A DNA stretch of 64,000 nt from Octopus sinensis (GCF_006345805.1 NC_042998.1:41416001-41480000), one strand, 5' to 3'; shown: positions 1 to 64,000, counted from the stretch's first letter. Program-made: numbers and translations. Notes: a model not told the origin generated them from the sequence alone.

Positions 1-224
1 AAAATTAATTGAAAAATCATTACTAATGTATTTTATTAGATGTATTGTTCTGAAAGGGTTAAGAAGAAACAGAAATCTATTTTAGTTAAAGTTGCATTTT
101 TGAAAGTAGAATATGTATATATATAAGTTCAGCAAAATTTAGATTCAAATGAATATGGTACTTAAGTTAGATGCACCAGAATTTTGAATGGTGTTATCCA
201 TATAAATCCATGGGGTGATTATAA

Positions 225-545
225 TCAAAATAAGCAACAAGAATAACTTTGGTAATTTGGTACGATCGTTTTGCACTACATCATTTTATTAAATGTTGTA
301 AGCATTACAACAGTTTTAGAATACTTAACACTCATCAGCCATTAATAGAGGTTTTCCGTTAATACATAATTTTCATATCAAAATTATGTATTAATGAAAA
401 TTATGTATTAATGGAAAACCTCTATTAATGGCTGATGAGTGCTCAGTATTTTAAAACTGTTGTAATGCTTACAACATTTAATAAAATGATGTAGTGCAAA
501 ACGATCATACCAAATTACCAAAGTTATTCTTGTTGCTTATTTTGA
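225..545. repeat. Near-perfect palindrome (152-bp arms), probably an inverted Penelope-like pLTR pair with a decayed hammerhead
   Basis: 225-376 is the reverse complement of 394-545 with a few mismatches; 17-nt spacer. The right arm has CTGATGAG (432-439)...TAAAAC and a downstream AATAAA. Confidence 0.8.
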
Positions 546-574
546 AGATATATATATATATATATAATGATATA

Positions 575-800
575 TCATCATCATCATTGATGTCTTTATG
601 TCCATTTTCCTTGCTGACCTAGGTTGAATGGTTCAATAAGATCCATCAGGTCAATGGATGCCATCTTACTCCAATATATCAGTTTTGGCATGGTTTCTGT
701 GAATGGATCTTCTTCATAACATCATCCACTTTACAGTGTTCTGGTTGCTCTTATCATGGCACCACCATCCACCATTGATGAGGTAGCCTTGTAACTTGCA
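575..800 (-). mobile_element. RTE-tail-derived repeat fragment
   Basis: Reverse complement reads ...agaaaccatgccaaaact...ggaaaatggacat...(gat)n, the same tail as at 29040-29232, 48560-48685 and 61000-61205. Confidence 0.6.
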
Positions 801-954
801 AAACTAACCAGCTTTCACTACAGAGGTAGAATAGGAGAAACGACGGTGACTTTTGGCTGGAGGTTAAGATTTTAAATTTTGATAGGAGAAACAGGCATAT
901 TGAAGGCAGAGGGTGTTAATGAAGAAGCTAACAGACTATGTTAAGGGTATATAT

Positions 955-1100
955 ATTCACATTAGGCAGTGCATCCAGTTGTAGAAACCATGCCAAAGCA
1001 GATATTGGTGCTTGGTGCAGTCCTTTGGCTCATCAACTCCTGTCAAACTATCCAACCCATGCCAGTCTAGAAAAAAAAGACATTAAATGATGATGATGAT
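955..1100 (+). mobile_element. RTE-tail-derived repeat fragment
   Basis: catccagttgtagaaaccatgccaaag...ccaacccatgccag...aaatgatgatgatgat tail. Confidence 0.65.
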
Positions 1101-2980
1101 TATATATATATAATATGTGTGTATATCAACATACATAAAATAATAATAACAACAATAATAATAATAATAAAGTATTAACCAGTAAGAAAAAGTAAGTACA
1201 CTGCTAGAGCCATTTGTATAAAAGAATTAAAATTTCTGATGTTTACATTCATGACATTTTAGTTATGTGGTGCATGTGTACAATAAGGTAAATTTCACCA
1301 ACCTTTTGGCAATGATAGTGAGAGCATGACATGTTACATTTTGTTTTAATAAAGTCAGTTGGAAAATATCTCTGCAACTGCTAGACACATCTGAAAGAGA
1401 GAAATAAAACCATTCCATTCAAGTTGGTATAAGCACAAAATGATTGAGACAATATATGGTGAACACTAGCAATTGCTCAAAGAAGCAAGTGAGCTCAGTC
1501 TGAAATAACCATTGTCAAGAACATTGTACACATGCACTGGAACTAACATACTTCCTTTGGTTTGAAGTAAAAGGTGCAAAAGACTAGAATGTATGAGTTA
1601 CTGTCATAGCACCAAATATTCTGATAGCAATAAAAAACATACTTCACAAAACAAAAACCAACCAGATATGTGATAAGATGGCTGCTTATCTTCACTACAT
1701 ATTAGATTATCTTGTGTTTATGTGTAATTTGTCAAACATTTTGAATAATCAGTACAAAAACTGAAATACTCTGTTAAGTCTTCTTGTCAGTTTTGTGTTT
1801 TGATACTTCTGGATTCTTCTAACAAGTTATGTGTAAGCAAGCAAATGATGACAATCACAAGAAAATCAAAGACTATTAGATTCTCATTAAACAGGAATTT
1901 AAGAAAACTTGAGACTTCTGTAGTAGTTATAAATTCCTATCAGCTGATGGTTTACATACCTTATCCACAGTTACAATTTGGAATTATAAACAAACAACTT
2001 TTATGATAACTGGACTCATTGTAGTCACCAGATCCCTAAATTCATATTTTCTAAACAGCACACTTATCTAATTTAATGTGTAAATATCTGAGATTAGCCT
2101 TGCCTTTAATGATAAAAATTCTTTCAGTATTTACACCTACTCTATATTTTAATTGGTTTGATAACCAGTCATCTTCAGATGTTTACTTTCTGGATGTATA
2201 TGTAGTAGCAGATTCTGCATTAGAAGTAAGAGCTAGAAACCTTTATTTCTAAACTCAGGGTAATTTAAGAACATTATTAAATTTTGAAATAAACATTACA
2301 AGTTTGAATCCTGCATATTACTATGTCGTCAGCAAACCCTCAGGCTAGGGATGATTGTCCTCCAGATTTGAAAATCTGCAAGATTATGTTTAGCATAGAA
2401 AAGTTGTTGAACACCTGTTTCCTCACAATCTTGACAATGAAATTATCTTGAATCAGTAGCTAGGGGTCCAAGACAATTGGAGTTAGCAACCTGTTACTGC
2501 CACCATCTGCAATCACATGCATTGAAGATTTGTTACCCACCTTCACCTTTCTTCCAAACTTCTAACTTCACTGTCTCCTGACATGTGAGAAAGAGAGATT
2601 GTTAGCACATGTCTGAGCTGCCAGTTCAAGTGTCCAGAGAGAAGGGATGACTTAATGTCTTGTATACAGGCTGGTTCCAAGGAGTGTTTTGCACTATTTC
2701 TCTACTACTATATACATATCTAGGAATATGACACATAATTATGAACTGAGATCAAATCATCTGAAACAATGTAAACATAATAGAAATATTAAAATAACTA
2801 AGTCTCTCTAAAAGAGAACAGCGGCAGCGTTCCCGGAAAATAATAGTTATCGCCATAATATGCCGCTGTTCTCTTTTAGAGAGACTTAGTTATTTTAATA
2901 TTTCTATTATTGAAAACAAGTGGATGTATTCCACTGAAACTAGGTAAATAAAACCATCGAACAGAGATTGTCGGAAGCGA

Positions 2981-3058
2981 CACCTACTGGCTGGCTACGC
3001 TGCATTGAAAAGGGGCAATACCCCGAAACGCGTCTGTAGCTGCCGGTCAAGTAGTGTG
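2981..3058 (+). ncRNA. Type I minimal hammerhead ribozyme, copy 1 (U3-A8 variant)
   Basis: Stem I gctgca/tgtagc, core TTGAAAA, stem II gggg-caata-cccc, GAAA, stem III c-gc-g then TC; predicted cleavage after GTC at 3034. Stem I extends via ctactggctggc/gccggtc(a)agtag. Confidence 0.8.
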
Positions 3059-3342
3059 GAGCGACTGACCTCCCTTGTTCGAAGGTTATATGGATACAGT
3101 TTGTGTATCAAATAGCTAACTTAAGGCGATGGCCTCATGGAGCTAATAAGCGGACAGCTTTTTTCTTATTTTTATAAGAATGCCATATTAGTATGGCGAT
3201 AACTATTATTTTCCGGGAACGCTGCCGCTGTTCTCTTTTAGAGAGACTTAGTTATTTTAATATTTCTATTATTGAAAACAAGTGGATGTATTCCACTGAA
3301 ACTAGGTAAATAAAACCATCGAACAGAGATTGTCGGAAGCGA

Positions 3343-3420
3343 CACCTACTGGCTGGCTACGCTGCATTGAAAAGGGGCAATACCCCGAAACGCGTCTGTA
3401 GCTGCCGGTCAAGTAGTGTG
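3343..3420 (+). ncRNA. Hammerhead ribozyme, copy 2
   Basis: Same motif as copy 1 at +362; predicted cleavage after 3396. Confidence 0.8.
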
Positions 3421-3704
3421 GAGCGACTGACCTCCCTTGTTCGAAGGTTATATGGATACAGTTTGTGTATCAAATAGCTAACTTAAGGTGATGGCCTCAT
3501 GGAGCTAATAAGCGGACAGCTTTTTTCTTATTTTTATAAGAATGCCATATTAGTATGGCGATAACTATTATTTTCCGGGAACGCTGCCGCTGTTCTCTTT
3601 TAGAGAGACTTAGTTATTTTAATATTTCTATTATTGAAAACAAGTGGATGTATTCCACTGAAACTAGGTAAATAAAACCATCGAACAGAGATTGTCGGAA
3701 GCGA

Positions 3705-3782
3705 CACCTACTGGCTGGCTACGCTGCATTGAAAAGGGGCAATACCCCGAAACGCGTCTGTAGCTGCCGGTCAAGTAGTGTG
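3705..3782 (+). ncRNA. Hammerhead ribozyme, copy 3
   Basis: Same motif at +724; predicted cleavage after 3758. Confidence 0.8.
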
Positions 3783-4066
3783 GAGTGACTGACCTCCCTT
3801 GTTCGAAGGTTATATGGATACAGTTTGTGTATCAAATAGCTAACTTAAGGCGATGGCCTCATGGAGCTAATAAGCGGACAGCTTTTTTCTTATTTTTATA
3901 AGAATGCCATATTAGTATGGCGATAACTATTATTTTCCGGGAACGCTGCTGCTGTTCTCTTTTAGAGAGACTTAGTTATTTTAATATTTCTATTATTGAA
4001 AACAAGTGGATGTATTCCACTGAAACTAGGTAAATAAAACCATCGAACAGAGATTGTCGGAAGCGA

Positions 4067-4144
4067 CACCTACTGGCTGGCTACGCTGCATTGAAAAGGG
4101 GCAATACCCCGAAACGCGTCTGTAGCTGCCGGTCAAGTAGTGTG
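4067..4144 (+). ncRNA. Hammerhead ribozyme, copy 4
   Basis: Same motif at +1086; predicted cleavage after 4120. Confidence 0.8.
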
Positions 4145-4670
4145 GAGCGACTGACCTCCCTTGTTCGAAGGTTATATGGATACAGTTTGTGTATCAAATA
4201 GCTAACTTAAGGCGATGGCCTCATGGAGCTAATAAGCGGACAGCTTTTTTCTTATTTTTATAAGAATGCCATATTAGTATGGCGATAACTATAATGTAAA
4301 CATAGTTATATTTTTAAAAGAGTTATTTTTCATTTCTAAAGATGAAATTAATTTTGAAAGCAAATATAAAATTTATAATTTTAGAATGTGTAACACTTTA
4401 AAAATTGCTGTTAATATTTTATCTCAGCTATAGTATAATAGTCATGTTTGGTTAGTTTGTCAATTAATAAACATGCACTCACACATTTGTAATTTTATTC
4501 ATACCCATGTTTTTTTTTTAGTTCTTTATTGATATGTCCATTCTTTCAACACATCAACTCCCTTGTGTGTTGAAAAACATGCAAAAGAAGAGATTTATCT
4601 AAATGTTTATTGTCTTAATACTGAAATATGGTAAATTAAATTTAAATAATCTTCCAGCTTTCATTATCAA

Positions 4671-4890
4671 CTCATTTACTCATTTACTTGTTTCAGTCAT
4701 TTGACTGCGGCCATGCTGGAGCACCACCTTTAGTCGAGCAACTCGACCTCGGGACTTATTCTTTTTGTAAGCCCAGTACTTATTCTATCGGTCTCTATTT
4801 GCCAAACCGCTAAGTGACGGGGACGTAAACACACCAGCATCGGTTGTCAAGCAATGCTAGGGGAACAAACATAGACCCACAAACACACGC

Positions 4891-4953
<63 letters not shown>

Positions 4954-5120
4954 CATATATACGACAGGCTTCTTTCAGTTTCCGTCTACCAAATCCACTC
5001 ACAAGGCATTGGTCGGCCTGGGGCTATAGTAGAAGACACTTGCCCAAGATGCCACGCAGTGGGACTGAACCCGGAACCATGTGGTTGGTTAGCAAGCTAC
5101 TTACCACACAGCCACTCCTG
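4671..5120 (-). mobile_element. Full-length young tRNA-derived SINE (Nin/Deu-like core, internal (TA)n)
   Basis: Minus strand has an A-box-like tggctgtgtgg, a B-box-like ggttcagtccc and core ccttgtgagtggatttggtagacggaaactgaaagaagcc; CpG-rich. Decayed copies occur elsewhere in the window. Confidence 0.85.
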
Positions 5121-5852
5121 CTGTTTTTTTGTTTTTTTTTACTTTAATTATTCCTCTTCTGTACACCCATTAATAGAAGATCAAGGAAAAGCATAATTAA
5201 AGGCAAAGTACTTGACATATAAAGTAAGATGGTAATATTTGTTTATTGAGTTAGTGGCTTTTACAAGACTAGTCATGTTTCCTTCTGAGAATTCAACTAG
5301 TTTTGTAAGAGCCATCATCTTGACAAACACATACCTTAATTATTCTCTCATCTATTATAATTCTTATATTATTTCCATTTCAATGAATGGTTTCAATAGT
5401 TCAAACTAAAATTCTATATTTTAGAGATGAAGCTGCTGATGTGAGCATGTGATAATGGATTAAATATTGGTTCATTTCCTTCTATTTTTATTTTTGAATT
5501 GGAGGCCTTCAATTTCTGATGAAGTTGTAGGGGCAACATTGCGACATATGGCATGTTTTAGATATTTTAAGACCTGGCAGAACCTATCCCTCTCCAGATC
5601 TGAGCGTAGCCAATTTCTTCCTGAGAGGGAGAGAGAGAGGGAGAATAAATGAATCAATGGTATTTATTGACTTTGAAATGATGAAAAACAAAATTGACCT
5701 TGGCAGAATTGTGCAGAAAGCTAGAACAAATATTGTGAAGCATTCTATCTGATACTATAACAACTCTGCCAAACAATTACTATACTAGCTATATCTGGCC
5801 CCGATACAATACTCCCACTTTCTTGATGAAAAGAAGAGCAAAGTGAGCTCTC

Positions 5853-6071
5853 GTAATGGTTTCAAATTTTGCCACAAGGGCAGGCAATTTGAGGGAGGGG
5901 ATGAATCAATTACATCAACCCCAGTGTTTCACTAGTACTTATTTTATTGACCCTGAAAGGATGAAAGGCAAAGTCGACCTTGGTGGAATTTGAACTCAGA
6001 ACGTAAAGACGAATGAAATACCACTAAGCATTTTGCCCGGCGTGCCAACACTTCTACCAGCTTGCTACCTT
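5853..6071 (-). mobile_element. tRNA-derived SINE with Meta-like core and 13-bp TSD
   Basis: Minus strand has gagttcaaattcc B-box and gtcgactttgcctttcatcctttc...aaaataagtac core; flanked by aaagtgagctctc at 5840-5852 and 6072-6084. Confidence 0.85.
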
Positions 6072-6286
6072 AAAGTGAGCTCTCAAAATGAATGTTGTTT
6101 AGTCTAACCATCTGCTGACCTATTATACCGATTTTTAGTATAAGCACCATATCAACCACATGTGTAGCCATACTACTTAAAGTGACTTCTTTTTAGCAAG
6201 GAAAGCATTTGAAACTAATGAAAGCAGTATTTTTGGATGCACTTCCCAAACCTAACTATGAACAATAATAAAATAGACATTATATG

Positions 6287-6670
6287 TGCAGGCATGGCTG
6301 AGTGGTTTAAACATTTTAGATTCCGTCCCACTGTGTGACACTTTGAGCAAGTGTCTTCTACTACAGCCCCAGGCAAACCAAAGCCTTGTGAATGGATTTA
6401 GTCGACTTAAACTGAAAGAAGCCTGTTATATATGGCAGTAGGGGTTTCCTTATCTTGTCATTGCAAGATAGTTGTATATGAATGTTGCTATCATACAAGC
6501 AGGATCATTCATTTCCAGTATTCTGCAAAATATATCTGACCGTGGAGATTATTATCTTGCTTGTAAACAGGTGAGGGTTGCCAACAGTAAGGGCATCTAG
6601 GTAAAGAAAATCTATCTCAAATAAACTCCATCAAACCCATGCAACCATTGAAAAGTGAACATGCTAATTA
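6287..6670 (+). mobile_element. Decayed tRNA-SINE (Nin/Deu-like head, RTE-like tail)
   Basis: gcaggcatggctgagtggtt...gcaagtgtcttctactacagcccc...ccttgtgaatggatt...actgaaagaagcc, then gggcatctag...acccatgcaa tail. Confidence 0.75.
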
Positions 6671-6838
6671 TTCTATTCCATTCTGTACATAGTTTATCAA
6701 GTAAAACCCTTCTTTTTTTTTTCTGTCTCTGTTTAATTAGCCATTGTTATAACTTTAGCTGTCATGTTTACTGTAATTAAGATTGCTATTTCTGCTTCAT
6801 CCGATGATTGTGGGTTTTGTCCGAAACTGGTCTGATAG

Positions 6839-6869
<31 letters not shown>

Positions 6870-9800
6870 AATTTTATGTAGCTGTCATTGCTGTTGTCAC
6901 TAAGGTTACTGATGTTATCAATGTTTATATTACCATTAAAATTGTAAAGCTTTACTGTAATTTTGGCCTATATTCTTTGTAATACTCCACTTCTGTTCAT
7001 ATGCTAAGTTAGATGTGTGTGTGTGTATATATATATATATATACAGTAGTCGCTTTTCCATTTAGATATCCATCTGTAAGATAGGAAATCAAGCATGGTT
7101 TCCCTACTTAATCTTTTTTTTCACAGCATTGGTATATGCATAAGATGCTTTTTTTGTTTGTTTTTGTTTTGGTTTTTTGGGAATCTTTTTTTTTTTCTCT
7201 CCTCTCCATATTTTTCTTACAAGATATTCAGTTTAAGATGATTTCATGACTAATATTAAATTAAAACTTAGTACTGAATGATCGGTAGCAAAATTTTTAC
7301 AAAAAACAATTCAGATAAAAAAAAAAAAGAAAAAATTACAGAATTTTTTTTTCTTATTGCAAATTAAATGTCTCTTTTGATGTGTAGAATCGTGTTAAAA
7401 ATAGTTTATCTCAAGTCATGTCTTGTTAACCAATGCTGGCAAGTGCACATCTTCTATTGACAATTTTAAAAACAGAATAAAATGCTAGTGTCGATATTAT
7501 GAAGTAACAACATTGATCAGAGAAGTCTTTGTTACTGGACTACAGGCAACAAGCAAAATAGCTGGCTTGTGCTGATTTAAACGACTAACTTTCCTAACCA
7601 TTAATACTCGTTTTCCAACATATGCTTCTTATGTGTGGGTGGGTGGGTGTATATCAATTACAGATTTTTCTTGTTCTTTCTTTGCTTTTACTGTCTGTAA
7701 GTAGCTTGCTTTCCTTTTAATAATTGTCATAAAATCTAGTTACCTTTGATACGTTTTTATTTTCAGCACAGAGTTCAACAAATAGTTTTCACTTCCTTGG
7801 ATTTTTTTTGTGTTGTTATTAATTTATTTCTTCTTTTCACTGGTTAATGTCTGATACAGATAAATAGTACAGTTAAAACTAAAAACAGAAAATAATTTAA
7901 ATGAGTAGATCTATTTAATACCAAGCTGATAGATTTTATTAATTTTTCCTGTTATCAGAAATTGCACAAATGTTCTTGTATATATTAGAATAGTATTTCA
8001 TCTTTTGGTATGAATACCAAGATTTTATAATGTATTTGCAATGAAATCTTCTTTATCTGATGCAACAAAAAACCTTTTTAATTAAAGATTTTCATAGAAA
8101 ATAATCTATATAGCATTTTGTGTTTATATTATTGATCTTAATTACAAGATGAAATTTGATATTGTAATGGATAAAAGTTATCAATGGATATCCAGAGGTG
8201 TGTTAGACTAATTTTGTTTGTTACATTCATATATGGCATGTTATAATTAACTGTATGTACAAAAGATAATCAAAATTCTGAAGAATAACTGTTGAGATGT
8301 TGTGATAAGAGGTGAACTGAATGCTTGTTCTGTTCAGAAGTGGGAGGAATGTATGTGCTTACATTTAGAAAGTTTGGAGGTTTTTGGAACTAACATTAAA
8401 TGAGATAAGAGATTAATACATTTAATGTTTACAGATAAGGGTTTTTGGGGTCTTTTTTTCTTTTTTCTTTTTTTTTTTAGAAATGAGTTACAACATACCC
8501 AACATTAGATTGACGGATTATGAAAAGTTTTTTTGAAAATGTTTAGATTTGTGTAACATGTATAATAACATGTGTTCTTTGAAACTGCCATATGCTAAAA
8601 ACCTGATCCACATTGTAGAAACTGTCAAAGAGCTGCCTAGAAAGTCCCAGATTTTTAACAATAGTCCAGAACCCCTAATTTCCAAAAATTAGGTCATTAC
8701 AAAATGCCAGTGCCATCTAGAAAGCGGTCTTACTTGATATGTAAGGGAAAAACAGGTAGATGTTTTATACTGTGTAACTCAGTGCGAACTGGTTACACAA
8801 AATCAGTGGCAGTGATGATGATAATTACACAAAATCAGTGGTGGTGATGACAAGAAAGACAAAAATAAAAGAAGAAACAGAAAAGTAACTGGCTAATGTA
8901 ATATTGAACTACCAACTTATGATTCTTGAGTTTGGGCTCACTATTGGTATTTTATTATGTCTCTAGAAAGGTCACATTATTCTGTGTGCCAAAACTTCTG
9001 CTTAATTCTGTAGAATTCAGTACTGAAATACTATCTCATTAGACTGCTGAGGTTCATGTGTAAATGAAAGGTAAAATAGAACAAGTTTTGGGGGTAGATG
9101 CAAGAATTGAAAGTATAAGAAAGTCAGGGAAGAAAACACAGTTTTGATGATGAGCCAGAAATTTAAGACTGATTGTAATAATTGATAGCATACTCTGTAA
9201 AATAACATATCATAGTGTACTGTCTGAGAAGACAAAATATATGTTAAGTAGAAAGTCCATCTCTGAATAAATTGATAAAATCTGGACAAATATTTTTTTC
9301 TGTCTTTGCTTTCCTTTAAGAGTTAAAAATATCAATTTTTAAAAAGAATTTCTTAATTTACCTGTGTTTTGGTTGCAAAATAGCAGAATATTTTCATTCA
9401 GTTTACTTATCCTTTTCATATATCCACACCAGTTGAATCTAATTATTACAAACATTACAATTTCCCCTCAGAAATTTATAAAGAGTGCTGTGTTAAAGCT
9501 GAATTCCTAAACCTAGTAAATACATGTTTTCTAAGATACTCAACAGAAACCAGAAACATAAAATGTAATATTTATTTCTGTTGTCAACAGTCAAGCAACA
9601 GATGTTAGAACGAAATTTCTCCATTATTTTACATGAAAAATGATTATAATAGAACACCAGGTAAAAATCATATTAAAATATCTTTTTTCATTGTCTCAGC
9701 AGGAAACAGCTTTACCTATTGTTTGTACATAAACAATCAGCCTCATTAGTTTGTTAAAAAAATCTGAGAAACCATGCATCACATATCAGTTGTTAGATAT

Positions 9801-11641
9801 AACAAACTAACTTTAGTCTCACACATATAAGTGCATATAGACACATGCATGTTTGTGTACACGTGTGTGTATCATAATCGTTATATAATCATTATTATAT
9901 TTGCTTTTTTCTATAGTGGTTTAGTGTTGAGTAAAACTTCTTGAGACTATATTCTGCAACAGGATGCCTTCCTTATACCGTCCCTTATTTGCCATTAAGT
10001 AATGAATGTACTTTATTTTCTGGTCTTTGATCATCAAACTGAGCTGTAGGATATACACTAATGTCAATGCTACCCAGATTGTGTCAGTATAAAGAGAAAC
10101 AGACAAACTCATGTGTATGTACATATTTCCTTTAACATCAATATAAACCAGCTTACAACCAAGATCAGTTGAGTTTCTTCATGTACATTTCAATTCTTCT
10201 TCTTCCTCTCCCTGCCCCTCCCCTCTCAAAACTTCATCAAAGCTTTCACACAGCTCAGAAATTCCAGGATAGCTGATCTACTGCTTGTCATTATGCCAGC
10301 TGCCTGGAACACCTCAGGCAGTTGAGCTTAGTATGCTCAGATAATATCAACAATTATTTATAACAAACTAGTAATAATGGTATTTAAAAATATATAAAAA
10401 CAAGATTGTAGCAAAATAAAAAATTTATATAACAGAAAATGTCCTGGTTATTTTTAAGTTGAAAGCATTCCTGTTTCTTTTCTGCTTCTATGCTTTCACA
10501 TTTGTTGATCACAAAATTGCCACTTGAGAAATTATAGGTACTTTTAACTGCATTGTCATGCTTCATTTCCCAACTGAGTGATGATTTGTTCTTCACTCTC
10601 AGCTTAATCCGTTCTTTCTAAGATCTGTGTTATGTCTGTAACACAGCATCCTCTTTAAAGCTCTTCTGATGTCCTTAAGTTTAGTGTCAGCCAGTTCATT
10701 ATAGATGTGGTCACAAACCTCCATTTCATTTTCACTTTAACCCATTAGCATTCAGATTTCTTTGTCAAATATATTGCTTATTTATTCACATTGTTTTTAA
10801 TTAATCATGCATTATCTTGCAGTTTCAAGATTTCAGTGGTGTGTCTGTATATTCTTAGAATGATATTGTGGGATGGATAAAACTGAATCTGGTCAGTTTT
10901 AACATAAAACAGGAAGAATATTTGGGCCAGATATGGCAGATTAAATGCTGAGAAATTAAATACTGCACATTGATATTCACTAATATCCTTATGCCCAACA
11001 CAACTACCTTTGGTCATCATAAAGTTTGTCCTTATTTTAGGTGCCAATTCTGTGTTACTTTCACAATTTGTAAAGTGGTGCAAGCTAAATTTCAAGCGCC
11101 ATTAGCTATAACCTACATATTTAAAGCAGAGTCAAGTCTGAAAAGGCAAGGTAGGCAGTGCCTAAGTCAGACTAAAAACTATAAATATCATATAAATATA
11201 ACAGTAAGTGATTTCCAGCTCATTATAAAAATGTGAATTAAATGCATTGAATTCAGTAAAGGGTTAATATTTTTGATGATGAACAGGCACAATTTCTGTT
11301 GCTTTTAAGTTCAACACACACACATACACACTATTACTTCATATGTCTGAGTTCAACTCTATAATACATTAACTATAGTGAAAGTAAAAGCAGATTTACT
11401 CTACTTTTTTGGGTCAGTGTGAGAAGTGTGCATGTGGGTATTTGCTTTTAATGATTGATCTAATTTTTATTCACATGGCTGCATAAAATAGTAATAATGA
11501 ATGCGTGTTTGATTACAACTGTTTTATAAAACTATGTATCTACAAGTATCTTCTGCATAATTATGTTTATGCTTGTTTACATAAATATACATAGCTACAA
11601 CTCATTCAGCTTGCATAACTTGTTCAGCTTTAATTTGTTAC

Positions 11642-11686
<45 letters not shown>
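11642..11686. repeat. (TA)n microsatellite
   Basis: Read directly from the sequence. Confidence 0.9.
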
Positions 11687-11690
<4 letters not shown>

Positions 11691-13539
11691 CATGGTAAAT
11701 ATAATATGCATGAATGCTAATATTTCATGGCTTTGCTTGTCACCACCTGAGCAAAATAGTGATATGATGTGCACATATATTGTTGATATTATGGCCAGTC
11801 ATCCTATACTGCTAAAGGCCCATTGAAATTTTTGTACTTGAAAAGCAGGTAAGGGTTGGTGATAGGAAGAGCATTTGATTGTAAATTGCTGTCTTAAATA
11901 AGCTGGCATGGAAAAAAGGGTATTAAATGATTGTACTTGCATGTGTGTGTGTGTGTGAGAGAGAGAGAGTATATATGCTTTGTTACCAAAATATTTTTAC
12001 ATATTGCCTCCTAGTGATAATGCATACTGCCTAATCTAAGTATGTATTCACTGTATGTGCCTGATTTCAGATATATGGATGTGATACAGAGAAGAGAGAA
12101 ATTTGGGTTTTTTATTGACTTTACTATCTCTTTCGCATGTTTTAATTAGTGCATATATTTATCTGTGTTAATCCTCCATTGTTAAGATTCCAACAAATAT
12201 CTCATTCAAGCTGTATTCTTGTGAAATCCAAATATTCTCTTTGTTTATGCAATCATTTTGCTATTCATTAATTTTTAGGTGTCACTAATGTAACATGGAA
12301 CAGTGTTTTACAACCAGGGTCAGTGTGCCAGAGTGTTACAAGATTGACAAATTTGCAACACTGACCTATTATAAGATTAGAAGATTGAAATGTGAAAATA
12401 AAATACAATTTACTTAGGAATACCAGAGCACTTAGTGTACACTTATTAGGACATGAAGTAAAACAAAGATATAGATAATTCAAAATATAACTCAACTGAC
12501 AAACAAGTACTCCTATAATAGTCTTAAGATGTGTTACCAAAATTTAATGACTTTTCAATCAGTTTTATTGCTTCCTTTTCCTTGAGGGTCATCTGTCATC
12601 TCATTAACAATTTATAAAAAAAAGTCAAATATTTTCCTATGTAAATGTAGACAAACCTTTATCAGTCATTCATATATATCCAAGCACAAAACTTTTTCCT
12701 TTTTTTTCTTTTTTATTTTTACATTAACAAATGGAAGAACTTCCTAAATTTTGAATGTTTACTGAAGATAGTTTTGTTATTGTTTTGACTTCTGGCTATG
12801 TTTAGAAGTCAAACAATTTGACTAATGTGTTTGACTTGATAATATATTGAGTGGTTAATTTCACAACCATTGACCTTCATATATGTTTCCTTTCTATACT
12901 GTATATTTTCCAACTAAGTAATAGTCTTTAGTCTGTGTGTTTATGAATATGTGTATGTGGGAAAGAAAAAAGTAAGGCACGTGTTTCTTCAATTGACTAT
13001 TCCCATCAGATGCCTGTAAATGCATTTATATAGTAGGACAGTGGAGTGTGAAAGCTATTGTTTATATTGTACAATCCAAATAATGTAACAGTCAGGGAAT
13101 ACTAAGAAGACTAATTTTCTTAATTATTTCCCTATTCACTTTAGAGAGAATGTGGAGTCAGTGTGTCAGGAAGTCGGTGATACCAAGCTAAATAAATTCC
13201 ACTTTAACTTCTTTATTTAAAAATCTTTGTCATTCACTGTAGTTTTATATTGTTTACTGTTGTATTGTTTGCTCTCAGAGAATATAGTTCTCTTAATTCA
13301 ATAGTCATAGATTATAAATTTAGATGTATGTTTATTCAAAAACCATAAAAGTGGAAGAGTAAGAAGAAAAGTGAATGAAAGGATGTGAAGGGCTGTTATA
13401 AGATGGGATAACAAATGTAAGGGAAGAGCAAAAGACAGAAAGCTGTCAAGAGAAGTTTTGATGACAGCTTTTTTGGAAAGGGAAAAGACAGGTACTATTA
13501 ACATGAGAGAGGGAGAGGAAGCAACTGACAGAGAGAGAA

Positions 13540-13576
<37 letters not shown>

Positions 13577-16500
13577 TTCTAAAGAAAATATAACTTTGAT
13601 TTAAGAAAAAATGTTGGAAAGGAAATAATATTGATCCATAGTTCATGTGCAGTTAAAGGCAAATATGTGTGAAGAGTATTCTGCACACTAAATACAAATA
13701 TGGCTGGTGAAATTTAGTGATTGAAAATCTTCAGTAAATTGAAATTATCTGAGCAATTAGTTTATAAATGCTCCCTCTTTGACTAAAATGTAAAAAACAA
13801 CAAGTGAGATGACTCCATAAGATCAATTGACTGAAGTGACCATGACAGGCATGTTTCAGTTTTATTAGTCTCTGTTATAATATTCTGCTCAGTTGGCAAG
13901 ACTTGGAGTAATCATTGTATGTAAAAATATAGGGAATATAATGAAACTGACTGAACAAAGCTCATTATATTATTACATGTGTAAGACCCTGCTGTTGCTG
14001 TTAAACACATTAATAACCTATAAATAGTAATTTTATGCAGTTATTTTCACTTTTATAGTGATTAAAAATAATTTTTAGTTGTGAACTCAGTATTCATATT
14101 CAAATACTATTAAAGTAAGAATTCAACACTAAATTCCTTATTGGATACAACCTCTTTAACTATTGCTTCAATACTTACCTGTCAGTAAATATGTGCATGT
14201 GTTAAGACATGTGCATGTTATGAGTTAGTATCCATCCGTCAAAGAATTAATAGCTTTTTTTTTTCTTTGATATGTTCTTAACATTTTATTTGTACAGAAA
14301 TTAGTTATTTATGAATTTTTCACATACAGCTTGTTACATGCATTCTTAACATGGAAATTTGAAATAGTTTCTTTTCTTGAGGTTACAAGTGTTAGAGCAT
14401 GTCTTGTGATATGTCTGGTGTCTTTAAAATGCAGATACAGAAAACTACTTAAACTTGGTTGAATATAGACGAAAAATATGTCCCTTTCAGCAGAACATAT
14501 ACTAAAGTTGTAAATTCATGAACCTGATAACATATTTTAATGTCCTCCATAAATGACTTAAACAAAAGCTGCTAAAACTAGATTTTAAGAAGTTATTGGG
14601 AGTTTAATGTCCCCCCACCACCACCAGCTGTGTAGAATCACCATGTTTGTATTCATTTGTTTTTTTATATCAAGATTTAGCTTACCTGAACTGGTATCAC
14701 ATTGACAGTCCATACTGAAACTTTTTTGAAGAATTAGAAAAAGAAAACCATTGGAATATCTTCATATCTGTTTATGGAAACTTTTATTCAATAGTATATA
14801 ATTTTAATTTTCATTCAGCTGGTCTTTTACTTATTAACATTATTGTTAATGCTTCTTGAGGAAGCATGTACGGGTCTGTAAAATCACCTCTTTCACTATC
14901 TTCTCATTTATCAGTTCCTTTAGGAAACCATCATAATCTCAGTTTTCTCTAGCTTACTGCTGTCATGATTATAATCACTCATCACGTTTTCCTACTAGCT
15001 TACATTATCCATTCTCAGGAATTCTCTATTAATATGATCAGTTCTTTTGTATGTAGCGACCAATGCTTCTAATCCCAGCTGCTTTTTCATCTTACTTCCA
15101 CTCCGTATGTTTCTTTCAAGTTAGCATAACTTGTCATATCAGTTTATTCGTTCTTCTCTAGCTTCTGCATGACTAGGAATAAATTTAACCTTAAGTATTA
15201 TAGTAGACCTAACCCTTAGACAAAACTACAATCAATGACTACTGAAGTGCCTGCACTTTTTATTGCACCATTGAGAAAGTTGCTATTATATACTACCTTC
15301 TCTAATACATGATAATTACATTGGAAATATACAATTAAGTAGGTGCATAAGGATTATGATAAGCTAATATTATAACTGAGTTTTTACTCATTGAATAATA
15401 AAAAAATAAATTATAATTACAAAGTATACAAAGCTGAAATAGCACTAAGATTTGTTTACATTCAAAATTTAGTAGTAGTATTTAACTAGTGTGGTATTAT
15501 CACCTTGACAAGGATATTTTTATTTCATGCATCAAGCTACATCGTTCCTATTTAGTTGCTAGGGAAGTTGAGTGAAGTTTGGAATTATGTCAAGGCAAGT
15601 TATTACACAGGTTTAATCAAGCAGAAATATATGTCAACATACACTGGAAAGCTCATGTGTTGTAACTGCATAATCATAGAAAGCTTGACTTGATATGTTG
15701 TAAAAGTTTAATGCATTTTTAATGTCATTCCAGATTGCTTTTTGAGCGCTTCAGCCTAATGAAAGATAAGATGTCATCAGAGAATAGGTTTTCTTTTCTA
15801 AGTTCTGTCAAGGATGTTAACTAAATTGATCTCATTATTGTAGCTTTTCTGCTTAATAAGATTTTATGTGTGGTCTACAACTGTTTGGGGCTCTGAAAGG
15901 AAAATCAAGACCATGAAGCTGGTTTGGTCATTTACACATGTGGTTTCCAGATATTGTATTTAGTTAGTCCTTTCAGCTTCAGTATGAAGGATTCTTTCAT
16001 TTGTTTGGAGTTTGTCTCTAACACCCGAACCTCTTAAATTTGTTGTTGGCTCAATCAGTAAAAGATAGGAAAGACAAAAATTGAATGGACATTTGTCATT
16101 GATTGAATGAGTAGATGCAATTGGAGGCTTATATTAAAAAATAGGATTGATAAATTCTAGAAATACTAAACACCTTTAGTAACCACATGTTTCATCAGAC
16201 TGTAACTATTTAATCATTTTCATACATAAATAGTAACTTTTAAAAGATGGATGATGATCATAATGGAGTAAATAAGCATGATAATGACATGCTTTTTCTT
16301 TTTTCGTTTATCTTTTTTTTTTTTGTAATCTTTTAAAGAAATCAATAAACTATCAGATCCTTTTGAATCCATATTATTGCTTTGAGAACTACTGTTCTGA
16401 AATGCCATAAATGCTGTAATTTCTGCTTACATTGTGTATTGATCAGGATTTTAGACTGTCTGCATCATCAAAACCATCATAGAAAGAAGACAGCTGTTTC

Positions 16501-19500
16501 AGCTAACAACTGTTGCCTGTTTTTACTCTTTGCAAATTATATTTTTAAGAGAAGACAACATTTTTTTTAATTTATTTCCCCCACCCCCTTTCTTTTTTTC
16601 TTGGTTGAAGCTAAATATGTGTTCGGTCAGTCTGTTAACTTGTGGTGTACTTTTCTGCTAATATATTATTGAGTCAAGAAATGAAAAAAAATCAAACATA
16701 TCACCATGCTAAATCCATCACTTAAAAAATAAAGAAGATAAGCATACAAATCAATAGTGTTTTCTTGGCAAACACTGCAGAATTAGCAGCTGGTAAGGTT
16801 GGTGAATTGACTCAGTTGGCCCATATGTTATTACTGACATTGGTTCCAGATCACACAAGCAAAATATTACTTTTGATCATTCAAATTAATGCCAGGCAAT
16901 GAAAATCCAAATAACAATCAACCAATTAGGTTGTTTGTTTGTGTTTTTGTCATCTTGATTAACAATTGATCAATAATTATTGATATTAACAATATCCTAA
17001 TTATTAATATGTTCTCTATGGGCTAGTCCAAGCTTATACTACACTTTAGTCCTTATTGGTAAAATTGTTTTTAAATCTGTTGACCCTTTTCTCTCATTCT
17101 TTCTTTTCTCTCTCTCTCTCTTTCTCTCTCTCATTCCCCTCAGTTTCATTGCCTTCTTTCTTCACTTTTCACTCTCTCCCTTCACTCTTTATCCATCTCT
17201 CAGTATATTTGCTTTTAGCTCAAGTGTACACTGTATCATTTTCTTAGAGGTTATTATATCTCCAATGATTTTTGACTTGCGTGCAAGATTGTTCTTCTAC
17301 TGCATTGTAAAGAAAACAGTAAGCCAATAGCTAGAAGGCTTTTCAGCATAAATAAATTAGAGAATGGTGAAGATCAAGTTTACGGAGTGCAATATTTTAA
17401 ATAAGGGTGCAGAGGTATGAGTAGTGGTATAGAATACACAATTTTGTTGCCACTAACAGTTTGGAACCCATTTTATTCATATTATTAATTTCTTGTTGAT
17501 TATTTATATTATGAATTTCTTGTTGACTAACAAAACACTGTTGAGAATTTAACCTATATAAACGCTATACTTATTGGATATTCCATATAATTATTTATAC
17601 AGCCACTGTTTTGAACACTATCAAAAGAGACATCAGATTACACATATGCAGTAAATCTAGAACAGTCTAGGAACAAGGCTAATGCCTTTTACCTTGTGAG
17701 AAAATTAATTCATTGAAAAATTTTATCCTAGCAAATAGTATAAAGCAAAAAAAAAAATTATGAAAAATGTACATATTACTTGTATTAAAATATCTAAGCT
17801 CTATGGTGAAAACTATAATAGCTAGAAAACCCCTTACTGTGTACTAAGATTAAGACTTCCAGAACAATTATTGTACATCTTAAATCGAGAGCATCTAGAA
17901 TTGAATTGGAATTTTATGCTTTCAGTATGTGCATAGGTATACACACATTAGTACAACTGTAATTCACCTTATTGAGTTGATCAATGTTGTCTGTCCATCA
18001 GTTAATGGTGCTGTCATGCTGATCATTGGAATAGCTATTTCCTGTACACAATTATCTAACAAGTTCTACTCAATCTGTGTTGTCAGCATCTTGGCAGCCA
18101 TCCTTGATTCTGTTATAAGACTTTAGTCTGAAACTGCACATTGATACAATTTGTCTATTTTGTATTAAGTTATAAAAGAGTTAAACTTAGAGAGACTAAT
18201 TTCTTATGGACCAGAGAGAATATCTAGTCAAGCAATGGGCCTTCTAAAAATTGTTATGGTTACTACTCATTTATGTTTAAACAAGTGGTTAGCAATAGGA
18301 AGGGCATTCAGTTGTCAAATCATTAATGTGCAAGTATATAGATTTTCAAACTTCATCAAATTTCTGCCTCCATGGAATAATGGATGCAAAACAGTCAAGA
18401 AAATATCAATGTAAATAGAAGAGAATGTACATGAAATAATATAGACGTGACTGAGAAATTATTGATCTCTTTTGGTTACACACTTGGCTGGTTTTATAGT
18501 GGTGAGATAACATTCACTGAATTATCTCCAATATATTACTGATATTTATTGCATCAATCACAAAAGAATCAAAGTTGATCATAATATAATTTGAACTCAG
18601 AACGAGTTACAGTAAAAAATACTGTCATAGCCACCCTCCACTGCCGCCTTGACTGGTAAAATATAAACTAAAGACACATTACATTGGCTGTAGTTGTTTG
18701 GTGTCAGTTTATGGCTTAACATTAGCCCCAATAAGAAATATTTCATTGTATTGCCAATGATAACAACAACAGTAATAATAAATGTTAATGTTTGCTATCT
18801 AGACATCGTACTGATATTTATGAAAGCAATTGTTGGTAGATCACCTGTTAGTGTTGAATGCATATCATTTGATATATAAACTGAAAATTGCAGCTCTGTA
18901 AAAATAAAATCTTAAATTTTATTTAACTTGCATACTACTGTTGGTTAACAGTGTAGTGATACAATCCATACATATGTAATATGAATATGTTTGTGCTCAT
19001 AATCCTGATGGAGCAAAATTTCTTTCATATTAGAAAGAATATGCAAAACTATTCATGCTTTTTTCTCAATTCAAGCAAAAAAGCTGCTACACAATTATCT
19101 AAAATTCTCATAATTCTCACACCTCTACTTTTCTTGTATAAATTCATCTAATAGATCATATTCTTTTGACCACTGAACAAAAGGGTATTATTTACATATT
19201 TTCACTGTAAAATGTTTTTGAAAAGGTTTTGCTACTGCTTAAGAAAGGCGCTTTCCAATTATTTCCTCTTTGAACACTTTTTTCCTTTCTGTCTCTTTCT
19301 CCCCACCCCATCTAAGAAACTAGTTTGAACTAAATTTGACAGAATACTGAAAATACAGAAGTATTTTCTTTAACTTGTCTTTGATATTTTATAAAAGTTT
19401 TTGCTTGTTCAAATAAAATCAGTTTCAAAAGTGTCTTATAAATGCCAATCATATGTTTTATCTTAATAAGAGATAATAGAAAGCAGGCGAAAATAAATAA

Positions 19501-20089
19501 TATACCAACATTGCATCAAAAAGCTAAATTCTTTTTATTGTGACACAGTCTCACGTTTTTGATCATAACCGTTACTTTAACTTATCTCTGATCTCTAACT
19601 GTTGATACTGAACAATAGATGGTGCATTTGAAATAATAATAATGATAATAATAATAATAATAATAATACAGAAGCAGAGCCCATAAAGTTGTTGGTTAGA
19701 GGTTTGCTCGGCCTGCTATACAGCTGGTTCTGTTACAATGAATATTAGATTGTTGCATGGATACTATTAATTTCATTAAAACCTTTGAAATGTCAACATT
19801 GTCAAGGCTACAGTGAACAAAACAAACTGCAAAATATGTCTCCTTGGGAGGTGTATCATGTTTAGAATAATATCATAACCTAACTGGAAAAACATCAGGT
19901 CAGTTTGCTTTGATGATTAACTTTAGAGACTTTAATTAATGGAATAGCATGTTCCTAATTTTAATCATTCAGATCATAATTTTCATTGCTTCAATTTTGG
20001 ACACTTTATGACAATTTATGATGAAGTAGACTAGTTGTAAATATTCAAGTTTTGTTAGTCTCAACATTTTCCATTCTGAGTAATGGTAA

Positions 20090-20500
20090 TATTGATTTCT
20101 TTCAGTGGCCCAAGGCTCCAAATTTGTTGGAGAATAGTAAAGTCAATCGAATTGCCCCCTCTCCTTCATTTCAACATGTGTGGTGCATGTTTTATAGATA
20201 GGCAAAAATCAAAGCAGTTCAATTGAGGATATGAAAAAATAACAATGAGTACTGTAAGGTATTTTAACCTAGCACTGTTCCATTTGTGCTACCTCCCCTT
20301 TATAACAAGGCCACAAAGTTCTAATGTGTGTCACAGGTATAGTCAATTAAATCACCCCTAGTATATTAATGACACTTATTTTATCAACCTTAGGTTGATG
20401 AAAAACCCAAGTTAACTCTAGCAGGTTTTAAACCCATATATGAATAGCTGTAGCTAAATACTATATGGCATTTAATTAGTACCACCATTTTTACTTACTA
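20090..20500 (-). mobile_element. Two heavily decayed Meta-like SINE copies
   Basis: Residual cacaa(g)gcc, cttattttatcaacc..gatgaaaa and aaatact motifs shared with 5853-6071. Confidence 0.45.
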
Positions 20501-21479
20501 AGCAAATGCAGTAGAGTAACTGGACAAATTCACTGGAATTAGCCAAATAATTATTTTTATATGGAAACAGAAGTTAACAAACCATGTTGTAGTGAGACAT
20601 GTTAGTTAACCCTATAGTTTGTTTTAGCCAACAGTGCTAAGATCATGCTGGAGTATTTCCTACATATACAATTTTGGAATGAAATGTTAACATGCCCCAA
20701 AATACTTGTTTCTTTCAAATTGGCTGAAAATGCATATCAGTGCCCACTGTTTGTTTTACATATTAGTATTTGGGAGTTTAAAATGCACTAAAATATACAC
20801 ACTTGCATAACCATTGAACCTATGCTAGTATATAAATTCATGAAAAAAAGAAAATTTTGTTTAACATGTTCAGTTTTGTAAGGATTAAATTTAATATTAA
20901 CAGCAGGATATATTATGTTGACCTAGTTAATATTAAAGTTATAACTATTAATAATTCTTTATCTCTTGCAAGAAAGACCTACACATCTGCCCTGCAAAAT
21001 GTATGATCTAAAATTTCTAGAAATAAAGTTAACTAAGATCCCTTTCTTGAAATCATCTGCATTAGCATAATATTGAAATAGTCCCTTACCAAACTGCACA
21101 TTATACCATTTTAATAACAACTATTTTAAACTTAAACAGAAGTTGTTGATCTTGAAATTAGTTTTACAAAAAAAGGTAAACAAAAATATTTGGATTGCAT
21201 TGTAAAAAGAAACATTTCATTCAACTATTAAAAATAAAATTTATTTCAAAGAACTCCTAATATTTACTTGGATAGGGAATCAAAGGTGCTTTTGCTTTCT
21301 GTATTACTTTTTTTTTCTGTTTTTTTTTTTTCCAGTATCATTTATAAATGAATGGGAGGGCCTGAAATTGAAAGATCTTTCAGTATAATTCTATACTGAA
21401 TCCTTAAATATAATCTATCATATTCCTCTCATCCTGTTCTGTATGAAGGTGCATTCCGTTCAAACAGTTGCTCCCTTCT

Positions 21480-21502
21480 CTCTAACTGCATGACTTAACT
21501 TG

Positions 21503-21553
<51 letters not shown>

Positions 21554-22605
21554 TTCCTCCCATCACTTTCTCTTCTTCCTCTTTCAGTTTTCATCTAAAA
21601 CATTTTTTTTTTCTCTATGCTGTGAAATGTTAGCCACTTCCACAGTAAAGTAACATTTGTGTAATGCTCCTAGTTGCTTTCTTTTCCTTATTACTACACC
21701 CCATCGTCTTCTCATTCTCATTCATACACACACACCTCTCCATGTGGGTCTGTTTCTGCTGGGATATTATTGCTTGTTCCAGTCAAGACGCCTGCAGCAG
21801 CAGTAGCTATAGTAGTATGAAACACATCCTCCTACTATCACTCCTTTAACAATACTCATTACTTCTCCTGTTACATTAGTCTCCTCCTCTGGTATTTCCA
21901 TTCATGGAAAATACACTGCTATGATCCCCTAAATACTGTTGTCTGTTAGGGCTGACTGGCTGCCTTTTCACTTTCGCCTTTCTTTCCACTATCATTAATA
22001 CCGTTACCCTCTAGGAAAAGTCTATCAAATTGGTAGATACTTTACAATATATATCAACCAGACATAGACTACTGGCCAGTTTAACTCTAAATTGCTTGAA
22101 AAAATTGATTAAGAACAATCCGTTTGGAATGTCAAGTAGTATAGATTTCCTTGGGATGCTTTCTTTTTTAGCATAGTACTAGACCACTTGAGTGCCTGTG
22201 ATTTGCCAGCTGTCTTATGTGTTGTATCCATTCATAACACTTAGCAGTTGAGAAGGAGGTAGAGGAGGTGGAGAAAGTTTTCTTCTGCTGTTGTTTTTGT
22301 GTTTCCACTAAGATTACCCACAACTGAGCAACCAGTCGGTTACATCCTAGAGAAAATGCTCCATAGTTTATACTTTTGTTGACAAAATGACCAACCGGCT
22401 ACCAACAGTTTTTGTTCAACTCCCTTTTATACACTCAATCTACAAGTAATGTTATATCAAATCTCAAAAGGAAACTTGTTGCAAACACAATCTACCAAAA
22501 ATGATAATTTGACTATGGGGTTTACCTGACTGCCTTAAGTTGTAGTCAGATGGTGCAACTGAAGGAACCCTGGCCCACAGGCTTGCATTGCATTTTTCTC
22601 CTTGT
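21480..22605 (+). promoter_or_regulatory. Putative internal promoter / long 5' UTR of the short dystrophin isoform
   Basis: About 1.1 kb free of recognisable transposon sequence directly upstream of the candidate first exon, with (CA)n, CT-rich tracts, (CAG)n and (GGA)n runs. Inference only. Confidence 0.3.
21504..21551. repeat. (CA)n microsatellite
   Basis: Read directly from the sequence. Confidence 0.95.
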
Positions 22606-22656
22606 ATGATAGAAATTAATCTGAACCTGCAAGCCGTGTTAACTGAGTTTGAGCAG
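22606..22656 (+). CDS. Candidate alternative first coding exon of a short (Dp116-like) dystrophin isoform, MIEINLNLQAVLTEFEQ
   Basis: ATG 22606 is the first in-frame ATG after TAG 22543-22545; 17 codons end at a consensus donor CAG|GTAAGA in phase 0, matching the phase-0 acceptor at 46339. Unique, non-repeat, less AT-rich context. No transcript evidence available. Confidence 0.55.
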
Positions 22657-25600
22657 GTAAGATAACTTCATAAATACACTATATCTACTTATGTTGCAAC
22701 ACTTAAGTTTATTCAATTTTCTAACTTCAAACTATATTGAGCATATAAATATATACATATATATATTTCTCTTTAAGATGTTTTTCACCTTATCTAACTG
22801 GTAATTTACCTTGTGTGAAAATCTTCAATATCACTTAATAAATTATTGAATTTAATTATTTGATATCAAAATGTTACTTTTATCTCTAATTTTTTTTAGG
22901 CTCTAATTGAAATCATAATTTTAAGTGTATGTTGTGTGTAGCATTTACATATACATAGCAAGAGTGAGTTATGTGTGTTGTTGAAAGAATAAAGCTTACT
23001 TACGTTGATTAATGTTTTACAATGTTTAAATAATGTTACGTTGGTTTTTAAAATAACTTATGAAAATATTTCAACAGTTTTATAAATCTTAAATTTCTTC
23101 ACTGAATATGTAGACACACATTCTTAAGTATCTTTTTAGATTATATTTGAAATACCTTGTTAATAAATAATTGTCTAATATTCATACCTCTAATCCCTAT
23201 AAAACTTATAAAAATTGTAAAGTATCATTTGTAAATTGATAAACAAGTATATTTTTCTATCATCTTCACTTTTGTTTCTCTGTTATTCTGAAATGCAAGA
23301 GTAGAAGATAAGGCCTTCATACTTTATTTTATATTTACATTATATTTTGATCTGTATAGTCACCAATCGTCTTTTGCTGCAGTGCACACACATACACATG
23401 CATGCATGCACATACAAACAGTCATACACTTTTGAGCTACACTTCTACTCAAACTATATTGTAATTCATAGTTTATGTTCATAGCCATTAGGGAGTGTGT
23501 CAATTAAGAGTAGATAGAATACAGGATGAATAGAAACACAAAAGATTGAGCTAAAACATATTAAGCTTATAATCAAGATACATACCCCCTTCCCCAGTTT
23601 TCTCTTATGTACTTTGTAGTGTTAATCTGGATATTTACAAACCTGATAAAACTTTGAAAGTTTTACCTGACTCAATCACATACAGCATTATAATATGAAT
23701 TATAAACAGTATTTTTAATTATCTGCTTAATCTCATTAGAATTTGAATTTAACTTCTTTGATAGTGTTTATAATATAAACACTTTAATAAAAGAAAGGAA
23801 CAATAATTCCTAAATTAAAAATATTCTTAAATATTTTTTCTAAATACTTTCAAATATATTAATATAGACATTTATCATCAGATTCCAACTATAAATATTT
23901 TAGTATATGCTAATCTCTGCTCAGAAAATGTTAAATCTAATTAATCAGTATTCTATATTGCTCTTTAATCAAAACAGAATGTTTTATCTCTGTTTAGTTT
24001 TCGAGGGTTTTTCCCTCTTGCTCCCATTTCCTATGTTCCAACCTCCAATATCATTCATTTTATAAACAAATTTAACAATCTGTTTCTCTTTTATACACCA
24101 CTTTGGATGATGTATCAAATTTTACTGAACTAAATATATAGCCCAGAAGCTTCTCTTATTTTTATATTTATTTTTGAGAAGTTAACCATTGTTTATATGT
24201 TAGGGGAGTTTTCAGCTAACTTTTCCTATAACCCAATTTTACAAAATAGCCTGAGTTAGAATGTTTACAAAAACTAAGAAGCTAAAACCAAACAGGCTAA
24301 AATAACAAAACTTTTCTTAGATTTATCTGCAATATAATAGAAGTTAATCAGATATTTATGATGTTATTTTTGTAACAGTATGTGTATAGTTGTTAGACAG
24401 GCAGATATTGCTGTGTATGGTTAGGCAGACATATTTTTGAAATTGTTTTTGTTGTTAGAATAATTCTATGTCTAATACATTACTGCAATTTAACATCTTT
24501 CAGTTGTCCCTGTTGAGTTTATCCTAAAAGGTTACTGGATTTCAAAATAACAGGTCACTGATTGATGTATCTCATCGTCATCATCATTTCCATTTTGCAT
24601 GCCAGTGTATGTTAGATGAATCTGAAATACAATATTGATCCATGTGTTGTAATTCTACATTATAATTTTTCTGAAGTTTACTTCCCTCAGGTTTCTTCTG
24701 TCTTTTTTATGTTTATTTTTATAAGTCAGAGGGCAGTGCCTGTATCCTCTGCAGGCCCCTTAGACTGGTGAAATTCATGGACAATTGTAGGGCAATGTCT
24801 GAAGAGAAATATGTGTATAAAAAGAACAGGGAATCTTGTCTAAATGGAACAGAGGGAACTATGTTTAAGGAACCTAAGGATTGAGTGTAGTGTTAAGGTT
24901 TCTTCCTAGGTCTTATTTTAATCTTCCTTTACTATTTAGTTCACATACCAACTCATCACACATCATAACCCAGATGGTTTCCATTTGTATCACCATTCAA
25001 ACTGATACAGTCATCTCTCCTACATAAATCTTCCGGTACTTTTGATACCTGGTTGCTACGATTCAAGCATTTTATTGATCTCAGCTTGGAATTTCCCTTC
25101 AGCTCCTGTCATAAATGCGTAACAAAAAGAATTAAAATAATTTTTCAGGAACTTGTCAATAATTAATAATGCTTCAATGTTGGTATTAATTTTGACTCAT
25201 TTGTGTCTGCTTTATGATATTGTTCACTTGGATTTTCCTTTGTGTATATTTGTATTTGTAACCTCTTATTTGTATAATTATAGTATATTAATGCAATAAA
25301 TGTTCCAAGCATACTACTGGTCTATTTATATACGAAGAATGTTCAACAGAATAGCAAAAAAACGTTGATGCTGGTTCTCAGTCATTCATTTCAATTATCA
25401 TACTTGAAACTAAGAGAAATGCATTTCTGAAAGAAAGAAATATGATGAAATTTTTCTTTTTTCTTTCTTTTTTTTCACTGAAAAAGTAATAACTAACTAA
25501 ATATAATGTGGCAGACATGTTTGATTGAGTGAGTGTTAAATTGAATTATTTCAGGAAATCAAACTATTTCATAAAATCTCTCATGTAACCCTTTTCTCTT

Positions 25601-27859
25601 GCAGTATATTTCATTACATCCCACCCCTCCATTCCAGTTTATTCATTAGTTCTTTCTTGTTCTCTTCAATTTCAAAAATTCCCTTTATCCTATTCTATCT
25701 TCCTCTAATTATTTATTTATTTATTTTGCTGTATATGCAATCATCTTTTTGTCTCCCTATCCCCTTCATTGTTCTTCAGTTGATTATCCATAGCACTGTT
25801 TCACTCAATTGTGTTCTCTTACTTCAATAACAATCACCAGCTTTTCAGATTTCTATACTGGAATTATTGCAAAATTCTTTCAAACAATTTTGCAGCATGA
25901 CTATTACATGTAATGACAATATCAAAGGAAACGCCTCTAATACAATGTGCAGCAATTAAAAATGTCTAAATTTCAATATTTTGCATTGATTGATTTTTTT
26001 AAATCCAATTTTTAGTTCAATCTGACCTCTGTTATTGAGTTGTGCTATTATTTTTAGTGTCATCATCATTTATATTTTTAACAAACAGTTCTTTATTGTA
26101 TTATAGTTGTTTCAGTACCTCTTTTTTTTATATAAAAACTTTGCAAGTCAAACGGAAATGATAATTTGAAACATGAAACATGATTTAAAATCACTTTACT
26201 GCTCATTTACATGGCTTATGGAATAAAGTTGTAACAATTATAAAATTAACTATAAAATAGGTTGGGATGGATAATGGGGAATAGGAGAAATCTTTATTCC
26301 CTAAACACATTTTCGGTTTTTCTTCCTTACTAGAGGAGCTTGAAATCCTTTTCACTTTTTCCTCAACCAATCTAGCTATGGTTGTTCCTTTATGCTTCAA
26401 CAAGGTGGAGTGGAAGACAGGAGGAACTGACTATTACCTTTCCATTTAATAATATGCTTGGCTTGTTAGAGCATCTTCAATCATTAGAATAACATGAACA
26501 ATTTCTACAGCTAAAACAAAAGGTCCAATTCTTTTAGAAAAATCTGTTGAGTTGTCAAAGCATTTCTATCTTCAATGATGAATATAAAGATTGAGTTTTA
26601 TATTTCATATATATATATATATAATTCCCTAGGTTCCCCACTCCTGTTTTGTTAGTCCCAAAGAGGTTTGAAAAGCAAGTTGTAATCATGTAATCACAAA
26701 CCACATGTTGCTGTACTTCTTTTAACAAAGTTAACCTTAGTTCAATGTTTTTTTCATCTTGGCATGTTGTCTTTTTTGCCTCTCCTCAAAAGAAAAATAT
26801 TTCAAATGCTGTCATTTAAAATTTGATCTGATATGATTATTGAAATTTTCTCAAATCAACTGGCTCAAAAAAAATAAATAAATAAAAGACTTTAATGCAT
26901 ATTTTTCATAGGCTCCTTAAAATATAGATTGCTTGAGGTTCAAGCACTTATAAACCTTTGGTCTTATAACAGGCTTACTTGCTTCTTAACTTGTAACTAT
27001 AAATTGCAACCTTTTAAATTCTAACATGTAATTTTCTTTGAATTTGAATTGCAGTATGGAACATCAACATCAATGTTCAATACTAAAAACCATCACCATC
27101 TTATTATATATATCTTACCCCACAGAAAGTGCTGAATCTAAAACCTTTTGAAGTCATCTGTTTTAATTTCATTAAAAAAGTCAATATGTTTTTCGATGAA
27201 AACTGTCAATGTTTTTTCATTGCTGTTTATTAGTATATTGGCACCAAATTCAAGAGTAATTTTGTTTCATATTTCCCTTTGTGAAAGTGATGGTTCACTC
27301 CATGAATTGATATGATCTAGTGTCAGACTACACTCAATCTATATATAGAAGTTAAGAATAATAATCCATATCATTAACTTGATTCATTGAGTTAGGAGCT
27401 ACTTCAGTAATCTAAATTTTAATTAGGTTAGTTAAGAGAGATAATCTGCACTTCCTTGAATCAGGAAATATAAACAGAAGTAAAATATGTTAGTGTGATC
27501 CTTTACCAAAGCAGAAATGAGGGAATTAATAGTGAATGTATACAAATTGTAGACTTACAGAAAATTACTGTTCAGAAGTTAGTGACATCATTCTTTCCAT
27601 GTTCCACACATTTTATTTAACTCCATATGGTTATATATTCTCTTTTCTAATTATTTTTTTACCTCATTTCTTTTCTAGTAGAGATCTTCACTCTAAAACA
27701 TCATTTTCATTTTTTGCACTACATCAATATAGCTCTCAATTTTGAATATAAATTTAAGTAGAAAAGAAAACTGAGTGAGCCACTTCATCAGTTATTATAT
27801 TTTCTAAATTCAAAATCCTCAATATAGCTTCAAAATATTTGAAAGTATAATAATTGTTT

Positions 27860-28520
27860 ATAATACAGGCACATGGCTTGAAATTTAGGGAAAGGGGGGT
27901 TAGTTGATACCATTGATCCTAGCATTTGCCTTGTACTTTATTTTATTGATGGATGGAGGGCAAAGTTGACCTTGGCAATATTTGAACTCAGAACATGAAA
28001 GAGCTGGAACAAATACTGCAAGTAATTTTTCTGATTCTCTAACAATTCTACCAATCCATTGCTATAATAATATAAATTTTTCCAATTTTGGCACAATGCC
28101 AGTAATTTTAAGAAGAGGAGGTCAGTGATTTACATTACTGCAGTTCTTGACTAGTTCTTTATTTCATCAATTCCAAAAGGATGACAGGTAAAGATGACCT
28201 TGACAGAATTTGAACTCAGAACATAATGGATCAAAAAAGATGCCACCAAACATTTTGTCTGATATGCTAATGATTTTGCCAGCTCACCACCTTCCTAACA
28301 ATAATAATCCTTTCTATTATAGGCACAAGGCCTGAAATTTTAGGGGAGGGAGCTAATTGATTACATCAACTCAAGTACTCAATTGGTACTTATTTTATTG
28401 ACTCTGGAAAGATTTAAAAGTAAAGTTGACCTCGGTGGAATTTGAACTCAAAATATAAAGACAGAATGTTGCTAAGCATTTTGTCTTGCATGGTAGCAAT
28501 TCTGCCAGGTCACCATCTTC
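27860..28520 (-). mobile_element. Three head-to-tail Meta-like SINE copies
   Basis: Motif string ggcacaa..., tactt(t)attttattga, aaagttgacct, tttgaactca(g)aa repeated three times at about 220-bp spacing. Confidence 0.8.
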
Positions 28521-29039
28521 TTCATAGCGATAATAATACATTGCTATACCTTGGCATATATTCAAGACAATTTACCAAGGCTCTTTTGCTCTGGTAAATG
28601 TTTATTTCCCATTTTTATTGTTGTTGTTTAACCCCAGGTTAGCCATGTTTAAGTACAACTAATTTCTTGTTTTATATTTACAAAATAACAAAACATTGTT
28701 ATTTCAGTATACGCATATATTATATGAAAAGGATTTACTCAATCATCAGGTAACTCTTAATTTATGCAGATAGTGTAGGTCCATGGTTTTGAGTTAGACA
28801 TAAAATTTTAAAGTGAAATATTTAATTTCTATTTAACTAAAAAAGAAGAAAAACTACACGGTGGATAACTGTTGTAGAATCTATATTGTTGACCAAAGAT
28901 CTACTTTGATAAAAGCAATTTAGTCTTTGTGAAGGCATTCAAGCTGCAATTTTACGTGATTTCTGAAATATGTATTATGAAGAGAAAATCCATGAATTTT
29001 AAGATAATCATTAAATGTGATTGCAAGTTACTTGGTAAC

Positions 29040-29232
29040 CTTAATGCTGTTGGTCCTATGTAAAATCACCTAGTTCACTCTTTTAAGTGGTTGGCATTAG
29101 GAAGGGCATACAGCCATAGAAACCATACCAAAACAGACAGCAGAAATTGGTGTATTCTTCTGACTTGTCTGTCCTTGTCAAACTGTCCAGCCCATGCCAG
29201 CATGGAAAATGAATGTTAAATGATGATGATAG
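29040..29232 (+). mobile_element. RTE-tail-derived repeat
   Basis: gtggttggcattaggaagggcatacagccatagaaaccatacc...cccatgccagcatggaaaatgaatgttaaatgatgatgat. Confidence 0.75.
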
Positions 29233-31097
29233 TCTCTGTTCCTCTTTACTTTCTAACTAAAGGCTCATATTACCTTCTCAAATATCTTACTTTCCATCAG
29301 TTGAAGTTTCTGTTCAATATTGAGAAAACTAGGATACATTTATCTATTTAATTTGTTCTTATGGCAGTGTACTTCAAGATACTTTCAGTGTTTTTTAACT
29401 CTCTCGCTGTTTGTAAATATCATAATAACATTACTCAGTTTGTTTTCATTTTTCAATTTACATGAAAACCTTAACAACCAGTGTAGCATTCAGATACCTT
29501 ATTATTCATTCACTTGTAATGAATAAACAAACAAATCTAAATTCAGTATAACTGAGACAAAATCTATTAATTTCTTCAAGTTTCAATGAGGAAACATGTC
29601 AATGTTAATCAAAATGTGGATTTATTATGTTGCAAAGGGAAATCTCTGGGTTAATTTGGTGAGATAGAGTATAACACTTATAATAAAAATAATCACCTTG
29701 ATCTTGATCAAAGGATATTCTTTTTACTATTCTGATAAATGTAATAAGTAACTCTAGTTGATATTTGTATAAATTAAGGTGCCAATGTACATAATGTCCC
29801 TTTTATTAAACAACTTTCTTTTTATAGATCATTTTTTCTATTTCTCGTTTCCTTTTATATCCAGAAAACTCAAAACTTCAAATTTTGTTGAAGTATTTGA
29901 TTGGTAAACAGAGAATGTTGAGTATTCTTATATAAAATATAGCTATTTTTATATTGATAAACATTAAACAATTCTAAATTGATGGTAGTTTTAGACACTT
30001 TAGTGGAAATTAATCAATCACAAAGTTAATTTCCATCAAATGTTAAAATAATGCTTTCTTTCTCTATTGATTTAAAATTTTGTAATGTTTAACTGTTTTA
30101 GATATTAGATCATCTCCCAGCTTAGAAAGCTATTCTGCTCAAGTTGTCCTGATTTTGTTTTCATTTGCCTAAATTAATGAAAGAAATTAGTGTAAGACAT
30201 CTGCATTATTGACAGAAAACTATTACAGATTTTTAATACATCATTTATGTTAACCATATTAGCTTGCAAGATAAATTTTATTTGATAGGAAAATTTCCCC
30301 CTGAATTGGTCAAAAGAAGAAAAGTAATACTTATAGTTTTATAATATTGCTATTCAGCTTCTATGTATGCAAGCTAATGTTAAAGAGCAAACCTGGACAC
30401 AAAGGGCCAGCTTTTAGAAATACAGACATTTAGTTACAGTATACCATAATAGGTATAAGAAAAAAAGTGCCTCAAATGTGGAAGCTGTGCCAATCCAGAT
30501 ATGTGAATAGAAGTTTGTGGCATGTAATCACTAATTTCTTCCTGTATATTTCAGCTTAATCAGCTGATTTTTAAATTAAGTACAAGACAGAATATCAAAA
30601 CATTGGGACATTTTAAAGTGGATTGAGTAACTTTCTAAGTTGGTGAGAAATACATATAGAGAAAGATTTAATTTTTCAAAATATTGGCTTTGAAATAGTA
30701 TCACTACAGTGCTATAGAGAGGAAAATAAAGTTCACAAAAGTTTTTCTCTAATATCCTTAATTAGTGATAATGATGCTAGTGTTGTTATTATCATCTCTG
30801 TTTTAAAATGGTAAAGTATGATTTGCAGAATATTTGATTGCTATTTCTAGCAGATCATGCAATCATGTAGTCGCTCCTTTGTTGGCTCATTAAAATGTTA
30901 ACATCACTTAAAATGCAATAATTTTCCTGCAAAGAGGTTTATTAAACACTTTTGTAAAGCAATTGTCAATGATTTCCTCATATCAGTAATGGCAACAAAC
31001 ATTAAAGAGAAAATCCAGTTCCAGGGTCAGGGGGTCAGAACAGTGTCACATCATCCTGATAGTTTAATCATTGCAGGTGGTGTTGTTATCTCCCTCA

Positions 31098-31132
<35 letters not shown>

Positions 31133-34099
31133 GCATATGCGCACACACGATACAAAACAGACACTTTTAATCAGTGTGTTTACTTCTTACACTTGCTATA
31201 CAAAACTGTTTTTACAAGCCTTTACTAAGGCTTTTCCATCTGTTTTTTTGCCTGCTGTTGATTGTATATCTTGTCAATGCCAACCATGAGGTATAGTAAT
31301 CTATGTTAAGACAACGTAAGAAGAATAACTTTTGTATTGCTTTTTATTTCAAAGTTAATAGTTGCTTATTATGACCATTGTCATTATGCATTAGCCTATA
31401 AATTTCTGAATCTCCACACTCTGGGGCCAGTTGATAATACCAGCTACTCAGGTAGTCACTCAAAGTTCCATTTACGAAAGGGCACCATTCAAATACAAGG
31501 ACAGTCAATTTTGAGACAAATTTGCCTATAGAAAATAATATTTTAAGGAAAAAAATTTGATATAAAAAGTTTTTTGAAAATATTTTCACATCTAAAATCA
31601 AGAAAAAAAATCTTCAAGTTACGATAATGTATTTCTTTTCAGAATGCTTTTTTTAATTGTTATTTATATGGAGAAAGCTCATTACCTCTGCAAGAGATCA
31701 ATAGTATCCTTTGATCTTTCTTTCATTCACCCATCCTCTACTCAATGTTTGTTTATAAAGTGCATCAAAATTTTACATATTCTTGCTCTCTCTCTCTCTT
31801 TGTTGCATTAATGTAAGGGTTTGACACTGATGCTGTGTCTAAATTTTCTTTTTAAGCTAGTGTATTGTAATAAGCACTTTATTCCTAATTTTGCAAATTT
31901 TCAAGTTATATTTGTTAGCATGCTGAAATTCAGCTTACTCAGTCTGCCCACAACCCTAGGGTTGTCTCTGTCTTTAACATCTGCTATGAAGCATCCCTAT
32001 ATTTTCATATATTAATTACATTGTCTCTAATTCTAGCTAATTACTTTATCTTCCATAGTTCCACCTATTGCCATTGTGATTATTACCTTCTTATCCTTTC
32101 TCTACAATATTATGCACATTTCTTTCAGTCATGCTGAGACACTTTATTCCTTTCCTACCATCCACTCCTTATTCTTACTGTCTAATTTACTATACTCTCA
32201 ATCAGAGATTCTCTTATGCCTATTAAAAAGAGAAATGTAGCTGCATATATGACAAAGGCATCCTTTCCAAAGGAGTTACTCTTCTGAAAAGAACCAATAT
32301 GCTGAGACGCAGAGAGGACTCATGAGACCAGAGTGTCAACCTCAATAGTGCTTTCATAATGTATGCATTCTTCTCCTTCTTCATCGCTGTGGTTGTGTCA
32401 AGAAATGGTACTTTGTCACAAAAGCTGTCTGCCAAATAAAGATCCAACTAATGCAAACATAAACTGATATTTCCTATATGAAAATCTCTTTCCTTGTCAT
32501 TTCATTTCGATTCAGTAAACCTTGCAATTTCTTTCCAATTCATGTCATATTGATATAACAACAATTTCCATAATGCTACATTTACAATCATTTATATCAG
32601 GTGTTTTATATCAACTTGTGCCATTATGACCTACATACTATACCAACAGTTTACCCATATTTGGCATAATATTCATTTCCTTTTATTTTATATAAAACAC
32701 AAAACACACAAAACATTGACATTTGTGACAACAAAGCACTCTATTTAATTTCTTTAAGACAGTAACAGTTGTTTGTGAAGTTTTACTGTGAAGTCTAAAC
32801 TTCATAAATAAAATCAATATCGTGTGTTGTCTGTAGTGCTAATTAAACTTGTTTCCCAAGGAAGGGCAGATTTTTAAAATGATCATTTTAATGAGCACAG
32901 TAGAAAAACAAATTGTGGAAGACAACTGGCAATTAGAAATATGTTCAAATATGTTGAAATTCTATTGTTGCTACCGTGTGCACATTTGAGGCTCTTGTCA
33001 TAGATTGATACAACGTAGTAGCTTTGATCCCAAAACAGTTAGTTATAATTTGACCATGCAGGAAAAATTTAATAACCTTTAGAGAAATACAACACTGAAA
33101 CCCCTTCAGCAAATAAGATTTTATAATCTGATATTATAATTTAAATGATAAATTGCAATGAAATAAAATATTAAAATTTCTAATGTATGTACATCTGCTT
33201 CTGTTTAATTATTATTAGAGATATAGACATATGTTTGAACATTAAAAAATAAAGAGTCTGATTCATACCAGCTCTTGTGTGGATTTCAGCCTAATATAGT
33301 TTTCATTGATTAAATCAAAGCTCAGAACATCATTTTAAAACAGAAAAAGTTCTCCTTTTCTCCAAAATCAGCATATATTCTGGAAATTTCTAGAAGTGTG
33401 ACAAATATCTTATGAAATAAATATTTTTGCTGTACCACTGAACATGATATAGCTTCTTCTACACAAATATTTATATCTGTTCCTTAAAATATTTTAGTCC
33501 CTCCATCATCTCCCTCTCTCTGACATGCAACTGAGCAACACCAGAAGATAGTTGGAAAAATCTACTGATTAATAGATCTATTTAAAATCAGCTTCTTGAA
33601 GCACAGTAAAATAGAAGTAATAAAGTGGGTGCTTGCATATGTGATATAGTAAGCCAAAAGAATTAAATAAATCAAAATTACACCCTTCATGTGTTAACAA
33701 ATCATTATCTAAAAGAAAGAAGGAAGGGACACAACCCCAAAACTTGAATTAAGTATAGAATCAAACAGAATAAGTCTGATTTTTAAAAGTATGTTGACTC
33801 CAAATATATTTCAGTTTTATTAGCTTTATCCAGAGTTGGCTTAACTGAATTTCTTGGACCCTTAAATAAGCTCAGTGACAAATTTTGTCCAATAATGAAG
33901 AACAAAATATTCTCCTCTATAATATAACTCATTTTTTAAAAACAATTTGAATGTACAGTATGCATTGTTTTCAAGCTTGCTGAACCAACCTGAAACTTGT
34001 GCATAGAATTATAAGTAGACCAAAAGTAAAACATTTTTCATTTTTTTTTTTGTTTTTAATTGTTGCATCAGGAAGAACGTGGAGGACTGTACCAATTTC

Positions 34100-34248
34100 A
34101 TGCAGGCCCTCCAATATTATTGAAATGCATGCAGTTAATGTTTCATTTGAACCATTGCAAGTTAATGGCTAGGGCTATGCAGACCTTCCAATACTGTTGA
34201 AATGCATGCAGTTAATATTTCTTTTGAACTCTTGCAGTTGATAGCTAC
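34100..34248 (+). repeat. Diverged 77-bp tandem duplication
   Basis: atgcag(g/a)cc(c/t)tccaata..ttgaaatgcatgcagttaat...ttgaac..ttgca.. at 34100 and 34177. Confidence 0.75.
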
Positions 34249-34939
34249 TGAAAAAAGATGGGTAGGACCCAACATTGTGGAAAGGAAGGAATAGGTGAAG
34301 TAGTTTGCGTGAAGCCTAGGAGTGAAAAGAGTGTGAATGACAAGTGAGTTAGGGTAATTGAGTGACAGTTATATAAGACGAGTAGCAGTAGGAAAAGCTA
34401 GTCTGAAACTTTTTTATACTGCAGTAGCAGTATTAAAAGCCAAGAGAAGAAACAACATATCTGAACCAAAGAGTGAAGTGTGATGGCAAGTAACTTCAAG
34501 CCAATCAGTTCAGTGGCCATCTTGTGCATGTAGTAATAGCACTGTCCATCCCAGTTCTTGAAGTAGCACTCCATAGTGGGTTTCATGAGCTTTGTAGAGA
34601 GTTTTATAATCTATATTAGAAGAAAAAGAACATTATATTTGTAGCATTCTTTAAACTCATAAAAATTTACATGGAAGTGCTAGGGTAATTCTAATTCATT
34701 CATTTGGAAAAGCTAGCTGTTTTAAATCAAATGAAAGTTTACATAAGATAACCAAAACTAATGAATAAAATATTAGACTATCTGTAAAATGGTCATTTGT
34801 ATTAAGATAGCAACTTTTTTCTATTAATATTGAACCCACTGAACAGCTATTGTATATATATTTAACTAGCGCTTTTGCTAATATTAACAAAACATGAAAG
34901 TTTTATTTAGTTTGTCTTTTCAGTAATACATGTAAAAGA

Positions 34940-35260
34940 CTTTGAAGTTCATTTTCTATGCCGGCCTTTATATCCAACCTCTCTTGCCTTCATTTCCTCC
35001 TCCATTTTACTCAGTCACTTTCATCTTTACTCTGTACATGACCAACCATTTCATCTCATTTCTATTGGCAACATTCATCACTAGCTCTATTCCAATCATT
35101 ATCTGCAATTGATTGTTTGTCTTCTCTCTTTCTCAATGATAATTGCTCATCCAGTTAACCATTCTTATTTTCATTCTCTCCAACCTTTTCTGCTGTTTCA
35201 TGTTCATTACCCCACCCATGTATTGCTCCCATAAATCATGGCACATGTAGCATACACCTT
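34940..35260 (-). mobile_element. Decayed RTE LINE ORF C-terminal fragment
   Basis: Minus-strand hand translation gives ...KRLERMKIRMVNWMS..., similar to the RLEKNEASMLRWMC segment of the 47540 copy. Confidence 0.45.
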
Positions 35261-38200
35261 CACCTTTCAACTCAAAGTCACTAACAATAAAATGGGGTTG
35301 TGTAACAATCTCCTGTCTTCTGCTTTCTTAAAGCTTGGATTCACATATTTACCATCATTTGAATTTGTACATCCAGTAAGATCACTAACTACACTGTTTG
35401 TTTGAGTATTAGATAATTAACTTAACATTCAATCTTCATTTTAATTACAGGTTCAAACTGTGGTAAAATATCACTACTTATTAAATGTTCTTTTTTTCCT
35501 GTTTTTAACTAGAATTTGGTATTTATTTTATCTTTGCAGTTAGCTTACTTGAGAATTTTTTTTTCCTTTTTTCGTAATAGAGAAACAGTTAAATTTGTCA
35601 ATGGGAAGGATTAATTTCCAATGCATTAGTAATAAGTAAATAATATATAGAGCTCTTTGAATTTTCTATTCTTGATTTATTCTTTAAAATCCCTTTAATC
35701 TAAAATGATATAACTTCTATTTACATAGATATTACAGTATTATTAGTCTACAACTATCTTTTCATTTTGCTAATTTTTTTATATCTTTGACCCAAATATT
35801 TTGCTGAAAACCTTCATCTTTTTCAATTGTGATCAGTTAAATGGAACTACTCGTGTCATAAAAGTTTGAATGCATTGGATAAACTTTATATTTAGGAAAG
35901 TATGTTTATTACTAGTTTTTACTGCTGTTTATAATTAAACTTGAAAATTAATAAATCCCTACTAATGACATTGTAGTTTCTATCTGTCTGTGAATATGAG
36001 AGATAACCTGAAGTCAAAGTATCTTAAGCTTCAAAATCTACCTAGAAGCAAGAGAATGGAGTGTCTTTAATTTTCTGAATAGATCATATATCAATTTTGT
36101 GGGGATAGTTGATTCTTTTTCCACTATTATGAAACTATTTCTGATTCATCTGCAAATATACAGCCAAATACTGTCCAATTCTGTTTTTCTTCATAATTCA
36201 TGTACAAACAAATTTATTTTAACTATTAGCTATTTTTAAATCATTCTTCCTCATTCTTAGTGTTTGTCTTGTCTAGCCCTGCTTGCAATTTTCTTGTTAT
36301 TTTGTTTTTGCTTATTCAAAATTTGGTGTGGGTTTTTTTATTTGTATATTTATACTTAGCTTGTGCATTGTTATGTACAAATTCTCTTGTTATATAAAAC
36401 CTTCTGTTGACTACTTATCAAAGTTATTAAACATATTATCTGTCTCTGCTAATTAGATATGATGAATTGTATGCTAAATTCTCTCTGGTCATAACTTTCT
36501 GCTTAGTCGCATTCTTCTTGAAATAAAATATTTAAACAGTAGCAGTCATTTCAATCTCAATCATAAATTAGAAAACATCAAGAATTTGTTTATATTATTC
36601 GTAACATATTTATTTATGGTCTTTCAATGTTATATTTTTATGTTTCCAATTTCTTTGCATTAAAAGACAACCTAAAAATTTACCAAATGGAATGTTTTAG
36701 TTGCAAATATAGCTTTTGGGTTAACTGTCTGCCTGATAACAAGACCTTGGTACTTATTTATATATATTCTTCTTGTGGAATCAGATTTAAGAATTATTCC
36801 AATCAGTCTCTTAAGACAGAATATTATATCAAGTATTAGTTGCTAAATATAAGTTTTTAATTTTTTGTTCCTTCTTGGAAAAGATAAAAAGTACATAGCA
36901 GTAATTCCAATTTTATTTTTTGTATTGATATTTCATAAGGCTATTAGTAGGGAGGAATGAATTTTGTAACAGTATTATATTTCCTACCTGCTCAATGATT
37001 ACCATTACTCTAAAAAAAAAATCAGAATTTGTTCATGAAATCTTCTAATTATAACCTGGTCTGTACTTCCTGCTTCACTGGAACCTCAACATGCACCAAA
37101 CTAGCTAGATAACATCTGTTTTCATGTAAAAGAAAGCTTACCATTTTTTGATTTTTTTTTTTTTTTTTTTTTCAAAATAGACAGTATATATATATAAAGC
37201 CATTGAAGAAAAATGTTCTTGGAGTCTTAGATATATAATGAGAGTTTTGTGAATGAGTATTATTTTCAAAGAAAATTTATTAAAACTTATTTGATATTTT
37301 ATCTGTATACTTTGGCACTCACCTTCTCTAGGTATTCCAGTCAGCTTGTTATTCATTTTGATAGGTTTTACACAGGATTTTTATTACATTAGTAAAAAAT
37401 GCCTACAGATGCTAATTATACTTCCTATTAGAGCAAGATCAAGCCAGTACTGCTAAACAAAATCAATTAATAAAGTTTATTTTAGATAATAAGACTATGA
37501 TTTTCAACTGAGATTGCAGATTCAATACTGATACAGGTTTGATCTTGTTGCTTCATATCAATTAAAAGATCCATATAAATATTTTATTTACTTTAATTAA
37601 TATTCATACAAATTAAAATAAAATTGACATTGCTCTTGTTTTATGTCACATTCTTCTTAACCTAATAGCAATTCATAAAACTTCAAAGCATTTCAAATAT
37701 CTAAAACATTTAGCAATAATGTCTTTGTTTAGAAATCATCAAAAACGTTGATCATTACCTCTAGTTGGCTCAACTCCATTTCATTTCTACAAAAGATTAA
37801 CCTACTTCATTCTATTTGATTTCAATGTTTTGTTTGTTTTTATCTGCTTAATTTAATATTAATGTTAGGATGATAGAAATTTGTGAAGTTAATTAAGTAT
37901 TAGATGCATTAAAGTATTTTCCATTTATTTATTTTATACCACAATTTGTGAACAATAGCATTGATGGTTACAGGTTTTCAATGGGCCAATTACTGGTTCA
38001 TTGCATTTAGCATTGCAAGGATGTCAGGGAAACATCTGTAAATTTGTACAAAGACTTCTTTTGAAGAGCAGCAATTTTTCACTTATATCAGCAAAATACA
38101 CACATACAACAAATTTCCATCTACCAAATTTCACTCACAAGTATTTGTCAACTTGTAATGATATAAGAATAAAAGACACTTGTCCAAATTGCCTCACTGT

Positions 38201-40361
38201 GGAATCAAAGACAGAATCACATAGTTGTGAAGCAAATCTATTAACTTTATAGACATCCTACACTCATTTGTTCTTAGTTTTCATACTCTTAGAATCAGTA
38301 AAATAAGTGCAAGTATACTGAGGTTGAATCAGTTGTCTACATCCTCTATTTATTTCAAAATTTGGCCTTGTACTAGCTATTTCCAGTAAATTAAATCAGT
38401 TGATACCACCAAACCAGACCATGCTTAACACAGTAAATAAAACTTTATGGGGGCATTTTGGTAAACCAATACCCATTAGATGGTGTATAAGTAAGAAAAA
38501 ATGTATGATTCGTAGTTATCAACATGTTCTCAGGATTAAGCAAGCATCATTTTATCTATAAGAGAGCAAACTAAATGTTATTTTATTTCCTTCTACATTT
38601 AAAATTCAGTATAACTTCTAACTTGAGCTGAACGTCTTACTATTTTTATTTTGTAAACTGATATCCATTGTCTCAAACATGTTGATTTGTTGTCCATAAT
38701 AGGAAACATTTATAATAAAATAATTATCACTCACAAATATGTTTTTGATCTACTATATACAAGCAAAGACTTTATTAAATAGCTTCTCATTTGTATTTCA
38801 GTGGAGATTCATTTGCTTGGTGTTTCTTTTTATTGATTAAATAATTTCCCAATAATATATCCTTGAATCTTTATTTGTTTCAGAATGAAATACATAATTG
38901 TTTTCTTTTCTCCATTTCATATGGGGATCAACAATTATAAGCATATTCTTTTTATTTACTAAGTAAAAGCCAAGAAACAACTGTATTCTATGTACGTTTT
39001 TTTACCCAACACAAATTGCCTTATAGTATACTTAGTTATACCTCTCCACATTCTGATTTCAAATCTTGCCTTGAGAGATTTTTGCTTTTCATTCTTCTGA
39101 TGTTGATGAAATAAAGCATCAGTCAAGTTCTAAGGTTGATTTAATTGCCTGTTCCCTCCTCGAAATTTTATGTTTTATAGCTAAGTTAGAAATCATTATT
39201 ACTTAACTCAGTATGGTAGATCAAGAGAATCAATAGTGTTAGACATAATGCCTTATGGTATTTACTTGCATTGCTTTATATCTCACTGTGAATTCTGTAA
39301 TAAATCATTATTACTGAATTTACATCTAAGGTTATAATCTGCTTATCATTTTTTTCCCCTTATTTCTCTTCTGGTTTATTGTGAATCTTTATTAACAGAA
39401 AATATAGCTTTATTGATGATTGTTTTACTATTGTTGATAAGGCTCTGTGGGATTCCCCCACCCATTAAACTTTTGGTTTAATATCCGTTCCTAGATTGCT
39501 GCCATATAAATTAACAGATGTTCTGGTTGCAAAGCAATTAGTGTGTCCGATGCATGATATCCTGTATTTATTAATTAATGTTTTGCTTTATCTACAAAAC
39601 TTTATAAACTAAAAATTCCGTGTTGTGAAAATACAAGGTATGTCATCCATTTGTTGGTTGAATGAATTTTAGTATTTTTCAACCTTGGTCTCTTTAACCA
39701 ATTTGCAAAATTACAGTCCAATATAATAGTTTATCCTTAAAATCTGAAGTGTGTATGTTGTCCATCACAATAATGACTACAGATTTGTAATTTAGTTATT
39801 TAATAATTTTGATCAATTAATAGATTTGTTTCAGCTTATTTTATCTTTTGGTGTTTTAAAAAAAATAGTTTATATTGCTGAAGTAAATTTATCTCCAAGT
39901 TGTTGCTCTAAAAATCCAGTAATGAATTGGTTGTCAGTATGCTGTCACCATATTTAAACATTGAGTAGAATGAACAATAAAATTAAGTATATTTTATGTA
40001 AAACGATAGGCATAGCTTTTTCATTGTTATCAAATATTGTTACTAGATACCATTATGCCGATATAAACTTCTTTTAAGAACTCACCTGAAAATGTTTTGT
40101 CTAAGTCAATGATGCTCTTGAAAATGGCATGAAATTTTCATTTTCTTGTCACACTAATCTTATCAATTGTAAATGTCAAACCTAAAGCATTTTTATCAAG
40201 TACTTAATATCACAATCAAGTAACAGAAATTAACAAAACTTTAGTGTAATTTTTTATTGTGAAAAGATACTTTTTAAATATTTTCTTCACTGTTATTTTT
40301 CTTCAAACACATCCTACAATTTGTCATTCTCAGCTATTAATTGCATTGATATGTTAGCCAA

Positions 40362-41581
40362 CAAGATCTATCCAAAATATAAAAAAAAAACACCAGAATC
40401 TTTAAATAAAATTTTTTTTTAAATTTTTCTTCACCTATTATTAATCATATTTATCTCCTTCAAAATAGTTTCCTCAGCTCCCAAGGTTTTCCAGTTCTGG
40501 AATGCCTTTACAGTGGCAGAGGTAGTAATCAGTTCTTGTTACAAATTTTCCTTGATTTTTATCATTTAAAATCTGTGACCTTTCAGAGTGAATTTCAATT
40601 TGGGGAAAGATAGTCTGTAGAGACCAAACCAGAGAGTAAGGCAGCTGGGGAATGAGAGCGGTTTTGTACTTGAATAAAAAGTTATAGACAAGGAGTGAAG
40701 CACGAGCAGGTACATTGTCATGGTGCAGCATCTAGGTTTTGTCATCCAAGCTCCTCTTCTCTTCCTTTACATTGCCTCTCATAGATGCTTCAGAACATCC
40801 AACAAAAACATCTTATTGTTTGTCAGATCATGTAGAACAAAATCATAATGCTCGATAACCATCCAATAGAAATAAAAAAAGAAAAAAGTGACCAACATCA
40901 CCTTCACATTTTAACAACTCTGTTGTACTTATCTTTTTCGTTATGGCAACATTGATCCAACCCACTGTAACAGCTGCCTATTTGCTTTGACGTTGTAGCC
41001 CTATTCTTACATTCCATCACGTTATGTTTTCATTCATTGCTTTCAAGCTGTTAAACAGTTTCTGACTGGCTGTAAAATTTTTTTTCCTTGTTCATTTGTT
41101 AGTTGACATAGCACCAACTTTGAAAATCACATGGCATGAACTTTCACAGATGTTTCTTTCTTTGGAAATTTTACAAACCATTTGGTGACAATTTACATGC
41201 ATCACTCTATGCACTTTCATGATCAGATTGTTTTTGGTAGATGTTCTTCCCAATTTGAAATGCTTGTACTCCTTGTGGCATTGCATGCAGCTCAAACAGT
41301 CCAACATAAAGGTTTGTTGCAACATTAGAAAAGTTTTCACAAAAGTCTTAAAACAATTTCTCATAACCACATTACTGTTCCAAATCTTACATTGTTCAAC
41401 TTGCAACTGAAGACAATCCCAAATCTGAACATCTTTGGAGATGATTGTATTCACTCTAGCAAATGTAGGCAAGACTGGCTGAAAGTCAAGGTCACCTATA
41501 TACAGCACTGCAATTTTGAACATGATGCACAGTCTGGTTGGCATGTAGGTTTAATGTTTGATTTATCTTTGGACAGACTTC
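40362..41581 (-). mobile_element. Decayed near-full-length mariner (Tc1/mariner) DNA transposon
   Basis: Minus ORFs give a mariner HTH region (FKTFVKTFLMLQQ...CLSCMQCHKEYKHFKLGRTST) and a catalytic region (LHHDNVPA...PQLPYS, from LHHDNAPAH...PPYSPDL). Imperfect TIRs aagatctatccaaaa (~40363) / tttggacagactt (~41568). About 1.2 kb, frameshifted. Confidence 0.85.
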
Positions 41582-44500
41582 AAACAAATATCACTGTAAA
41601 ATAAACACATTGTCATATTTTGAGATATGGCATACTATGCTATGGAGACAGCAGTCATGTTGAAGATTTTCAGTAAGTTGACATGGTAAAACAGCTAGAA
41701 CACAAGACAAAATATTTTCAGTATTTTGTTGTTATAGTTTATATGTTGAGTTTAAATCATTGCCAAGGGCTGACTGACTTTACCTTTTATTCTTCTCACA
41801 TCAATTAAATAGGTACTTGTCAAAACTGAGAATGATTAATTTGATCATTCTTCTCTTTCAAAATACATGGCTTGTGCCAAAGTTTGAAACAGTCATTCAT
41901 TAATAATAAATTGTAATTTTACTTAATTCTGTACATTATCTTAGAATTCTTAAAAACAGACAAACAGTAATAGACAAAAGTTTATTGTTGTTAATTGAAT
42001 TCATCTTTAATTATTGCACTACCTTTTCCAAAACAAAAATCAGACAACTGCATCTATGATGTTATTTTGTTCTTTGAAATTCAACCTAAAGAAACAAAGG
42101 AAGCCTCTTTGTTCCTACTTCTAAACATTTGTGTTCTTGATAAAAAAATATTTTGTCATTCATTCAGTTACTTATTACTGTTATATCACTGATCATTTCT
42201 AACTCATGGTGGTACCAACAGTTTATGAGTATAATTTGAGAGTTCTTTTGAGAAAAGAACATTTGTATTCTATGATTATTTTAGATGCTGTCATCCATTT
42301 TCTTATTTGTGGAAATTAACTGATCTCCCAAAACATTTATCTTTCTTCATGGATGCATTTGATATGTTATATTGCACAGGGTTGAGATGTATACATGTGT
42401 ACAAATCATTTAGCATCAAAATAGCTTGACATTTATGCATAAACACCTTTATTTCATAAATATGACAAAAATAATAATAATACAAATGAACATGACAGAA
42501 AACACAATGGCACAGTGAATGTAAGAATATTTCATTTTTTATAATTCAGATGGTTATCAATGCTGTTTTCCTCTAAATTTCCCTGCTATCTCATGATAGT
42601 AACAAATAACTTCTGAAAGAATTCATGCCGTACTGGTTAGAATCATGTTGTGAGGTGCATAATCAAAATACCTGTTCTTTTTAAAAGTGATTTCTATAGC
42701 AAGTATACTTTTTATTGAAACATGGTTATTCCTTGCTCATAAGCTATAAATGCAATTCATGTTTATTTTGAATTGCTGCTTTCAATCTATTCATGATATT
42801 TTTTGCATTTCTTATGAACGAAAAGTAAATCCCAAAGTTTAAAAAATAGGAAGTATGTTTAAAGTTTGATCGTGGTAAGAATGACAAACTATTCTACCAT
42901 TATGAAGATCATTTTTGCCTCTCCTTTTTTTAAATTTAGTTAAATGTTTTTAATTTTATATACAGGATGTTGCCAATTTCTGCTTGGCAATCAATAAAAG
43001 AACAATCATGATGTTCTGAGGACTTTTCTTTCTTTTCCTTTCAAGATTAAATTGTAAATATTACATGATTCAATTTTATGTTCGATTAATCCTTTGATTG
43101 AGCTTTCTTCACCTCTATATCCATTGTGAGCACTTCGTTATTGGTTTCAGATGGCAACATAAAGGAAATCAACCTTTTATTTAGTCCTATATACTAAACT
43201 CTATACATTGTACGTTCTCAATTTTTATTGATCTACTTGAGTTTTGGTTGTCACAAATTACAGTTTTAAATATCTACTCAACTATCCATCTTTTATTCAA
43301 GTTTGAATCGCTTTTACGTTGCTGTAGCACTTGGAAAATTTAATTAAATATGGCTTGTTGAATACAGTTTTTACCAACTGCTATTTTATGTGAGGTTCAA
43401 AAATGTCTATGGTAAATTCTAGTAATATTAAAATCAAGCATTCATGCTTGCTAAATACATTGGTATTTGAAATCAGTGACAATGAATTAAACTGATTTGA
43501 AATAACATTATAAAGCCTTTTTGATAATCAATGTTGGATTAAATATCTTAAAGATAATTACTAAAATTAATTGTTTAGTGAGGCTCTGCATTGATATAAA
43601 TCAGAGTGGAAATAAAAATATATATATTAAAACATGCTGTCTATTTCTAAGCTATGATGTTAACTTTTCAAGCAGGGACTTTTGAAAACATTCTAGCTGA
43701 ATATATGATGGGCAATTTTTGGAGACAATCACAATATGGATAGTGAGAAGCAATCACTATAGGTATCTTCGATTGAAGATGAGCTCTAACTGATAATTTG
43801 TCTTTGATAAAATCCATTTAATCTCTGTAGCAGGATAAAATATTTGAATAAGTTTATTTGCTGACCAGGCATTTTTCTTTCCCTCCTCTATGAACAGTTT
43901 AGAATCCAGTAATTAGAAGTGTTCCCCGCCTGTTATAAATGTTCTTTTGCTGATTTCATTCATTGACCTGCAGCTATGCTGTAGCACTGCCTCCAGGTGT
44001 TTTAGTTGATCATATTGACCCCAGGATTTCTTTTAAGTTTGGTATTTATTTTAACAATTTTTAACTGCTAAGTTATGGGAAATGGTAGGTCACAACATGA
44101 ATACACATACTCTCTCTCTCTCACCCTCACTTTTTTGCTTTTTTCTCCTAGTTGATATTCTGCAGTCGCCCTCTCTTTTACTCTATTTGAATGGAGACAA
44201 GGAAGAGCAGTAAGGATGCCTTTTATCTTTCAGGGGACACGGTAACCTTATCAGTGCTGTTCCCAAGATAAAATGCACCTAATGCACTCTCTTGATGAAC
44301 AACCTAAGACAATCTCTCATCAAGAGGACCAGTATTAACAACCTAAAACGATGTGTATTGAAGAGGACTCTTAGTCTTGTCTTTCAAAGGCATGACAGTC
44401 TCTTGATCTCTTGTACTGCTGCCAAAATAAAATCCACAGTGTTTGGGAAGGGCATCCAAATGTAGAAGCCATGCCAAAATAAAATATACAAGTAAACATG

Positions 44501-46289
44501 ATCATCTAATTAGTCCAAGAGAGCAGTAACTCGAAATAAGAACTGACTCAGATCTTGTCAACCTGTCTTACACATACCAGCAGAAAAAGTGAATGTAAGA
44601 TAATATGTTGGAATTCTGCACAGTTTCTGGTCTACCAAATTTCATTCACGAAGTAATAGCCAGTCTGATGTTATAGTAGAACACAATAGCCTAAATTGCT
44701 ATGTGGCAGGATCAAACCCAGAACCATTCAGCACATCTGTGTGTGTGTATTTTTGACATTGTAGATAATGAACAGCTTCTCAGTTCATTAAATCAGAAAC
44801 CAGGTCATCTTGAAATAATTTTAGAAGTACTAGGAATATGAGAACTCAGTGTAGCTTTGTGTGTGTGTGTGTGATAATTGGAAGCATGGTACAGTTCTTA
44901 ATATTAGCTTTTTGCATTGTTAAATGTAACTAGATAGTTGTATCTTATGAAAGTCTTAATGGAAGGAGTGGATATAGATATACACAAACACACACACATA
45001 TGATAGAAGTAGCTGGTGTTAACCATAGCCAGATCACTGAATTTAGGGTATGTAGAAGAAAGTCTTGTAATATATGGAATTGACAGAGTTCTTGATAAAA
45101 GAAAAAGAATTATCATGATGAATTCTTTAGATATTGTTTAAGCTGACATGGGGAAGGATTGCAAGATTACCATTCACACAAGACTAATTGGAATGAGCAG
45201 TAGAAAATAATAGGAATTTAGGCAATTATTTCTAACTTTAATGCACAGGAAGTTTGTCCTTAAGATTTTTATGTTGTATTTTATCAAATCCTTTGCTAAT
45301 ATTATTGTTTTCTTAGGCTACTGTCTGTCTATTTAGATTTATGTTGACATATTAATGCTATGAGCATCAAGAATCCAGTGGGAAATATTTATATAATGAG
45401 AAGGACTTTATTACCTCAATGATTACTAATATTTTAATCTTTTCAACAAGTATGGAAGACGATTGCATGTATATCTCAATCTTAGACATTCCGCTTCACT
45501 GAAAAGGTCTAGTAAGGCCAAAATATACCCTGTATTGTCTCTCATGCTTACCAAAATTTTTTTGATAGTCATTGAGCTAATTACAATGCTTCTCAACTAA
45601 GTTTTTTAAAATGGGTTGTTGTGTTGTTTCTTTATATTCTCAACTGCATTAAATATGTTAGCACTAAATTAAATATTGTGTTTCATGTGGACTATACCTC
45701 AGAGTTAATTCATCTGGTTTTTAGCCCCCTTCCCCCCTCCCTCCAACATACCATTTGTTACATTTGAAGGTAAACTTTGATACATAATCACCTAAATGCT
45801 CATTGATAATTGCATCTACCATCTTGGAACTATCAAAATTATAGAGAACAGCATGGTACTTAGTGGGATCACAAGTTTCCTTTCTTGGAGATGTGATGGA
45901 CCATACGAGTTTTTATGCTTTTGGGAAATTTGAACTGCTTGAGTTGCGAATGAAGTTTTTGGGGGTTTTTTTCTTCTTTTTTCTTTTATGTTTTTTAAGC
46001 ACATTGTATTAGAATACAATTTGCTGTAACTATGAAAGATCTGAATATCTATAAATCTAATATCACCAACACTAGCAAATTTCATATACTCTTTTCCCGA
46101 AATCTGATAATGTGTAAATGAATAATATTTCTCTTCAGTCAATATATTTTCCTTTTTAATATTCCTTAGGTTCAGGAATTCATTCCTTATATTTGTATGT
46201 AATATTTCATCACTGTCACATATATTATTTTCCATTGATCCTGCTAAAACTAATATATTTTCTTCTCTTTTGTGTGAGTTTGTTAAAAT

Positions 46290-46295
<6 letters not shown>

Positions 46296-46328
<33 letters not shown>
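46296..46328. repeat. (TA)n microsatellite fused to the poly-T tract of the exon acceptor
   Basis: Read directly: tatata...tat tttttttt gttttcatag. Confidence 0.95.
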
Positions 46329-46338
46329 GTTTTCATAG

Positions 46339-46508
46339 GAAATTCAGGCAGAAGTAGATTCTCACCAAAATGCTTATGAATCATTAACAAGTGCTGGTAA
46401 TCAACTTGCAAGAACCATGGTAGCACAAGATACTACACAGCTTCATCATCGTCTGGAGGAGATGAACCAGCGATGGCTCACATTGATGACCACCTCAATG
46501 GAAATCAG
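46339..46508 (+). CDS. DMD: Dystrophin-family exon (equivalent to vertebrate DMD exon 56; spectrin repeat), EIQAEVDSHQNAYESLTSAGNQLARTMVAQDTTQLHHRLEEMNQRWLTLMTTSMEI(R)
   Basis: Acceptor ttttgttttcatag|GAA and donor ATCAG|gtatgc; 170 nt, phase 0 in, phase 2 out. Hand translation resembles human DLQGEIEAH...LQRRLDNMNFKWSELRKKSLNIR (recalled). Not in the supplied ORF track. Confidence 0.93.
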
Positions 46509-47539
46509 GTATGCCAATGTATAACTCTTCCAAAAAAAATAATAGCTTAAACCAGAAGAGTCAAGTAAAATAGCTGCACCTTATTTATAAAGTGTTTATA
46601 ATTACATTTGCATCTATCCTATCATTGCCAATTTTTCTTTTTTTTTCTCTTTCCTTGCACTTCTTGTAATAAATCTGACAGAAAAAGATTCTGACATGTC
46701 TTTATCTTTGATATAAATCTTTTAAGAAATAATATATATATATATATCAATCTCTTCATATACAAAAAAAATTCCTTTTATTCAGAGTAGCTATTGAAAC
46801 AGTTATTTTATACAGAGATTTGATAAGCATTTTAACAAGTGAAGACTGTTAGTAACAAGGGTTACAGGAACAAAATCAGAAATAAAAGACAGGTAGCTTA
46901 AGAAAAATGGCTTTGATTGTTCAAGGACTGAGAAGTGAGTGCTACCGAAAAATAAAGTAGCATTGCTGGTATACATTTCACATAAAATCAATATTGGATA
47001 TTTTCTATCATCCAGCTTTCTAAGACAAAAACCTTACTTTGTACATACTTACAGTATTCTTTAATTGATCTCATTTAGAACTTCCAGACAGACTTAATGC
47101 ATTCTTTGTTTCACTTTCGATATATTTCTTACAAAATTGATGTACAGGTATAGCCCTGAGATTTTTCATAATGTTGAATCAATAATTCTAAGTACTTAAT
47201 GCTATATTGAATTCATAAAATAAAAAATATAGTAATGATTTATACACCAGCATATAGCTACAAAATTTTATTTGGTACTTATTTTATTGACTATAAGTAA
47301 GGGTTGAACTTAAAACTGTGATGCATTAAGTTTAATTGATGGTTGCAGGGACACCTACATTGCTATTTTCTAGGGCCATTAAATATGTATCACAGCTATA
47401 GATGATGTGATATAATCAAAGAAAAATAACTACAGGAATTATTCTGATATAAGGACATGAAAACAAAGATAGTGATGATACTAGTTCTAAATTCAAAATA
47501 AACCCCATTGCATTAGATGGGTTGAGATAAGATTTGTTT

Positions 47540-48685
47540 ATGTGCAGAAAATTAGACTCCATCAACTGCCAGAGGGGAAAGAAGCTAGAGGTAGTAGATA
47601 GCTTCTGGTATCTAGGTGACCAAGTTAGTAGTAGAGGTGGTTGTTCCTAGAGCATAGCTGTGAGAATAAGATTAGGCTGGGCAATAGTTCAGAGAGCTCC
47701 TACCCCTGCTGGCAACAAAGAGCCTTCCTCTCAGAGTGAAAGGCAGGTTGTTTGATGCCTGTGTACAAACAGCTATGCTGCATGGCAGTGAAACATGCTG
47801 AGTATAACAGCTGAGGACATGCATAGGCTTGAGAAAAATGAAGCCAGTATGCTTCGCTGGATGTGCAATGTCAATGTACATGTTCAACAGAGTGTAAGCA
47901 TCTTGAGAGAAAATTTAGGCATAAGAGGAATCAGATGTGGTGTGTAAGAGAGATGACTGTGCTGGTATGGTCATGTGATGCGTATGGATGAAGACAGCTG
48001 TGTAAAAATATGCCAATCTTTAACTGTAGGGGGAACTTGTGGTAGAGATAGACCCAGGAAGACATGGAACAAGGTGGTGAAGCTTGACCTTCAAACTTTG
48101 AACCTCACACAGGCAATGACTGGTGACCAAGACCTTTAGTGATGTGCTCTGCTTAAGGGGACCTGTCTAGCCAAGTGCACCTGTACTGGTGGCACATAAA
48201 AAAAAACCTTTGAACGTTGGGCCTCACAAAGGCAAAGTGGTTGAGTTCCTTTCAAACATTGGGCCTCATGGAGGCATAGTGGCTGTTTTCCTTTCAAGTG
48301 TTGGGCCTCACGGAGGGGAGGTAGCTGAGTTCCTCTTGAGCAGGCTTCACGGAAGTGAGGTGGCTGCGTTCCTTTCGAGCACTGGGCTTCATGAAGGCAA
48401 AGTGGCCAAGCTCCTTTCGAGTGTTGGGTCTTGTGGAGGCAACAACCAAGACCTTTGGCATTATGTTGTGCTTGGGAAGAAGAGCCATCAAGCCGAGCAA
48501 AATCACAGTTGTGGCAGTTACCGGTGTCAAACAAATGGCACCCATGCTAATGGCATGTAAAAGCATCTCTGACACTCTCAGAGTGTTTGGCATTAGGAAG
48601 GGCATCCAGCTGTAGAAAACCATGTCAAATCAGACTGAAGCCTAGTGCAGCATGCCAGCCCAGTCAAACCACCCAACACATGCCG
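47540..48685 (+). mobile_element. 5'-truncated RTE-clade LINE (RT C-terminus plus 3' UTR)
   Basis: Hand translation KLEVVDSFWYLGD...RELLPLL...KGRLFDACVQTAMLHGSET...MLRWMC...WYGHVMRMDEDSCVK...GRDRPRKTW with stops and frameshifts, followed by the tail seen in several short repeats here. Confidence 0.9.
48207..48441 (+). repeat. ~42-bp minisatellite (~5.6 copies) inside the RTE 3' UTR
   Basis: Units near cctttcgagcgttgggcctcacggaggcaaagtggctgagtt start at 48207, 48248, 48290, 48332, 48371 and 48413. Confidence 0.85.
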
Positions 48686-50196
48686 CTACACAGTATAAAC
48701 AATTTCCTTGGAAAATATTTATGAAAGTCAAGTCAACAGGGTGTCTCTGAGTGGTTACTCTACTTGCTAGGAATAACAGTCATGCTGCTTATTTCTACAA
48801 ACTGATCTTTCCAAGGCTTTGATTTTTATTACTTCTTGTTTGCTTATTTGTTAAATGTAGTGAATGAAGTCTACTATGTAGGTCTTTTGAGAGGCACAAG
48901 TCTTTTTTTTTTTTTTTTTTTTTCATATACTCTCCTTGAGAGAAAATTTCTATTTATTTTATATTCATCTACCCTATGCCAGTATAGCTTTCTCAATTGG
49001 ATATTGACATGTTAATTTGAAGATGTACTTCTGCAACTGGATAGCTTTCCTACCATTAATTAGCCAACCCTGAATTCTTATCCAGGAATTCCCACAAAGT
49101 TCATGATCACTGACAGCCCTTCCCTTATTGGCTAAATTGGAAAAAAGATTTTTTTTAATTATGAGTGGTAGCAACAGAAATATTTCAGATTGACATAATG
49201 AGGTGTAATGTATTACTCAGAAGCTGGGTAAAGCCGTTTGAACTCAGAATATTGTCACTAAAACAAAATAGTTAATAAAAGAAAAATAGATATTGATGTT
49301 TTTCAGAAAAGCTTGAGAAATTAACATCAAAATAACCTTATCTGGTCAATTGATGTGTGAAAATATTAATATTGATTATTGACCTGTCTCTTATCACACA
49401 GTTTTATTCATAAAGGTTTCACAAAAACATATTAAACCAAGTGTTTTGTTATTTTATTTTGTTTTCTTTTCTTTTTCTTTCATTTTTTTTCTTCTTGCTA
49501 TTAAAAACTTCCTAATTGTCTGGCTCTACATTTTTTTAGAAATGAATTTTGAAAAAACCCAAAATTACTACCATATTCTCCCAAAGTGTACAATTTTCAT
49601 TTCTATGGTTGTTTTATTCTTAAGGCTAATGCTAACATAAGATCACAGCTTTCTTTTGTAATAACAAAATGTATGGCAGCTGTTTTATCTTTGGGAAATA
49701 ATAACAGAATTCTTCAGTATATATTGATTTAGATTTTTCTTTTTTTCTTTTGTGAGAATTTTAACTGGAAACTTAACATGTAGCAGTTATTTCCTTGTAA
49801 AAAAAAATAGAGGAAAAGTAACAATACCTGTTGACCCCTTTACCTTAATACTTCAGGTTTTCAAAAATTTGCCTCGGCTTTTGAACACAAAATCCAAATT
49901 TACCTTGGAGAATTTTCTCGTTTTAGTTTCACTTTGGCTTACAATTTAACATCTCTTTCTCTCTCTCTCTCTCTCTCTTTTGTACATTACAAGTATAATC
50001 ATGAATGATAGCCAAATGACTGCAAGCAAATGTTAGTTTGTTTTTGTTCTTTAATGATGTTAGCTAAATTGTATACTAGATCTGGATAAAAAGATCTAAA
50101 ATACACCAGACATTGATTTTGATGTAGTAAATTTCTTGAGTATATATATTTGTAGCAAAAATGTGGTGGTAATTCAATAATTAATGATATGTAAAT

Positions 50197-50600
50197 GCAG
50201 GCGTGGCTGTATGCTTAAGAAGTTTGCTTCAGTCATGTACTTTTGGATTTAGTTTCCCTTCACAGCACTTTGAACATCTTCTATAGCCCTGACTAACAAA
50301 ATCCTTGTAAATGAATTACAATGTGGGAAACTGAAAAGAAGTTATTTGTATGTATGTATTTGCTTGCACATATGTACTTCTGTCTCCCTCTCTTGATGTC
50401 ACATGCCAATTGTAAGCAAACGTCACTGTCATACAAGCAGTGTTGTTTGTTTGCAATCTTTCATGAAAATATGTCTAGCCTTGGGAAAATATTACTTTGC
50501 TTGGAAACAGGTACAAGATGGCACCAAGAACATCATTCACCCATAGAAAATCTTGTTTGAGCCATGCAAGCATAGAAAATTGGGCATTAAAACAACAATG
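50197..50600 (+). mobile_element. Decayed tRNA-SINE, same family as 6287-6670
   Basis: gcaggcgtggctgtatgcttaagaagtttgctt...cttctatagccc...ccttgtaaatgaatt...gaaactgaaa...ttgcttggaaacagg...ccatgcaagcat. Confidence 0.7.
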
Positions 50601-51491
50601 AAGACAGCAACAATAATATCCACTTGAATCTTGTAAATTGAAAATCAGTTGAAGGATTTAGTGAAAAGTTCTGTAATAAGTCTAAAGAATAAGCACAGAA
50701 GTTTTTAATTACTTTTATAAGTTAAACATACCTAATACACTTTTAAACACCAGCTTTTAGGTTGTTTAACATTAATTATTTACAAGATGAATTTACTGCT
50801 AAAATTCATTTTTACCCTTTTTGATACAAGCCTGCCTGAAACTGTTCTTGTTTTATCGTAACCTTAAGATCTTCCATCGAAATTTCATATTAATTTATGA
50901 TCCAAACACTAAATTAATAATAATTTATTTTACTAAAATTCTTTATTACTTTCAAAATTAATTGAAACAATAATAGTGTATTTCAACAGAATATAGTAAG
51001 AAAAGAGTTAAACTACTAATAGAATAGAAAGAAAATATTTAGCTAAATTTATAGAATTTTTTTAAAACTAGAAATTAAATGACAACCAAGTGAAAACAAT
51101 ATCATGAAATGGACACTTTTTTTTTGTTTTTTGGGTTTTTTTTTTTTTCAATTTTGGTCAGATTAGTGCTTGAGATGAAATAACTTAAAGAGTATTTACT
51201 AAGATATACATTGTCAAAATTATCATATGCCAAACAAAGAAACTGATTGCATTTAAGTGTTCTGTCAGAAAACAGAGTAGAAAGTAAATTTAAAGTTTCA
51301 TTTAGTCATCAGGTTTTTGTCATATTTAAAAATTTAACAAATGTTACATTTATTATATTTTTAATATATTTATGATCTATATTCTTTGTTTTCTTGGTTC
51401 TTGAGGTTTTCTTAAATTCATTCTAATTTTAGTATTAGCTAAAACAATACTATTATCGTATCTGTCTGATGCCAATTATTTTCTGTTTTAG

Positions 51492-51648
51492 AGGGCGTTT
51501 GGAGAGTAATGCAGAACAATGGACACACTTGTTACTTCAACTACAAGACCTTACTAGTTGGATCACTCAACAGCAAAGAATGCTCATCTCCCAACAACCT
51601 GTTGGAGGAGATTTGCAATTGGTTCAACAGCAAAATGAAGAAAATCAG
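51492..51648 (+). CDS. DMD: Dystrophin-family exon (DMD exon 57 equivalent), (R)GRLESNAEQWTHLLLQLQDLTSWITQQQRMLISQQPVGGDLQLVQQQNEENQ
   Basis: Acceptor ttctgttttag|A completes the AG/A Arg codon from the previous exon; donor CAG|gtaaat; 157 nt. Spectrin-repeat Trp and PVGGD motif resemble human SHLEASSDQW...QAPIGGDFPAVQKQ. Overlaps ORF 51469..51672. Confidence 0.95.
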
Positions 51649-51757
51649 GTAAATATTTATAGCCATTCATAACTTCTGACTACAGCAAACATTTTCTGTT
51701 CATATATTATTTTCAGCATCATTTCTTACCTACTTCACATTTCATTAATTTCCCCAG

Positions 51758-51887
51758 AGATTGAGAGATCAGCTAGATTTAAAGCGTCCTGTAGTTGAAC
51801 AGAATCTTGAAGCAGGAAGGTATTACCTACGTGAAGAGGGTGAAGAAAGACGACTCAGTACAGATAGTTCAGAAAGTGTGGAGCTAG
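51758..51887 (+). CDS. DMD: Dystrophin-family exon (DMD exon 58 equivalent), RLRDQLDLKRPVVEQNLEAGRYYLREEGEERRLSTDSSESVEL
   Basis: Acceptor aatttccccag|AGA and donor CTAG|gtaaat; 130 nt, phase 0 in, phase 1 out; follows a 109-nt intron. Resembles human FKRELKTKEPVIMSTLETVRIFL. Overlaps ORF 51761..52081. Confidence 0.92.
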
Positions 51888-53190
51888 GTAAATATAACGA
51901 TTTTTTTTTTTCTTTTTTCAATTTGAAAATACTTGGTTTCACTTACACCCTTAAAAAATATGCATGCTGTCAATCTTCAGCTATCAACAATAAAATTACA
52001 TTTTCCAAATATATTAAACAAAAACCAAAATATAGTTTCCTGTTCCTATTTTACAGCAGAGGTATACAGATAATGGTCTGATGTATTTTGTTTTGTCTTT
52101 TCTATAAAGCAAATTTTTGATAGAATTTATATGATTAAAACATTTTTTCTGTATTATATTCAGAATAAGATAGTTATCTCAAAAATATATTAAAACTAAT
52201 TAGACCATTTCAGTATATTATGTTTGTTTAAGTATTCCTTTTGATCATTTGTTTTAGCAGTTTGTTTCTATACCCATTGATAAAGTCATCAAATTGAATT
52301 TAAGCACTTTCTTTGAATATGTGTGTTGATAGCCTTTATGATATTTTAATATGACTTTCAGAAGTTTTTTTTTTTATTTGATGTCCATGTGTTTTAGATA
52401 TTTAACTTTCCTGGGGAAAATAAATTCTTCATGCTGAGATTTTACTTTGATCCTCTATTCATTATGCTATAGGGAAAAGTGTTTATAAGGTAATTTATAG
52501 AAAGCTTTGTTCATGTTAGATGTAACTACTGTACCTTCATTATGGTGCTCTGTGTATCTAACAATTTCTGAAAGCAAAAAAGCTGGGAGGATGGGGGAAG
52601 GTCCTTTAAATGAAAGTGCCCAAAAGAGTTGAGTTATTCTCTAATTTTTCATTTATGGAATGAATAAAAAAAGACATTACTTGGTTGATATATACGTTTT
52701 AAGTGTAGCAGCTAGCTATGCTAATGATAGCATCAGTAACCAAATGTAGTAGTGGTAATGCTGATACTGCTGAAGCCTGGCATTAGTAACAATAGTTGTG
52801 TTGGTGTGATCATTATTGATGTTTTTTTTTTTCGTATTCTTAATTAGTCAAATGAGAAGAGAAAGCACCCATAAACTTTTCGAGGCCCTCTGCCTTGCAA
52901 ATTGTTATGACCAGTGCAACTGATGTTCACTTTGAACTTATGTGAGAAAACCATGAGCATGAGCAAATTCCAAGGGGTAGCAGCTATAGAAAGGCATAAT
53001 TGAGAAATGTGTTTATTTTGGTGGGTAAAACATGATAGAAGTTCCAAAAAGAAAAAAACTGGACTCATTAAATGAGTTTAAATGGAGGTGATAAGTAGCA
53101 TACTAATTCAGAGAAGTTGAAATCATTGTAGCAATTGAAGTAGAGATAGAAAGAAGAAATGATGGCATTATGTAAAAAAAAAAAAAACTT

Positions 53191-53447
53191 CAGCCCTGAT
53201 TAATTGCTGGCTCCCTACAAAGTTCAAATATGATCCACATGAGAGTATTGCTCACATAACTGAGATAGCAATAAAAGTGTGAAGCTGTTGCATGTTGGTA
53301 TATGAGTCTTTGTCAAACAGGTGGACTTCTTTGGGGTGTAGTCTAAATATCTGTGTTACAGCAGCACTGTCTCAGATATGTGAGCAATACACTTATGTGG
53401 ATCATACTTGAACTACTTTGTAGGGAGCCAGAAACTAATCAGGGTTG
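53191..53447. mobile_element. Fold-back / MITE-like element with ~80-bp imperfect terminal inverted repeats
   Basis: cagccctgattaattgctggctccctacaaag...gctcacataactgagatag (53191-53268) versus ctgtctcagatatgtgagc...ctttgtagggagccagaaactaatcagggttg (53367-53447). Confidence 0.75.
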
Positions 53448-55148
53448 GAGAGGGTTTTTTTTTGGTTTTTTTTTTCTAAGAAGGAAGATTAACCATTGAT
53501 ACAAAATGTAGAAATGTGTGAGACTGTCAGAGTTGTCCTTGTAATTCATTCTGATTGACTATGTTCCTAGCCTAAGAACAATTAATTAGATCCTTGGCAG
53601 CCTTGTATTTAATGAACTCAATAAAATATCTACTCTCTGACTGTTTAACCCAGTATATGACTTGTAATTATTATATAGACACCAGAAGGCTTAAAAGATG
53701 TGTGAATTATTTTTGGTAATATCAAATCCAGTGTTTCATTCTGTGAAACTGATTTTTATAATCCAAATTTATACTTGACCACTAAGTTATTACCACACCT
53801 TTAAACTCCCAGTTGTGAATAGAGCATCTATTGTTAGGTATGCTTCTCAGAGAATTTAATATTTCATGAATTACTTCAAAGAAACATAAGTAGGTCAGGT
53901 ATTTATTTGGATTTATTTATAAATACCTTTCGTGGAATAAGCAATATTAAAGACAAGATGATTACTATAATGGTCATCATGCTATTGTTATTAATGACTG
54001 CTACAGTTGTTATGGCAATGATGAAGCATTCCTACTCCTCCAAGTTTCAGGGGTATGTTGTTCCTGCATATAATGACCACTTTGAGACTACATAATTATA
54101 TCATTAAGTTCCTTTCTAATCAGTCCATTTCATTTCCTGTTTAAAAATTTCTCCCCATCCATCTATTGGATTGATCAGAATTACTTCTTATGACTTCCGG
54201 TGATAATAATTGCAAATGGCTGCTGAGAATAAATATGCTTCTCTTTTTCACCTGTTCTACCCCACATCTAACAATGGATCTAGAAGAGATATGTGTGCAT
54301 CAGTATAAATATAATGACAATATTTCATTATCTGCTGGCAACCTGTGAGTTTATTCAAGTAGCTAGTTATAGAAGTAATATGAAAAGAAAAAATGTTTCA
54401 CTAAAAGGAAGTGGAAGATGGAATTGTATAAAGCTCATGCTTTTCTCTTGGGCATTAGCAGATGCATTAAGATGAGATTTTTATTCATTCAATTTTAATT
54501 AACATCAGTACAAACTACTATGAGCTAACAATGAAACCTCTAAATGGTCACTCGACTTATGAGAGAGAGCAGTCTAACTTCCATCAAATTGTCTTTAAAA
54601 ATAGAAAACAAAAAGAGAAAAGATAACATATAACTAGTTACATTATACTTGCAAAAAAAAAAGAAAGAAAAGAGAGGCTAAATGGTCAATACTAGAATGC
54701 TATCATAGACTTGTTCAGTTAGAACAAATGTATGACTGAATACAGGTTGAATGGCAACAGTAATACCATAATTACATAACTGTTATCAAACGGTTAATGA
54801 ATACATGCATGACTATGTGATTAAGATGTTTGCTTTGCAACCACACAAATTTGGGTTCACTCCCACTGTGCAATGTCTCCTGCTTTAGCTCTAGACTAAC
54901 TAATACCTTGAGAAGAAAATTGGTAGACAGAATCTATGAAGACCCATTGTGTGTGTGTGTATATGAAATCATTTTAATGGTGGAGGTCCATAAAGCCATT
55001 ATTATGCCATATAGAATATTGAGTTTGAAAACCCATGGATAGAAAAAGGTTGAAGGCCGTCTGTGGGACACAAACCCACATCTTCTGTAGTTATGACAGA
55101 TGTGCTACCATCCATGTGATTTTTTAACCCAATATTATACATGCTATT

Positions 55149-55365
55149 GGCAGTGAGCTGGCAGAAACATCAGCACACTGGGAGAAATGCTTAGCAGTAT
55201 TTCATCTGTAATTATGTTCTGAGTTCAAATTCCGCTGAGGTTGACTTTGCTTTTCACTCTTTTGGGCATCACTAAATTATGTACCTGTTGCATACTGGGG
55301 TCGATGTAATCGACTGGCCCCCTCCCAAAAAATTTTGGGCCTTATGCTTAGAGTAGAAAAGAATA
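55149..55365 (+). mobile_element. Meta-like tRNA-SINE
   Basis: ggcagtgagctggcagaa...ttctgagttcaaattccgctgaggttgactttgcttttcac...tactggggtcgatgtaatcgact. Confidence 0.8.
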
Positions 55366-56439
55366 TTACACATGCTATTATGTATGGTTTTATCTATTTC
55401 AAGTTTCACCATTAAAGCAATTTTGTTCATATCTCTCAAAGTTTGTGAAAGGAAAAAATTCATACACACACATTTTATACAAGACTGGTGCTATGCACTT
55501 GGCAAATAAAGGGATTTGAGTGCTAAAATTTGGAGATGCCACATAAATTTGAGAATCTGGAGAAAACTTAGAGAAAATTTCTTAATCCTAATAAAAATAT
55601 ACAAACTTGGTAACATAAAGTGTAGGTTAGATCACTTCTAGAACAATATTTTAAAAGTAAGAGAAAATTGAGCCATCTCCAACTGAACTATTGTTAAAAA
55701 AAAAAAGCTATTGCTGTATCCAGGCTGTATTCATGAAATGGTTGGAACTGGGAAAGTGTGATACACATTGTAGGGTTGACGACCTGTGCTGAATAGCCTG
55801 GGGTTGCCTCATTAAATGTATGTGTTTCCAAAAGAGAAAGAGAGGGCATGTGTGCACAACATGTCTTCGTTAGCACCATTAGTAAAAAATGGTGACAGCA
55901 TACTTTCCTGTAGTTCAGCAGATGTATGAAAATTGGTGGAATGGGAGGAAAACAAAAAAGCTTACTTGAAAAATAAGTAAAGGTATATGTGTGTACATCT
56001 GGGTATTTGCTAAAAGATTATGAAATTAATAAGAACCAAATGGCATGTAGGAAATTCCATTGCACTTGGGAGCTGTCCATGTTCAATAACAAGGAAGGCA
56101 TATATAGGAACTCAAAATTTTATATATATTTATACTCAATACCAGCAATGCATCTGAAAAAAACAAATGTTCAGTAAAATCTCTTTCAGACTGATTAAGA
56201 ATTAAGGTTTCAGGCATAATAGATGCACAGAAGTTAACAGTTAGAATAAAATGAAATCTTTAATTATTTAGACTTCTAAGATGTAGTTGCTAGATTCTGT
56301 TGTTTAGTTGATCTAATTATTGGTATTGGAGTGGATGTAGTGAATGCATTGTAGTTGAGATAAGAAGTGAACTAGTTCAGCAAACTATTGACTGATAGTA
56401 TCAAAATATTTCTCTTCATGCTAAAAGCTGACTCTAAAG

Positions 56440-56830
56440 CATGTTTAAGAAATGTATTGCAACATGGCTGTGAGATATGGCATTGAATACAGAAGATATG
56501 TGGTGTCTAGAGAAAAATGGGGTCAGCATTCTCTATTGGATGTTTATTGCTAATGTACATGAAAGGTAGACAAAAAACAAGTGAAATGACAGAATGGTTC
56601 AATATTAATAGTTTCGGCCCAAATGTACAAAGAAGACTGTTATTCTAGTGTGAATATGTGATTCAAATGGACAACTATTATTGGGTGAAAAAATGCTTAT
56701 GAAATCGGAGTATGTTATCAGTATTGGTGATGTCAGATCTCAGGAAACTGGTCCTTGAAGAGATTACAAAAGACTGAGACAGTTTGTAGCATACTGTCTG
56801 CTAGCATGAAAAAGAGCATCAAAATGTTGA
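56440..56830 (+). mobile_element. Old RTE LINE 3' fragment
   Basis: catggctgtgagatatgg...gaagatatg...ctagagaaaaatg...agcattctctattggatg parallels the HGSET...EDM.RLEKNEASMLRW segment of the 47540 copy. Confidence 0.55.
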
Positions 56831-59747
56831 TGACTATATTGTATTTTTGCTATTTTTTATCTGTTAGCCTGATAGTTCTCTGGACAGTAATTAATGTAAC
56901 ATTGTTTGAAGCCTGAAATTATTCAATACTGTCTGTTGGTGCCGTTTTTATTTAATGGTAAATCAATAACTATGATCATCAGGTGGCTATCTTAACAGTG
57001 GAATATCACAAAGATGAACACATATTTACCGAAGGGGTTAGAATAAAGATAAGAAACAACAAAGAGAAGTGGGGAGAGCAATAAAAGTCAAGTGAGGAGT
57101 AAGTTGATAAATATAGAGGAAGGAAGAATAAAATTAATAGGCACTAAATGAGATAGAAGGATGAAGAGAGGAAGATTAAAAGGAAGAGATAGAAAGTGGG
57201 TTAGAGAAAGCGCAATAAGACAGTCAAAAGTATTGATCAAAAAGGAATTAGGTAAACCATGAGAGATTGATTGAAAAACAGAAAAATTCAAAGTAAAAAA
57301 TAAATAGTAAATTGTTTTGAACCTGACTTTGATGACTCATGCAACGTGCTCTTTTTTCTTTATTTCCTCCTCTTTCTACAATATTAACATCACATTCATC
57401 TACCCTGTTTATAACTCCTTTTCTTTATTATTTTTTTTCTCCTGTTTCTCCTGCAGCTATTACTATCCCTATTCTGTTACAGAGATTTGTCATATTCTTA
57501 AGCTATTTTGTTTTAGTGAATCTATGAGGAACTCTTCTGGTTTTCTGATACCTTAAAGCTTATTCTAAATATGCTCATTTCACTAATCTTTTCTACAGTG
57601 ATAATTTTGTAATAATCCAATTTGCTGTCCCTTTATTCACTAAAATTATAATTATATCTATTAATATAAAAGAACTTGCATCTAATAGAACTATTTATAC
57701 ATGAAATAATCAATTTGTGCATTTATCTATTCTTGTTTGCTTGCTTAAACCAATATGTAAAAGCTGTTATGAATATTAAATATTTTATATTCAAAAATGT
57801 ATTATTTTATAATTTCTAAGCTTCTGATAATTTAGAAATAAAAATTCTAGTCACATTTTTATTTAGACTTAACCATACTGTACTATATAACTATACAAGT
57901 AACCATATTCTTCTGGATTTTTTTTTATTATTTAGCTATTAGACAATAATAGAGGTATTAATTCATTTTGAAAAGGTTTATAAAAATACTAATTTAAAAA
58001 ATATGACAGGCATAATGAAAAAACACATAAATATCCAAACATTCATATCCACCTGTACATTCTGGAGTGAAAGACATTCGTAAAATGTATATATGCAGCA
58101 GCAAGGGCCAAATAAAATTTTATAGTTGTATTGTGAGGAAAATATGCATAAATATTGCAAAGCATACATCATCTAAATTAGCTAGAATGTAGTGGTATTT
58201 TTTAAAAAATAAATTAATATTGTTGTCTTATTGGGAATCAACTGATAAAATGACTACTTTAGTGTGAGCACCATATGTACATGAGCTTTGGCAATGATTA
58301 AATTCAACACTTTTGCAATACAACTGCATAATTTGTAAGATCTGAGGAGCAGGAATAGCCGTAGATGTATAAAACTTGTAGCATATAGATAGATAAAGAC
58401 TCCTTGATTACCCTACCACACTTTTTTTTTATGTGATTTTACAAAAATGGTACTGTTCCATATTTGTGAGCAAAGCAATATTCTGAAGGATATATTTTGT
58501 GCCTTAGAAAGGGCCACCATCTATTCAGGTCTAAAGTGGTTTTGGTACTTGTAGAGAAACTTTTGCTTTCAGAGAGCAGTTTTACTATTTTACTAATATG
58601 TAGTTTGCATAAATTTATCATTCATAGAGATTATAAAGATTCAAGTTGTCTTGTTCTTCATGAAAGATACTTTAAAAGAATTAGTACATCAGTGAGCTTG
58701 TCTCAGTTGCATGTGAATTACACCAGTTTATGAAAGGTTTGATACCATCTTCATAAGCCTCTGTGTGTGTGTGTGTGTGTGTGTGTATTTAGAAGCACAG
58801 TGAACTCACAACTACTATCAATGTAGAAAAAGAAGAGTATTGCAGAAATAAGTGAACCCTGAGACATACTCAAGTTGATAAATTGGGACTTGAATGGAGT
58901 TCATCAGCAAAAACTGCAATGGAGTGAGCTGACAGAGAACTTTCATTTCATATAATGAGACAAGGGTAATGCCATAGACAGACAGCCTTTCTAAGTTCTT
59001 TGCAAGACTCAGTTGAAGGCTTACAACATTGCTTTTGAAAAAGTTCTCAAAGGCAAGAAACTACTGATATGTGGTGCAGAATATTGAGTATCTAGTAGCT
59101 ATGGCACTCCAAAAATCATATTGGTGATTATTGAGAAGAAAAAGTAGCTTGATTTGATAAATGAGACTATTACTTGAGATTGTTTCCAGTACATTTGAGA
59201 TGTTGAAAGTAACTGAAGGTTGGAGATTATCTACCTGAAGGGAAACACTGTTGTATGTTTAAATAGATTGTATACAGAAACTGTATGCAAATATTGCACA
59301 CAATAACCTTATACATAGTTTGAACTGTTTTCATGACTCAGTCATCCACATCTAATTTTCTCAGTACTCACCTATCTACAGAGCAGGGGACTCTATCAAA
59401 TACTTTTCTTGATTAACAAATTCAAAACAGTTGTTTCTTTAACTAAAAACACTTGTTTGATGTATGCGAATCCACATATTGATATAAAACTAAACTGCAT
59501 GTTATCCAACTTGGCTTATACTAAACCCACCCCTTTATTGTGACTCTACTTTTTTAACCTTGTCTATCAACCTGAAGTCTCTGCAATTCCCATCTGTAAT
59601 GCATCTCTTGTAATTTCATGGCAGTTTAAACTGTTACTACTATTCTAGTTATTATTAGTTATTATAGGTTATTCAAGTTATTAAGATTAGCACTCTGCTT
59701 AACACTTAATTATCTATATTAATATTTCACTTACATAAGAATCATTA

Positions 59748-59935
59748 CCATGCTGGGCAAAATGCTTAATGGCATTTTGTCTGTCTTTACATTCTGAGTT
59801 CAAATGCCACCAGGGCCAACTTTGTCTTTCATCCTTTCGGAGTTGATAAAATAAGTACCAGTTGAGCACTGAAGTCGATGTGATCAACTAGACCCTACCT
59901 CCACCAAATTTGCTTGCCTTGTGCTAAAACTTGCA
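59748..59935 (+). mobile_element. Meta-like tRNA-SINE (5'-truncated)
   Basis: ctgggcaaaatgcttaatggcatttt...ttctgagttcaaat...ctttcatcctttcggagttgataaaataagtaccag. Confidence 0.8.
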
Positions 59936-60258
59936 TGTAACCCACTATTTGTTACCAGCAACTGTCCATTCATCTTTTTGAAGCTCTCAGACAAAGAAAT
60001 ATATAGTGAAAGGATTTTCAATTTCCGCATCTCCCTTTTACATCTACATGGCTGTAACTCATCGAAGCAGTTCTTCAAATGAAATCTCTTTTTTTTTTTT
60101 CTTTCCTTTACCTTTGTAACTCCCAGCAAATAAATGGTTACATGAGGTCCATTTTATTGTTGGTTGCTTGCTATCTTATTGGCAGTGACTTCTAATGAAA
60201 AGAAAAATAAATGTTATTGCATGTAAATGTCATTACACTAATACTTTTTATTTTACAG

Positions 60259-60416
60259 ATGTCGAAGGGTTAACTGCTTTAGATATGTCACCTGAAAGAG
60301 AGGCACATTACCTGATCCGGAAGATTCGAAGACAAGTGAGATTAGTCAATCGCAAATGGGCAGAAATTAATCAAAGTTGCAATGAATGGCAATCACAAAT
60401 TGATGAAGTCCTTGAG
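60259..60416 (+). CDS. DMD: Dystrophin-family exon (5' part of DMD exon 59 equivalent), (D)VEGLTALDMSPEREAHYLIRKIRRQVRLVNRKWAEINQSCNEWQSQIDEVLE
   Basis: Acceptor ctttttattttacag|AT completes the G/AT Asp codon; donor GAG|gtaaga; 158 nt. Resembles human LPPEERAQNVTRLLRKQAEEVNTEWEKL...DWQRKIDETLE. Overlaps ORF 60195..60425. Confidence 0.94.
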
Positions 60417-60571
60417 GTAAGATAAACATCTTTTACTGTTGTTTTCTACTTCTGCTTACAGTTAAGCCACTTTAAGCAGAATAAGTGAATATAAAGATTG
60501 TTCTATATGCATCTAGGGATCTCTGAGATTGTACCTGTGTGTTACATTAACATATATATATATACACGCGT

Positions 60572-60572
<1 letters not shown>

Positions 60573-60617
<45 letters not shown>
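60573..60617. repeat. (CA)n microsatellite
   Basis: Read directly; about 155 nt downstream of the exon donor. Confidence 0.95.
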
Positions 60618-60799
60618 CTGTCTGTCTATTTGTCTCTATCTATCTGTCTGTCTATCTATCCATCCCAAAGAATTCTATGTTGTCAGTGCATATTTCCAAT
60701 GGCTTCACTTTCAGTTTATGCATACAGCGAGCAACCCTAACTCTCTTTGTTTTTACTATGCTTTGTGTGTGTGTGTGTTTCTTAATATGTGTGAATATG

Positions 60800-61205
60800 C
60801 ATTGGGCAGTGTCTTCTGCTGTAACCCAGGTTGATTAATGCCTTGTGAGTGAGTTTGCTAGATAATGAAAACTTGTTGAATAAAAAATACCTTCTAAAAC
60901 ATGTAAGGGTTGGTATCAGAAAGAGCAGCCAGCTGTAAAATCCTGCTTCAAATACATCTCTGCTCAACCTACAGTTCCATGGAAAGCTGGACATTAAAGA
61001 AGTGACCTCACTAGAGATGGTGACATGGAGTGGCACCCAGTGCACTCTACAGAGTGCACTGTTGTTGGCATTAGGAAAGGTGTTCATCTGTCGAAACCAT
61101 GCCAAAACAGACATTGATACTCAATGACTTATCAGATCTTCTCAAACTGTCCAACCCATGCCAGTATGGAATGTGGACAATAACTGATGATAACAATGAT
61201 GATAC
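60800..61205 (+). mobile_element. Nin-like SINE fragment followed by an RTE-tail repeat
   Basis: gtgtcttctgctgtaacc...gccttgtgagtgagtttg, then ttggcattaggaaagg...gaaaccatgccaaaacagac...ccaacccatgccagtatgga. Confidence 0.7.
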
Positions 61206-64000
61206 ATATATATAAAACTCTCTCTTTCACACATGCACAGTACCCTCTGCATGGTTGCTCAACCTGCTAGTGCATAAGTATTACCTTTCAATTTGAATGT
61301 TAACATTAGTACACACATGCACACACATTCATATTCAAGACCAACAATATGTAATTATTGAAATTTAAGGATTAAATCAATTGCATTAGCCTAGAACAAG
61401 GTCACTAACAATAACAGGATATTAAATTTTGATTTGTAATGCTAATAAAACCACAGCAATTCTGAGCCATGGCTATCTAATCACTTGGCTGCTACATTTA
61501 CTATTTCAGGAATTTAATTAAGAATACTCATATTACTTTGCTTCCATTGCAAGTACTTTGCATCATCATCATTAGTTACATCTTTTGATGGTTTCTTTTT
61601 TAATCTTTTTATGGTAGCTTAGATCAGACAAATCATGCAATATCATCTTCTCTATGTTTTTCTGTGAGTTTTCTCTCTAGTTATACCCAATATTATTATC
61701 CGTGTATTTATCAGTCTATTTTTATTCTGGCAACAACTTTTTGTCATTTCTTTACTAAACTTTAATTTTTTTTTTTGTTCTTTGTCTTTCACCTTTCTCT
61801 TTTCTGCTCTAAATCAGTTAATCTATCTGTCTGTCCATCCCCATTCCACCCCTTTCTCTTAATCAATCAAATAATAGATTTGTAATACAGAGGATCATGA
61901 AAGGTAATTCTTTTGTCTTGAAAATTTCTCTTTGACTTTTCATAATTTCAGTCAGACATAAATTGCACTTCTATCATACGTATTACTATGTTAGTCTCTC
62001 AAATGAATTAACAATCCAATTATCAGTAAAAACAAGAGGCCCTCTTAAAATATGGTTCAACCGCTCCAAACTTTTGTTAACTTTCCTATCTATCTCCTTC
62101 GCTTCTCCCTAGTGCCTAAATGACAAGGAAAAACACTAACCTTTAGCCAATGACAGAACTTCTATCTAGCATTTCACCCTGCCATCTTGAAAATGAAAGG
62201 ATACATTAATGTTGCCCCTAACATATTAAAAGATGTGATAGACCTGACCAGATATTACATTTTTAATGATAGTCTGCTTAATCAGAACTGAACAAGGGTT
62301 AAACAATAAAATCTTAATGCCAATCTACAGTGAATAAAGTAACAAGTGATGCTGTTTGTAACTGCTTCTTACATTTGATACGGTTTTTAATTCACCTAAA
62401 TTACTAATGCACCTTATACTTTCGATTATTGTATTGACCATATAGAACATAATTTGTATGTTGCCACTTCCTACCTTACGGTAGCTGCCTTCCTGATAGT
62501 AGGAGACAGAATTCAGTCCGCTAAACACTTTACTTCAATATTTCTTGTAACCGGTTTCAAACTATTGTCAATGCTGAATTGATAATAAAAATCAGGTCAG
62601 CTTCAAATAGAAGTTCCCTTATACAACCATCTCTTAAAAGCATTCTATAGGATTGTATGGGAAAAACGAAAGGTTTATGTTACAAGTCATTGGTAAATAT
62701 CTGTGCCACATAATTTATATAATTCACCACTATCATAAATTTATATTTTTAAGATATACAACTAAATGATATATAAGCTGTGGAAGCATGAAAATGAATG
62801 CCAAATTGTGTGGGCAGAGTGAAGATTTGTAATGTTAACCAAATATATTTTGATAGCTGCACTTCATTAATGCATTGGATAGGTGGAGGGAACAAAATCT
62901 GACATTGAATTTCTTCTGCATAAATATACAACACTTTCTTTCAAACTAGTCAGAGAGACCTTTTATGCGAGTTGGCCTATCTTCTGATGTAGCAATTATT
63001 TCTTTCTTCAAATGAATATATCACTGTCTTATTCAAAATAAGATAGCCGTGACTAGAAAACAAATCAGGAAACACAAATTAGCCTAACTCTTCTGCATTA
63101 AAGCTTGAGGAATCATTTTTACCAGATAGAAAAGGGACGTGCTATTATTTAAAATTCTGTGAAAATATCTAAAGCTTTACAGGTAAAGAAGTGTGTGTGT
63201 GTATGCATGCATGTGCATACATGTATGTTTATGAAGAAATTAGGCCTGTCTTCTATCTAGCAGAAAAATGGCAAACTGGTGAATCAACCCAGTTGTCTTA
63301 GGATTATTATTTATGAAAAGAACACTGAGGCCAATCAACAACCTTATCTTCTGAGTCAGACTGGTATCCAGTGTGAGATCATATACACCTTCCCTACTAA
63401 ACACACACCTGTTAAGTGTTTGTCAATAATTTTCATTCACAAAACAATTCATTTGTTTTCAGGATTTCTATATGTTTAAATGTTTTATTTGTATTTTAGT
63501 TTATTTTATTGATCTAACAAGTGCAATGTTAAGGCAACTTCTGCAATCGATTTAATGGATGCAATTCTGGTGCAACTTCAATGCAATTACAAAAGAAAAA
63601 AATACTTAACTAAATTATATCAATTTTCATTTTGGTTTTCATTGAAATTCAATTATAATTTCATTTTATTTTCTATCAGCCTTCATTTCATATCTCCACT
63701 TCTACATTGTTCCATTACACTCATGTCTCATCTCTCTATCTTACTGTCTTTTATTTCTCTGTCTTTTTCATTCCATTCCTGCCTTATTTTCCCCTCTGCC
63801 TTAATCCCTCATTTAGCACCCCCACTCCCATTCTCTATCATTTCTCACTTCCACTCATTATTTTAACTTTCCCCCCACTCTCTTTCTGTCCAAATTCCTA
63901 TCTGTTTCTTTCTCTTTTATTACCCCCATATTTTTATCTTTCACTTTTAGCCCTTCTCTTCCTTTCCCCTCTCTGTTTATCGCCTCCCCCATCGAATCAC

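What the first reader, a model, noticed from the sequence alone, without database searches (positions are those of the whole stretch)
22546..22662. Candidate first exon of a Dp116/G-utrophin-like short dystrophin in a mollusc
Seen: ATG-MIEINLNLQAVLTEFEQ-CAG|GTAAGA with an in-frame stop upstream, joining in phase 0 to EIQAEVDSH... 23.7 kb downstream; the peptide looks like an amphipathic helix. Established: vertebrate Dp116 and G-utrophin start from promoters in intron 55 and splice to exon 56, and comparable short isoforms exist in other bilaterians. Inference: the same internal start exists here with a lineage-specific N-terminus. Alternative reading: acceptor ttgtag|TCA at 22546 with a CTGAC branch-like motif gives a frame-preserving 111-nt exon, SDGATEGTLAHRLALHFSPCMIEINLNLQAVLTEFEQ.
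Basis: partly seen in the sequence, partly recalled or inferred. Interest (0 to 1): 0.75.

Follow-up and report, generated by a model that had tools for sequence, protein, structure and literature searches.

The report
Ancient start exon of short dystrophin
Inside a cephalopod's dystrophin gene, a hidden exon is spliced onto the gene's last third and likely starts a short dystrophin; its 17-residue lead peptide, predicted to be a helix, is matched in snails, insects and shrimps, so this start likely dates from their common ancestor.

Summary
Real. The donor at 22656 is joined to the exon-56 homologue at 46339 in 4 of 4 RNA-type runs (4 studies, 3 organism labels). The same contigs run straight through the proposed acceptor at 22546, 245-650 nt further 5', with no upstream partner. 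So this is most likely an alternative first exon with a long leader, not a 111-nt cassette. The predicted product is a ~980-aa Dp116-like dystrophin. It ranks 1 of 1605 donor-adjacent 17-mers of the 90-kb intron against both sets. It does not resemble the lamprey or human peptides. AlphaFold models of homologues make it the start of the helix that exon 56 continues. Isoforms from this intron are known (Dp116, G-utrophin, SuDp98, Dp205). A shared mollusc-arthropod first-exon peptide was not found in six literature searches. The scan had noted shark Dp116 exons and a cephalopod membrane-anchored isoform elsewhere, not this exon. Start site, protein, tissue and partner are unshown.

The parts
21899..22605 (+). 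5' leader of the alternative first exon (5' end not mapped; at least 22301-22605 in all four runs, to 21899 in the deepest). Holds 11 upstream ATGs.
   Evidence: Contig pieces, table 8; several X8 pieces begin at 21899-21900 with no loose 5' end; uATG list. Contigs cannot prove a start site.
22543..22545 (+).
   Evidence: Sequence; 4 of 4 contigs read through it, no loose end there
22550..22609 (+). Upstream ORF of 19 codons in the +1 frame whose TGA overlaps the main ATG (ATGA); role untested
22606..22656 (+). Coding part of the first exon: 17-aa N-terminal peptide MIEINLNLQAVLTEFEQ, conserved in snails, insects and decapods
22657..22662 (+). Splice donor GTAAGA, phase 0, used
   Evidence: Loose ends behind 22657 in 4 of 4 runs equal the start of the exon at 46339
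46339..46508 (+). Homologue of dystrophin exon 56 (second half of a spectrin repeat), shared with longer isoforms
   Evidence: tblastn 93% to P0001 872-928; Pfam Spectrin profile 46-95; covered and spliced onward to 51492 in 3 of 4 runs
51492..51648 (+). Homologue of exon 57
51758..51887 (+). Homologue of exon 58
60259..60416 (+). Next dystrophin exon; the five exons give 222 codons without a stop

Best explanation
This is a spliced exon in the 90-kb intron before the exon-56 homologue of a cephalopod dystrophin gene, and it is likely the first exon of a short, Dp116-like isoform made from an internal promoter. Shown: transcription, the 22656^46339 junction, an open frame through four further exons, and the same 17-aa peptide in register in snail, insect and decapod gene models. 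Inferred: a promoter near 21.9 kb, a leader of 300-700 nt with upstream ATGs, initiation at ATG 22606, and a protein of about 983 aa (about 113 kDa) with no actin-binding domain, half a spectrin repeat, two full repeats, WW, EF-hands and ZZ. Predicted: the 17 residues lengthen the cut helix B of the half repeat so that it pairs with helix C as a hairpin lacking helix A. The conserved hydrophobic stripe would cap that half repeat (more likely, about 60%) or bind a partner helix (about 35%). By analogy with Dp116 and Dp205 the protein would scaffold a dystroglycan-syntrophin-dystrobrevin complex in a subset of tissues (untested).
For: Junction in 4 of 4 runs from 4 studies; contigs continuous 5' of 22546 with no upstream partner. 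Exon-55 homologue lies 67 kb upstream at G000:C2:41371657-41371857 and has its own contig path into exon 56. Snail proteins P0005 (Candidula, 956 aa) and P0110 (Bradybaena, 955 aa) begin at the equivalent Met with 17 residues before exon 56. Eleven arthropod proteins picked by their own upstream D-[AT]-R-[FY] motif give 10 distinct 17-mers; across those, the snail and the window peptide, positions 1, 2, 4, 8, 12, 15 are hydrophobic and Glu16 is present in 12 of 12 rows; only register 0 scores positive (17.2, against -3 to -18 for shifts of 1-4). Rank 1 of 1605 GT-adjacent open 17-mers against both sets; 0 of 20000 shuffles reach the score. Organism C differs at 0 of 153 bases before the donor but 37 of 1314 in the flanks (Fisher p 0.03). 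AlphaFold of wasp P0077: disorder 1-43, helix 45-89 starting at the motif, pLDDT about 82 over residues 51-70. Promoters in this intron are reported for Dp116, G-utrophin, SuDp98 and Dp205 (PMC1790709, passages).
Against: Only contigs were available, labelled 'RNA?' by guess; they cannot show a start, strand, level or tissue. The ATG context is weak (TGT-ATG-A) and 11 ATGs lie upstream; no protein evidence. Snail and arthropod proteins are gene models, and the first set of 8 was chosen by eye. Decapod 17-mers score low on their own (2 and 5). Among all 57,735 open 17-mers of the intron (not only donor-adjacent ones), one scores higher and one ties, so the signal needs the junction position. 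Other N-termini at this junction do not match: decapod P0008/P0010, psyllid P0039, Mya P0006, Batillaria P0002, lamprey P0149. No other cephalopod family, bivalve or annelid copy was obtained. The snail model is low-confidence there (pLDDT 54-61). The exon looks like a minor path (X1 contig depth 8.9 against 154 for exon 56; depth is a poor measure).
Confidence: 0.85

Rival explanations
1. The exon is a real first exon but effectively non-coding here: ribosomes skip ATG 22606 and start at a Met inside exon 56, as reported for sea-urchin SuDp98, giving about 940 aa.
For: Weak context, 11 upstream ATGs and an overlapping uORF. Sepia pharaonis models P0099 and P0100 and Sinanodonta P0003 start at the exon-56 Met. 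SuDp98 uses an internal start (PMC1790709).
Against: Peptide conservation across molluscs and arthropods in exact register, and snail models that start at the same Met, imply selection on the translated peptide.
Confidence: 0.07
2. A 111-nt frame-preserving cassette exon (22546-22656) spliced between exons 55 and 56 of longer dystrophins.
For: Open frame, AG at 22544-45 and CTGAC upstream. No differences in organism C over 22504-22656, which includes the extra 60 nt. Contigs drop rare variants.
Against: 0 of 4 runs join at 22546; all read through it. Weak pyrimidine tract. The 20 residues before the Met score negative against all 9 arthropod sequences tested.
Confidence: 0.04
3. The likeness to arthropod peptides is convergence: any exon joined here is pushed toward a helix that packs on the half repeat, so molluscs and arthropods gained such exons separately. 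(This rival concerns ancestry only, not the exon's reality.)
For: Only 17 residues; BLOSUM scores 2-36; several unrelated first exons exist at this junction in other taxa.
Against: Same length to the junction, invariant Glu16, Phe15 in 8 of 12; exon-55's own end, which packs in the same place, scores -5 against the window peptide, and the lamprey peptide -7.
Confidence: 0.15
4. The stretch is the second exon of a multi-exon leader whose true first exon lies further upstream.
For: 5' ends of contigs differ between runs and cannot mark a start.
Against: No loose 5' end in 4 of 4 runs; five small X8 pieces begin at 21899-21900.
Confidence: 0.06

Closest known systems
Vertebrate dystrophin Dp116 (exon S1) and G-utrophin/Up113
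   Same: Alternative first exon in intron 55 joined in phase 0 to exon 56; short unique N-terminus; about 956 aa for Dp116 (PMC5664101 passages) against about 983 predicted here; same retained domains (on snail P0005).
   Different: Peptide unrelated: the lamprey isoform P0149 is basic and scores -7; the human 24-aa Dp118 peptide printed in PMC5664101 shares 2 of the last 17 positions by eye. Human S1 is 91 bp and 755 bp from exon 56; here the exon is 350-760 nt and 23.7 kb away.
Drosophila Dp205 and insect/decapod short dystrophin gene models (P0068, P0069, P0072, P0077, P0082, P0085, P0086, P0122)
   Same: Dp205 arises in the orthologous intron and has two spectrin repeats (PMC1790709, PMC2840664 passages). 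The gene models carry the same 17-residue pattern right before exon 56.
   Different: Arthropod forms have 46-480 further N-terminal residues and a D-A-R-F lead-in; molluscs start at the motif. The fly Dp205 sequence itself was not obtained, so whether it carries the motif is untested.
Land-snail dystrophin gene models CAG5122950.1 (Candidula unifasciata) and BFZ24844.1 (Bradybaena similaris)
   Same: Same architecture and 17-aa N-terminus, 6 of 17 identical; likely the orthologous isoform.
   Different: Unnamed automatic annotations; no description as an isoform found.
Sea-urchin SuDp98
   Same: Promoter in the orthologous intron (PMC1790709 passage).
   Different: Uses an internal start codon, so no first-exon peptide.

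Membership tests
Intron-55 short dystrophins (Dp116 / G-utrophin / SuDp98 / Dp205 class) | Host gene is a dystrophin/utrophin orthologue | tested here: met
   27 exon matches of P0001 in order on G000:C2; P0001 has spectrin, WW, EF-hand, ZZ and clusters with Sepia pharaonis dystrophin
Intron-55 short dystrophins (Dp116 / G-utrophin / SuDp98 / Dp205 class) | Unique exon lies in the intron orthologous to intron 55 and joins exon 56 in phase 0 | tested here: met
   Junction in 4 of 4 runs; lamprey short isoform P0149 diverges at the same residue; exon numbering itself rests on PMC5664101 and recall
Intron-55 short dystrophins (Dp116 / G-utrophin / SuDp98 / Dp205 class) | The exon is a first exon with its own promoter | tested here: inconclusive
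   No upstream partner and read-through of the only in-frame acceptor in 4 of 4 runs, but contigs cannot map a start site
Intron-55 short dystrophins (Dp116 / G-utrophin / SuDp98 / Dp205 class) | Product lacks the actin-binding domain and keeps the last repeats, WW, EF, ZZ | tested here: met
   In-frame stop before the ATG; domain scan of the snail orthologue P0005. The full octopus-type transcript was not seen as one molecule.
Intron-55 short dystrophins (Dp116 / G-utrophin / SuDp98 / Dp205 class) | Protein is made, with restricted (often neural) expression | not testable with these tools
   Run tissues are coded; no proteomics
Vertebrate Dp116/G-utrophin first exon (sequence orthologue) | Sequence similarity of the first-exon peptide to S1 / G-utrophin exon 1 | tested here: not met
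   Lamprey P0149 scores -7; human peptide from PMC5664101 2 of 17 by eye; mammalian G-utrophin peptide not obtained
Drosophila Dp205 first exon (sequence orthologue) | Fly Dp205 N-terminus ends in the same 17-residue motif | not tested
   No fly Dp205 sequence was returned; motif seen in stick insect, planthopper, moth, butterfly, wasp and decapod models

The most novel reading that the evidence does not exclude
Molluscs and arthropods inherited from the protostome ancestor one dystrophin first exon whose 17-residue helix turns the orphan half spectrin repeat into a conserved docking site for an unknown partner, a protostome counterpart of the unrelated vertebrate Dp116/G-utrophin leader; cephalopods also run a second, stronger start in the same intron.
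Probability: 0.3. Interest if true: 0.65.

Novelty: new member of a known kind. Interest (0 to 1): 0.45.

Why it matters
Jin et al. 2007 (PMC1790709) argued from position alone that the intron-55 promoter is ancient. This adds a mollusc case with splice evidence and, for protostomes, sequence-level conservation of the first-exon peptide across two superphyla. The role of the unique Dp116 N-terminus is stated to be unclear (PMC5664101); a 17-residue motif with an invariant Glu gives defined residues to mutate in tractable insects or snails. It also gives a test for dystrophin gene models: the two Sepia models seen here start inside exon 56.

Tried and rejected
No RNA holder is on record as RNA in the run search; the runs used are 'RNA?' guesses. 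X21 gave no cover of exon 56. X22, which holds next to none of the first exon's words, has one 6401-nt contig straight through exon 56: at most a weak hint of tissue or stage restriction. The upstream loose ends at 46339 were dropped next to a TA repeat, so the other partners of exon 56 could not be read. Homologue search with P0005 1-130 returned only itself (1 of 142 candidates). A degenerate pattern for the peptide found 0 matches in metagenome contigs. Pfam has no family for the 37-aa frame. The Atlas gave only generic spectrin clusters and under-the-bar helical-hairpin matches. Foldseek gave no hit at E <= 0.001; the best weak rows were spectrin repeats. Homodimer prediction of P0005 1-150: no verdict, score 0.00. 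The sigma-70 scan is irrelevant for an animal gene; no strict Inr match at 21899-21900. tblastn of other taxa's N-termini against the intron gave nothing significant. Rejected: duplicate of exon-55's end (score -5); repeat-derived sequence (single copy); circular RNA as the third partner of exon 56 (X1 contig unbranched for 2069 nt downstream). PMC2408742 and PMC2840698 were not held.

Full report
Observation. The flagged bases are as described: TAG at 22543-45, an open frame 22546-22656, ATG at 22606, donor CAG|GTAAGA, and an acceptor at 46339 that opens a spectrin-repeat exon. The 301 bases around the site occur once in the 2.72-Gb genome. The window's exons match the dystrophin P0001 at 70-93%, whose cluster holds Sepia pharaonis dystrophin.

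Gene context. P0001 maps as 27 ordered exon matches on G000:C2 (stricter first look, so a floor). The exon-55 homologue is at 41371657-41371857 and ends in a phase-0 donor. The intron to the exon at window 46339 is about 90.5 kb without gaps. The flagged exon lies 67 kb into it and 23.7 kb before its end. That 46339 is the exon-56 homologue rests on three things: a lamprey short isoform (P0149) diverging at the same residue, the Pfam match starting mid-repeat in every short form, and the Dp116 description in PMC5664101 (passages).

Splicing. Twenty of 24 listed runs hold part of 22300-22700; none is on record as RNA, and 14 of the holders are 'RNA?' guesses. I laid 4 of those 14, from 4 studies and 3 organism labels. 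In 4 of 4 a contig leaves the genome after 22657 with 25 letters identical to 46340-46364 (checked). A precise GT-AG join over 23.7 kb is itself evidence of spliced RNA. The same contigs run unbroken through 22546 to 22301, 22244, 22239 and, in X8, to 21899-21900, where five small pieces begin. No loose 5' end appears at 22546 or at these ends. This favours a first exon with a 300-700 nt leader, but contigs cannot map a start and drop rare forms. In a second lay (X1, X8, X21, X22) exon 56 was covered and joined to exon 57 in 3 of 4 runs. In X1 the exon-55 path had depth 80, the shared exon 154 and the flagged exon 8.9 (depth is a poor measure). The five exons give 222 codons with no stop. With P0001's C-terminal 966 residues as a guide, the product is about 983 aa, 113 kDa.

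The cassette reading. It needs the AG at 22545. That site has 12 pyrimidines in 20 against 14-16 at the four real acceptors, is read through in 4 of 4 runs, and its extra 20 residues score negative against 9 of 9 arthropod sequences. One point in its favour: organism C shows no differences over 22504-22656, which includes those 60 nt.

Conservation. Of 16 shorter relatives, P0005 from the land snail Candidula starts with Met plus 16 residues and then the exon-56 homologue; Bradybaena P0110 has the same 17 residues. Among 79 hits of the exon-56 peptide most are intron read-throughs. Several named insect and decapod models carry a related 17-mer before the same junction: Timema, Laodelphax, Manduca, Trichomalopsis, Leptosia, Plutella, Penaeus, Cherax, Eriocheir. 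I first picked 8 by eye. Against them the window peptide scores a mean BLOSUM62 of 19.6, rank 1 of 1605 stop-free phase-0 17-mers ending at a GT in the intron (mean -14, sd 8); it is also rank 1 against the snails; 0 of 20000 shuffles reach it. Without the junction constraint it is not unique (1 higher, 1 tie in 57,735). Redefining the set by the arthropods' own upstream motif gave 11 proteins, 10 distinct 17-mers; only register 0 scores positive; six positions are hydrophobic and Glu16 invariant in 12 of 12 rows. Of 76 other upstream segments, the three best were further decapod carriers and the next scored 4.1. Misses: a second decapod N-terminus (P0008, P0010), psyllid P0039 (8), Mya P0006, Batillaria P0002 and lamprey P0149 do not match. 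All these homologues are gene models. I obtained no copy from another cephalopod family, a bivalve or an annelid; the three organism labels are near-identical in DNA and show no difference in the 51 coding bases.

How it likely works. Shown: the exon, the junction, the frame, the conserved peptide. Inferred: an internal promoter near 21.9 kb and initiation at 22606 despite 11 upstream ATGs and a uORF whose stop overlaps the start. Predicted: exon 56 begins in helix B of a spectrin repeat (Pfam position 44-46 of 105), so the isoform lacks helix A. AlphaFold makes the peptide helical and continuous with exon 56 in the snail protein (helix 2-25, pLDDT 54-61) and in the wasp protein, where residues 1-43 are disordered and the helix starts at 45, two residues before the motif. 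Conservation and predicted helix thus begin at the same place. The conserved hydrophobic positions 1, 4, 8, 12, 15 fall on one helix face. The simplest role is to complete and cap the half repeat; a docking groove where helix A is missing, as in spectrin's tetramer site (recalled analogy), is the bolder reading. That the protein assembles a dystroglycan complex without an actin link follows by analogy with Dp116 (PMC5664101), not from a test.

What is known. [quoted passage not shown] PMC2840664 (passages) gives Dp205 two repeats and says fly N-termini are conserved among Drosophila species. Six full-text searches (listings only for the other papers) showed no mollusc short dystrophin and no mollusc-arthropod first-exon motif. 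The primary fly and sea-urchin papers were not seen, and the supplementary first-exon alignment of PMC1790709 (a .doc file) was not opened; they may bear on novelty. The scan's earlier notes cover shark Dp116 exons, which gave the lead to PMC5664101, and a membrane-anchored cephalopod isoform; none covers this exon.

Verdict. A real alternative first exon (likely), a new mollusc member of the known intron-55 class. It works like Dp116, is not a sequence orthologue of the vertebrate exon, and has a peptide shared with snails and arthropods. Interest 0.45.

Noticed in passing
L006:323-427 (G000:C2:41392322-41392426, 23.6 kb upstream of the window): Candidate second first exon in the same intron: single copy, 56% GC in a 31% intron, ATG-started 35-aa basic ORF ending at a strong phase-0 donor GGCAG|GTAGGT. 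All four junction contigs end 26 bases into exon 56, which implies another partner ending in non-A + GCAG; this is the strongest such GT donor of the intron. In X1 about 65 of 154 depth units are unaccounted for. Not tested with reads.
   Followed up: partly
L003 (G000:C2:41240648-41240807, 175 kb upstream of the window): ATG-started exon coding a hydrophobic stretch (Kyte-Doolittle 19-mer 2.9 in P0001), conserved between P0001 and snail P0111: a likely membrane-anchored half-length dystrophin start. Contigs of X1 and X22 both begin 2458 nt before exon 56, close to the 2451 nt expected for this branch. Scan note e1-9829510 reports it on other DNA.
   Followed up: partly
P0103 and P0098 (cephalopod proteins): A further internal dystrophin start with a Thr/Asn-rich N-terminus joining near P0001 residue 247; not mapped in G000.
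   Followed up: no
window 22550-22609: 19-codon uORF whose stop overlaps the main start (ATGA); no base differences there in the four runs laid. Could tune translation.
   Followed up: partly
P0008, P0010, P0073, P0120, P0124 versus P0086, P0122, P0134-P0136: Decapods have two unrelated N-termini at the same junction, so two first exons in this intron may be common.
   Followed up: no
window 46339: The first residues of exon 56 are E-I in this genome but D-L in nearly all other protostome sequences seen, including cuttlefish.
   Followed up: no
window 22658-23393: X8 holds an unspliced contig running into the intron at depth 15 against 144 for the junction: nascent RNA or DNA.
   Followed up: no
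window about 2900-4050 and 48100-48600: Repeated units about 362 bases apart seen as identical tblastn hits, and a GC-rich repeat-like stretch with overlapping ORFs.
   Followed up: no
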